In this document: positions 1-64,000 of the stretch, piece after piece
Position numbering within the stretch: position 1 is the first letter of the stretch
Layout: every line of letters begins with the position of its first letter
Origin: Felis catus
Taxonomy: Eukaryota
Length of the DNA: 64,000 nucleotides
NCBI RefSeq assembly: GCF_018350175.1
Contig: NC_058386.1
Span: 22,258,001 to 22,322,000, forward strand
Direction of reading: 5' to 3'
Notes under the pieces: generated by a model
What the model saw: only the letters and a program-made list of their open reading frames with translations
What the model was told of the DNA's origin: nothing
Databases searched by the model: none
Translations under genes and position numbers: made by a program

Positions 1-2715
1 GTGACGGTTTAAAACAAATCTTGGATTTTATTTTTTCCCCCCAGATGTCAGACCCAGGATACAGACTCGGGGATTTGAATCTGCTACTTGAAAGAAGCAG
101 TTGGCTGTGGAGAGAGCCAAAGATGCAATTTTATAACCAGCAAAGGTTTCAATTATTCATAAAGGAAATGGTTTTTATTTTTATTTTTAGAGATAAATCA
201 GCCACTGAACTGCTGAAGTGAATTAAACTAAACTGGTCAACAAAAATAAGGACAGTAAAGATTCCGAAGAATGAGCACAGCAAAATACTCCTGGACTCAG
301 CACTTTGTTGAAATTGGAAAGGGGGGTGGAGGGCATTGCACGAAATCTACTTTAAAAGATCATATGAATGTTTGGGTTTCAATTTCCTTTGCCGCAGGAT
401 TACTTCTGATTATTACCCTGTTCAAAATATGTTCTTTAAATGTTACAAAGTGAGATTTTCCATTACTAAAGCAAATGCTAAAAAGTATCTTCAGTGGGTG
501 AACCCTTTTACAATTTGAGAGCTACAGTATCTCAAATTCTTTGAATGCCTTGATAAAACTCTATGTACTTGTTTAGGAAGGTTAGAAGAAACGCAGTAAG
601 AATTTCTGATTTCCAGGGAACGTGGCTTTGGGACAACATTTTGATAAAGTTTCTATTACCTAAAAAGATTTTTCACGTCTGTTTGCAAAATTGTTTGAAT
701 TCTCCCATTTTTTAAAGCCAGAACAAGTAGATAGACATCTATAACTATGAAATTATCTCCAAAGTCTCACTGGTATCATTTTTTTTATACAAAAGACTTA
801 AAAACTTCTCAAAACATGTAATTCACATAGATACACACACATTTATAGACAGACATTTTGAGTACCAGTTCATCCCAACATTTCCTTCCTCTTAATATTT
901 CTGCATAAATATAATTGTTGTTTATGAGTCAACAGTGGAAATATTTCACCAAGTTCATGGCTTTTCTATAAATATTTACATTAATCTGAAATGTTCTCGA
1001 TGAATGTTGCATTTTCAACTAATCTGCTCTGAGAACAACACATTGCATAATCTTAGTCTGCAGAGCAAGGCTAGTCAAGAGAAAAAATAACGAAGATGAT
1101 GATAGAATGTACTTGTGGGTACAGACTTCAGTGTAGAAGGAAGACTGAGGTTTTGGCAACAACACCTAGGATAGTGGAACGTCAGGGAAAGTGAATTTGT
1201 CACCAATAACAATGCCAAACAAAGCCACAAGGAAAAGGCACCTTTACCGTGGTACCTACACTTGAGTCTATCTGAAGCCAATAATCAGAAATTTGTAATG
1301 ATTGTGTGATTGACCAACGTGGGCCAGTGAAATGACCACCTCTTTTTTGGAACACTAAATTGACATTGCAGCTGAAGTTCAATAGTATTGTTGGTGGCTC
1401 CAATCAGTAAGATTTGCTAGGACTCCAACATCATCTGCATAATATAGTAATAATTGTTTTTACTTAGGACTGCTATCACAAAGTAACTCAACACCTCCCA
1501 CATAAACAAACAAAATGGTTGACAGACCCTATTTTTCATTAGAGTAATTGCAGGAAGACTGATGAGTGGCCAGGTTAAGTTCTTTGGACTTCATACTGGA
1601 AGCTTCAGAAGCTGGAAAAAGTGATACTTTGTAAATACAGCTCTTGTCTGTCTTATGGTAAACTGATTAAGGGATCAAGCCAACCTCCATTGTGTTTTTC
1701 TTGTCCCTATGTTTTCATGCACTGTGGGTGGCTCTTCCTCACCACTTTTAAAGTATAGTCAGAACAGATGCCATGCTGAACCAGCTAGCTGCAAATTAGC
1801 TCCGAGAGTGGACAATGATTGGAAATGTTCTGTACAGTATTAATTCCACCACAAACCCATCTCAGGTTCATTCCTCCTGCTGTACATTGAGGGTAGAAGA
1901 CAGGAGGCCTTTGATTGGATCAGGGTAAACTTTCCAAGGGACCTTTCCAATAAACATTTGAAGGATACTGCAGTTCGATTTTAGCAGTTCCTCTGGACAG
2001 TTTCTGAACTTAAATAGCTAGAGAACTTGGTTCAACCACACATTCATTTCTACAATATATATCTTCACAGCGTTCAGAGTATATACAAACAACCAGACTT
2101 CCAAAACACCTACTTCATGATTCTTAGGCAAATATGCTGTAATGAAGAGATGACTGTGTTTGAACAAAGAAGACCTGACCTCCTACTAAAGTACCTATTT
2201 GCATACGCCCGTCCAATAAATCCTACCAGGTATCTGGTGGAGGAAGGTCCTGGGGATATTAGGATAATGTGAATCTAGAACTAATTTGAGAAACTGCAGT
2301 CTCGTGATTTGCCTGGTCATAAGTAGAAACATAGTTATTTTCTGTCGTATAAACAAGTTTAAATGAAAATCTCATGTAACATCTAAACAGGTATGTGCCC
2401 TTTCAAAGTATGCCTCTTGGGCAATGTTTACTTATTCCAGTCATTACCACATAAGCCTTAAGTCACTGACTATAAATAATATAAACAAATCAATTTAGAT
2501 GTAAGTAACTGCTGGCTCATGTCCTTGTTTAATTAATACATGCAATATTTATTAAGTACCAACCATGTAATCAGGCACTATGGAGGGCATTTGTAACACA
2601 TAAGTGAACAGATGAGATCCGTTTTTCTCATGATATTTTATACATTCTTCAAATAATCTGAAAGTAAATGGATCATCAGCAATTGGTGCCAATTCGCATT
2701 TGTACAACTTACCCT

Positions 2716-2914
2716 ATTATTTATTTTATTATTTTTTAGAGAGAGTGCATGAGCCTGAGTGGGGGAGAAGGGCAGAGGGAGATAGAGAATCTCAAGCAGG
2801 GTCCATGCTCAGCATCAAGCCGGAAACAGGACTCAATCCCATGACCCTGGGATCATGACCTGAGCTGAAATCAAGAGTCAGGTGTTCAAGTGATTGAGCC
2901 AACCAGGTGTCCCC
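2716..2914 (-). mobile_element. CAN-SINE (SINEC)
   Basis: T-rich tail, GA-rich body, ends ...gagccaaccaggtgtcccc (reverse complement of the SINEC head). Confidence 0.93.
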
Positions 2915-3424
2915 AACTGATCCGATTTTTAACCATGTTTTAGCTGGCTAAAATTCTGTACCTCATGATGGCTAAGTTGCTTTAAATATTTCTATGTGAA
3001 TTATAAAAATAGAACCATAGAATAAGTATATAATGTCTATTTGGTAGGTTACACTAAAGTTACAGCCAGAGATTGCCTTCTGAAAGCCATAAGCATCTTG
3101 AATTGCCCCAAGGAGAGAAAGATTAGTATATGAAACAGAATCATCGCACTAATTTTATTTTCACTCTCTATTTGATAAATGCTCTGAGTATTATTAATAG
3201 GTATACTTTATTTGCCCCAAGTTTACTGTTCTGCTGGATGTGATAAGGGAACTAAACTGCTCAATCTATTAAAATATGAACATAATGTGAAAACAATTTT
3301 ACTTTTGAGTGCTGTACTAGCGTCACTTCTCCTAAATCTTAAAAAACACACCTAATTTAGTAAAATTTAATGATTTTCAAATATATTTTCCATGACTTTA
3401 TATATATGTGACTTATAAATATTA

Positions 3425-3580
3425 NNNNNNNNNNNNNNNNNNNNNNNNNNNNNNNNNNNNNNNNNNNNNNNNNNNNNNNNNNNNNNNNNNNNNNNNNNNN
3501 NNNNNNNNNNNNNNNNNNNNNNNNNNNNNNNNNNNNNNNNNNNNNNNNNNNNNNNNNNNNNNNNNNNNNNNNNNNNNNNN
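3425..3580. other. Assembly gap (156 N)
   Basis: N run. Confidence 1.
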
Positions 3581-3605
3581 CATTAATCCTGGCTTTTCAC
3601 CAAGA

Positions 3606-3807
3606 TTTTTTTTAAGTTTATCTATTTTTTAGACAGCATGCACACAAGTGGGGAAGGGGCAGAGAGAGCAAGACAGAGAATCCCAAGCGGGCTCTGCAAT
3701 GACAGTGCAGAGCCCAATGTGAGGCTCAACCCCACGAACAGTGAGGTCATGACCTGAACTGAAATCAAGAGTCAGATGCTTAACTGACCGAGCCACCCAG
3801 GCGCCCC
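3606..3807 (-). mobile_element. CAN-SINE (felid SINEC)
   Basis: ends ...gagccacccaggcgcccc; T-rich tail at left. Confidence 0.95.
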
Positions 3808-3852
3808 TTTTGGAACGTTAAGTATTGGAATGATCTCTGGCTATGTTTTGCA

Positions 3853-3902
3853 ACAAAACAAAACAAAACCAACCAAACGAACAAACAAACAAACAAAAAA
3901 AC
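3853..3902 (+). repeat. (AAAAC)n/(AAAC)n simple repeat
   Basis: visible tandem units. Confidence 0.85.
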
Positions 3903-4839
3903 AACCCACATAAATACACATAACAAGCCATCTGAAATAAAATTTTTAAATGGTATTTGTAGTGAATAGCATTTTTATATTTCAATCCTTTGTTGATTGG
4001 ATTTTAATTACTGCTCTGAGAGCTCATAAGAAATGTCTACTAAGGATGTTTTTTATACTTGGGTGAACTTGGATTGCTGAGATCTGAAAATGAGTATAGT
4101 ATCATTTGCCTACTTGAAAAGCCATTTGATTCATCTAAGACGTTAGTTCACATATTTATGACAAGAAATGTGTTAATAAATGATCTAGGGCATAAAACTT
4201 TTAAGCAGTTTGGTATCTTTAAATGAGAGGTTTGTCAATGTTTTAATATCCTGACAGAAACCAACTAACCTGTTCCAGTTAATCTAAGATCCATGGTTTG
4301 GCAGCTAACTCATTCATCTTCATCGAATTTGCAAACAACTTTTCTTTTCCTAAAACACTTTTGTTCACATTAGTGCAATTGTTTATTTTTTAGAAATTTC
4401 TCCTCACCAGTCAACATTTCTTTATCATATTGTTTTGTTGTGACACTATTTTCCATGTCATCTCTATTACAAGACTAAATATTTCAAATCATTCATATGC
4501 AGTAAAATGAAGGAGACTCAAATTCTGGCTCACACTCCCTTTTTTCAAGCTTATAAACTGACTGCCAAGAATTAGCTGTGAGGCTTCATAAAGAACTGCC
4601 AAAATCAGAACTAAGTTCCACAGAGATAATCAAATATAGTGAACTAATGAGAACTTCCAAACGGTAGTAATATTATAAAGGAAGCAAGTAAAATTATATT
4701 ATGATTGTAAAATTGTACATGATCTTAGCCAATGAAAATTAGAACCTAAGGGTTAACGAACCCAACATCAAGGTCTATATTCAGCAAACACCAAAGCATA
4801 TAGACAATTATTCCCTTTCGTGTGGAGACAAATAATATC

Positions 4840-5057
4840 TTTTTCAAGTGTATTTATTTATTTTGACAGAGAAAGAAAGAGAGAGGGAGAGAGTGAGCAC
4901 GAGCAGGGGAGGGGCAAAGAGAGAGGGAGAGAGAATCCCAAGCAGGCCCAGCACTGTCAGAGCCCGACATGGTCCCTAACTTGGGAACCATTGAGATCAT
5001 GACTGGAGCAGAAATCAAGAATCAGATGCTTAACCAACTGAGGCACCCAGGTGCCCC
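4840..5057 (-). mobile_element. CAN-SINE
   Basis: ends ...gaggcacccaggtgcccc; flanks share caaataa. Confidence 0.95.
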
Positions 5058-5191
5058 AAATAACCTTGAATCTGAACAGGTAATTAAAAGATGTAGGCAA
5101 CATATGTCCCCAGAGGAAATTGGGGCCATATATGAATCCCTTGAGTACAACTTTATATCAAAAACAATTTATTAAAAAATTGAACTCTTCA

Positions 5192-5386
5192 GGGGCACCT
5201 GGGTTGCTCAGTCGGTCGAGCACCCGACTGCAGCTTAGGTTGTGATCTTGCAGTTCATGAGTTCAAGCCCCACATCAGGCTCTCTGCTGTCAGCCTGTCA
5301 GCACAGAGCCAGCCTTGGATCCTCTGTCCCCTCCCCCAACCCCTCCCCCACTTGTGCTTTCCCCGAAATAAATAAATTTTTAAAAA
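5192..5386 (+). mobile_element. CAN-SINE
   Basis: ggggcacctgggttgctcagtcgg head, gagttcaagccc B-box; TSD-like tgaactcttcag/tgaactattcag. Confidence 0.95.
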
Positions 5387-5439
5387 TAACTGAACTATTC
5401 AGAAACTACGCATTGATAACTATTGAGTGTTTGCAATGA

Positions 5440-6630
5440 CCCTAAAGAACTTCACAGACTAACAAGGGAGATGAAGGGTAGGCAGACATAAAAAAAATAT
5501 TTTCAAACATGATAATCATCGTATTAGGGAAAGGACTCAGTGTATAATGCTAGCTTAGAGGACATCTGCTTCAGGAAATTCAGGAAGGCTGTGGACTAAA
5601 GACGATACTTGTACTGACAAGTACTCCAGGTAGAATACACTCATATGGATATTCCGAAAAGAAAGAAGATCTTCTAAAGAATAAATATGGTTTATGGCAC
5701 AGTGTAAATGTATGTACATGCATGTGTTTAGGCAGCAAAAAATACATGGGCATGAGATAGGAGAAATATGCAGGAGGAGATCATTAAAGACTTGAAGTGA
5801 ACTAAGAGTTTTAATTTCAATTTGGTAAGTAAATAGGGCTTACTGAAGAGTTTTAACATGTAAGTATCATGACTGATTTTGCACTTTCAAAAGACTATTC
5901 TGTTGATTAATGGTCCTAAGATACATTGCATAACACATCACCCCCACACATAGTTACCTGAGAAACCAATAACAGTTGATTAGTATTTTCTGACAGTTTA
6001 CATAGCTCAGGAATTTAAGAGCTGCTTAACTCAAGGTTCTCATGTGGTTGCAGTCAGGATCTTGGTTGGGGCAGAATTCATCAGAAGGCTTGACAGGGGC
6101 TACTAGATATGCTGCAATACTTTTAGAAGTCACATGCTATTACTTCCAGCATGTTCCATTATTCAGGAAAACAAAACAAAACAAAACCTCAAACTTTGAT
6201 TCATTGTGGCAGCAGCCTCCACAAGAGACCTAAGAGAGATGATGATTATCAGGGGCCATTGTGGATGCTATCTATTACAGAACAGAGCCAAGTATCAGGG
6301 AAACTAAACCAGATATAAAAGGTAGTTAGCTTTGAGAATCCAAAGCAGAAATAATGGCCATCTGATTTATAATCATAAAAGAGGGGATAAAGAGAGGAGG
6401 CCTTATTTGAGACACATTTAAAAAGGAGACTTCACAAATATGATCACTGATTGGCTATGGAAGGAAGGGGTGTGCCGAGAACATCAGATGATTGCCAGGT
6501 TTCAGGTTTGGATTATGAAGAAAGGGGTGGGGCAGGAAATGATGATAAAGGAAAAAAAAAATCAAGATTAAGATGGAAAAGTGATCCTTTATTTCCTAAG
6601 ATGGCATTCAATGTCCTGAGAGACTCTCAC
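5440..6630. mobile_element. Degraded L2 fragments, split by the MaLR LTR
   Basis: L2-like purine-rich motifs such as gatgattgccaggtttcaggtttgg. Confidence 0.5.
5900..6280 (-). mobile_element. MaLR LTR (MLT1-like)
   Basis: MLT1 antisense motifs ctcaggaatttaagagctgcttaact and ggttgcagtcagga; ends ...ctattaca. Confidence 0.7.
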
Positions 6631-6649
6631 ATGGATATAATAATCATAA

Positions 6650-6900
6650 TCACAGGCGGCATTCACTGAGAAATTTTTGTGGGCAGGTACTCTTTTAAGT
6701 GCTTTGCATATTCATGTATTAACTAATTTAAACTTAAGGACAAATGCTTGAAGTAGGAACTGACATTATTCCCACATTATAAATGAAGCAAAGACAGATC
6801 AAGTCATTAAGCATAAAATTCCACACCAAGTATCTTTATTCACATTAGAGCTAGGGATCAAAGTCACCTTTAGTTGGGCCTAACTATCTTAATTGCCAGT
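6650..6900. mobile_element. MIR remnant
   Basis: attattcccacattataaatgaagcaaagac resembles the MIR core. Confidence 0.6.
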
Positions 6901-7484
6901 GCCCTTCACCCCCATGCTAACCATCCCTTCTGTCTGAACAATCTGATAAAATCACTCTTATGAAGTTGTTTAAGCCTTAAGACACCAGATTCTTTGGAGA
7001 TTTCCCAATATGAAATACAGAGAAAACTTAATTCCAATAGATCAGTTCCCATGAGAGAATTTCTATTACTAAAGAGAAAAGGCATGGGATTAGATATTAC
7101 GTAGCGTATCAAATTATACTCAAATAAATCTGTTTCACCAATCCTTAAGATCATAAACACAGATTAACAGTAATTGTAAATTTGTGAAAGCAAACTTTGT
7201 TAATATTTCTGTCATCACATCCTATCAAGTAATTCTATTATATAAGGTATATCGCCTTTTGGAAAGGTCATTCAATTTCTTAAGTGAATGAAGTATGTTT
7301 GAGTTCCAAAAGCACATAAATGTCAGGCATGTCACATATCAGAGCAGTAAAAACATTATCAATAATTCAAGCAAAGTATAAGAATCACTTATAGTAATAA
7401 AGGCTTACCCTTTCACATTGATTTGAAAATTCAAAAAAGATGTGAGCAACGATCATTCTTTTTCATTGTGAGATTTTGAGATCT

Positions 7485-7602
7485 ATAATTTAATCCTTAT
7501 CTTGACTCTATCTACCTGTAATCCTCCCACAAACAACTGTAGAGTAGGAATTTTAATTCCTATTGTACAGATAAAGAATGTACTGCTTGACAGGAATAAG
7601 CA

Positions 7603-7634
<32 letters not shown>

Positions 7635-7690
7635 TTACATATTCAAACCAGGGGAAGAAAAACCGGAAAGCAGTTATGGTAGAATGTGAG
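7485..7690. mobile_element. MIR remnant containing a long poly-A tract
   Basis: aatcctcccacaaacaactgt...cctattgtacagataaagaatg; poly-A about 7609-7634. Confidence 0.6.
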
Positions 7691-8276
7691 ATTCTGTGAT
7701 GCTTCTCTGAATGATCATGGGACTTGTGTTTTACGGTCATGGAAGCTGCAGAATAAAAGAAGCAAGGAATATCAAAACATTTTGGGTTTCAATGGAGAAA
7801 TACACATTGGGAAAGATATAAAATTGTCCAATAATTTAATTGTCTTAGCACAAATGTTTTAAATTAGAAAACAAGAAATGCATCAATTTATTGAACAAGC
7901 TATGGGTAACAAGGTCCCAAGAAAGAAGTCAATGGGTACCTTGATAACCAGTAACCATCTGTGACGGACAGGTTGAGCTAACAGAAACTTTCTCTGTTAA
8001 CCATCTATACTATAGTTCTACTTATGCCAACCTACAAACATGATGTTCGGCTGTCACCTGTACTCAGCTTCATTCCTTTCTACACTATGCTTATTCCTCT
8101 ACTTGATTTTTAAAAAGTATCTCAATAACCAGTTATAACTCCTCCAGCATTCATTGCTTTAACTATAACCTGACCTCAATGAACCCTCCCTCGTAGCTCA
8201 GCAAGAAGGTGGATATGTTTCATCTCTAGGGAAGATTGTGCACTGGTCACCAAATTTGAAGTAAAACAAAGATAGA

Positions 8277-8510
8277 GGGGGTGCCTGGCACTGACTTCAG
8301 ACGCAGTCAGTTAAGTGTCCGACTTCGGCTCAGGTCATGATCTCACGATAGGTGGGTTCTAGTCCTGCGTCGGGTTCTGTGCAGACAGCTTGGTGCCTGG
8401 AGCCTCTATTGGGTTCTGTGTTTCTGTCTCTCTCTGACCCTCCCCCGCTCACATTCTGTTGATCTCTCAAAGATAAATGACATTAAAAATTAATTAAAAA
8501 AAAAAGAAAG
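8277..8510 (+). mobile_element. CAN-SINE with rearranged A-box
   Basis: ccgacttcggctcaggtcatgatctcacg body and A tail; head altered at 8289-8306. Confidence 0.93.
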
Positions 8511-8716
8511 AAGATGTAAGCAAAAATTTTTGTTGGCCCAAACTTTCATTCATGATGGCTAGTGATGATGGCTACACATAAAATAAAGATGTCATGTATT
8601 CAGCACGTAATATTCTGCTCCAGGGATACTTGTTATATGAGACAGACTTTATTCACAAACAAAAGCAAGAGCTTGCGGGGAGGGACGGACAGCAGGTGAT
8701 GGGATAAGGAAGAATC

Positions 8717-8865
8717 CAGGGCTGCCGTGAACAGCTGCGCAAGATGTTCACTGACCAAAAGAATTTGGCAAAGGGGCAACTGAGTTTGGCTTTAAAGCCT
8801 ATGCTTCCCCTTGAAAAGATGGGCATTTTTCCAATTCTTACAAAGATGCCACTTGGGTTAAGTCC
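8717..8865. mobile_element. MER91-like hAT-Tip100 element
   Basis: starts cagggctgccgtgaacagctgcgcaagatgttcactg. Confidence 0.55.
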
Positions 8866-9036
8866 AGATCAGCAGGTCAGAGATGGTTTCTTCAGAGCAA
8901 GTGATGCACTAAACCATTTTTAACCGACCCTGCCCCACTACTTACAATGGTCTCTCCTCCTTCCCTTTACCTCGATCTTTTTCTTTTTAAAAGTCTCCTA
9001 GATCCTTAATTTCCTCCGAGTTACTGACAGTTGTAA

Positions 9037-9549
9037 GGGAATGTACAAACACCTGTGGGTCAGGTTCAGGTCACATGTTTTTTTGTGTGCCCTGCAAACT
9101 ACAATAGGTTTTTATATTTTTAAATGGTTGAAAAAATTAAGTTTTTTGTTTAAGTTTTATTTATTTCTTTTGAGAGAGACAGAGACAGCATGAGTGGGGG
9201 AGGAAGAGAGAATTCCAAGAAGGCTCCACGCTGTCAGTGTAGAGCCCCATGTGGGGCTCAAACCCACAAACCATGAGATCGTGACCTGAGCTGTAACCAA
9301 GGGTCAGATGTTTAAGTGACTGAGTCACCCAGGCACCAGAAAAAAAAAATGAAGTATTTAAGGACGTGCGGCAATTCTACAAGATTCACGCTTCAATGCG
9401 CATAAGTTTTTTAGGCTGCAGAGCCATGCTTATACATTTATATACTGTGAACCCTTTTATGCTAGTGTTGAGTAGTTGCAATACAGTATGGTATCCTCAG
9501 CTGAAAATATTCAGTATCTGAAACTTTATGTGAAGTTTACCAACCCATG
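9037..9549. mobile_element. MER58-like hAT-Charlie element, interrupted by a SINE
   Basis: gttgagtagttgcaatacag...gctgaaaatattcagtatctg...gtttaccaacccatg. Confidence 0.7.
9142..9337 (-). mobile_element. CAN-SINE
   Basis: gagatcgtgacctgagctg...gagtcacccaggcacc. Confidence 0.93.
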
Positions 9550-9693
9550 AGCTAGTAAGTTCACGTTAATTTACATGGCCTATCATTTTATTTTGTATAT
9601 TCCTACTTTCTCTGAGCCCTTAACCTGGAGGTATAAATATCTCGACTCAAGACATGAGTCATCAGAGAACTCTTCAGAATCTGGTTCCAAACA

Positions 9694-9883
9694 GGGGCAC
9701 CTGGGGGAGCCCCGTTGGTTAAGTGACGATTTCGGCTCAGGTCATGATCTCACTTGTGGAATCCAGTACCCCATCACGGAGCCTGCTTGGGATCCTCTCT
9801 CTCTGCACCCCTCTTGCCCTGCTTGCACCACACATGCATACTCTGTCACTCCCTCAAAATAAATAAATAAGCCTAAAAAAAAT
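9694..9883 (+). mobile_element. CAN-SINE, internally deleted
   Basis: perfect 16-bp direct repeat atctggttccaaacag at 9679-9694 and 9884-9899; B-box region missing. Confidence 0.93.
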
Positions 9884-10673
9884 ATCTGGTTCCAAACAGT
9901 CATTCAGGTCTCCATTCGGGACCAAGTTCTATCTTCACAGATCCCACACCACAATCACTCTCAATATCCTAAGGTTCCTGACCATACATTCTTTCATACC
10001 TCAGAGGACCTCAAAGTGCTCTGAGTTCAGGCCAGGGCAAAAATCCCTTCAGTGCCAGTTGAAAGCTGCATGGCTTCAGACAATTACTCAAGCATTTAGA
10101 TTCATGGTTTGTAATTTTTGTTTTTTTTAAATTTTTAAATTTTTAAATTTTTATTTTTTATTTTTGTTTTTATTTTTCAAAGAGGATTGCTAATCGTTTC
10201 CTCAGAGGATGCTTGTGATGAACCGATTACAGAATATGAATTGCCTAGAAAATTACATAGTAACTTCTAGTTTTCTTTTACTTTCCTTCAACTTGCCTTT
10301 TCTTTGGGAAGTCATTTCAAATTTTAAGGCAATTCGTGTATCATCTCCTCTGGGCAACTACCTTGGATTCTCTCACACAGAGCTAGGTACTTTTCCAACA
10401 AAGCCGGTTGTCGCCGTGGGCTCCCTTTGCCTTCTCAGAGGGGAATTTGTAACATTACAGCAGAAATACTGGACTTATAAGGTTGCTTTGCTATAAAGGC
10501 TAAATGATCACAGTTATGAAAATGCCTTGTCAAAGAGGAGACTCTGAAAAGGCCACTGCTCTTTCATTAGTTCTGATACTAGCCCCCAGTACTCACTCAG
10601 CACCTAACATGCGCTAGGAAGACAGAAATATGGGACAGGTGAATGAATAAATAAATGAATGAACGGGCTAGAG

Positions 10674-10857
10674 CAATGATTCTCAAATGTTAGTCTGCAT
10701 CATAATTAGCCAGGGGGCTTATGAAAACCCAGGTTGCTGGGTCCAAAGGCAGAGTTTTTGATTCCAGAGGTCTGGGATATGGCTCGATTTTGCATTTCTA
10801 ATAAGCCCTTTAAAAATGGTGGCAATGCTGACCTGGGAGATGCAATCCGAGAACCAC
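10674..10857. mobile_element. MER5A-like hAT-Charlie MITE
   Basis: caatgattctcaa...gagaaccact inverted termini; tttgcatttctaataag motif. Confidence 0.8.
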
Positions 10858-11435
10858 TAACTTAGAATAATCTTAAGTTCTTAATACCAACCATTCTGTC
10901 ACCACATCACCCAGGTATCAATTTGTTTGGTTTTGCACATTTGGCTGCTCTGTATCTGAAAATGGTCTTTAAAACTCCAGAATATTCTACACTCTTATTT
11001 ATCCACATTTTTACTGAAAGGATAGGACAATGAGAGAGTCAACTTTACTTGGTTAAATTAGAAAATATTTTATCAAGTGTGTATGTGGATGAGTAAATAG
11101 CACTTTGCCACTAAAAGAAATATAAATAATGACAAGAGCTAAAATGAAACCCACAATATCATGTTTATGTTTCAATAAATGTTTTAACAAAATGTATAGT
11201 ACATAACAGATACAAAACTATAAAAAATCAGTTATAAAAATAATATTTTAAAAAGACAATAGGTTAAGAGGTAAAACTTTAATGGCACTAGGGCATTGTC
11301 TCCATTGAAACCTAGAAACACCTACAGTCAATGTTATATTTAAATTTATTGTACTTGTATTACTCTTGAAAAAGATTACCTTTTTACTATAAGGGAAATT
11401 ATTATCAAGCATATTCTAAAATGGTTTATGTCACG

Positions 11436-11658
11436 TTTTTTTTTTAATTTTTTTTTCAACATTGATTTATTTTTGGGACAGAGAGACAGAGCACGAACGG
11501 GGGAGGGGCAGAGAGAGAGGGAGACACAGAATCGGAAACAAGCTCCAGGCTCTGAGCCATCAGCACAGAGCCTGACGCGGGGCTCGAACTCACGGACCGC
11601 GAGATCGTGACCTGGGTGAAGTCGGACGCTTAACCGACTGCGCCACCCAGGCGCCCCC
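11436..11658 (-). mobile_element. Young felid SINEC (SINEC_Fc type)
   Basis: CpG-rich, near consensus: ggctcgaactcacggaccgcgagatcgtgacc...gactgcgccacccaggcgcccc. Confidence 0.97.
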
Positions 11659-11839
11659 TATTTCACATGTTTTTATTGATAAATGTTTACAAAAATGTCT
11701 GCAAATAAAATTTTTAAAGATTAAGAAACACATAGGGCCTAAATTGACTATAAAGTATATATCACACATTGAACATTGACATTTCATTATGATAGGCTAA
11801 TTCAGATGTCAAGGGGATGTCATTTTACTTCCTGAATGA

Positions 11840-13021
11840 TGTAGGGGTGGAAAAATTGTTTTCCCTCTATGCTTCTAGGTTCTTGGGTGACAGCCACTTT
11901 AAGAAAAGACAGATTCATAGGGGAAAAAAGGCTAATAACTTGTCTTTTCTATGTATACAGGAAGTATATGTGTTATTAAACTTGAACACTATTTGTTGTT
12001 TTCTCCTGCTATTCTCTCTTTTATTCCAGGGGAGTCTCAGGTAAGCATCTAAAGTGGTAGAAGGAAAATCATTTTTCCTTTGCCACACCAGGAAAACTGA
12101 ATTCCTCCCTGAAATGGTTCAAGGCATAACCCTAAATACCATCTTTCGTTAAAATCAAAAGAATACGTTGCCCGATATTTACTGCAGCATTATTTACAAC
12201 ATCCAAGATATGGGAGCAACCTAAATGTCCATCAATAGACTGACAAGGAAAATGTGATCGATACATACAATGGAGTATTACACGGCCATAAACATGGGTG
12301 AAATTGTGCCTTTTGAGGCAACATGGATGGACCTAGAGGGTACCTTACAAATGAAATAAGTTCACCTGAGAAATACCAATACTGCGTGATTCCACTCATA
12401 AGTGGAATCTTAAAAAAATGCACAAACAAAAAGCAGAATCAGAACTACAGAGAACAGAGTCATGGATGCTAGAGGGAAGGGGTGGTGGGAGGGTTGAGCA
12501 AAATGGGTGAAGACAAGTGGAAGACACAGGCCTCCAGTTACAGAATGAGTAAGTCATGGGAATAAAAAGCAAAGCATAAGAAATATAGTCAATGCTATTG
12601 CAATAGCAATGTAATGGGACAGGTGGTAGCTATACTTGCACTGAACAGAGCATAATGTATAAATTTGTCAAGTCACCAAACTGTGAAAAAAAAAAAAAAA
12701 AGATGATGCTGGGGATGGGGAGTCAGTTACAGAAGGGTACCAGAAAGAACACAGAAAACAAGGGTGTGGTTGCTATGCAGATTTAAGTCCTTCCCTTCTA
12801 CGATGTTAAGAGTTTCTGGAGATTCAGAGAGATCCCTGTATTCCTGCGACAGAGAGAGAGAGACAGCCTTACAAACGGAGCTTTCCCTTATAAATGCAAA
12901 CATCTCTTACAAAAAGGTGACTTCTGTGCTGAATTTCTACTGTTTCTTAAAAATAACCAGCTCAGAATACTGTTAACAATGAAGAAACATAATCTGGGGT
13001 GACAAATTCTGCTCCCTTTCA
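11840..13021 (-). mobile_element. ERV1 solo LTR (MER34-like) with nested insertions
   Basis: TG...CA ends, perfect 4-bp TSD ATGA; minus-strand start tgaaagggagcagaatttgtcacccc. Confidence 0.88.
12163..12701 (+). mobile_element. L1 3' fragment (L1MA-like) inserted in the LTR
   Basis: gcagcattatttacaac...aacatggatggacctagagg; poly-A; flanks share aaaaga. Confidence 0.9.
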
Positions 13022-14560
13022 ATGAGTATGTTGGTTACAGCACCACGTGAAATAGCTTTTTTCCGTTTCATTTTTCATTCTCAACTCTGTACTTCAAAGG
13101 TCGAAGTGGATGCAAACTCATGTCATGGCCTGCTTCCACAGTGTAAGTAAGACTAAGAATGTATCTAAAGCCACTTTTCTGTTTTAATGAAGAATAAAGT
13201 GAACAGATCCAGAACATGAAAGATTATCCACGCACAGCGAGATGGACAATTCACTGCAAGTGATTCTGAGTTACACCTCCAACCCTTTAAAGTGGATGGA
13301 TAATAAGTATTACATCTTAGGAACGCTCAGTTCCTTTAAATCTCCAAGCTCTGTAGGTTTTATTTTCTTCTGAAGTGTCTAGCAGTCTTTTAAGCTATTT
13401 TGGACTAGTCTATGTTTATTTTTGTCATAAGAATATTTAGAATCAAAGGACAAAAATGAAAATGATGTTCTCCCTTTTAATTCTCAACTGTGAATGTCTG
13501 TGGATTTCTAACCTCATCTGTCCTTTACAAGGCTGTGCCCGTTATCAGTGACAAGCAGCCATCAGGGCAGTTAGTTATGCAATCTCCCTGAGCAGCCTTA
13601 CAGGCAACATTCTGAGGAAAAAAAGGTACATGTCATTTCTCTTTCAGGGAAATTGTGTTTTGCACCCAAATCAATGGAAGCATGCAAATACTAGTAGGAC
13701 GAATGGCAGTCCAACAGACGGGTACTCACATAGCTCTACTTTGTCAGAAAGCAAGGACCTAGCATTTCTCTTAAGGAGATGTTTTCAGAGATGGGTGAAA
13801 TGCATGGGCTGTGCAATAAAAAAAATATTTGCCCTAATTCTTAACTCTACCACTTCCTACTTACATGATCTTATACACGTTTCTTAAACTTTCTGGAACT
13901 TTGTACTCTAATCTGCTCAGTGGACATAATGACACTGATTTAGGGTTTTTTGGGGGGGGGGGCGGATAAAGCTAGTGTGTAATTTGCACAATATGGTATT
14001 AAGTGTGGCAATATTTTCTTCACTAATTTATATCAGGATAATAGCAATAATATCATGATTCATGCTTGTTAACAAGTCATGCATTTGCCACAAATTAATT
14101 GTGAGATTATCATTATTTGGGTATAAATTAGCGAATATAACATAAAGCTTAATTAACAGGAAAAAAGGAAATAAACTATCAAATGAAGATACACATTTAG
14201 GCTAAATTCCATTCATATGTGGTGACAGGAATTAAGGGTGGGCATTATTAAAAAAGCTGATGAGGATAATGTTAACTCCGACAGTTGTGAGAAACAGAAA
14301 CAGCCATGTGACAATGGACAGGAAGAATGCTCAAGGCAAAATAAACAGTGTGACTAAAGGGGTAGATACTATCAGAGAGTTCATTAACAATATTATTAGG
14401 ATAAATTGAGCAGATTTCAGCACATTTGCCTCCATTCCATTATTTACATATGTGCTTTGGGTGGGGGGGGGGGAAGAGTAAACACAGTAATTTGGATTTG
14501 ATTTTAGGAAAAACTAGGAGAATTTAAAGTTTTTATACACACCGGACATGTGCTTAACAC

Positions 14561-15008
14561 TGTTCAGGAAAAAATCATCCTGACACTTGTTAAAATAATG
14601 AGGAAGACTATTCAGGACAATTGCGATGGGTGTCAACACTATGGCCAAAGACAAGAGAGATGGCGCTCAACTTCATATACAGTGGAGACAGCTGAGGATT
14701 TAGAGCCAAGGAACAGACTCGGGTTGGGAGGTAATGCATGGAAAATTGGTTAGAGGAGACATCAAGGGTGGGGAAGGATTCTTGCTGAAGGCAGGCCAGG
14801 ATCAAGTAACAAGGACGGGGGATGAGGAATTTGGTTAAGATATCCTGTGCAATGTGCTATCAAGGGGACGGAGAGTCTCACTCATCTAACCTGGAAGGAT
14901 CCTCACTACAACCGATGAAGCAGGTTGAAGATAGGGACCAGGACGAGGCCTCTTCAAAAGAGGGTTCAGAGGAGTCTGTATAAAGTATGGTCAAGGACAG
15001 TCCTGTCG
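14561..15008 (-). mobile_element. ERV1 solo LTR (MER31/MER67-like)
   Basis: minus-strand start cgacaggactgtccttgaccatacttt...ctcctctgaaccctc; 4-bp TSD ACAC. Confidence 0.8.
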
Positions 15009-15689
15009 ACACAATGACCTTGCTGCTAATTCCTGAATTAGTCTTATCAGATTTGCTGTATTTGACTAGCCTTCCATTGAAAACGCTTTTAGTTTGCAAA
15101 TCAAATAGAAGAGCCCACACTCCTGCCTACCACAATCTTCTACTGCTATAAATCCACTGACATTTTACTTCTTTTTGATGCTAATAAAAGACACAAAGAT
15201 GGTGAATCATGAATTGATGCTATATCTTCCTGCTTTACAAAGCAGCCCTTAAACAAAGGCAAAGGGAAAGAAACCTTTTTCCAGTGGTTTCATTGCCTCT
15301 TTTAAACCTGTTTACAAGTATCTACAAAATGAGGCAAAAAAAAGCAGACGATGGAATAATAAATCAGTGTAGTGCCTCCAAGCCAAATTTGGGGTTTTCA
15401 ACAGATTCAGAGGATGTGGGGCCCAGAGATATGAAAGGTTGGAGAGGGGCTAAACAGCAGTAATTGGAAGAAATCAGAACTTCTTTACCCAGAATGAAGC
15501 CTACAGCTAATACCAGGGAAACTTGCTTTATCAGACACATTTTAGACTAGATCTTGCATTCGAAGATCCTATGAACTCAATGGGTAGGCATGTGCAGTTA
15601 CTGCAAATAGTGATCTGGCAATTAATTAAATTTCCAAAATGTAAAAGGCTATCAGACTCCAAGTTCCTTAAGGGTAGACATCACGCCTT

Positions 15690-16420
15690 GTTCTTTGAGA
15701 TCCTTGGAGTTAGGAACACTGTCTTCCTTCATTCATATACACTCACGTAACATTATTGCGAATAAACACAAACTTCAGGCTTTAGGGTATGGATATATTT
15801 TTAAGGAGTTCACAGCCTAGGTGCAAAGAAACATCATGGAATATACACAGGAGAGCACAACAAACTACTACAATGAGGATATACAGAGTAAATTATTAGA
15901 AAACAAGCAAGGAGTATAGAGAGATCAAGAAAGGGAAAGTACAGTAGTGGAAGAAGTCACCTGATCTGCCAACAGGAGTTAACTAGAAAATAAAGTTCAT
16001 TTATAGCAGTTCCTACTGACGGGTGGAGACCGATTTTTCAAAGGACACAGACTATTTATCACCAGGAGAGGTCAGGAAACAGCATCAAGGTATGGATGAA
16101 CTGTGCATTGATTCCATGTGGGATGGAGAGACCAAAAGTGAGCGCTGGGAAGGTGAGCAAGGAGGCCATGGGGACAAAGAGTTTGAATTTTATTTTGAGA
16201 ACCTGTAAAAGATTTTAAGCGGGTGAAACTGGAAAGAAGACCAGCTAAGAGATTTCTTCAGTAATCCAAATAAGTAATTATTGTGAGAGCCTTAACTACA
16301 GCATTGGCAGAAAAAAAAAACAGAGAAGCAGCAAGGCATAAAAGGAATTTTGGAGTAAAATTCATAAGGATGAAAATCACTTAATGTGGGGACTGGAGGA
16401 CAAAACAGACAGTGGAGGCC
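15690..16420. mobile_element. Degraded L2
   Basis: ggccatggggacaaagagtttgaattttattttgag...gattttaagc motifs. Confidence 0.55.
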
Positions 16421-16526
16421 AGGTGTCTGGATTTGTCAATTTACATCTTCCCAATACCTTGCCGATGCTTAGTATATAATAGGTGCCAAGGAAGCATTTG
16501 TTTAAAATATGCAAAAACAAATTATA

Positions 16527-17024
16527 TGACCTTGTTGCTTTGCGGAGAAATTTCTCCTACTACCTCTTCTGAATTCAACTGCAGCCACTGTAGATGGGTT
16601 CGCTGCAAATTAGCAGATTGTCACCTCAGGTGTTTATCGCTTTACTTCCTGGAGGGCTTCCAGTAGAACACCTGAGTCTTGATGGACCCACATTCAGAGG
16701 AGCTAAGAAATGCCAGGGATTAATCAACCCCAGGGATATCCCTCCACCAGTGAACAATGTGCCAGCTTCCCCCTTCCTCCTTCCTTCTTCCTTCTTGGGA
16801 CAAATATGAGATCCATTCACATAGTACCTGAGAGCTTCCACAATGGGACTGAGCTCTAGCTGCCCAAAGCAGTAATCCCTTTGGAACTCACCCCTGATTT
16901 TCTTCCTTTCCTACCTCTGTTTCCCTGCTTTCTCACTTGTACTTCCTGGGCTCACTTCTCCGGTAATCCGTCTGTACTACCATGTCTTGCCTGAGTTCTG
17001 CTTCCGAGGAGGCAAATTTCATAC
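16527..17024 (+). mobile_element. ERVL LTR (LTR16-like)
   Basis: gggattaatcaacccc, gggactgagctctagctgccca, cttcctgggctcacttctc motifs. Confidence 0.7.
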
Positions 17025-17709
17025 AGGACAGACGGAGGCGAATAAGTAGACTTTTGAGAGAAAATGGGAATCCTCTTTTCATCACAACAATGAACATATA
17101 TTAACACAATAATAAAAATTCCAACGGGTCCTTAAGATGATGGGTTTGCATTTTTTTTCCAGAAAAACTCAAGCAAGGAAAAATAAATCCACTTGAGAGT
17201 TGCCACATGAGATAGAATAATCCTTCTCAAATAATAAACAGAGAACATCAATTACACTGTTCCCACACACTAAAGAAAGACTGTCGAAAATAATTTCACT
17301 CTCCTAATACATGACCCTCAACTATCTCAGGCCTGTCTCTCCTTTGATCCAAGTGATCTTTTGGCAGTCTCACTCCACATGGTGTTATTAAGCCCAAAGC
17401 CAGGGTACAAAGCACAAATCCAAAGTCTGTTGAATTTGCTTAGCAGCTCAGGGAGTTTCTCTCCTAGACCAGTTTTCATCTTTCTCAAAAGCAAGTGAAT
17501 TTCACTTTTGAACAGGTGGTATCCAGATATGAAACTTAACTTCAACAAATGCTTAGGATTTTTGACAAAATGCAGACTCACCGCACTCTTCAAGGTTAAA
17601 GAAACCAGTCCCCCAGAAGGGTAATCACAGTGATTAAGCACATATTTCTCAAATGCTGTGCTTGGTTCTTAGGAACCGTAAGGGCAATACATGAAAAAGA
17701 CACAAATCA

Positions 17710-17790
17710 AATGTAGGGCATGGTGATTATGGTTAGTCCTGCTGAACTGTATACTTGAAATGTGCTAAGGGTGGGTCTTAAGTGTTCTCA

Positions 17791-17844
<54 letters not shown>

Positions 17845-18006
17845 ACTGTGAGGTGATAGGTGTTCATCAGCTTGATAGCAATAATTATTTCATAATGTCT
17901 ACGTATGCTAAATCATCACATTACACCTGTAAGTTTACTTTCTACAGCAAAAAATATCTACCCTTTTTTATTTTTCAACCATATCTCAATATAACAAGAA
18001 AAAAAA
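17710..18006 (+). mobile_element. L1MA 3' end
   Basis: tatacttgaaatgtgctaag...cttaagtgttctcacc...aaatcatcacatt; A tail. Confidence 0.85.
17792..17836 (+). repeat. (CA)n microsatellite
   Basis: pure CA run. Confidence 0.98.
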
Positions 18007-18685
18007 TTTTAACTAAACTAAGTTTTCAAAACAGAGGGCCTGGCTTCAATCAAGACATCATCACGGATGTAGAATCTCTGGGATTATTTTCCACACACAA
18101 CTGAAAGGTATTGTAAAGGTAAGTGATTAAGATACATACAAGCTCTTTATAAATTATCACCATATATTAAAAAAATAGTACTATTTGTAGCTTCTGGCAT
18201 CCAGGCTTAGGTATTTGAATGAATCCTCTATGCAGTGAAGTTCTAGTAAAATGTTCTAAGAATGGTACAAAGATGATTAAATCAGTATTTTTTTTACAAA
18301 GAGAAATCATATAGCAAGAGCACATAAAATGAACAGTTCTGCAAAAGGAGGGAATAGAGAAAGCAGAAAATTACATTTTGTAGTTCTTCATGTATTACGT
18401 AAGAAAGCCCTCCACTAAGATCCCAGTCGTGGGCATGAAGGAGAAGGAAATGTAAATGTTCCATTAGAGGAAGGAATGGGATGATTTCAGAATTACTGAG
18501 CTAAAAAATATGAAGGAAATGGAAATTGACCGCAGCTCTGTGTTTCTTAAGTGGCTGAATAATGCTGCCTCTTATCAAAATAGGAAGTTGGGATGGGAAA
18601 TTTATTTCAGACGAATAGATGCATTTACCTGTTTTAAACTTTTTAGTATTTGTACCGTTTTTTACTTTTCTGTTGTTCTGAATAT

Positions 18686-19133
18686 TGTAGGGGCCAAGGG
18701 CAGGTTGCCCCAAGATGGGCCACTCAACATGAATGTTAGCCTGAGTTAAAAGCCAACAAAACCCAGCAGATTCAAAAAAGACTTTTTACCTCCCCATCAA
18801 CAGCCTGCCTATACCAAGAAGACAGCTATTGACAGAGATTCCTGTTTACCTAAGAAATCTATCTGCCTAACAGGGCAACCCTTGTGTTCCAAACATCTCC
18901 TCTCACCTTCCTGCTAACTGTCTTCCCTTTATATTCTCTGACCCTTAACCCTCTCCTTAACTCACATCAACACCTTGTTGCCTAATATTCTTTGGAATTT
19001 CCATGTCTGTGGGGATTACTCATATGTCCGCTATGAAATTTTATTTTCTCCTGTTAATCTGTCTCATGTCAATTTGATTCTTAGTCCATCCCCAAGGACC
19101 TTGAGGAGCAGAGAGAATTCTTCCTACTCAACA
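18686..19133 (+). mobile_element. ERV1 solo LTR (MER34-like)
   Basis: TGTAGG...CAACA ends; ttttctcctgttaatctgtc 3' motif; flanks atat/gtat. Confidence 0.85.
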
Positions 19134-19392
19134 GTATTAAAGATCTTAGCTTTGTTAGATAGAAAATGGCTGATTATCCAATAATACCATATGGTTTGTA
19201 AATCTTTACTTAGGAAATCACATAAATAACCTCTCCAAAATTACTATCTATTTGTCATCACTATTTTTAAGAGTATAACTGGTATAAGGGAAGTGAAGAA
19301 ACTCCATGAAGAACGGTCTTCTTTTTGGCTTTTTCAGCTTCTATGCTTGCTAGAATCTCTACCCCTGGCTTACACATACCTTTTCTTACAAA

Positions 19393-19870
19393 TGATGCAT
19401 GTCCTACTTAGAAGGGTCAAGATGTTAACGGTTTCCTTGGAGTCTCCCAACACACCATGTAACATCTAAGAAATGACTGGGCTAGGCAATCATGTGCGTA
19501 TTCCAGGCCACCGAATCTAGACATCTTGATGCCAAGAACCCCTGGCTCCAGGGAAAAAGTGACATGGAGGATACCTGGACACCTGTTCTTGCTCTGACCA
19601 GTTCCTGGATGCCTGAGAAGACATGTACACCAGATCACAATCTCCAATAAAAACCCCAGACCCCAAGCAAAGGTGAGGCTCACTCTTCTTTCCTTCCTGA
19701 GTCTCTCAGATGCTCTGTTCGTTATCTGTACTTTCTCTATATACCTTCGATAAACTGCTCTCACTTCCTGCTAGTGGACATTTGATTTCTATCCTGTGTG
19801 AAGGCAAGAACTTTCCTGGCTGGTCCTACGGGACCCCTTCTGGGTCTTTGGACGTGGCCTGCCTACATCA
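19393..19870 (+). mobile_element. ERV1-type solo LTR
   Basis: inverted termini TGATGCA...TACATCA; U5-like atttctatcctgtgtgaaggcaagaac; TSD not matched. Confidence 0.75.
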
Positions 19871-19994
19871 TAACTGATAATGCAGTGCCTATACGTATCT
19901 GCCATGAAGAACTTTATCATTTCAATTCATTACCATCATTTACCTATAAGATCCCTATGAGTTAGATTTATTTTAAAAACATCACTTTTGGGGG

Positions 19995-20190
19995 GGGGCA
20001 CCCGGGTGGCTCAATCAGTTAAGCACCTGACTCTTGGTTTCAGCTCAGGTCACGATCTCATGGTTCATGACATGGAGCCCCATGTCAGGCTTTGTGCTGA
20101 CAGTGAGGAGCCTGCTGGGGATTCTCTCCCTCCCTCCCTCACCAACTTGTTCTCTCTTTCTCTCTCTCAAAATAAATAAACATTAAAAAA
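19995..20190 (+). mobile_element. CAN-SINE
   Basis: ggggcacccgggtggctcaatcagttaagc head; CT tract and A tail. Confidence 0.95.
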
Positions 20191-21954
20191 ACACTTTTTG
20201 TTGAAGTCAAAGTTACAATTTTAAATGAAAAAAAGACTATGCATCAATGCTACACACTATATTTATTAAAATGTATTTTAGGACCAAACTTTCATCTCTC
20301 ATTATAAAGGTCGTGTTTTTATCATTATCCATTTCTCTATCAAATTCTGATAAAGATAATACTACAATTGTATTAACACCTTAAAATTTAGTGCAAAAAA
20401 GTAAAGATCAAGTTTTGCTATCCTTCATCATTTCAGTGAAGCCTAGAACTTGCTAATTATTCCATCTCATTTGCTAACAACAAAACAAAACAAAAAAGCA
20501 AAACTTCACAATTGTCCCCCTAGGAGTATCTGGCACTCCAACTATTTTAAACACTGAAGAGAGGTCAAAATCATGAACTGGATCTTAGTGGATTTCTATT
20601 TATCTGGGTAATAAATTCTAACTAAAATATTCAGTTAAACGTGACTATTGCTATCTTTTTAGTAATATCTAATTGATTGGAGACAACTATGTAAACGACT
20701 ATATTTCCCATGGCTCATCATCACATTCAGCACTGGAGAAACAAGTTCATGGATCTATTAGGGTTATTTTGTTACACACCGGGTCAAGCAGGATTAGGAA
20801 ACATAATTTAAACAATTAGAAGTATGCAAGAGTAAATGTGAAATTATGTCATGAACGTAGCAAATTCCTCTAGATAATGTTTTCACTAGCACCTTGATTC
20901 AAAACGATATCCTAGTAGTATACAATATTGTAAAACATTGTAAGGAAACCTTTCATAAGAAATTCCTGAGGGCGTCAAGCATGTTTCATGTATTGTCACA
21001 GTTGGTAGAGCCAATACTTTAATTTTGTTTTTACAAAAGAATCTTCTGAAAAAGTAACATTCTTCTCTTTGCTCCTCTACCAACTATAAATAGCCTGAAT
21101 GATAAGCTCCAATGTACTCGAGCACTGGGATAATGAAGAGATGACAAAAAATAGTTTAATAATGGAATTATCGTGTAAAAATAAACGATCTCTGTACTGG
21201 TGTCATCACATACGTATAACAAAGTAATGCACAGAATTAAATTGTGATGAATAATTCAAATATATTACAAAATGTAGGCCTGCTGTTATTTTCGAAGTAG
21301 TAATTTCCAACACAAAAGAAAGAGTACATTGGTTTAGAGACTACTTGCTAGACTATTTTTCCAAAGTACAGTTTTACTGAAATTATTCACTGATTAAATT
21401 CTTCAATGATGTGAACAAGCCAACAGTTTGTTAGTTTTACTTCAACACTTAGGTTCAAGTGAAATAATACGCCTGGTTTAAGAGGTGCCTAAAATTCACA
21501 ACCTGATAAATAATATATATGTTACTAAAAGCAGCACTATCATTAGAAGCTCAAAATAACTAGACGCTTGTTATTAAATCTATTTATAAGTAAGCTTCTA
21601 TTTTTAAGGAGCTATGATAATTTTTGCCCTAAAATCAGCAGACACTGAGATATAATAATCTAAGATTATTTTGACTTTGGTTTTATGCCTCTTATGTTGT
21701 TCTCCAACTCATTATTGTTAGGTTTAATCATTAAGGCATTAACACAAAAAAATTTACTAAAATTTAGTGTTTGCTATAGTTTTCTCTGAAGAATGAAGGG
21801 AATTCAATTGTTTCCATTGTATAAGTATATATTTTTTCAGTAATATTTTTTGATTTGGGAGTGAATTCGTAAGAAATATCCCCTGGGCAATAATGTAAAG
21901 ACAAGTAAACATATTCAACATTTTCTATAATCATCAAACCAATAACCCTCACTG

Positions 21955-22340
21955 AGAAATAGGATCTTAGCAGATATAATTCAGGATCTCAAGATGGAAT
22001 CTTCTTGGATTTAGACGGGACCCTAAATCCAATGACTGCTGTTCTCTAAAAACAAAGAATAAGGAGACTTGGATGCACAGAGACACAGAGACCAAGAGGA
22101 TACAGACACACAAGGATAAGAAGGCCATGTGAAATTCCAAGCAGAGGTTGGAATTAGGCTCCCATAAACAAAGGAATGCCAGGAGCAACCAGTAAATTCA
22201 AAGAGGCAAGGAAGGAGTCTTCCCAAGAGGCTTTGAATGATGTGACCCTGCTCACAGATGACTTCAGACTACCAGACTCTGTTGTTTTAATCCACCAAGT
22301 TTGTGGTACTTTGTTGCCATAGCTCTAGGCAACTAACACA
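21955..22340 (+). mobile_element. MaLR LTR (MLT1B/C/D-like)
   Basis: ccctaaatccaatgact...gaggcaaggaagg...gtttgtggtactttgtt...aactaacaca. Confidence 0.85.
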
Positions 22341-22744
22341 GATATGATGGTACTTTTGCACTTATAAGAGATCTAGTTGCCTATGAATGGATTAAATTCC
22401 TAAACCATTTTCTTTCAGATTGCCTCTTGATTTTCCTTTTTTTTTTTTACAATTCCCTTTGTTATTAATAAAATGGCTGAGAATAGCTGCCAATGAGTTT
22501 GTAGGAATTAGAGTAAAAATATTAAGTTGAGTTACATTTTAATACAGCTTCACTGCTTCTGAGAATTTTAAGAGTCAGATTTAAAGATCATTTATTCTAT
22601 GAATTTTCCAAAGACACACAGTATCTTTCCTCTTTTTCTTTCAAACTCAAAAGATAAATCAACCCTGATTGTTTGGGGAAGTAAGAATTTCCTGTGCCCT
22701 TCAAGCTCCCGTAAGCAGGAAAGTGATGGGGGAAGTAAAGAGCT

Positions 22745-22807
22745 TTTCCTAAATCTGCCTTTTGATTTCCTAAATCTGCCTTTTGATTTCCTAAATCTGA
22801 CTTTTGA
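22745..22807 (+). repeat. 21-bp tandem repeat x3
   Basis: tttcctaaatctgccttttga twice, third copy with one substitution. Confidence 0.95.
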
Positions 22808-23714
22808 TTGCTTTTAACTCAAAACAATGTTCATGGCAACATGGCTCATCTTGAGGCAGCCTGTTTTGGCCCAGACAATTGTAACTGTGAAATAATAGAA
22901 CTTGAGAGGCAGAATCAATAAACCTATCAATGCCATGATCACATCCCTCTATATTTTACAATTATTCCTAGTAAGACAAAGTTTAGATACAAATCTAAGA
23001 GTATGTTATAATTGAGGATTTAAGAATAAATAGTTAAACTTATGTCAATCATAAAAAAGGAAGGACATCTTAATTCCTTGTTCTTTTGGTAACTTCTTGC
23101 AGAAAATTAATTTAATCTTTTGGATCTCCTTTTCTTGCCAATAAAAAAGTCTCAAATAAACAAATGAAACTTACACCATAATGAACTAGAAAAACAAAGA
23201 ACAGACTAAGCTCAAAGACAGTAGATGTAAAAAATAATTAAATTCAGAGGAGAAATAAATTACAAAATAGTTCTGTTAGTTTTTTTCTAGTGTTTTTGTA
23301 AGAGTTAGTTTTTATAAAGATAAGTAAAATTGACAAATCTTTTAGCTAGACTAAGAAAAAAAGGAGCCTCAAATAAAATTAGAAATGACATAGGAAATAT
23401 TGCAAATGGTAACACAAACATACAAAGGATCATGAGAATACCATCAAGAATTATACACCACATTTGGATAATCCAGAAGAAATGGGTAAATTCCTGGAAA
23501 CATAATTTGCCAACACTGAATCAAGAAGAAATAAAAAATGTGAACAGACCAAATTATGTATACAGTAAATGAATTAACAATCCAAGCCATCCCAACAAAG
23601 TCCAGGACCCAATATCTTCACAGGTGAATTCCACCCGACATTTAAAGGGGATTGACACAGATCCTTAAAGTCTTCCAAAAATTGAAGAGGGAACACTTCC
23701 AAAATCATTTTATG

Positions 23715-23925
23715 TTTTTTATTTTTTTTAAGTTTATTTATTTTGAAAGAGAAAGAGAGCGCAGGCAGGGGAGGGGCAGAGAGGGAGAAAGAGAGAATCC
23801 CAAGCAGGCTCTGCATTGCTAGTGTGGAGCCTGAAATGGGGCTCAAACTTGCGAACCATGAGATCATGACCTGAGCTAAAATCAATAGTCAGATGCTTAA
23901 TTGACTGAGCCACGCAGGCACTCCT
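23715..23925 (-). mobile_element. CAN-SINE in L1
   Basis: TSD ccaaaatcattttatg/ccaaactcattttatg. Confidence 0.95.
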
Positions 23926-25582
23926 CCCAAACTCATTTTATGACGCCAGCATCATACCAAAGCCAGACTAAGGCATTATACAAAAACTATGAGCCAATAT
24001 TCCTGTTGACATAGATGAAAAATTCTTCACAAAATACTCGTAAGCCAAATTTTACAGCACATTAAAAAGATAATACACCATGAAAAAATGGGATTTATTC
24101 CTGGCATGCAAGGAAAGTTCAACATATGCAAATGAGTAGGTATGTACATCACATTAATAAAGGGTAAAAATCACATAATTATCTCAATAGAAGCAAAATA
24201 AATTCTGTTAAAATTGAACACCGTTTTATGGTAAAAACTATCAGCAACAAGGTAGTTGTTATAGATGGTATTTACCTCAACATAATAAAGGATTTATAGG
24301 ACAAGCTCACAGATCACATCATACCCAATGATGAAAACCTGCAAACTTTTCCGCTAAAATCGGGAACAACATTAGGATGTCCACTCAAGCCGCATCAATT
24401 CAGCATAGTGGAAGTCCCAGCCAGAGTAATTAGGCAAGTAAAAGATATAAAGGCATCCAAATCAGAAAAGAACTAAATGATCTCTGCTTGCAGATGACAG
24501 GATCTTGTATGTAGAAAAGCCTAAAGACTACACACACATAAAACCACTGGAACTAACAAACAAATTCAATAAAGTGGCAGGATATATACTCAGCATAAAA
24601 AAATCAATGGTGTTTCTATGCAGTAAAAGCAAGCCATCTCAAAAAGAAATTATCACAAATTCCCATTTAAAAGAGCATAAAAAGAATAAAAAATTAAGAA
24701 ATTTAATCAAGGAGATGAAAAACTTGTACAGTGAAAACAGTACATTGCTGAAAAAAATTAAGACACAAATAAATGGAAACACATCAGAGTTCGTGAAGAC
24801 TTGATATTATTAAAATATCCATACTCCCCAAGTGATCTATAGATTCAATGCAATCCCTATCAAAATCCTACTACATTTTTTTACTGACAAAGAAAAAGAA
24901 ATCCCCAAATATACATGGAATGACAAAAGGCCCAAATAGCCACAGAAATCTTGAGAAAGAACAGAGCTAGAGGCATCACACTTCCTATTTTCAAAAATAA
25001 CACAAAGCTACACTAAGTAAAATAGTATGCTTCTGGTTTAAAAATAGACATAGAGGCCCATGGAACAGAACAGAGAGTTAGTTCATAAATAAACCCACAC
25101 ATATATGGCCAACTGATCATTAACAAGGTACCAAGAATACACAATGAAGAAAGGATAATACCTTTAACAAATGGTAATGGGAAAACTGAGTATCTACATG
25201 CAAAAGATTGAAACTGTGGACACTTATCTTACACTTTCTACAAAAATTAACTCAAAATGGATTAATAATTTAAATCTAAGACCTTCAAACTATAAACTCC
25301 TACAAGAATTCATAATGGAAAAGCTTTATGACAATGGACTTGTCAGTGATTTTTTTGGATCTGAAACCGACATCACAAGCAATAAAAGGAAAAGTACACA
25401 AGTATGACTGTATCCAATGAAAAAGGTTTTGCAAAGCAAAGGAAGCAACACAGTAAAAAGGCAACATAACGAATGGGAGAATATATTTGCAAACTATATT
25501 TTCAATAAGGAGTTAAATCTAAAATATATTAGCGACTTCCACAACTCAATAGTTTAAAAAACTCAATTAAAATTTTTCTATT

Positions 25583-25775
25583 NNNNNNNNNNNNNNNNNN
25601 NNNNNNNNNNNNNNNNNNNNNNNNNNNNNNNNNNNNNNNNNNNNNNNNNNNNNNNNNNNNNNNNNNNNNNNNNNNNNNNNNNNNNNNNNNNNNNNNNNNN
25701 NNNNNNNNNNNNNNNNNNNNNNNNNNNNNNNNNNNNNNNNNNNNNNNNNNNNNNNNNNNNNNNNNNNNNNNNNNN
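25583..25775. other. Assembly gap (193 N)
   Basis: N run. Confidence 1.
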
Positions 25776-26092
25776 AATCCTTTCCAGCTGTTCAGGGGAA
25801 TATAAAATGTAATAGACACTAGAAAAAACAGTATGGATGTTTCTTATAAAATTAAAAATAAAAAACCTATATGACCCACCAATTTGACTTCTGAGTTTAT
25901 GTTGAAAAGTATTGAAATCTGGATCTCAGAGATATAATACGCACTCCCAGGTTCATTGCAGAAGCGTTCACAAAAGCCTAGAAGTAGAAACAACTTCACT
26001 GTCCATCAATTGATGAATGTGTAAAGAAAATGTGGTATTTACATGCAATGGAATATTAATTAGCCATACAAATGAAGGAATCATATTTTCAC

Positions 26093-26489
26093 GTTTATTT
26101 TTTAAAATTTTTTGATGTAATTTATCGTGAAATTGGCTAACATACACTGTGTAAAGTGTGTTCTTGGTTTTTGAGGTAGATTCCCGTGGTTGATAACTTA
26201 CATACAACACCCAGGGCTCATCCCAACAAGTGCCCTCCTCAGTGCCCATCGCCCATTTTCCCCTCTCCCCCACCCCCATCAACCTTCAGTTTGTTCTCTG
26301 TATTTAACAGTCTCTTATGGTTTGCCTCCCTCCCTCTCTGTATGTAACTATTTTTTCCCCTTTCCTTCCCCCATGGTCTTCTGTGAAGTTTCTCAAGATC
26401 GGCATACGAGTGAAAACATACATCTGTCCTTCTCTGACTGACTTATTTCACTTAGCATAATACCCACCAGTTCCATCCATGTTGATGCA
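26093..26489 (-). mobile_element. Younger carnivore L1 3' end inserted antisense in the old L1
   Basis: T tail at left, carnivore L1 3'UTR antisense; TSD atattttcac at 26083-26092 and 26490-26499. Confidence 0.9.
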
Positions 26490-27069
26490 ATATTTTCACT
26501 TTTAAAAAGAAGGAAATCCTCCCATATGTGACAACATGGATGAATCTGGAAGGCATAATATTGTATGAAATCAAACAGTCAGACAAAGACAAGTACTGAA
26601 TGATTCCACTTTTATGAATTATCTAAAATAGTTACATTCATAGAAACAAAGAGTAGAATGGTGGTGGCCAGGGACTGGCTACAGAGGGAAATTAAAAGTT
26701 ATTCTTCAACAAATATGAAGTTTTTTATACAAGATAAATGAGTTCTAGGGATTTGCTGTACAACATGGTGCTAATAATACTACATCATTTCACTTAACAA
26801 TACTTAACAGTGTTATACTTAACAATACTATACTGTGCATTTAAAATTTTATTACAGGGGTAGCTCTGTTTTAAGTGTTCTTACTATAGTAAGTTAAAAA
26901 ATATTAAAAAAGGACTTTTAAAAATATTTTAACGTTCCAGTATATAAAAATTTTAAACACATTTTAAAATCCCAAATGCAAAATTTGGGCTAAGAAAATG
27001 AGTTCTATTTTCTATTTTATTTTACTTAAATTTTTTTCTATTTTATTTATTCTATTTTATTTACTTAAA

Positions 27070-27251
27070 ATTTTTTTAATGTTTATTTATTTTTGAGAGA
27101 GAGAGAAAAAGACAGAGCATGAGCAGGGGAGGGGGCTCCAGGCTCTGAGCTTTCAGCATAGAGCCCAACATGGGGCTTGAACTCATGAGCCGCGAGATCA
27201 TGACCTGAGTTGAAGTTGGATGCTTAAATGCCCGAGCCACCCAGGTGCCCC
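27070..27251 (-). mobile_element. CAN-SINE
   Basis: ends ...cgagccacccaggtgcccc; duplicated T-rich flank. Confidence 0.95.
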
Positions 27252-28359
27252 AAGTATTTTTTAGTAACAAAATAGGTATGCATGTCTCTTTTCAGTCAAA
27301 AATAAAATCAACTAGAATACCTAAGAATCTTCTGTCTTTAAGTACTGAGGTTAATGGGAATTTATAATTCCCACAGCTCACGATAGGATATTACTATTCA
27401 TAAAGAAGGCACATGTCTGTACATTTTGTTCAAATAAGCAATTAAATAAAGAGCTACATCTAACAAAACACGAAAATAAACAGAACTTGATTTCTAGGTA
27501 AGTGAAAACTAAATGGAAAACATTTAAAAATAAAAATAATAGGAAGAAATCCAAACTCATTCAAACACACTAACAGTGCTATCTAATATCCACTTTTGAA
27601 ACCTAGGAAATGTTCAATTCTTAGAACATTAATCCACTGGTTAATGGTTAAGTGATTCTGTATCTACATTACCCATCATATTTAAACAAGAAAGACATAG
27701 GACTTTGTCCTGCAGAGTCGATATACTTAAAAATCTAACACTTGAGTTTATGATTGGAGCGTGAAATAATTTAAACATTAACATACATACTTTAACTTTT
27801 ACATGTCTCATTTCCAGCATCTACATCACAAGTGTCTTATGAGGTTGACAGGGCTGGTGCTACTACCTACTACTACTGGCCCGGCCATTTACTGCCTGTG
27901 AGCTGAGGCCCTGTATTACCTGTCCAAAATTCTTCCCCAGTTGCCATTGACAGTTAAGAGTCAAGGCCCGTAATTCACTAGTTCTTACTCCAGAGTGCTT
28001 TTGATTGGAATATTTACTTTATAGAGGAAAAACAAAAACCCTGTGAAAAATCTATGGAAAAAATTTGCACTAGCTCATGTAAAAGGGTTGAACGGTATTT
28101 TTGAGCATAAACTAAGATTTTGATTGCTTTTAGGTGGATTTACAAATACAAGTTTCAGTTGAACATGTTTTGCTGTTTTTGCCTACAAGATAGAAGGAAA
28201 CCAACAAAACAACCGCTTTAAAAAGAATCAAGATAAAATATGTTTTACGACACCTTTTATGAACTAAAATTAAGGATTCCATTTGCTCCCATGATACTCA
28301 ATTATGAATATAAAAAGTGGACATAGTAACACCAATAACCACTCCTACTTACGGACCCT

Positions 28360-28520
28360 TAATATAGTTTCAAGAATTTAAGTGTCATCATACCGCTTTG
28401 TAGCAGGCTCAAATATTCTCCCACTATACAGCTAAGAAGATAAAGCACAGATCAATTAAAGAACTTTCCTTAGCTAACAACTGATCAATGTCACTCCTAT
28501 ATTCAAATACAAAGTGCCTA
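28360..28520. mobile_element. MIR remnant
   Basis: ctcccactatacagctaagaagataaagcacag resembles the MIR core. Confidence 0.55.
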
Positions 28521-30239
28521 TAGAGGGAGGCCTCCTAGGCTTTGGAGCTATATGAAACAGTAAAACCCTGACATATGATGTCTATTTTATAGTTGAAGAA
28601 TTCTGCAATTCTCTCATTCATTAATACATTCGTACTTTCATTTATATATAATACCATGGATTAAAAGATAAATAACGGAATATTTATCATTCCAAAGTTG
28701 TCTGTAGGCTTAAAATCACAACTTTCAGTATTTAATAGAACAGGCAATTTTTCTTACTATTTTGAAGGAGGAAAACATTTGAGATATTTTTCTTTGTAAC
28801 TACTGTAGCAAGGCAAAGTAGTGACTGCAATTAATTTTGATACTACTATTCCTTTGAATATTACCTCTTTCAGATAGAAATAAATGATGGAGCTACCATA
28901 TCAGAAACAGAAACAAAATAAAAACCCTATTTTGGAAAATGTTTATGACTATTAACTGTGAAAAGACATTTCACTCATACTAATGGAACACTACTAAAAG
29001 AACTCAGAAGTTTTGTCAAAGAGCTGTAAACTTCTTGCTTATCAACGTTTATATGCAAGAATACAACAGAGGACTTTGTACATAGTTGGCATAAATAATT
29101 TTCACAGGAGCCTTAATAAAGTCTGAAGCCTATATTCCAGAAGCCTCTTTAATTTTCAGAAAGCTCTATTTAAATACTCTTGGCTTCCTTTGCTGGATTT
29201 AAGTCTGCAGGAAGGCTGTGCTCCAAGCCAATTACATAACAACATAAAGGAGGTCAGCTGTGTATTGTGTAAACCAGGTGCATAATTAAGTCTGTGCCTT
29301 AGTTCCGCTGTTTTGATCTTTCCCCGCTGCCTTGTGTGGACCCTGCAAGACTCTGTGCGCCAACATCTGCCCGTGAGTCCCTGAAATCTGTCCTGCCACT
29401 TCACGAACCTTCTTATCTTCTTAGTATTATCTTTGTGTTTGACAAAAACATTCCTGATACCTCAGTAAACATCCCGTTATTCTGAACCACTACCCTCCTC
29501 TACTCACAAATACACAGACGCTCACATATAATGAAATAAAAAAATAAGAGTTTTTTTTTTCAGTTTGGAGTTGTAATAATCTCTTCCTCACTTGGTGTTG
29601 GAGGAAATTTTGCAAAAAAAGTAAAGCTTCTATGAAAGCACCTCTTTTAATGGTATCCGAAATCCACTGGCGTTCACATACTACCAAGCTCACAGCTTTT
29701 CAGGAATAATGGCTCTAACTGATTCTGTGATTATAGTTAAAAAGAATGTAAACGGATTTTGTTATGAATGGTCATTGACTTACAGAAGACCTGCTGTTTG
29801 TCCTTGTGTTCCAAAGGAGAAAGTAGTCACAGTTTAATTAAAACCAACAAGTCAGCAGTTACAGATAAGTAACAGGCTCACATGAAAAGGAACTGAAGGT
29901 ATCAAATATCTATCAAGCGAAAGATATTAAAATTTTCATTGTGATGCTTGATTTCAGTAATAGCTGCATTTAGACTCAGGATAATTATGTTTTGTTAACC
30001 TATCAAAAGGTCCAAAACACACAGCACATTATGTACCATTCTCATCAATGTATTTGATGTACAGAGTGAAAATATTTTAATGTCTTAAATTTATTTCATT
30101 TAATTTTCAAATAGTCTCCCTAAGATCATACAGCCAGGAATGACCCCTCAATAAATAATGGTTGACCGAAGAGGGCAAATGTTATGAAAGATGGGTGTCC
30201 TCTGTTCGGATAGCCACTCTGTCTCTCTCCCCTTCTCTC

Positions 30240-30244
<5 letters not shown>

Positions 30245-30287
<43 letters not shown>
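30245..30287 (+). repeat. (CA)n microsatellite
   Basis: pure CA run. Confidence 0.98.
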
Positions 30288-30289
<2 letters not shown>

Positions 30290-30839
30290 GACAAAATTAA
30301 AAAGAAAAACAAAAAAATGCTAAGGCATATCTAGAAGATCGTCAACAACAATAAAACCAGACTTGTTTCCGCTTTCTTCTAAAGGGAAAATTGAGGCAAA
30401 GAGTAAAAAGGAAAAAATAAAAATAAAAACTTACAGTAGCCAGGACTCAATTCATAAGGGTTTTATAAACCAAAGCCAACAACATGAATTGTTCTTGGAA
30501 GCAAATGTACGATCATAGCCAGTCTTGGAGCATGGCTATCACATGCAACATATGGCAGATTTGTTCAAGCATATGGTACTGCAATTTACACTTATGCAAA
30601 CTTCCTCCTCTCCCCTCCATCCTTTTCTTGGGCTGAGTGTGTTTCTGGGGTTAACAAAGCAATAGCAATAGGATAAAGAACGTAATAGACTTGTATGCTC
30701 AAATAGAACAAGAAAGTATAGGGTGAGACGTGGTTCTAGGCACAATAGGAAAGATCGAGGAGCTATAGTATTTGGAGGCTAGAGCATTAAAGACTGAAGG
30801 AGATCCTAGTAGTTTACATTCAGTAAATAGCATTCATTA

Positions 30840-31231
30840 TGAGCCAAGAGACAGACTGACCTTGGGCAGATAGGGATAAGCGGCCCCTTGTTAACAACAA
30901 CAGAGCACAAAGTACAGGGCCTTCTGAGACACCCACTCCCTGGAACAAACCCACCAGACCTCATCCTGGTTCAGCAGCTGCACAGTAACTCCCCCTCAAA
31001 AGGCCCCACAACTGCAACCCATATAAATCCTCCCTCTCAGACGCCTTCGTGGCCTCCTCCATAAGGAGCCCCTCCCTGAGAGCGGGAGTCTTTTGTTTCA
31101 TTCTCACCCTAACAAACTTGGTGCCTGTATTGCTCTTAACCTTGTTGGTCTGTTCCATTCCTAGGCTCCGACACAACACAATCCCAGCGTTTAAAAAAAA
31201 AAAAAAAAAAAAGAAACAAAAAGTGGTTACA
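30840..31231 (+). mobile_element. ERV1-type solo LTR with internal poly-A
   Basis: TG...CA ends, perfect 4-bp TSD ATTA, TATA-like atataaat at 31021. Confidence 0.78.
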
Positions 31232-31281
31232 ATTACATTGCTATGGTGTTTTCAGGGTCCTTGGAATAGGTTCCTTTTAAA

Positions 31282-31469
31282 CCAGGGGATAATCTGGGGT
31301 CCACAGAAGTACAAGGGCTCTGTGGAAAGAATTCAGGGGAGTCCTGAACTTAAATGGAAAAAATGTCTTCAATAGGGTTAACTGAAATTGCTCTTTTTCC
31401 TTCATCATGACGAAGTCATAAAGAACAGTAGTATTAGCAGTAACTACGATTTTTAAAAAATGTTTATTT

Positions 31470-31503
<34 letters not shown>

Positions 31504-31975
31504 CCACACATGGGCTCAGGGGAGGGGCAGAGCGAGAGGGGGGGCAGAGGATCCGAAGCTGGCTCTGTGCTGACATCAGAGTGCCCCATGTGGGGCTCAG
31601 ACTCACAAAGCATGAGATCATGACCTGAGGCTTAACCCACCGAGCCACCCACACACCCCAGTAACTAGGATTTTTAACCAACAGAAGTCACAGACATTAT
31701 ACTTGTTTCAGGTCTCTTAAAATATCTTTTATTGTTATGATTTCAAAAGTGCTATAGTTATTATTCCTGCCAATAGATATTGCTATTAAAAACATCAAGA
31801 CATGTATGTACTCTTATACTGCAAATTTAACATTTTGATGAATGCATTTTAAGTGCTTCCACTATAATCTTATATATTTAATCTACCCATTTAATAATGT
31901 TATTCTGAGAGAGCATATGTACTCATCACCAGAGTTCCAAGAAATTTGTGACTTTCCAAAGGTTAAGGACACCTA
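31282..31975. mobile_element. hAT-Charlie DNA transposon (Charlie4a-like)
   Basis: ctggggtccac...agaattcagggg...cagtagtattagcagta...aaaggttaaggacacct. Confidence 0.7.
31457..31659 (-). mobile_element. CAN-SINE in the Charlie element
   Basis: TSD cagtaactacgatttttaa/cagtaactaggatttttaa; (GA)n tract. Confidence 0.95.
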
Positions 31976-33076
31976 TCTTAAATATCTCCAAAAACTCTTA
32001 AGGGTTCACACACGGTTGTGGGTGATGCTGACAGCAGGCTAGATATTGTCCTTAATGCAAGATTTTGCTTAGTCTGAAATGAAAAATTTGACAACTATTT
32101 GAAATAATACTGTTAACGATGTATCAGAGATCTAAGCTTTAGTTACACTGCCACCATCTGTGAAATTTACATGTTTCTGGGCAAGTCAGAAAATTGGAAA
32201 GTGCTAACGAGCAGTAGTTTCATTGTGTGAGGGAATGAAGAAGACGGTGAAGTTCTACGTGTGTTACTCAAATTCGAACTGGGAAGATTTTTATAAAACC
32301 GTGAGCACACACCCAATGGACCTATGCACACTTACAAGAACACATACATGTCCAAGAATTTCAATCCCCATTCATCCAAATAGGAGTATCTGCTCATCTT
32401 TACAGGAATCGTTTCTGAGTCAATCCTTAAAGCAAACTTTCATCTGCATCTAATTATCACACATCCTTGACAGTTTAAGCTGTAAAATTGACATTCTAAT
32501 CTTAAGCCTCTATATATAATACTGACCCTTGAATCTTAAAATTCTACACTTAAAACTGACATTTTATTCTGCTGAGTTAGCAGTTTATGTTGTCATGAAA
32601 ATGCCAATTGACTTTCAGTGTTTTTACTTATTTTGTATTTTTTTTTTTATTGCATAGGGCACACTTGGGGAAGGTTTTTTTTTGTTTTTTCTTTTCACCA
32701 AAGGGTTTTAGCCAATTCTTTTTCAAGTAAATGTGTTTATTTTAGTCTCAGTTCCCAGCGGATTTAATAGCACTCAGAGGAAATGGTAGCTATGTTCTGT
32801 ATAGGCAAAGGGCCCAGAACAATCTATAAAAGTTTCAGAACAAAGCCACAAAGAAACCAGCTAAACAAGATTATTTTAATTGTCTTAGCCTGAGGTCATT
32901 GGTGAGAGTTGACTCCAGAGTTTGAAAAGCAGGAGTACAAGCAAAATGACGCCGGCAAGAGCAGAGCCAGTAGTGAGGATACCAAATGCCAATTGTAAAG
33001 ACCAAGAGACCACCAGAAAGTCTTCAGCAGTCAACAAGCAGCAGAAATGAAAATTGGGGTCAAGACTATCAACACA

Positions 33077-33290
33077 GGGGTGCCTGGGTGGCTCAGTGGG
33101 TTTAGCATCTGACTCCTGATTTCGGCTCAAGTCATGATCTCACAATTCCTTAATTCAAGCCCTGAGTCAGGCTCTGTGCTGACAGTGCAGAGCCTGATTG
33201 AGATTTTCTCTTTCTCCCTCTCTGTACCCCTCCCCCACTTGTGCACACGTGCTCTCTGTCGCTCTCTCTCAAAATAAATAAACTGTAGAG
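33077..33290 (+). mobile_element. CAN-SINE
   Basis: ggggtgcctgggtggctcagt head; TSD-like aagactatcaa/aaggctatcaa. Confidence 0.95.
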
Positions 33291-33379
33291 AAAAGGCTAT
33301 CAAGGCAGCCAAGGTCCAGAGGTGAGAGAACCCAGAAAATAAGTAAGACATAGCCTCACCAAGTCATAAAACCTAAAGC

Positions 33380-34130
33380 ATAATAAATATAAATAAAATC
33401 ATAAATAAGTACACCCTACATTAATGAAAATAAAATATAAAGAGCAAATCTTGAAGAAGGCAGATGAAACGATACATTACCTTCAAACACTAAGACTTAA
33501 GAGTTGGTTTTTCAATGAAAAATACAAAAGCCATGAAAAAAAAAGCAAGCCATTTTTAAAGTACAAGTAACTGCTAATCTAGAACTCGATGTTCATTTAA
33601 AAAGCTTTCATTATCAATATGACATTTGGATTGTTTCAAATAAATCAAAGGGAGAGCTCATGACCAGCAGAAGTGCCCTATAACATATGCAAAGGAAATT
33701 CTTCAGGGAGAAAGAAAATCACCTCAAGTAGAAGCATTTGTTTCTGGAAATGCAGGAACAAAGGACGAAGACTACACGGGATTAATAGATATCATTATAT
33801 AAATTAATAGGGGATATTATACACAGTGCTCATTATGTCTCACAGCATTAAATATGTATAAAATAAAAATATATAACAGTATTTCAAACAATGAGATGGC
33901 AGTAAAAACGATGTTCAAACTTTCTAATATTGTCTGGAAAGTTTAAAAATACTACATCATTGTCAACCATAATAAGCCACCAAAAGAAGAATAGAGGACT
34001 AATGACCTAAAATGAAGGATTGCTTAAATTAAAACAATGTAAAACAAAACTTGATCATTCCAAATGTGGGTAAAAAGGGTAAAAACACAAGTAACATTAA
34101 TGAAGAAAAATTTAAGAATAATTTCTTAAG
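33380..34130 (+). mobile_element. Very old L1 (L1ME-like) ORF1/ORF2-region remnant
   Basis: gaccagcagaagtgccctataac...aaggaaattcttcagggagaaagaaaat. Confidence 0.55.
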
Positions 34131-34788
34131 TCTAAATCCAACCATATGAAGAGAATGAGAAGACAAGCCACAGACTGGGAGAAAATATTTGCAAAAGACA
34201 CATCTGTTACCCAAACAATGTTATCCAAAACACACAACAAATTCTTAGAAGTCAACAAGAAAATACACAACAGGAATAATAAATGGGCCAAAGACCTTAA
34301 CAAGCACCTCGGCAAAGAAAATATCCAAATGGCACGTAGGCCTATGAAAAGCTGCTCCACACCGTATGTCATCTTGGAAGCGCAAATGAAAACAACAGTA
34401 AGATACCTCTACACACCTATCAGAATGGCCAAAATCCAGATCAATGACAACGGCAAATGCTGGGGAGGATGTCGAACAACAGGAACTCTCCTCCTTTGAC
34501 GGCAGGAATGCAAAATGGTACAGCCACTTTGGAGAACAGCTTGGCAGTTGCTTACAAAACCCAACAATGACTTTTTGGTATTTACCCAAAACAGCTGAGA
34601 GCTTATATCCACATAAACACCTGCACAGGGATGTTTATAGCAGCTTTATTAGTAATTGCCAGATTTTGAAGCAATCAAGATGTCCTTCAAAACGTGATAG
34701 ATAAATAAACGTGATACATCCAAACAATGTAGTATTATTCAGTGCCAAAAAGAAATGAGCTATCAAGCCATGACAAGACTTGATAATG

Positions 34789-34938
34789 NNNNNNNNNNNN
34801 NNNNNNNNNNNNNNNNNNNNNNNNNNNNNNNNNNNNNNNNNNNNNNNNNNNNNNNNNNNNNNNNNNNNNNNNNNNNNNNNNNNNNNNNNNNNNNNNNNNN
34901 NNNNNNNNNNNNNNNNNNNNNNNNNNNNNNNNNNNNNN
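34789..34938. other. Assembly gap (150 N)
   Basis: N run. Confidence 1.
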
Positions 34939-35160
34939 ATTGGGAAGAGGAGGGAGGAAAGATGAAGAGGCAGAGCAGAGAGGATTTTCGGGGCAGTGAA
35001 AGCAAGCTATACGATGCCATAATGATGGATACATTTCCTTACACACTTGTCCAAGTCCAAGATGTATAATACCAAAAGTCAATTGTAACATAAACTACGG
35101 ACTTTGCATGATAATGATGTACCACTATAGGTTCATCCCCAGTAAAAATAGTACCATCCT

Positions 35161-35278
35161 GGGGGTACCTGGCTGGCTCAGTCAGTCGAGTGTGCAACTC
35201 TTGATTTTGGAGGTGTGAGTTCGAGCCCCACATTGGGTGTAGAGACCACTTAAAAATAGAATCTTAAAAAAAAAAAAC
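35161..35278 (+). mobile_element. Short CAN-SINE (no CT tract)
   Basis: gggtacctggctggctcagtcag...gagttcgagccccac...A tail. Confidence 0.92.
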
Positions 35279-35420
35279 TGTACCATTCCGGTGGGTGATA
35301 TTGATAAGGAGGCAGAGGGAGACGATGCATGTGTTGGGACAGCAGTTATAAAGAAAATCTCTGTACCTTCCCCTCAGTTTTGCTGTAAACTTAAAATTGC
35401 TAGAAAATATAAAGTCTTAA

Positions 35421-35522
35421 TTATTTTTTATTAAGTAAGCTCCATGCCCAACGTGGGGTTTGAAATCATGACCCCGGGATCAAGAGTCACATTCTCTACT
35501 GACTGAGCTAGCCAGGTGCCCC
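35421..35522 (-). mobile_element. Short CAN-SINE
   Basis: ends ...gagctagccaggtgcccc; TSD aagtcttaatt/aagtcttgatt. Confidence 0.92.
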
Positions 35523-36113
35523 AAGTCTTGATTTTTAAAAAAAAATTATACAAAAATTGGAAATGGACAAGACTACTAAACATTATCCAAAAGACAGTTG
35601 ATGTAACAATATTTAGGTCAAACAAAGTACACTTCAAGTCAAGTCTACTCCTTGAAGCAAAAAGGGACTTAATAGTTCAGACACAGTAGACATTTATAAA
35701 ATGCTTTCTTCGAGAACTTCTAGAATATATATTGTTTGAAGCACTCTTGAAGCACATAAACTCAAAATGACCATATTCTGGGTCATAAAACAAACCTCAA
35801 AAATTATGAAAGGACAGACATAGTTTGAATACTCCCTCTGACCAAAGCAAAATAAAACCAGTAATAAAAATAATTAAAGAAAGGATATCCTTAAATGTTT
35901 GTAAAAACACTGCCAAATATTTTTTTCAGATACAGACATTTTATAAAATTCAATGCCTGTTAATAAACTCTCGTGGCAAACTAAACATGGAAGGAAACTT
36001 TTTAAGTGTGATAAATGGAATCTACTATAATAACAACATAGGCAATCCCATGCTTGCTTACTATTAACATGGAAAGGCTGGATGAGCTCTCCCATTATTG
36101 AAAGTGAGAACTC

Positions 36114-36345
36114 GGGGCACCTAGGTGGCTCAGTCAATTAAGCGTCTGACTCTGGATTTCAGCTCCGGTCACGATCTCATTGTTCATGGGATCAAGCCCT
36201 GTTAGGCCTCCGAGCTGACAGTGTGGAGCCTGCCTGGGGTTCTCTGCCTCCTCCTCTCTCTGCTCCTACCCTGCGTGCACACTCACTCAGTCTCTCTGTC
36301 TCTCTCCCTCCTCCCCCAAAATAAGACACTTAACAACAGCAAAAA
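36114..36345 (+). mobile_element. CAN-SINE
   Basis: ggggcacctaggtggctcagtcaattaagcg head, CT tract. Confidence 0.94.
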
Positions 36346-36962
36346 CAACCCCTGGGAACTCAAGTTCTGGAAGGAAGATATGCCAAGTAATTGGGCCAAT
36401 CACTTTGGACCACCTTGGGCTGAAAATCAATCACCCTAAACAAGCTAGAAACCTAAGCCTGTGCTATGTAGGAGTGGATTTGCATTTATACCAATCTCTG
36501 AGGGTAGGAAATAACAGCCAAAGAATTAACAAGATAGTAAGTCCAACATTGTTAACATTTACACAGATAAACAAGTAAAGCTCACTGGAATGCCTCCAGT
36601 CAAAGGCAAAGAGAGATTTCAGAGAAAAATAAAAATCCATCGCAAGTACACAAAAGTATAGCATTCAAGGAAACAAAGCCATGATAAAGTTGAAAGAATT
36701 AATTTATACTCTGAAAAAGTATAGATTGATCATAAATCAATCTGAATGACACTTTAAGATAACTGTACTTAAATTCAAAGAACTTAATTATCTATCAATA
36801 AGCAACTGGATATATAAATTATGGTGTATTTGTTTAGTGGGATCCTCCACTGTGTTTAAATGAAGCACCTCTAGAATTCTGTGAAACATTCTTTAAGATA
36901 TAGTTTCAGGATTTAAAAAAAGGTGCAGACAAGTGTTTATAATATGCGATCTTTTCTGAAAA

Positions 36963-36964
<2 letters not shown>

Positions 36965-36993
<29 letters not shown>
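36965..36993 (+). repeat. (CA)n microsatellite
   Basis: CA run. Confidence 0.95.
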
Positions 36994-36996
<3 letters not shown>

Positions 36997-37964
36997 CTAT
37001 CTTTGGAAAAAAACCTAAGACACTGTGAACTCTGTTTGCCTCTATAGACATGAACTCAATGGCCAAGTAATAGGAGAGGGAAACCATTTGTACAGCTATT
37101 GTATCCTTCGAATTTCATTTCTTGTTTATGTATTATGTACCAAAAAGTTTTTTAAATCAGTGAAAATTAAAATGTAAAACATGGAGACGATGGTTATAAA
37201 ACCAAGTCATGACAGGGGAACATGACAATAGATTTTAGTCTGGGCCCACATGGGTTTCTCTGAAGCATCCATGAATACTTTGAAAGGCTCTGAGACGTGG
37301 TATTTTAAGACAGTTACTGCTCAATTCTCTGTGGAACTCTGAAAACAAACATAACCACTGTCCCTTACAAACCCTAGCTTACCCTAGTGACCTAGTGACA
37401 GAATGAAGCAAGTTTCAAACCTAATTTCTGCATTTCTCCCTTTATCAAAAAGGTAGCTGATAAACTAGGTCTTTTCCCATCAATTCTTCTGTTTCCAAGG
37501 GCTGCAGGACATCTTAAAAAGTGTATTTACAGTTTGCATCATTGCAGAAATAATTTCCAAACGCCTGCGAGTTCGTCCTACGAGGGCATACTGAAAGATA
37601 CAGGAACTGTCATGTCGCATATCTTCGTGTTCCATGCTAATTCCACAACCTTCTTCCTCTTTTCTTCTGTTAACTGAAGGTGTGGCCTTTTTCTCTTATC
37701 AGCTCCTTTACCTATTCCCTCATCGTTACTATTCAAAGGTCTAAGGATCATTAGGAAATAGCTATGAACAACAACAAAGTTATACATGGGTCGTCCTCAG
37801 GGCTGAGTTTGGACGATGATGAGTTTTGGTAAAGGGAAGGAAGGAAAGAAGTTCAGATATTAGCATTGCTGCCCGTGAACTCCATTATACGTTAGCTTTT
37901 ATCTGTCAAAGGGTTTCATGAGGCAACAGATCCCAAGTTTCCGGACATTAGAGGATCCTTGGGC

Positions 37965-38545
37965 TCTAGTGGTAGAAATGTAAATTGGTAGAGCCAAAAT
38001 GGCCAACTGAATGGTGCTTTCTCAAAAAGTTATAAATAGCCACCATACGATCCTACAATCCCACATTTGGGGATTTATCCAAAGAATTTAAATCTAGATC
38101 TCAAAGAGGTATCTGCACTCCCAATTCTCTACAGCATTATTCAAAACAGCCAATAGGTGGAAACAACCTCAACGTCCATCATTGGATGAACAGGTAAGGA
38201 AAACGTGGCACGTACATAAAATGGAATATTACACAATATTTAGAAAAGAAGGAAATCCTACCAATCGTANNNNNNNNNNNNNNNNNNNNNNNNNNNNNNN
38301 NNNNNNNNNNNNNNNNNNNNNNNNNNNNNNNNNNNNNNNNNNNNNNNNNNNNNNNNNNNNNNNNNNNNNNNNNNNNNNNNNNNNNNNNNNNNNNNNNNNN
38401 NNNGGCTGCCGGGGGCTAGGAGGAGGGAGAAACATTGGAGTTGCTGTTTCACAGAGGGCATATTTAACATAGTGCATACAGTTAACCATACTATATGATG
38501 CACTTAAAATTTTGTTAGGAGGGTAGATTCTCCTGTTTAGTGTTT
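37965..38545 (+). mobile_element. L1MA/MB 3' fragment
   Basis: aatgtaaattggtagagcc...cagcattattcaaaacagcc...aaggaaatcct. Confidence 0.88.
38270..38403. other. Assembly gap (134 N)
   Basis: N run. Confidence 1.
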
Positions 38546-39119
38546 GGAAGAACAGTTGCTCTGGTAAAAGAGCCAACAGCTGTCAGAGGAAATAAGCAAA
38601 ATTGCTATGGAAATCAAAAGCTGCATTTCAAATTGCTAAAATAAGGGGCAATGGCTCCCCTCCAAATTGGTGTATTTTCAAATATGAAAGTCCTTTATGT
38701 TGAGCCAGTAGGAATTTCAAAGTCAAAGCAAAGGTTGGTGTGCTGCTGCACTATAAACCAAAATTTCCTCGAGCAGATTTTTTTGGTAGGATCACTCCCA
38801 CAGACCGCAATTCAAGTGTTAGCAGGGGGCTGACTCCTGTCAGTAAAAAGAGAGGGTTTGAGCAGAAAATCCACACATTGTCACTACAACCTGTTCTAGT
38901 CGGTGTCAGCTTCCATGTGACACTGCTATCACCGAAAACAAAGTTCTGACCTCAGATTCTTCCTAAATGTGATTATTACTGTTGGGGGGAAAATTTTTTT
39001 GGTTATTTTTTTAATATCTAACATTTCTCGAAAAGGCTTTTCAAAGCAAGGACATCCTACTTCTTGTTGTTCATTTAAACCACCACCACCACCACCAAAA
39101 AAAAAAAAAAAATCTTCGT

Positions 39120-39310
39120 TTTATTAAGTGCTCGTTCTAGGACAAGACCTTTTCTAAATACGCTCTGCGTGTGCTGCTTCATTAACTTTTAATAATAACC
39201 CACAGGAAGTGTTATTATTAGCATCATTTCACAGATTACAAAACTGATCCAAGAAGTGACCTGCCCAAAGTTACAAAATGAGTACACCAGGTACTGAATA
39301 CGAGACCACA
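39120..39310. mobile_element. MIR remnant
   Basis: catcatttcacagattacaaaactga...gtgacctgcccaaagttaca. Confidence 0.7.
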
Positions 39311-41244
39311 TTATCATGGAATTATAGTTTTTCTGGGGCAGCACACCACTGTGCCAGATGAATACTTTTTCATGTCTATACGTTGTCAGTTTTGATTAGG
39401 TGAATTTCATGTGGCAGTGGGACGAAAGTAACAAGAATGAAGAAACACTTTGTAAAATACAGACAGTACTTTGTGAGACACAGCCTAATCCTTAACTGTA
39501 TAGACTGGCTTGCTCCATTTGTGTACCTACTTGTTGATTTTCTATCGTCTTCACAAATATAAAAGTCCTACGAAGAGAAAGAACTGTTTTTTTCTCCCAA
39601 GTACTTCCATCACTTAGAACGGGAACGAGCACATGGCAAACATGAAATAAATATTTGATGAACGAATGACTTAATGCATAATAGGACAACATATTTCCTG
39701 TTATTTCCTTCAGTTGCATTTTAATTAACACTGTATATAACGTTTAAGACTTTTTTCCTCTCCCTCCACCACAGATAATAGTATGCAATGAAAGTAATTT
39801 ACTTCCTGAGCATTTCCTGAATTATTACGTTAAAAGGCACATGTTGTGAAAAATTAGACTTTTCCCTTCATCTGTTTCTTCCTGCCCTTATTTACTCTTC
39901 CTTAAGCTCTACTTTGCAATTTTCAAAGTGAAAATCAGAAAATTGAGAAATTAATGAAAGATATGAGAGAAAAGAAGACAATCCAACACTTGCCAAGAGA
40001 CTGGTCCTGAAGAAATCATGACAAATAGGCAGTAAGAGAGCCGAACACAAGCCTGTAGCAGGAGGTGGAGACGTTTTTAGTGAGGGACAAGTTTCGGCTG
40101 CCCAGGAAACTCAACAGATGGTGAGGAGACCGCTGGAAAAGCTGACTGACAATGGGTTTCCCATCTATGGTCACATGCCCCTCAGCTCAACTGGACGGGC
40201 GGTGCCACTGAAGAGGCCAACGTCTGTCTGATACTCAACAGCTATTGTAGGAGAATGTGGATTCTTGCCCCGTGACCTCTGAGGCTTTCCAGGAGCTGTA
40301 TTTGTCACATTCTTCTGTTGTCAAACAGCTAGGTGGTTGGGAGGGTAAATGCACAGCTCTCCCAGGCACCGGGCCCGAAAGGCCTCAGGGAATATCTCCC
40401 AGGCCACCAGGCAGGGGGAACACAGGTGTTAAGTAATTTCTCTGACAGTAAAACCTACATTCTGGGGGGAAATTAAAAGAAAAAAAAACCCACACACTTG
40501 TCAAGTATCAGTAATTAAAGAAAACCAATTCTACAGAGCTCATGATGGCCATCTGGAGTTTCTTTGACCTTTCTCTTTAAGAGTCAGCCGAGGCACAGCC
40601 ATTAGGCACTTAAAAACCATATTTTCATCATACGTTGTTGACCACACACCTGCACTATTAGGCTGTTAAAACAATCATCAGGAGTGCAAAATATTCTCCT
40701 ACCTTGCCTAGCAGGAACGAAATTGTAAACAGAAGTGCCTGATGGCTTTCAAGGTGACATGCAGTTTTCCAATCATGTCTTCCACGGTGCACTATCTGCT
40801 CATAGGTAGTCACCTAAGCAATGTCATTAAAGGACTCAAGTGTCATTTCATTACTTCACCTTTTAGGATCCAATTCATCCAGCAGTTTTTTTTTTTAAAC
40901 CAGGAGTTTGAAGCTCAAATCTTTTACAACTCTCAGAACAGATGGCACAGCCATATTAGCAATGACACTATATATACACACACCAAGTCAACTGGTGCTA
41001 TTATCTGGTTAAGTGACTGTCAGCATTTCCATTACAAACCCCAGCATTCAAGGGTCTATAATTCAGATACTTTAAATAACATCTGGCTGAAACTTGGTGT
41101 AAAGAAATGATGACTGTTGAGTAAAAATTAGTATAATTTTGCGAATGTGTAAATACTTCTAGAAGACTCAGCTTGATCAATCGAGTCCTTTTTTTAGGGA
41201 TGTCTTCCACTTATCGGTTTATTTTGGGGGTCCTAGCACATGCC

Positions 41245-41370
41245 ATTCATTTATTCAAGTCAGTCATTCATTCAGCAAGTATTTCACATTTACCATGTGC
41301 CCAGGCCTTGTTCTAAGTGATACAGACACTGGACAACAGTTTCCTCTCCCTACAGGGCTTATATATTCAT
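41245..41370. mobile_element. L2 3'-end remnant
   Basis: cattcattcagcaagtattt...taccatgtgcccaggccttgttctaag. Confidence 0.65.
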
Positions 41371-41714
41371 CAAGAAAAAATAAAAATTAGCAACTATATA
41401 TGCCAGTAAATAAATCTCAAGCCAGTATGCACAGTTAAGGATTAGAGTACACTTCTCACAGTATTCTCAGTGTTTTAAATAATACATCTTGATCCTTCTA
41501 ATCTTATTTTAATTTCACTGCTGCAAAGTTGGCTCAGTCATAGTTAATGGAAATAAACTCAAAGCACACCACAAAATAATTCAGCTGCCTGAAAAATTTC
41601 AACTGATCTCACAAATTTTGAATGGACAAAAAAAATCGTTGAAAATGTGGCAGATGGGTTTTCAAATGAAATCCTGTAGTTTTAAGATAACTCATGTTTT
41701 ATTGCTAAAGGGGG

Positions 41715-41973
41715 AAGGGGCACTCAGGTTTTGGAGGTCTTGAGGCTTATACAGTATGGGGAGTCCTGTTGTATAAGAAGGCAGCTCCAGTAACAAGTAC
41801 AAACTTAGGTATAAAAGTTAATATTGAGAATGAGAGAAAAATAAAAAGTTATGCATTTATAAAAGCTCACATATATTTCGACATCCAAAAACCCAGCTCC
41901 TAGATGGACACCCATGTAAGTGACTGCCTCTGAAGCTTTAGCATTTACAATCTTCAAGGTAAATTTGTCTCCG
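41715..41973. mobile_element. hAT-Tip100 element (Zaphod/MER115-like)
   Basis: caggttttggaggtcttgaggcttatacagtatgggg ... gaagctttagcatttacaatcttcaaggtaaatttg. Confidence 0.6.
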
Positions 41974-44900
41974 GATAGAGGAATTGCTGAAAGGCAATAT
42001 GGAGAACTGATACCAATCTTAAATCCAAGGAATTTTTTTAAAAGTTAGATGCAAATTTGAAAGAAAATACTACACATGCCCAGTACGGACTGGATTGTGA
42101 GAAACGAGAAGCAGACATTTAAGCAACATAAAGCCCACGTGTAAACGTCTGTCTGTCTGGTGCCTAAGATATTTTTTCCCTCTAAAACCATGTATTGCTG
42201 TCTGAAAACCGATGTTTTCAAGGCTCTCCCCCTACTTGATAGATTAATTTCACGTAGCAAACCCTGTTTCAGCAGTAGTGACTAGTGGGAGCATCCAAGA
42301 GAAGTATGGTAAGGCCTTATCTCATTCGGGTGAACAAGAGCATTCTGATAAGCCAAGGATCATATGCATATGAGTGGTGAGTAATCATGGGTGGCCCCCA
42401 AATTTTACTTCTTAAGTATCGGAGTGTAGAAGAAAGAGGCCAGGGTTGGGATACATAGTCAAATCAATTTCTTCACACTTTACTAGATCCAAGTACTGAG
42501 GTAAATTGATGTCTCTCTAAATCTCAGTCATTTTATCGACAAAATTTCAATTGTGGTATCTTTACTGTAAGCATTTTTCAGGCTTCAACGATATTCCTGT
42601 ATCTCTGTAACTAGAGAACCATGCACAAAAAACACAGTCAACCAATACCAGCTTCGCCTCCATCTGTACTGCAAGTAATGTGAACTTGGAACATGGGTAG
42701 AAAAGCAGTATCTGTTGTATGTAACCCCGTCTTCTTTGTGGTAACCCATGAATCTCATTCTGGTAGTATCCAGTCACCATAAGGTGATCTCAGCACTGAA
42801 TGGTAACATCATCTATTATAAGAGCTTCTGGGTACTTACATTATCTTCTAAAAAAAAACCCATCTCTGTGCATTACAGAATTATTTGTTTATCATGCATA
42901 GTATCCTGTAGGTATAATGATCACAGTTCCTTTGTTCGAAGATATCCCATTAGCCAGCCAATTATGTTGGTGATCTGTTAGTCTCCTTTACGGCCCAAAT
43001 GCTCCCTGCTCTCCAATTCATATGAACCTTTAAGAACACCATATGTTCAAATTGCTTCACTCAGTACTAAGTCCCTTTCCTACTATTATCCCCATCTGTG
43101 TAACCGCATGCGTTGGGGAATGAATACTTGACTTTTCGTTGGTTTTAAATCCAAGTTACTGCCCGGTTTATTTACATGTGCTTTCTTTAATTGCTTTCTT
43201 CGGGTATTTCTTTCATGTTTACTTGACTAAAAATCTTGGTCGAAACAGTCTGTTATAAGAATATGTGGAAAGTTTCCAAGTTGCTCATCTTGTTCCTAGT
43301 TTGCCATTCTAAAGATGTGACCGTTTATGTCTCAGTATGGTTGACGAGACACATCCTGGCTTTGCTCCTTTTATCAGTGCAGACTGGTTCTCGGACTACA
43401 TTTTCTAAACTTATCTTTCTTTAATTCATGCCGCTTGGCTTAGGTGAGGAAAAGACCTAAATCCTTCTCATTAATGAAAATTTACTTAATGAAAATCAAT
43501 TAATTAAAAGTTCATTAATTGTCATGAAAATGTCATTTAAAGTCAAATAATGGCTATATGGCCGGTAACAAGAGATTGACAAAGTGATGCAATCATCATG
43601 GTTGTCACTGGAACGTTCTGGTAAACCCTGAGACTATATGATTAACTTGATGTTTTCATTAATGTCAGCATTGTTTCACTATTTGCTTTCAGATCGATTC
43701 TGACTGTCCCTTCAACCTGAGACACCATATTTATATACCTCTGAAGAACTGGCTAGTATATATGATAAAGATACGATTACCTAAATGGCCACATTGCTTT
43801 GGATCAAAATGCTATTTATGGTACCTTATGAAAGGAGTAAATGATTTCATGAATGGTACTAGATTATCCTTCTACAGTATAGGGAAAGTAATAAAAAAAT
43901 AAAAAAGGTAGGAAAGCATGTTGTAAAGCTATTTGGGTCAAGCTTTTCTCTACCTAAAGGCAAAGGCTTTTCTATGTATTTCAGAATACACTATTTCTAA
44001 AACAGTATGGAGGATTTCAGAAAGACAGTCGAGTTAAACACAAACTTTATGCTCATTTATGAGTCCCCGTATTAGTGAACAGATGTCGGATTCATCGAAG
44101 AGGCATCATTTTGCCAATACTTCTCAAACTGGAGCTCCAAAGACACTTACCAGGGAATGCCAGATCAACACAAAACTCAAGTTAAGTAGGATGCATCTTC
44201 TGCAAATATTCATTCTATCAGAAACTGGGGGGGAGTGTCAAATAATTTAATAGCATGTAATTTTTTACATGCTATTTAATACCGTGTGTTAAAGTCTTTT
44301 TGATTGGACATGAGACTTCAAAAATATTCAATTCTGGTGGTGAGCTACTATGTGTAATGATCCATTGGTGCCAGGCGAACATGGCCATTCTCTGCTGTTT
44401 TGAGTGTTACCTTGGCAGAAATGATTTATGAAGTATGGCCTTATACAACTCAAAGTCCCATTCCACTGTGCCTCTTAGCAAAGCCTGTCTAGAAGGGTTT
44501 TCCAGAAACGAAACTGTTCGACCATTAAAGACTTACAGTTAAGAGGAGAAATTGGAAAACCCACGATAGATGGTACACAATGTCTTTTGCTATCTTATCA
44601 CTGTCATGGACATTTGCAAACAAAGGGGAGACAGGGATCATGATACAGACATCCAAGCAAATGTGACATCAATTCACACATATGTAATTTTTATACCTAC
44701 TTTATTTGAACCATATACGAAAATTAAGGTGGGATTAATTCATTATCATTTTACTTATTGTGATTAAAGAGTAACCAGTACATGTATTCAGGTAATTCTG
44801 AAATGATATTGTGTCTAAGTATTCATAAGGCACTTGGATTTGGTTAATAGGCTGAACACGTATTTCAGGTTACTAGTACTTTTTAATAAAATATTGTTTT

Positions 44901-45263
44901 TCTGGTCAAGTAAAATTGAGGAAGACAGCATAATATCATTATACAACAACACTCATTCATTAGAACCTCAGTCATTGGAAACTAATGATAATTTGAACTA
45001 CACTGTACTGATCTGAGCTTGGCATTTACACTACTTACCAAGACAGTAAAAATACCATGCAAGATTTTAGAATAATAGACTAATATGAGGGAAGAAACAT
45101 CATTGATATTTTATTGCCAACATTCTAATTACACAATTAATTCTGCCCAATAAAGTCACTGGCTGGCAATAATTTCAAAATTTTCATCTCGTGTGCATAA
45201 GCTAGAGATGTAGTATTGCCTTTCTAAAGGTAGTTATTTGAGTTAAACTCTTTTCCAACCCAT

Positions 45264-45358
45264 GGGTGCCTGGCTGGCTCAATTGGAAGAGCATGCAACT
45301 CTTGATCTAGGGGTCGAGAGTTTGAGCCCCATGTTGGGTGTAGAGATTACTAAAAAAC
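45264..45358 (+). mobile_element. Short CAN-SINE
   Basis: gggtgcctggctggctcaattggaagagcatgcaactcttgatc. Confidence 0.92.
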
Positions 45359-45367
45359 AAATAAGCT

Positions 45368-45585
45368 AGGGTGCACCTGGCAGCTCAGTCAGTTAAGCAA
45401 CTCTTGATTTTGGCTCAGATCATGATCTCGCGATTCATAGGTTCTAGCCCTGCATGGGGCTCTGCGCTTATGGTGCAGAGCCTGCTTGGGATTCTCTGTC
45501 TCCCTCTCTCTCTCCCCCTCCCTCACTCGTACTGTCTCTGCCTCTCTGAAAATAAATAAATAAACTTAAAAAAATATTAAAATAT
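45368..45585 (+). mobile_element. CAN-SINE
   Basis: gctcagtcagttaagc...ggctcagatcatgatctc; CT tract; A tail. Confidence 0.94.
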
Positions 45586-45852
45586 AACCAAAAAAATAAC
45601 ACTTATAAAGGGGCCCCTGGAAACATAACAACACAAGAAACAACAGGTGTTGGTGAGGATGCAGAGAAAGGGGAACCATCCTGCACCACTGGCGGGAACG
45701 CAAACTGGTGTAGCCACTCCAGAAAACAGTAAAGAGGTTCTCAAAAAACTAAAAATATGATCCAGCAATTGCACTACTAGGTATTTACACAAAGGACACA
45801 AAATACAGATTTGAAGGGGCACATGCACCCCAATGTTTAGAGCAGCATTATC

Positions 45853-45888
45853 ATCGCTTCTCGGCCTTTTGGCTAAGATCAAGTGTAG
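45853..45888 (+). pseudogene. RNU2: 3'-truncated (tailless) U2 snRNA retropseudogene, U2 nt 1-36
   Basis: ATCGCTTCTCGGCCTTTTGGCTAAGATCAAGTGTAG matches the U2 5' end; perfect 15-bp direct repeat tagagcagcattatc. Confidence 0.96.
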
Positions 45889-45908
45889 AGCAGCATTATC
45901 AACAACAG

Positions 45909-46091
45909 NNNNNNNNNNNNNNNNNNNNNNNNNNNNNNNNNNNNNNNNNNNNNNNNNNNNNNNNNNNNNNNNNNNNNNNNNNNNNNNNNNNNNNNNNNNN
46001 NNNNNNNNNNNNNNNNNNNNNNNNNNNNNNNNNNNNNNNNNNNNNNNNNNNNNNNNNNNNNNNNNNNNNNNNNNNNNNNNNNNNNNNNNNN
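45909..46091. other. Assembly gap (183 N)
   Basis: N run. Confidence 1.
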
Positions 46092-46471
46092 GACATGGAT
46101 GGAGCTCAACTGTATTATGCTAAGCAAAGTAAGTCAGAGAAAGACAAATACCATATAATTTCACTCATATGTGAAATTTAAAAAACAAAACTGATGAACA
46201 TATGGAAAGGGGGGAAAAAGAGCAGAGGGGGAAACAAACCACAGGGGACTCTTAGCAAAAGAGAACAAACTGAGAGTTGACTGAGGGAGACAGGTGGGAG
46301 ATGGACTAGAAGGCTGATGGATATTAAGGAGGGCACTTGTGATAAGCACTGGGCCTTGTATTTAAGTGAGAAAACACTGAATTCTACTCCTAAAACCAAT
46401 ATTGCACTGTATGTTAACTGAAATTTAAATAATAAAGAAAAAGAAATTTACAGTAAAAAAAAAATACATAA

Positions 46472-46563
46472 GGGGCACCTGGCTGGGTTAGTCAGAAGAA
46501 GACACTCGACTCTTGGTAACATTGGGTGCAGAGATTAATTAAATAAATAAGTAAACTTAAAAA
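46472..46563 (+). mobile_element. Short CAN-SINE, deleted
   Basis: ggggcacctggctgggttagtcag...ttgggtgcagagatta. Confidence 0.85.
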
Positions 46564-47105
46564 TTTTCTCCAACTCACATTTTTCTAATTGGTCTAAGAT
46601 ACATCAGTCACATTTACCGTGACATCCAAATCCACTCCTAAGAGATTGGTAGTATTACCTAGCATTAGTATATTTATAGCTTCTTGGACTGAGAGCTGAA
46701 CATGTAGGTACATAAAGTTGGAGCCTGCCTGTTGTTTATGTACATTCACATATAATTTTGACCAATACAAGAAAACTAGACAGAAAGAGGTCCAAAAGAG
46801 TGTACTTCAGATATTAATTTTAGATCTCTCTTGCTATGGACTTCATAAATGAAATTATTTCTTAAAATCATCAGTCTACCCACACTCTTCTCATTCTTTG
46901 TCTCCTCCTCCTCGTTCCCCTCCTCCTCTTTTTTCCCCAACTCCATCTCTCAAATGGAAAATGACAATGATTTTCAAGACATATATTGCTAACAAATAAG
47001 TCAATGAATAATTGAATAAAATGATGCAACACTTAAGGTGCTTAGGGAAAACCCCAAACCTGGCTTTGCCTTTTCTAGCTTAGCAGATCAACACACAGTT
47101 CGAAG

Positions 47106-47124
47106 TCTCCTATAGGGGGCGCTG
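47106..47124 (+). promoter_or_regulatory. Candidate CTCF binding site
   Basis: tctCCtatAGGGGGCGCtg matches the CTCF core CCnnnAGGGGGCGC; CpGs retained in AT-rich unique DNA. Confidence 0.6.
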
Positions 47125-49733
47125 CCGCACTATTAAATGCTGAAGACCTGGCCTACAGTTAAAGGTCTACAATTTTAAGCCTACTTTACATAAATAGAAA
47201 AGAAATAGTAAGGGCTTATTAACATGTAATTGTGGAACACGATTTTTTTCCTCCTTCACAATGTCACTGATGTCAACTGAATGTTTCTAAAGAAGTTGAT
47301 ACTACAATCTGTTGGTAAAACATGGAATTTTTTTGTTTTGTTTTTAGAAGATCATAGACCAGGTGTCAAAGCAATGTATTAAATGTGGGCTGCATAGTAC
47401 AGGGCAAGACAGATGACTTTACAAAAGAATAAAATGATAACAATTTCAGAGGAGTGAGTCACAAAGGAGGGACGTTTCCCCCATTCTTCTGCACCAATAG
47501 CAAAGGGAAATATCACAGTACAATACAAATTTTATTAAATTTATGTCAAATCTTAATGGCTGATCCTGGAAATGTGGTTTTGTAACAAATGATCGAATCA
47601 TCATCAAGGGGAGACAGGAAGTAATTAAGATGAGATTTGTCAACTCTTTTTTATATTCTCAGAAGCACCAAGCTATAACTCGCTAAATTTAATTAAGTTC
47701 TGATGGAAACCTCAGTGTCTTTATTTGTTTCCTGACTCTTGGCTAAGGGTTATGAATACTAATTATTTTCAGTTATTGTTTTCAAGAGAATCTAAGAATC
47801 TAAATTAAAGTATAAATCAGTTATTAGTAAACAAATACATTAAATTATTAGGTGCATATAATAATGCTACTGAAGAACTGAAATACAATAATTCGAAGAT
47901 TTAAGGCAAAGTTCCGAGGGTTATAAAAAGTATTAGTCAATGAAGACATTTGAAATCCAGCAAAGCTGTGCTTAAGCAATCAAATTATATCTTTCGTAAA
48001 ATTAAGCATCTAAATAAAAAATGTGGTGTCCTTTAATGGTGAAATTTATGGTAATTGCTTTGTTTGCTTTTCCAATTTACCCAAAGAATTGTAAATTTGT
48101 TAGCTTTCTTATTTGAATTCAAGAAAAGTATTCTATTTTATGATCATGTTTTAGATAATAGAGTTGGTTATATTACAAAAGTTTAAATATTTACAACGCT
48201 TTATACCTGGATGATTTATACAGACTATGAACAGACCATTTACAATATTTCTCTAAAGCTCTATTTTCCCTTTTATAGTCGCTAAATTCAATGCCTGAAT
48301 CAAGCTCATAAATCACATGAATTATTGTTAGTACAGTTACTATTGCTTTTTCCACATGCTAAAATCTTAATCATAACCTTTACAATGTATAAATTGACAG
48401 TGAAAGGGCCAAGAGTTTTTTTGACCTCAACTAATTTCTACTAACTAATTATTCTGAAATTTACTGATTGACGACGGAGAACAATGAATTTGCAAGTTTT
48501 TAGCAAGGGCACATCATCATTCCCCTTGAGGATTTGAAAGAATAGGTACAACAAAGAAAACAGAATTTGGGGCAAAAATAATTTCATAGGAATACAAAAA
48601 TCTATTTTTATATCCTTAGTCTCAGAGGTTTACTGGTATCAACAAATCTCACTGATATCATTTCTCTGACACTGGCACGTATCAAAAGAATGACTGAGGG
48701 TCGTAGGATGGGATAAATGATTATTTTCACCTACAAGGCTGTTTGATACCACCTTTCATCCTAGGAATTTCAGAGCCCTTAGCATGTCAAATGACTTACT
48801 GAATACATCATGCATGCACTCAACTTCATTTGAACCAAAAGAAGTGAAATGTGAGGCTCATCCATTAGTTAACTTGAAAAGTAGTATCATTCACTACTTT
48901 AACAAAGGTTCAGGAAGCATTACCACCTGGCATTGTAATGATCCTTGGAAACAAACATGCTCGTTCTCCAGTGGGCACATCTAAATATGCAGCAAACCTA
49001 AGGATGTGAATAGGGAGAGAAGAGAGTTGTAAAACTCAGGGATCTGTATTCATACAGATAACCCAAAACTCGGAGATGTTAGTACAGCGACAAGGAAAGG
49101 AATAGAGACATTGCGAGAGAGCTTGCCAAAGCAATCAATATTGAAGTCTACTTGTAGGCGCAAATATAAATTAATCATCCCCCATTGTTCCAGTGAGACA
49201 ACATGCACACGCATAAATTCACATACAAGTATTTTGGTTAATTTAAACATAAAACCTCAGGTAAATATAGAGGGAAAGGTCAAATACCTATCTACAATAT
49301 CTGATTTCATTCAGTTACATGTCTTTAAATCTCAAATATTAAAATATAACATTTTGAAATGATTCTTTATTCCACTCACATTTAACCAAGTAATTTTATT
49401 AAAATGCTTCAAAGGCAACACCAACATCAATGTCCTCCTATCACCCTGATGCCTTTTCTGAGTCCTCTAACACTGTTCCAGAGAAAAGACCTACCACTTT
49501 AGTCTAAATAATTTGAGACACAGCCTACTGTTGAATTTGCATTTGGTATTCTTACTGGAAATGTTAACTGAAGCCATGAGTGCCTATTTGCATATTATGG
49601 AGACTTGAAAAAAAATGTCCTTTTGGAGCATTTTTGTGATCTCCACAAAATACTTCTAATTTAATTAAAGATTTATTCCTTTTGGGTATAGGCACTGTGG
49701 GGTGGTACAGAGATTTGGAATGAAGCTTTGCCA

Positions 49734-49942
49734 TTTTAATGTTTTATTTATTTTTGAGAGAGATAGCGTGAGTAGGAGCGGGACAGACACAAAGAAGGAC
49801 AGAGAGAGGGTGGGACACAGGATCCGAAGAGGGATCTGCACTGAGAGCAATGAGCCTGACGTGGGGCTCAAACTCACGAACAAGGAAATCATGACCTGAG
49901 CCAAAATTGGATGCTCAACCACCTGAGCCACCCAGGTGTCCC
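49734..49942 (-). mobile_element. CAN-SINE
   Basis: ends ...gagccacccaggtgtccc. Confidence 0.95.
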
Positions 49943-49951
49943 AAGGCTTTG

Positions 49952-50060
49952 TTTTTTTTTTTTTTTTTTTAAGTAAACTCTACCTCCAACGTGGAGCTTG
50001 AACTCAAAACCCCAAGATCAAGAGTCACATCCTCTTCCAACTGAGCCAACAAGGTGCCCC
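49952..50060 (-). mobile_element. Short CAN-SINE
   Basis: poly-T, aagtaaactctacctccaacgtggagcttgaactc...ggtgcccc. Confidence 0.92.
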
Positions 50061-50075
50061 TGATAATCCTTTTAA

Positions 50076-50267
50076 ACATATTTTCGGTATTTATTTTTGA
50101 GAAAGACAGTGTGTGAGTGAGGCAGGGGCAGATGGATAGGGAGACACAGAACCTGAAGCAGGCTCCAGGCTCTGAGTTGTTAGTACAGAGTCTGACACGG
50201 GGCTCAAACCCATGAACCGTGAGATCGTGACCTGAGCCGAAGTTGGACACTTAAAGCCAGACACCCC
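50076..50267 (-). mobile_element. CAN-SINE (A-box region deleted)
   Basis: perfect TSD tgataatccttttaa at 50061-50075 and 50271-50285. Confidence 0.94.
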
Positions 50268-51131
50268 ACTTGATAATCCTTTTAAGAGTAATCTTCAAAA
50301 GATATGCTTTAAGTGACATTTGACTATGTAAATATTGAGGTATGAGGTATAAGGTAACAGATTTCTACCGGGTGTGTGGGGGGGGGCAACTGCTACATGA
50401 GCATTTTTCAGAGTTAAGGGGTACTTAGACATGTTCCTAGTGTGAGAGTTTTGGGTGATGCTCACTTAAGCTTTGTGGAAACTTCATTTACTGGTATGCA
50501 GCGTGAATTTACAGGAAGGAAATATAATAGGTGATAGTTTTTTTTTTTTTTAAGTGCCATAACTTTTTTTTCTTTTTTCGGCAGAGCATGTTTTAAGAGT
50601 GAGGCTCTGGCACATGTTGCAAGCCAGGAAGCCGTGTTTTACTACCAGTGATACAAATAAGGGACTCCAACACTGTAAAATGTAACGCGTGCAGTGACAG
50701 CACATAAACCTGCAAAGGTCCTTGGGGCCCTTGTACACCAGGCTAAGGGCTGGGAACTGTGTGGAGTTGGCGTTTATTCACAGGGGACTTTGGGAGCAGG
50801 CCTGGGAAGTGGAAGAAGATATATTCCAGAAATTACTGCACACGGTCAATTTCGAGTGACGCTTAGGAGTTGAATTAAATAGAATTCGGTGGAATAATCC
50901 ATGAGAAACATAAGTCTCAATCTATCAAGTTTCAATCCATTCAACATTTTATCCCAAAATGACTTCTGTATTTTGGCGGGAGCTACCAGAATGCCTTATT
51001 TTCAAATATTCACACAATATAATCGCCATTTGGGAATCATAGATGAAGCCGTTAGTTATGCAGTGGCCTTCTGTGAGTTTGGGGGTGGTGGTGCTAAGCA
51101 TACCTTCAGTCTAATAGAGATTGCTGGCTAG

Positions 51132-52175
51132 CGCTGGAGTCCAGCTCCAGCAGGTGCAGGGGTTCCTGAAGGAAGAATGGCGTCGGTGAAAATAAAACAA
51201 AACTAAAATAAAAAACTAAAAAATAAAAAAACTAAAATAAAAATGGACGCAGACAACCGCAGTGTGTTGAACTGGCCGATTTATTGCAGCAAACGTGGCA
51301 TTATATATGCTAGTGATTTCCTTCTAGCGTACGTCATCTATGTTTTTCTAACATTATCTAATTTTGAAAATATTCCTATGTATAAATGACCTTTAAGAAA
51401 TAACATGGTGATTTTCCCCTTATTTTCCCACATACCCTTTGATTACTGATTAATTTCTTACATTATTCCATTATGCATCTGCGTTTATCTATAATCTACA
51501 AAGCGTTTGCTTTGCCGTTCTCGTGAAAGGCCCTCCATTTCTCAACACCTCAAGTGGAACAGTTACAGGGACGTCACCTCCTAACCACATGAGACCAAGG
51601 CAAGGTGCACCACCTTGGTCCAAGGTGCCAGGAAGGGGCCAAAAACGCCTCAGAAACCCTTGCCTCACACATTCTCAGACGGTGCACCTAGGAATTAATG
51701 AACCATTCTGTAGCTTAACCGACTAGGTTCAGTCATCATCTGGAATGCCTCCGGGGGGCCAGGTGGGCCTAGGGGTTGAAGTCACCCGTGCCCAGAGATA
51801 CACTCCTTAGTTGCCAGCGTGGGGCTTTCAAATCCGTATGTCTCTCCTTTACAGGCCCTCTTTGCTGGCAAAGGCATGAGGCTATCCTTCCTGTAAGTAG
51901 AGGAGTCTCCATGGGGGATGGCAAGGGCTAGACGTAAGGCCGCACAATTTCTGGCGGAACCTTATTTTCGTCCCTAATGCTTCTTTTCCCAGGGGGCCTG
52001 CCGAGGGCCATTCCCAGACAGACAATACCCCAGGTAGTTTTAAGGCCGAATTACCTAAAAGCGGGAGTACAAGAAGGAGATGCACTGGCTGTGAAGGCAG
52101 AGTTGCAGTATGGAATATGGATGGGCTTCAGAGAGGGCAAAGAGGGAGGAGGAGGGTGGCTTTTCACCCGCCCCA
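51132..52175 (-). mobile_element. Long solo LTR, probably ERV2/betaretrovirus-like
   Basis: GC/CpG-rich block; on minus strand TATATAA (51301-51307) lies 15 nt before AATAAA (51280-51285); end gctggagctggactccagcg; TSD not found, so boundaries are approximate. Confidence 0.75.
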
Positions 52176-52379
52176 TCTCTGGAAATGTGTTAACTACCAG
52201 CATCCCCTTCCCTTTCACTTCCCAGCTTCTGGCTCACATCATGGTCTGTCTTCTCTCACTCACTTTTCAAGTACAAAGTAGAGATGAGTAGGAGAGGAGG
52301 CATCACACTGTCAAATAAAGCTATTTCTAAATTTCCTATCTACATACCCCAGGACTCGAGGGATTTATTTCTGTTAGAC

Positions 52380-52760
52380 TGTCCACATTACGGTGTCCAA
52401 TTTTGTGGTATTAATGCCATTCTGGCTTATGGTCCCATCACTCCTGAAGTTACTCTTGTAAATGTCAAGTTGACAAAATCCAACGGACACTTTTATGACA
52501 TCAATACCAGAGCGGTATTAAGTTGATCACAGCTACTGCTTCTTATGACGCTGCCCCAAAGAGCTTTTCCTTGAACTCATCTGGCCACTCCTGTATCAAT
52601 TTCTTTGACTAGTTCCACCTTCTGTGAACAAACCTGAAAATCTTTATAAATCTTGGCAGCTTTATCTTGCGAGATTTACAGTTCTGGATCTCTTTTGACT
52701 TATTTCTCTCTGTTAAGGGTGGCCAACTCTTCTGAGCTGCAACTGAGCGTTGAGTGCCTT
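52380..52760. mobile_element. Degraded L2
   Basis: ctgaagttactcttgtaaatgtc...aaatccaacggacactttt motif. Confidence 0.5.
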
Positions 52761-53149
52761 GACCTGAATGGCCTCCTGCCTAATGACATACTCCTATTTT
52801 GATGGTTAGGAGAGTCATCTACCCAGTTCCCACATTTTTATTTTTTTGGGGGGGGGGTACTCTTATTATTTGTTTTTATCCATTTTGCCATGGTTTACAC
52901 ATAAAGACTGAAAGAAACTTTTTCACATAGTATGGAAAATATATGTGGTACAATTTGGGTGGAAAATAGTGAAAATGGCTTGTAAGAATATCCTAGCTCT
53001 TTTTTCTTTACTTCCTGTAGGTCTCCTACATAATGGGTTGAGAAGTCTTTCAGAAACTATGTATCTCATGGGGGTCATTGGCTTAACAAAGAGGTCTCAT
53101 GGCTTCTTCTTGGAGAAAGAAACAGTACGTGAATATACCTGAAGTGCAA

Positions 53150-53690
53150 CATTTTTTTTCAGCCCTCAACCGGTATGTAGTTCACCACTCTAAAATGTAG
53201 TGACTTAAAAGAACATTTAGTTTGCTCAGAAATCTGTAGTGTAGGTAGGGCATGGCAAGGATGGCTTGAAGTCTCTTCCATGTGGCATCTGGAACCAGGA
53301 ATAGAGTGAAAGCACATTCCTCTGACGTCGGGTGCTTGGGCTTGGAAACACCAACAGCAAAGGGCTGAAACAGATGAGGCTTCTTTGGTTTCTTTCTCTA
53401 TCCCTAAGGGGTCTCTCCAGCACGGTAGCTTTGAAGTAGCTAGACTTTTTGGATGTCAGCTCAGGGTTCCCAAGACTTGTATCCCAAGGGAAAGGGAGTC
53501 TGGCAAAAGCTTATCTCCTTTTAGGACCTAGCTCCAGACATAATACATCATCACTTTATTCTATTCACAGAAACAGACATCCAGTCCCTTCCAGCCAATT
53601 GTCTCAGGTTCAAGGGGAGTTGAAATACACACCACCTCTTGATGGAAATGGATCAAGATTCTAGCCACTTAAGCAAAATACAATCTGTCA
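53150..53690 (-). mobile_element. MaLR LTR (MLT1F/G/H-like)
   Basis: caccactctaaaatgtagtgacttaaaa...gtctctccagcacggtag...ccacctcttgatgg. Confidence 0.8.
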
Positions 53691-55261
53691 AGTATTTGTA
53701 GCTGAGTAAATTTTTTTCTCTTGGTCCAAATAAAGTCAGGGTCACAAATAGTCACATTATATCAAACACAGTAAGTGAATGCTTACTATATTACAAATGA
53801 TATTTTGCTTGGGAAAACTGACTAGATAAATATTGCCATGCAGACTGTAGTAATATAAAATATTATCTAGAACCTCAAAATAAATACCTTGGAAATAAAG
53901 TCACTAAAGCAATCCAAGAGACATACAACAGATATTAACTTAGGTTGAGAAAAATACATTTGAAAAGGCTGCCTACCCTTTTAAAGTTCTAAATGGACCT
54001 ATCCTTTTCAGCAATTACACAGGTAGCCAGAACACTAAAAGCCCTCTTCAAATATAAAGTATAGGATCTAGAAAATGCATCACTTTCATGTCATTTATAT
54101 TTCATTTTTAATTTAAGCCTCAATCAGTCTTCCTTTCCTAATTTGACCCATCCATTTTCCACTTTCTACATTATAACACTCATTTAATAACATAATCCCT
54201 TTCGTAATAGATGGTTTTTCTAAGAGTAAAATAACTTCAATTATAAGACCGAAGGAGGGAAGGTTGAAGTTAAACGCTTCAAGTAATTCCATATTAAGTA
54301 CCTAAGAAGAGGAAATCATGAGTGCTGACACGGCAGAGCAGAGGAATAGATATCAAAGGAGAATCTTCTTTAATAATTACTGATCCCCTCACGATTTCTG
54401 TGCGAAGCTGCACCTTACTAGTTGAGACTCTACACTATCAAAACAGCCAACTGAGAAAGGAGTCATTTTATCATGTGCTTCATCTTAGGAGAATCGTTCC
54501 TATAAAGTTAGCCAAAGAGCTGTCTTGAATTAGCCTCTTCAAACATTTGACTCAAGTGAAAGTGGTACCATTTCTTCACTGATTGCTCACTCACATGCAC
54601 GTGTATTTCTCACTGCTCCCTGATGGGCTTCCTCTACTGTTCACATAACTAAAAGCATTTGGGGTTCTGTGTGTCTCATTTAATCCTAAGAGAGCTTCTA
54701 CTGATATCCAATAAAACATACAATGGAGTGCGTATGGTATCATGATCCCTTAAAAAATCATTCTCTCAGAGGCTTAACTCTCCTGGGAAGCACAAAGGAA
54801 AGGAATGTTAGAAAAAAGATAGGAGAGAGAGACAGAGACACATACATATGAGAAGACATATGATTATTCTCCTTTGTAACTCAACCAATAAAATCAGACC
54901 ACAATCTCTAATGTATTAGAGTGAACATTTTCCCATTCTCCCCATCCCAGACACTCACTTCTGAAGTGGAGAGGGTAGCAGACATTGTGAAAATGTGTCC
55001 TCTTTTGGGCACACTTAAGGTGCAATAGGCCTCAATTGCTAACAGGTTGGTTAAGTGTCTGCTCAGGAGACTCATCTTAAATCTCCTTGTATGGTTTCCT
55101 AAGAGGAATGGGAGACTTTTATAAGTAGAATGCATGAGGAATTCCACTTTGACCTCAAAATTTCTGACAACCCAGTTCTAGGGGATACAAAATAGTATCA
55201 TGCGATACCTTTATTTTAATTGCGCTAATACAACTGAGTGCAATATTCATGTCTTCATCTT

Positions 55262-55609
55262 GGAGGCCAACGTGGCAGAGAAGTAGGGGGGTCCAAAGTT
55301 CCCTCATCTCTCAAACAAAGGTGTGTTTAAGCTAAAGAACTTTGAACTCTGAGAGTCCTGGAGGAAAAGACACTGTCGCTTCCAGGGACTCACTGGGACA
55401 ACCTGATGGTCATAGATGCATGACTACGAACTGGGAAAAATAAAATGAATGGAGGGGAGGAATCCCCTTCTGTGGAGAGACAAAAGGATAAGAAAGAGTG
55501 GCTTGGGAAGCATAGGACTGTATCTGGACAAGAAAAAAAAAAAAACACGGACAGGGATGGAGAAAGAGCCAATCTCTAACTGAGTGGTATTCTCCGGACG
55601 GGAGCCAGC
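55262..55609 (+). mobile_element. Isolated L1 5'UTR-like fragment
   Basis: begins ggaggccaacgtggcagagaagtagggggg, resembling the carnivore L1 start caagatggcggagaagtagggg; flanks tgtcttcatctt/tgccctcatctt. Confidence 0.7.
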
Positions 55610-55998
55610 TGCCCTCATCTTTGTTAACTACTTTTATTATAGATCTTAAAGATAGTAGTTAAAATACCTGTAATAGATTTATAGATATTTTTATGATACA
55701 TTCTGATAAGAAGTTTTTAATATCACTATTAGAATTTATCTATACTTTTATAATTTTTCCTACATATGCATTGAAAAATTCCTCATTCTTGAATCATAAG
55801 GATAATTCACCTCTATTTTCTTCTAAATATTTTGTTTTCATTTAACATTTGAGAGATTTCTCCACCTAAAAAGGTATTTGTGTGTGTATATAATTTAAAG
55901 TACACCATGTTTTTGCTTCTTGAATGGACAGCATCATTTGTTCCTTTAATTTAGAAGACCATCTGTTCCCCACAGATCTTCCTTGGTACCTATGCTAT

Positions 55999-56003
<5 letters not shown>

Positions 56004-56047
<44 letters not shown>
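56004..56047 (+). repeat. (CA)n microsatellite
   Basis: CA run. Confidence 0.98.
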
Positions 56048-56053
<6 letters not shown>

Positions 56054-57068
56054 ATTGCTGGTATCTGTCTTTTACATTCTGTTTCAAACAAAAGTTTGTC
56101 TATAACTGCAAAAACCACACCATCTTTATTGTTAAAAGCATATATTAACGAGACTTGTTTGTTTTCTAGAACGTGTTGCCAATTCTTTGGATTTTGTTCC
56201 TGCTTAAAGATTTGTCAAAGCTCTTTCATGAAATCTATTAAAAAATTTATAATCTTCATTTGAACTGTAACTATAATGCTTCATTTGGAGCAGTGGCATC
56301 TATATGAGACATGGGTTATATCCACTTACTTGTCATCTTTTCTTTTTTAAACTAAAAAGGAAACCTTGTAGTAACATTCAGCCATCTTCTGACACTTATT
56401 AGTAGGTAACTTATACATAACACTTAGTAGGGAATCATCTTTTAACTCATATTTTTGAGCTGCTTGTTACACGACTTTCTGTTGATCACTCATATTGGTT
56501 AACTTTCTATATTCTCTTACTCAATTTTAAAAAATCCATTCTGATTTTTGAGGTATTTTACATCGACAATCATATCTCTCGCTACAAATGGTATTATTTT
56601 TTCTTCATTTCCAAGCCACAAACCATTACTTCGTTTTATTTCTGTTACTGTCCTACCTAGACCCTACTTACAATTTGAGATTAAAGAAATTGCTATGGGC
56701 ATCTGTATCTTTTTTTCCTCTTTACACGTAAGTACTACCACTATTTTATCATTAAGAATTATGTTGGCTTGTTAACTTTCCCAGATAATAATTCATTGGG
56801 GCAGAAAACAGTTTGACACTCCCTAATCCCATTTCTGGGGCACAAAGGAAAAGTACCTTTCTCAACCTTCATCAGGGTTGTGAAGGAATCCTATTAGGGA
56901 ATTTTGACCACTAGCATGTGGGAAAAAAATCAAGTACACCATTTCCAAAAATAAATCGTGACTTCCAGTCATAAAAGACTGTGGTGTATCTTCCAAAGTG
57001 CTGCTCTGTGTGTCTAAGACTGGAAGCAGGAGACACCAGACTGTTAGTGCCATAGAACAGAAGGGGCA

Positions 57069-57450
57069 CTGTGTTTCAGACCAGGTTCATCATGAAACAG
57101 TCTCTGAGGTTGAGATGAACGTGCAGGCTTACTGGTGTACTCTTAAGAAAAGATCTATAGCAGGGACAAGGAGAAGTTGAGAACAAAGGAGTCTCAATGG
57201 AGGCTTCCACTAATGCTAAGAAGCACTGTAAGTGAGCCCACTCTTCAGCTGTCCTAGCCCTTGTATCCACATGTCAATCAGTCTTTGGATGCAGGTGACC
57301 CCCAAAATGGGCATGCTCTTGGGCACGGCACTTAATTAGCTGATGCAATCCCAAAAGAGAATGACAACTTATACCTTTGTAGTAGTAGCACAGCCTCTGG
57401 GCGAACAGGCTTTTTATTGTTTAAGGTGACTAACAGGTGGATCACACTGT
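57069..57450 (-). mobile_element. ERVL LTR (LTR33-like)
   Basis: tgtgtttcagaccaggttc...aacagtctctgaggttgaga...aatcagtctttggatgcagg. Confidence 0.55.
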
Positions 57451-59079
57451 CTATCTGCTTCAGAGAGAGCTGTCGAAAGCACAGGAAACTCCGACTAGAG
57501 TGAATACCAAAAATATAAATAATCACCTTCAACTCCAGAGATGCAGGACTTCATCCACTTCTATAGCCGGGGTTCCTTCCCTTACCTAGTACATCAGTTC
57601 AATGAAGTTTTCTTCTATTCCCTCTTGGCTAAGAAGTTTTAAAACGATGAATGGTATTGACTTGAAGAGAAAGTGTGTTCAGCTACTATTATGTGGTCTT
57701 TTCCTTAAATCAGACTGCGCAATTGCTGTTCCAATGTTCAACAACTCTTAGGCTACTTGTTTGAACTCAGACTGACTAGTGGGTGTTATTTGTATGCATA
57801 ACTAGATGTGATGTATTTATATTTTATTTAGGTAATATTAGTTTTATAGACTGAGGTCATTATTATTCTTATTTGCCTATACTCTGGAGATTTTACAGAA
57901 GACTCCAAGTATCTTTAAGTTAAAAATGGAGAAACAATTGTCCATAATTTGGGGCTTGGTGCTTTCTTTCTGGAAAAAAAAAACAAGACTATTCAACTTC
58001 TCTAAGGACTACAAGATACTTGGGGTTTTTTTTATGGTTCCTTGAGGTGATACTTTCAAGATTTTAAAAATTTACAAGCTTACATTTTCTTATTTTTAAA
58101 AATGTGGGATTTTTTTGGTGGTCTCTCATCACATACTCAGTTTTTACTCCTATGTTGTATTTTGAAAAATATTTAATACAGAGCTATTTGATATTCTTCA
58201 CCAGATGATTCCAACATTTCAAGTTCTTGGGGGTCTAAATCTGTCATGTACTGCTTCCCCTGATTCTATGTCACTGCGGCTTGTTTCTCTATTTTTGTTG
58301 ACATTTGCTTATGAGGTTATCCATGGTTGAATGTCATGATAGGAACCAAAATACAGATTCAAAGGCCAGAACCAGACTGGGAGATTGTCTCCTTCTCTGA
58401 GCATGTTTGCCTAGCATGGAATCTCAGGTTCTGTTCCTCTACTCTGTGGAGGACCCAAGGCTCAAACTTGTATTCTTAGCACAGCATGATCATAGATTGA
58501 CAGTTTGTTTTCAGTACACTACCCCCTCCCTTTTTACTCTCTTTCCCATTAGAACCCCCCTTACTTTTTTTCAAATCAGCCGCAGAGTAGGTGATACATT
58601 TGGCACAAAATTTTATAAACTGTGAAAGGAAAGTAAATCTATGAGGACATCAGAAATTCATTAATGACCATTTCCCTATTTCTAGGCCAGAAACAAATAA
58701 TAGAGAAGGCCAAACAGAAAGACTATGAATTAAATAATATGGGACTACTAAGACACCCTCATTGCTGCCACCACCACTGCTCTAACTTCCAACTCTTTAA
58801 CTATGTAAGTCCACATGCTATTCAAACATTTGCTGGAGTCTCCCAGATCTTATTAAATAATGACAATAAAGGAAGGGACTTTCCCTTCTCCTTCACCTTA
58901 TGGGCCATTTACCCTTTCCCTTCCCCTTCCTTTTCACATCAATTCAGTTCTAAAGCTATTAGGTTGCTTTACACAAAGTCTGGTTAGTAAGGAGGTCTGT
59001 AAAGGCATAAGCAGTCAACGTCCAAGCAGACTGATACGGCTACCGATCCACAGAAGGGAAAGAGGCCTGGAAGAAGGGG

Positions 59080-60720
59080 CCAAGTCCTGAGCAGAGTGCG
59101 AATGGCAAGTCAGCAGCGTCAGAGCCCACGTGGGGTAAGAAGTTTCAGAACTAGAGTAAAGAGGTCCTCCTGTGTGTGGATACAGCCAAGTGTCAGAGCC
59201 CAAGCAGGGTGAGGAGGGAACCCACAGAGTGGATGGCCCTGTGCAGCCTTTGAGACCAAGAGAAGGAAGGCAAGTCTTCAAGGAAGTAAAGTTTGGAATG
59301 GATTCCAGATGCCAAGTGGGGTGAAGGTCATATTCGTGGGTATGGGAGTCCAGCATGGGAAGTCAGAGACTAAGTAGAGTGAAGAAGGTGTCAATATATC
59401 GAGCCTATGTGTGTATCAGAGCCTGACTACAGTGAAGGGGGCATCCTTGTGGGGAAGGCCTGGTGTGACCAGTCAGAAAAGAGGTAGAGCGAGGAGGGCA
59501 ACTACGTACGTGGGTGACAGCAGCAGTGGTGGCATACTGGTTATATACAGGAAATCTTATCAGGTACCAAATATATTAACGTTAATGGGAGCCAAGATTC
59601 TCAGTGGTGGAGAAACAATTTACAAATATGAAAAGAGGGAAAAATAGAAAGGGTCTTAGGATTTTGTAATATGTTTGTGTGGATGTATACCTTATATATG
59701 TGTGCCATATACACACATTTATACATCATATATGAGATATATATTTCATACATGTTCATACATAAGATAAACATTTCATATATTAATAAATATAATACAT
59801 ACAGGACATATACCTTAGGGCAGTGACACACACAAGAGCACCAAACTATTGGCAACCACATCTTGGTTTCTAAATACCAGTCTCTACTAGAAGAAGCCAA
59901 GGATTTGGAAGATGGATGATTCAGAGACTGGGGCAGAGAAAATACGAGATGTACTTGGAATATTCTGTTGCATCAGGTAACAAGAAAGTGGTCCAAGAGT
60001 GACCGTGCAAGACAAAAGGATACAAGTTACATACGCTTCTAATAGCCAAAACTGAGATCAAGATAAATAATGATAATAGTGGACAGGACATTTAATACAA
60101 TTGTAAATCGTGTCTATGTTGAAATCACCCAATAAATAAACAAGGTATTTAAATAATTTCAAAGTACTTTGCCCAACAAATACTTAGTAATTCAACAGAA
60201 GAGTTGATTTTCCAGTGCCTCGAAAGTGACATTTTTCTCAAGAAAACAAAGTGAACATTATCAGTAATAAGTCAAATCAAAATTGCTCCTTTCCTAGAAG
60301 AAGTATTGAGAATACCACAGCATCCCTTCCTACCTTGAATATAATTCTAAGGAAATGTCAGACAAACCCAAATTGAAGGAAATTCTCCAAAGTAAGTGGC
60401 CTATAATCCTCAAAATTGTTAAGTATCATGAAAGGCACAGACTGAAGAACAATTTCAGACCGACAGAAACCAAGAAGATAAATTACTGTAATATCTTATT
60501 CTGAACTAAATCATCTTGTTATAAAGAACATCATTGGGAAAATTATTCTATGAATAGGATTTGAAATCAGATAGTGGTCATCTAATAATGTTAATGTTTC
60601 GGCTTTAAAACAAGGGCATCCCCTAAGTCACTTACGTAGAAGCAGAAAGTAAACATTTTGGAGGGGTTAGGGCATCAAGGTAGCAACCTATGCTCTCATA
60701 GCTCAGGATGAAAAAAAAAT
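59080..60720 (+). mobile_element. L1MC3/L1MC4-like long 3'UTR
   Basis: degenerate gtcagagcccaagcagggtgaggaggg repeats; ggtttctaaataccagtctctactag; gtcagacaaacccaaattgaagga. Confidence 0.75.
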
Positions 60721-60722
60721 TA

Positions 60723-60915
60723 GGGTGCCTGGGTAGCTCAGTAGGTTAAGTGTGTGACTGGATTTGGCTCAGGTCATGATCTCACAGTTGGTGAGTTCAA
60801 GCCCTGCGTCAGGCTCTACACTGACAGTGCGGAGCCTGCTTAAGATACTCTCTCTTCCTCTCTGTCCTGCCCCATTCCCTCTCTCCCTCTCTCAAATTAA
60901 ATAAACTTTAAAAAT
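60723..60915 (+). mobile_element. CAN-SINE
   Basis: gggtgcctgggtagctcagtaggttaag head; gagttcaagccc B-box. Confidence 0.95.
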
Positions 60916-60940
60916 ACAACAAAACAAAATGAAAAAAATA

Positions 60941-61122
60941 TTTTTTAACATTAATTTTTGAGAGAGACACAATATGAGCGGGGGGGGGGGGGGCAGAGAT
61001 TTCAGGCTTCAGGCTCTGAGCTGTCAGCACAGAGCCCAACATGGGGCTTGCCTTACGAACTGTGGTATCATGACCTGAGCCAAAGTCCGACACTTTACTG
61101 ACTGAGCCACCCAAGCACCCCC
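60941..61122 (-). mobile_element. CAN-SINE
   Basis: ends ...gagccacccaagcacccc; flanks share aaatgaaaaaaa. Confidence 0.94.
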
Positions 61123-62018
61123 AAATGAAAAAAAAATACGTTAATTAAATCTCATTTTTGACTTTACATTTATTATATATATATACACACACACACAGAA
61201 AGCATACCATATGGTATTATATCATACAGTTATGATATGTACCTGTATATATAGTCTTGTATGATATGTACTTGTATATATGTAGTCAAACCAACTTATC
61301 TATATTAAAAGTTATGCACAATGGACAACTTTTAATTTTTTTAATTAAAGCAATTTAATACTTCTTTAAAAATATTTCATTATTTGGGAAAAATAAATTT
61401 AGCTCCTTTATTTTAATGAAAATAAGCATCACTTGTATGTATAAAATACTTTAAAACTGGAACACTAAAAGACCCAAGTTCTATTATCTTTCAATATACT
61501 GAGCTAATGTAGACTTGACAAATAGAGAAAGGCTTTTACTATTTCAGTAAACAGCATGATCACGGAAGAAGTTTTATCTTTAAAGGAAGCAAGTTGGTAG
61601 TAATTAAACATGTACATTAGATGAATAATACAGTTCCTTTTAAGAGAGGGTCTTCATTTGTAACACTTGCTTAGATGCTAATGTGTAATTTAAATTCTTG
61701 GGGGATTTTCAAATAAGGCAGGATAGTAGTACACAGATAAATACTCTCATCCTAAAATTAAAAACAAAACTCACACAACTTCATGAAGAGAAACCACCTC
61801 CAAAGCAAAAGGTTAACATTTAACGTGAGGAAACAAAAACGTTAATCTCAAAGTTTCCAATAGATTAGATACAATAGCAGTTTTTCAACAGGATGATAAG
61901 GGCATTACAACACTAATTATCTTTGTGACATCATCCTTTTTAATAGAAAATTTCACGTGGTTAACTTTAGTTTTGTTTTTTTTAAACATGCTGTCCCCTT
62001 TGGTTCACATTAGACAGG

Positions 62019-62278
62019 TTATTTTTTATTTTTTTATTTATTTATTTTTTTATTTTTTTTAAATTTTTTTTTCAACGTTTTTTATTTATTTTTGGGACAG
62101 AGAGAGACAGAGCATGAACGGGGCAGGGGCAGAGACAGAGGGAGACACAGAATCAGAAGCAGGCTCCAGGCTCCGAGCCATCAGCCCAGAGCCTGATGTG
62201 GGGCTCGAACTCACGGACCGCGAGATTGTGACCTGGCTGAAGTCGGACGCTCAACCGACTGCGCCACCCAGGCGCCCC
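62019..62278 (-). mobile_element. Young felid SINEC with long T-rich tail
   Basis: CpG-rich near-consensus body; ends ...gactgcgccacccaggcgcccc. Confidence 0.97.
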
Positions 62279-62754
62279 TTTATTTTAATGTACTAGATGG
62301 GTTATAAATAATAATCTGCACGCATCCATATTTTATCCTTTAAAATAATAATGTCATTTAAGTGGGGGATCTTAAACATAATAAAAATATATTGAAATCA
62401 GGAACATTAAGACTTTTTTAAATGAGCTTTTTCATTTTCTTTTGTATTATTGTCACAGAAACTATGGGCTGCTTCTTGGGAGAAAGGGTACATGAACATC
62501 CAGTAAGCTCTTATCTGCTTCCTGACCATTTTCACTTTGTCCATTAACGCATTTATATCCGCAACCATTTTTTTCCCAAATTGATTTATGCCCCATTGAA
62601 TTATATATGAATAATCACGTGGTTAAGACCTTCTCATGTATATTTTCTCTCTCCCTTTAAAGGTTCATATTTGAGTCAAGTACATTTTGAATATTCAGGC
62701 ATATGCATAAAAGTTTGCATGTTTCCTCTTAATCCCAGCTAATTGAGATAATAT

Positions 62755-62972
62755 CTTTATATTTTTGTTGTTGTTTATTTTTGAGAAAAAGAGAGAGAGA
62801 CAGGATGTGAATGGGGGGAGGGGCAGAAAGAGAGAGAGACACAGAGTCCCAAGGAGGCTCCAGGCTCCCAACTGTCAGCACAGAGCCTGATGGAGGGCTG
62901 GAACTCACTAACTGTGAGATCATGACCTTATCCCAAGTCTGATGCTTAATGACTAAGCCACCCAGGTACCCC
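62755..62972 (-). mobile_element. CAN-SINE
   Basis: ends ...gactaagccacccaggtacccc. Confidence 0.95.
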
Positions 62973-63356
62973 ACATCCTTGCATTAAGATCTGAGATTTG
63001 CTCAGAACTCTCTACAACCCTACTTATAAATACAATAAAAATTGGAGAGTTTTTGGAATATATTTTTGGTTGTTAAAGCTCTGCCTGGGACACCAGTTAG
63101 TCTGATTACAACCTATAAAGAATTGCAAAGAGTACACACATACTTTCGCCTAGTTACTATCACAAGCTTCTCTGGGCAAAAGATAAATAGTTCCAACAGT
63201 GAGATCGTGTATCTCCTGCCTTCCCAGACAATATGTTTTATAAACCCAACCATACCTCCTGCAACTGGGAATACTGTGATGGAAGGGAAAATAAATTGGT
63301 GGAAGAGAAAAGGTCAGATCCAGCCTAAAAAATCATGTGATACCCCCTTTTCTCAC

Positions 63357-63800
63357 ATTTAGTTGTACTGGCTTCCACGTACAATGGAGCCTGTCAATAA
63401 GATACCCTAATAGCTTGCTTAACAAATGGTGTCCATTTTTAACACACCTGATTTCCAGAATCTAGAATTTAGGACTAGTGGTGAAGGCATAACAGGGGTG
63501 TGCAGTGGGAGGGGTCCCAATTTCTAATCACAAAGTTCCTCCCTGGCCATTTTTCTACACAATTTTTACTGGGTCTAACAGATGGTGACAGGAAGCTACT
63601 CTTGGTATGTTGTTACGATCATCCTGTGTAGGATGGCTTCTCTGTGCCTAACAGTCGTTCCCTGAAGAGCTGGGGATGGAAAATATTCCCATAAGCAAAA
63701 TATTCCCCGAAAATAATCCCCTGGCTTTATTACAGTGTCATGTGAGGATACACATTTGTCCCCAAGTACATAGGTTTCCTCCTCCCGACTTGCCACCTGG
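63357..63800 (-). mobile_element. Old MaLR LTR (MLT1J/K-like)
   Basis: aataagataccctaatagcttgcttaacaaat motif; highly diverged. Confidence 0.4.
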
Positions 63801-63804
63801 TTTC

Positions 63805-64000
63805 TTTTTGTCATGGTTAAATACCTAACATAAAATCTACCATTTCAACCATTTTTAAGTATATAATTCAGTGGCATTAAGTTCATTCACAGTGTCATAC
63901 AATCATAAGCAATATCCATTTCCAGAACTTTATCATTCCAAACAGAAACTCAATAGCCAATCAACAATAATTCCCATTCACTCCAAATGCCAGCACCGGG
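63805..64000 (-). mobile_element. L1MB 3' end (runs off the window)
   Basis: aacataaaatctaccatttcaaccatttttaagtatataattcagtggcattaag. Confidence 0.9.

Follow-up and report, generated by a model that had tools for sequence, protein, structure and literature searches.

Tailless, 3'-truncated copies of the U2 snRNA have long been known in mammals, and Van Arsdell 1981, Denison and Weiner 1982, and Schmitz 2004 are said, by papers that cite them, to have dealt with this class. The accessible text of Noll 2015 (PMC5322556) counts, with duplicates removed, 471 such U2 copies in dog, 666 in human, 638 in mouse, and 246 in cow, and Kojima 2010 (PMC2912911), in the part available, adds to the literature on them. 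The therian copies in the same text of Noll 2015 are 5'-complete, 3'-truncated, tailless, longer than 30 nt, flanked by a TSD of 8-35 nt, and briefly complementary to their target, all of which is also true of the cat copy described here. The first 8 human and first 8 cow coordinates given there span 32-44 nt, a range that includes our copy, and the consensus site over all RNAs is TT/WAAAAWW, versus TT/TAGAG here in the same notation. Cat is absent from file S1 of that paper, and neither 'felis' nor 'catus' appears in any of the 5 supplementary files searched.

Human truncated snRNA pseudogenes, for which the accessible sections of Doucet 2015 (PMC4476161) propose a 'template choice' model, end in a short single-stranded purine-rich segment after a T, show complementarity at the junction, and lie at L1 EN-like sites whose T is counted into the TSD. 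Our locus shares these features, and by those sections there is no difference in kind. The U6/L1-type chimeras in the available part of PMC4494074 resemble it in that an snRNA is joined directly to L1 in the same orientation, but such template-switch products carry the snRNA at the L1 5' end inside one outer TSD pair, whereas here L1 lies on both sides and the TSD hugs U2 alone, so that the L1 is target rather than co-template and a chimera of this kind was rejected. Crocodilian SINEU elements (Kojima 2015, in the same part of PMC4494074) likewise carry a short U2 5' segment (32 nt in SINEU-3); unlike them, the cat copies have no common body or tail after U2, and each has its own flanks, except for one segmental duplication. 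The U2 copy studied here is thus an ordinary member of a well-described class.

The window that we analysed is a stretch of 64,000 nt of cat DNA. The U2 insertion in it consists of the following features:

45853..45888, + strand: U2 snRNA nt 1-36, 5'-complete, 3'-truncated, without an A-tail (Rfam RF00004; 36/36 against L130, a full-length U2 gene elsewhere in the genome)
45838..45852, + strand: left TSD copy, TAGAGCAGCATTATC (to 45853 with U2 A1), single-copy in 29/29 paralogous L1
45886..45900, + strand: right TSD copy (extends to 45901)
45886..45888, + strand: TAG, with which U2 ends (nt 34-36) and the right repeat begins; overlap of at most 3 nt, likely primer pairing AG or TAG

At 45838-45908 the window reads ...CCCAATGTT, then TAGAGCAGCATTATC, then U2. 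The Rfam match to RF00004 at 45853 (E 9.6e-6) scores 39.9 bits against a gathering score of 46, since the 5' end alone is present, and at the gathering score Rfam gave no match anywhere in the 64,000-nt window. Three weak Rfam matches to other RNA families near the copy (E 0.05-0.98) were taken as chance. The copy is identical to L130 at 36/36 positions and diverges from it at nt 37, and the same 5' start is found in all 8 full-length U2 copies among those listed. The sequence-only reading of this DNA had placed an undiverged U2 nt 1-36 at 45853-45888 between repeats at 45838-45852 and 45886-45900, with no poly-A; its coordinates are exact, and the right repeat overlaps the U2 end with no A-tail. 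It was also right that the two 15-bp repeats are identical, but 15 nt is not their maximum: the 5' junction has an overlap of 1 nt, where U2's first A also fits the target, and counting it gives 16 nt (45838-45853 and 45886-45901). The chance of the 12 repeat bases that lie outside U2 is 7.5e-8 for one register, and the repeat score of 16 compares with a best of 11 among 300 mispaired flanks from other loci.

By the definition of Noll 2015, a tailless U2 retropseudogene may lack up to 5 nt at its 5' end (ours starts at U2 nt 1), is truncated by at least 10 nt at its 3' end and at least 30 nt long (36 of 191 nt here), and has no oligo(A) tail (the U2 end is overlapped by the right repeat). Its TSD measures 8-35 nt (15-16 nt here, identical), its target is complementary to the last 2-18 nt of the RNA in a single-stranded region (TAG, U2 34-36), and the target is of the L1 endonuclease type, for which TT/AGAG is a variant rather than the consensus. 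U2 nt 27-46 are unpaired in the Rfam model, and a bare MFE fold of the U2 gene has nt 30-33 paired and 34-37 open. A functional U2 gene was rejected, as this would need 191 nt, an Sm site, and stem-loops II-IV and the locus has nt 1-36 alone; with neither a promoter nor nt 37-191, the copy is very likely inert. We also rejected a segmental duplicate of another U2 locus, there being one full-length match among 40 scored of 826 candidates.

An N stretch begins 8 bases past the right repeat, and this proximity speaks for an assembly artefact. Both U2 junctions nevertheless lie in called bases, the host L1 continues collinearly beyond it (anchor distance 191 bases, against 71-399 in 27/29 paralogs), and an assembler would have no reason to duplicate 15 nt around a U2 piece that ends where the class typically does. 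An artefact is scarcely credible here. Among sequencing runs, 24 were listed for this region, 20 of them with at least half of its words, under three organism labels; these matches concern the region and carry no information on the insertion.

The insertion lies within an older L1, for which we distinguish these features:

45621..46464, + strand: host L1, 5'-truncated (ORF2 end, 3' UTR, A-rich tail), 9.8% from the per-column majority of 29 paralogs
45605..45620, + strand: candidate left TSD of the host L1, with one indel and one mismatch against the right copy (putative; repeat family D6)
46468..46482, + strand: candidate right TSD of the host L1; the head of a short SINE remnant overlaps it (putative; repeat family D6)
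45840, + strand: G private to this locus (0/29 paralogs; 27 have T and 2 have C), found also in the right repeat at 45888

Paralogs were collected by a search with the left flank, which returned 5,032 candidates; 40 were scored and 29 taken. The host differs from their per-column majority in 59/600 columns (9.8%). It is identified as L1 because a frame of paralog L155 matched residues 1145-1186 of human L1 ORF2p, at its C-terminus, in the PDB (E 5e-13); Pfam searches with three other paralog frames gave 0 families. The repeated stretch is single-copy in 29/29 paralogous L1, as the sequence-only reading had expected of the L1 consensus, and the objection that it had raised against itself, that U2 might be a component of the L1 subfamily, is rejected: U2 is found in 0/29 paralogs and the junction is unique in the genome. 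The 20-mer across the left junction has 1 exact genome match, and its 5 two-mismatch matches are all without U2.

The region at 45605-46565 is nested, with a SINE remnant, a 5'-truncated L1 inserted apparently at its head, and then the U2 copy; two further SINEs lie just upstream, at ~45264-45575. ARAGORN called tRNAs for Gly and Ala at 11568-11652 and 62189-62273 (minus strand), which are likely the heads of tRNA-derived SINEs. We take the SINEs near the loci to be of the carnivore tRNA-derived type.

At its third base, each TSD copy has G, versus T (27) or C (2) in the paralogs. Since both repeats carry a G that is absent from 29/29 paralogs, U2 is likely to have entered a resident, already mutated L1, and the simplest reading of these alignments would be that the resident L1 mutated first and then served as target. 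The private G converts TT/ATAG to TT/AGAG and provides the match to U2 G36. The U2 insertion has 0 changes in 64 informative sites (33 in U2 and 31 in the two repeats), which would have P 0.0013 if it were as old as its 9.8%-diverged host. Comparison with the paralogs, on which both order and age rest, thus supports a U2 insertion younger than the host L1. Its divergence has a median of 1.1% and a 95% upper bound of 4.6%; at the carnivore neutral rate of ~1-2e-9 per site and year, this bound sets an age limit of tens of millions of years. The description of the insertion as fairly young and possibly lineage-informative is therefore weakened by such a bound, and by 56/86 copies in the census below being as perfect.

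The same observations bear on the idea that U2 was captured while the host L1 itself was being inserted, the RT jumping from L1 RNA to U2 at AG/TAG, copying to the cap, and jumping back 15 nt. U2 does lie in the host orientation, the junctions overlap by 3 nt and 1 nt, and snRNA/L1 template switches are described in the accessible part of PMC4494074. We consider such a capture very unlikely, however, since it is at odds with a 9.8% divergence of the host against 0/64 changes in insert and repeats (P 0.0013), with the base shared by both repeats and absent from 29/29 paralogs, and with the same structure at 86/97 unrelated loci.

These loci come from a census of the cat genome. An exact pattern of U2 nt 1-25 gave 298 matches, 147 on the forward and 151 on the reverse strand, against 0 for the reversed control, a count that will include true U2 genes and, being exact, favours young copies. 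We examined the first 100 places listed of the 298, on contigs C1, C2, C10, C11, and part of C13. None of the 100 is a full-length U2, and 75 end at nt 33-36, in agreement with the earlier claim that truncation falls in GUAGUA (nt 33-38), where our copy ends at nt 36. Four places proved to be one segmental duplication, so 3 rows were dropped, leaving 97 unique loci. A TSD was accepted if it had at least 11 nt and at most 2 mismatches; 11/97 loci had none and were dropped (L050, L065, L080 in a microsatellite, L088, L090, L100, L102, L107, L108, L117, and L034). The TSDs of the remaining 86/97 measure 11-21 nt with a mode of 16 nt, and 68 are perfect; TSD and U2 are both perfect in 56/86. SINE TSDs at the same loci (n=31) span 11-25 nt, and the lengths for U2 copies are similar. 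The 3' overlap is 2 nt in 34 of the 86 copies, 3 nt in 12, and not contiguous in 19. The U2 copy in the window is typical of the census in every measure.

Some features of the census deserve separate mention. The four duplicates (L031-L034, C10:50.54-50.77 Mb) are one U2 nt 1-36 retrocopy that was segmentally duplicated together with its flanks, the four copies alternating in orientation and their inverted arms lying ~43 kb apart; the cluster at C10 50.5-50.8 Mb was accordingly rejected as a set of U2 genes. Full-length genes were found instead at L128-L134 (C37:41.64-41.73 Mb), where 12 of them form inverted pairs rather than a simple head-to-tail array and vary at a few 3' positions, and one more full-length copy lies on C21. 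A minor truncation zone at U2 nt 52-60 accounts for 6/100 loci (L042, L058, L066, L067, L097, L106), all with TSDs. At L080 (C2:120154730-120155330), the U2 5' piece sits inside a (GT)n microsatellite, its end GTGT merging into the repeat. The left repeat stops 1-3 bases short of U2 nt 1 in 25/86 copies (20 by one base; for example L052, L056, L074), a gap that may reflect bases added without a template or derived from the cap, or else decay at the end of the repeat.

The target in the window is GTTT/AGAG, pyrimidines followed by purines. We placed 79/86 census loci in the U2 register, dropping the 7 that end outside nt 29-37. These 79 targets are T-rich at 32-34, before the junction, and A-rich after it; they match U2 at A35 in 67/79, at G36 in 32/79, and at U37 (as T) in 27/79, while 12/79 have no A opposite A35. 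The target TAG at 34-36, as here, occurs in 9/79, and SINE sites from the same loci have TT/AG in 1/29 and Y/AG in 2/29. The suggestion that our site is unlike TT/AAAA finds no support in this comparison, as GTTT/AGAG is a variant of the L1 EN site that recurs in U2 copies and in SINEs.

Such a class-wide, L1-type site profile also makes unnecessary an endonuclease-independent origin, in which a staggered double-strand break was patched with U2 cDNA by end joining. The imperfect match to TT/AAAA and the overlaps at both junctions would be expected of such a repair, but the duplication is a clean 15-16 nt with neither deletion nor filler, its length is the mode of the class, and the junction is pyrimidine/purine. 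There is very little likelihood that this locus arose by break repair.

The register further indicates where copying began. In 12/79 loci, the insert has U2's T34 where the target base differs, so that copying began at U34; in 26/79, it retains a non-T target base at 34, so that copying began at G33, and 25 of these have A at 35. For the other 41/79, our locus likewise, both U2 and target have T at 34, and starts at U34 and G33 are indistinguishable. In the accessible sections of Doucet 2015 (PMC4476161), sites of truncated snRNAs are described as similar to the L1 EN site, with the T ahead of the purines assigned to the TSD as a convention; because of this, pairing here may involve AG alone, 2 nt rather than 3. 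The 3-nt TAG microhomology of the sequence-only reading thus holds as an identity between U2 34-36 and the first three bases of the right repeat, and as pairing it is the largest extent possible, with 2 nt (AG) as likely.

Internal priming and the copying of a pre-cut U2 fragment are indistinguishable at a single locus. In the latter case, L1 TPRT would have acted on a pre-existing fragment ending near nt 33-36, left by cleavage or decay and perhaps carrying a few extra A. The very sharp end of the class (nt 33 is the last U2 base before the right repeat in 48/86), the 19/86 copies without contiguous overlap, and the A-rich targets, as expected of any A-tailed template, are in keeping with this. 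Among inserts that stop at G33, however, the base that follows is C or G in 10/25 and the one after that is A in 25/26, a pattern for which pairing at A35 accounts better than addition of an A-tail at nt 33, and G stands opposite G36 in 32/79. Neither such fragments nor oligo-A versions of them appear in the human data in the accessible text of Noll 2015 (PMC5322556). We therefore regard a pre-cut fragment as improbable, and it, capture at host insertion, break repair, and artefact are all less likely than L1 TPRT with internal priming.

The locus holds U2 nt 1-36, 3'-truncated and tailless, between duplicated target copies of 15-16 nt in an older L1, and is very probably a product of TPRT by L1 ORF2p. 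Directly observed are its anatomy, the lack of U2 from paralogous sites, the private base shared by the two repeats, and recurrence at many loci; we infer L1 ORF2p as the maker from TSD length and site profile, with the enzyme and the order of steps taken from the literature. On this model, a T>G change in the resident L1 copy would have created TT/AGAG, where the L1 endonuclease would have nicked the bottom strand. The freed end (...CT or ...CTA) would then have paired with A35-G36 of U2, and perhaps U34, in the exposed branch-site recognition region, and the L1 enzyme would have copied U2 to its 5' end. A second nick ~14-15 nt away, followed by repair, would have produced the duplication. 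The available part of Monot 2013 (PMC3649969) reports efficient L1 priming from 4 terminal matches, with terminal mismatches tolerated only if compensated; the 2-3 paired bases here fall short of 4, which is a point against internal priming, as are the 19/86 census copies with no contiguous overlap and the 12/79 with no A opposite A35.

The accessible text of PMC8302644 describes a toehold, A35-G36-U37, that the U2 branchpoint-interacting stem loop (BSL) exposes in its loop, and simulation in the available part of PMC13167188 suggests that U34 cannot pair while the BSL loop is folded. It is conceivable, if rather doubtful, that priming of U2 copies tracks this toehold, whose first base, A35, is nearly fixed while base 34 is free; our locus, with A35 and G36 matched, fits the pattern. 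Relative to SINE sites, G36 and T37 are enriched with borderline support (p 0.07 and 0.054; 31 SINEs, 29 anchored, worst-case position). A smaller SINE control of 17 sites with the nick position forced gave p 0.005 and 0.008 for G36; we take p 0.07 from the larger control as the fairer figure, and a 17/17 binomial with an assumed background of 0.6 was not relied on. An A at position 35 is also an endonuclease preference, and this is a competing account of the A35 pattern. In literature that covers few subscription journals, our searches gave no paper whose listing connects U2 retrocopy ends with the BSL toehold.

Taken singly, the locus means little for the biology of the cat: it is a 48-base insertion in an old repeat, likely inert, and one of hundreds. 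It could be used as a presence/absence marker if its age turns out suitable. As a class, the U2 copies form a large natural data set on the minimal pairing for L1 reverse transcriptase and on the exposed bases of U2, a modest side question.
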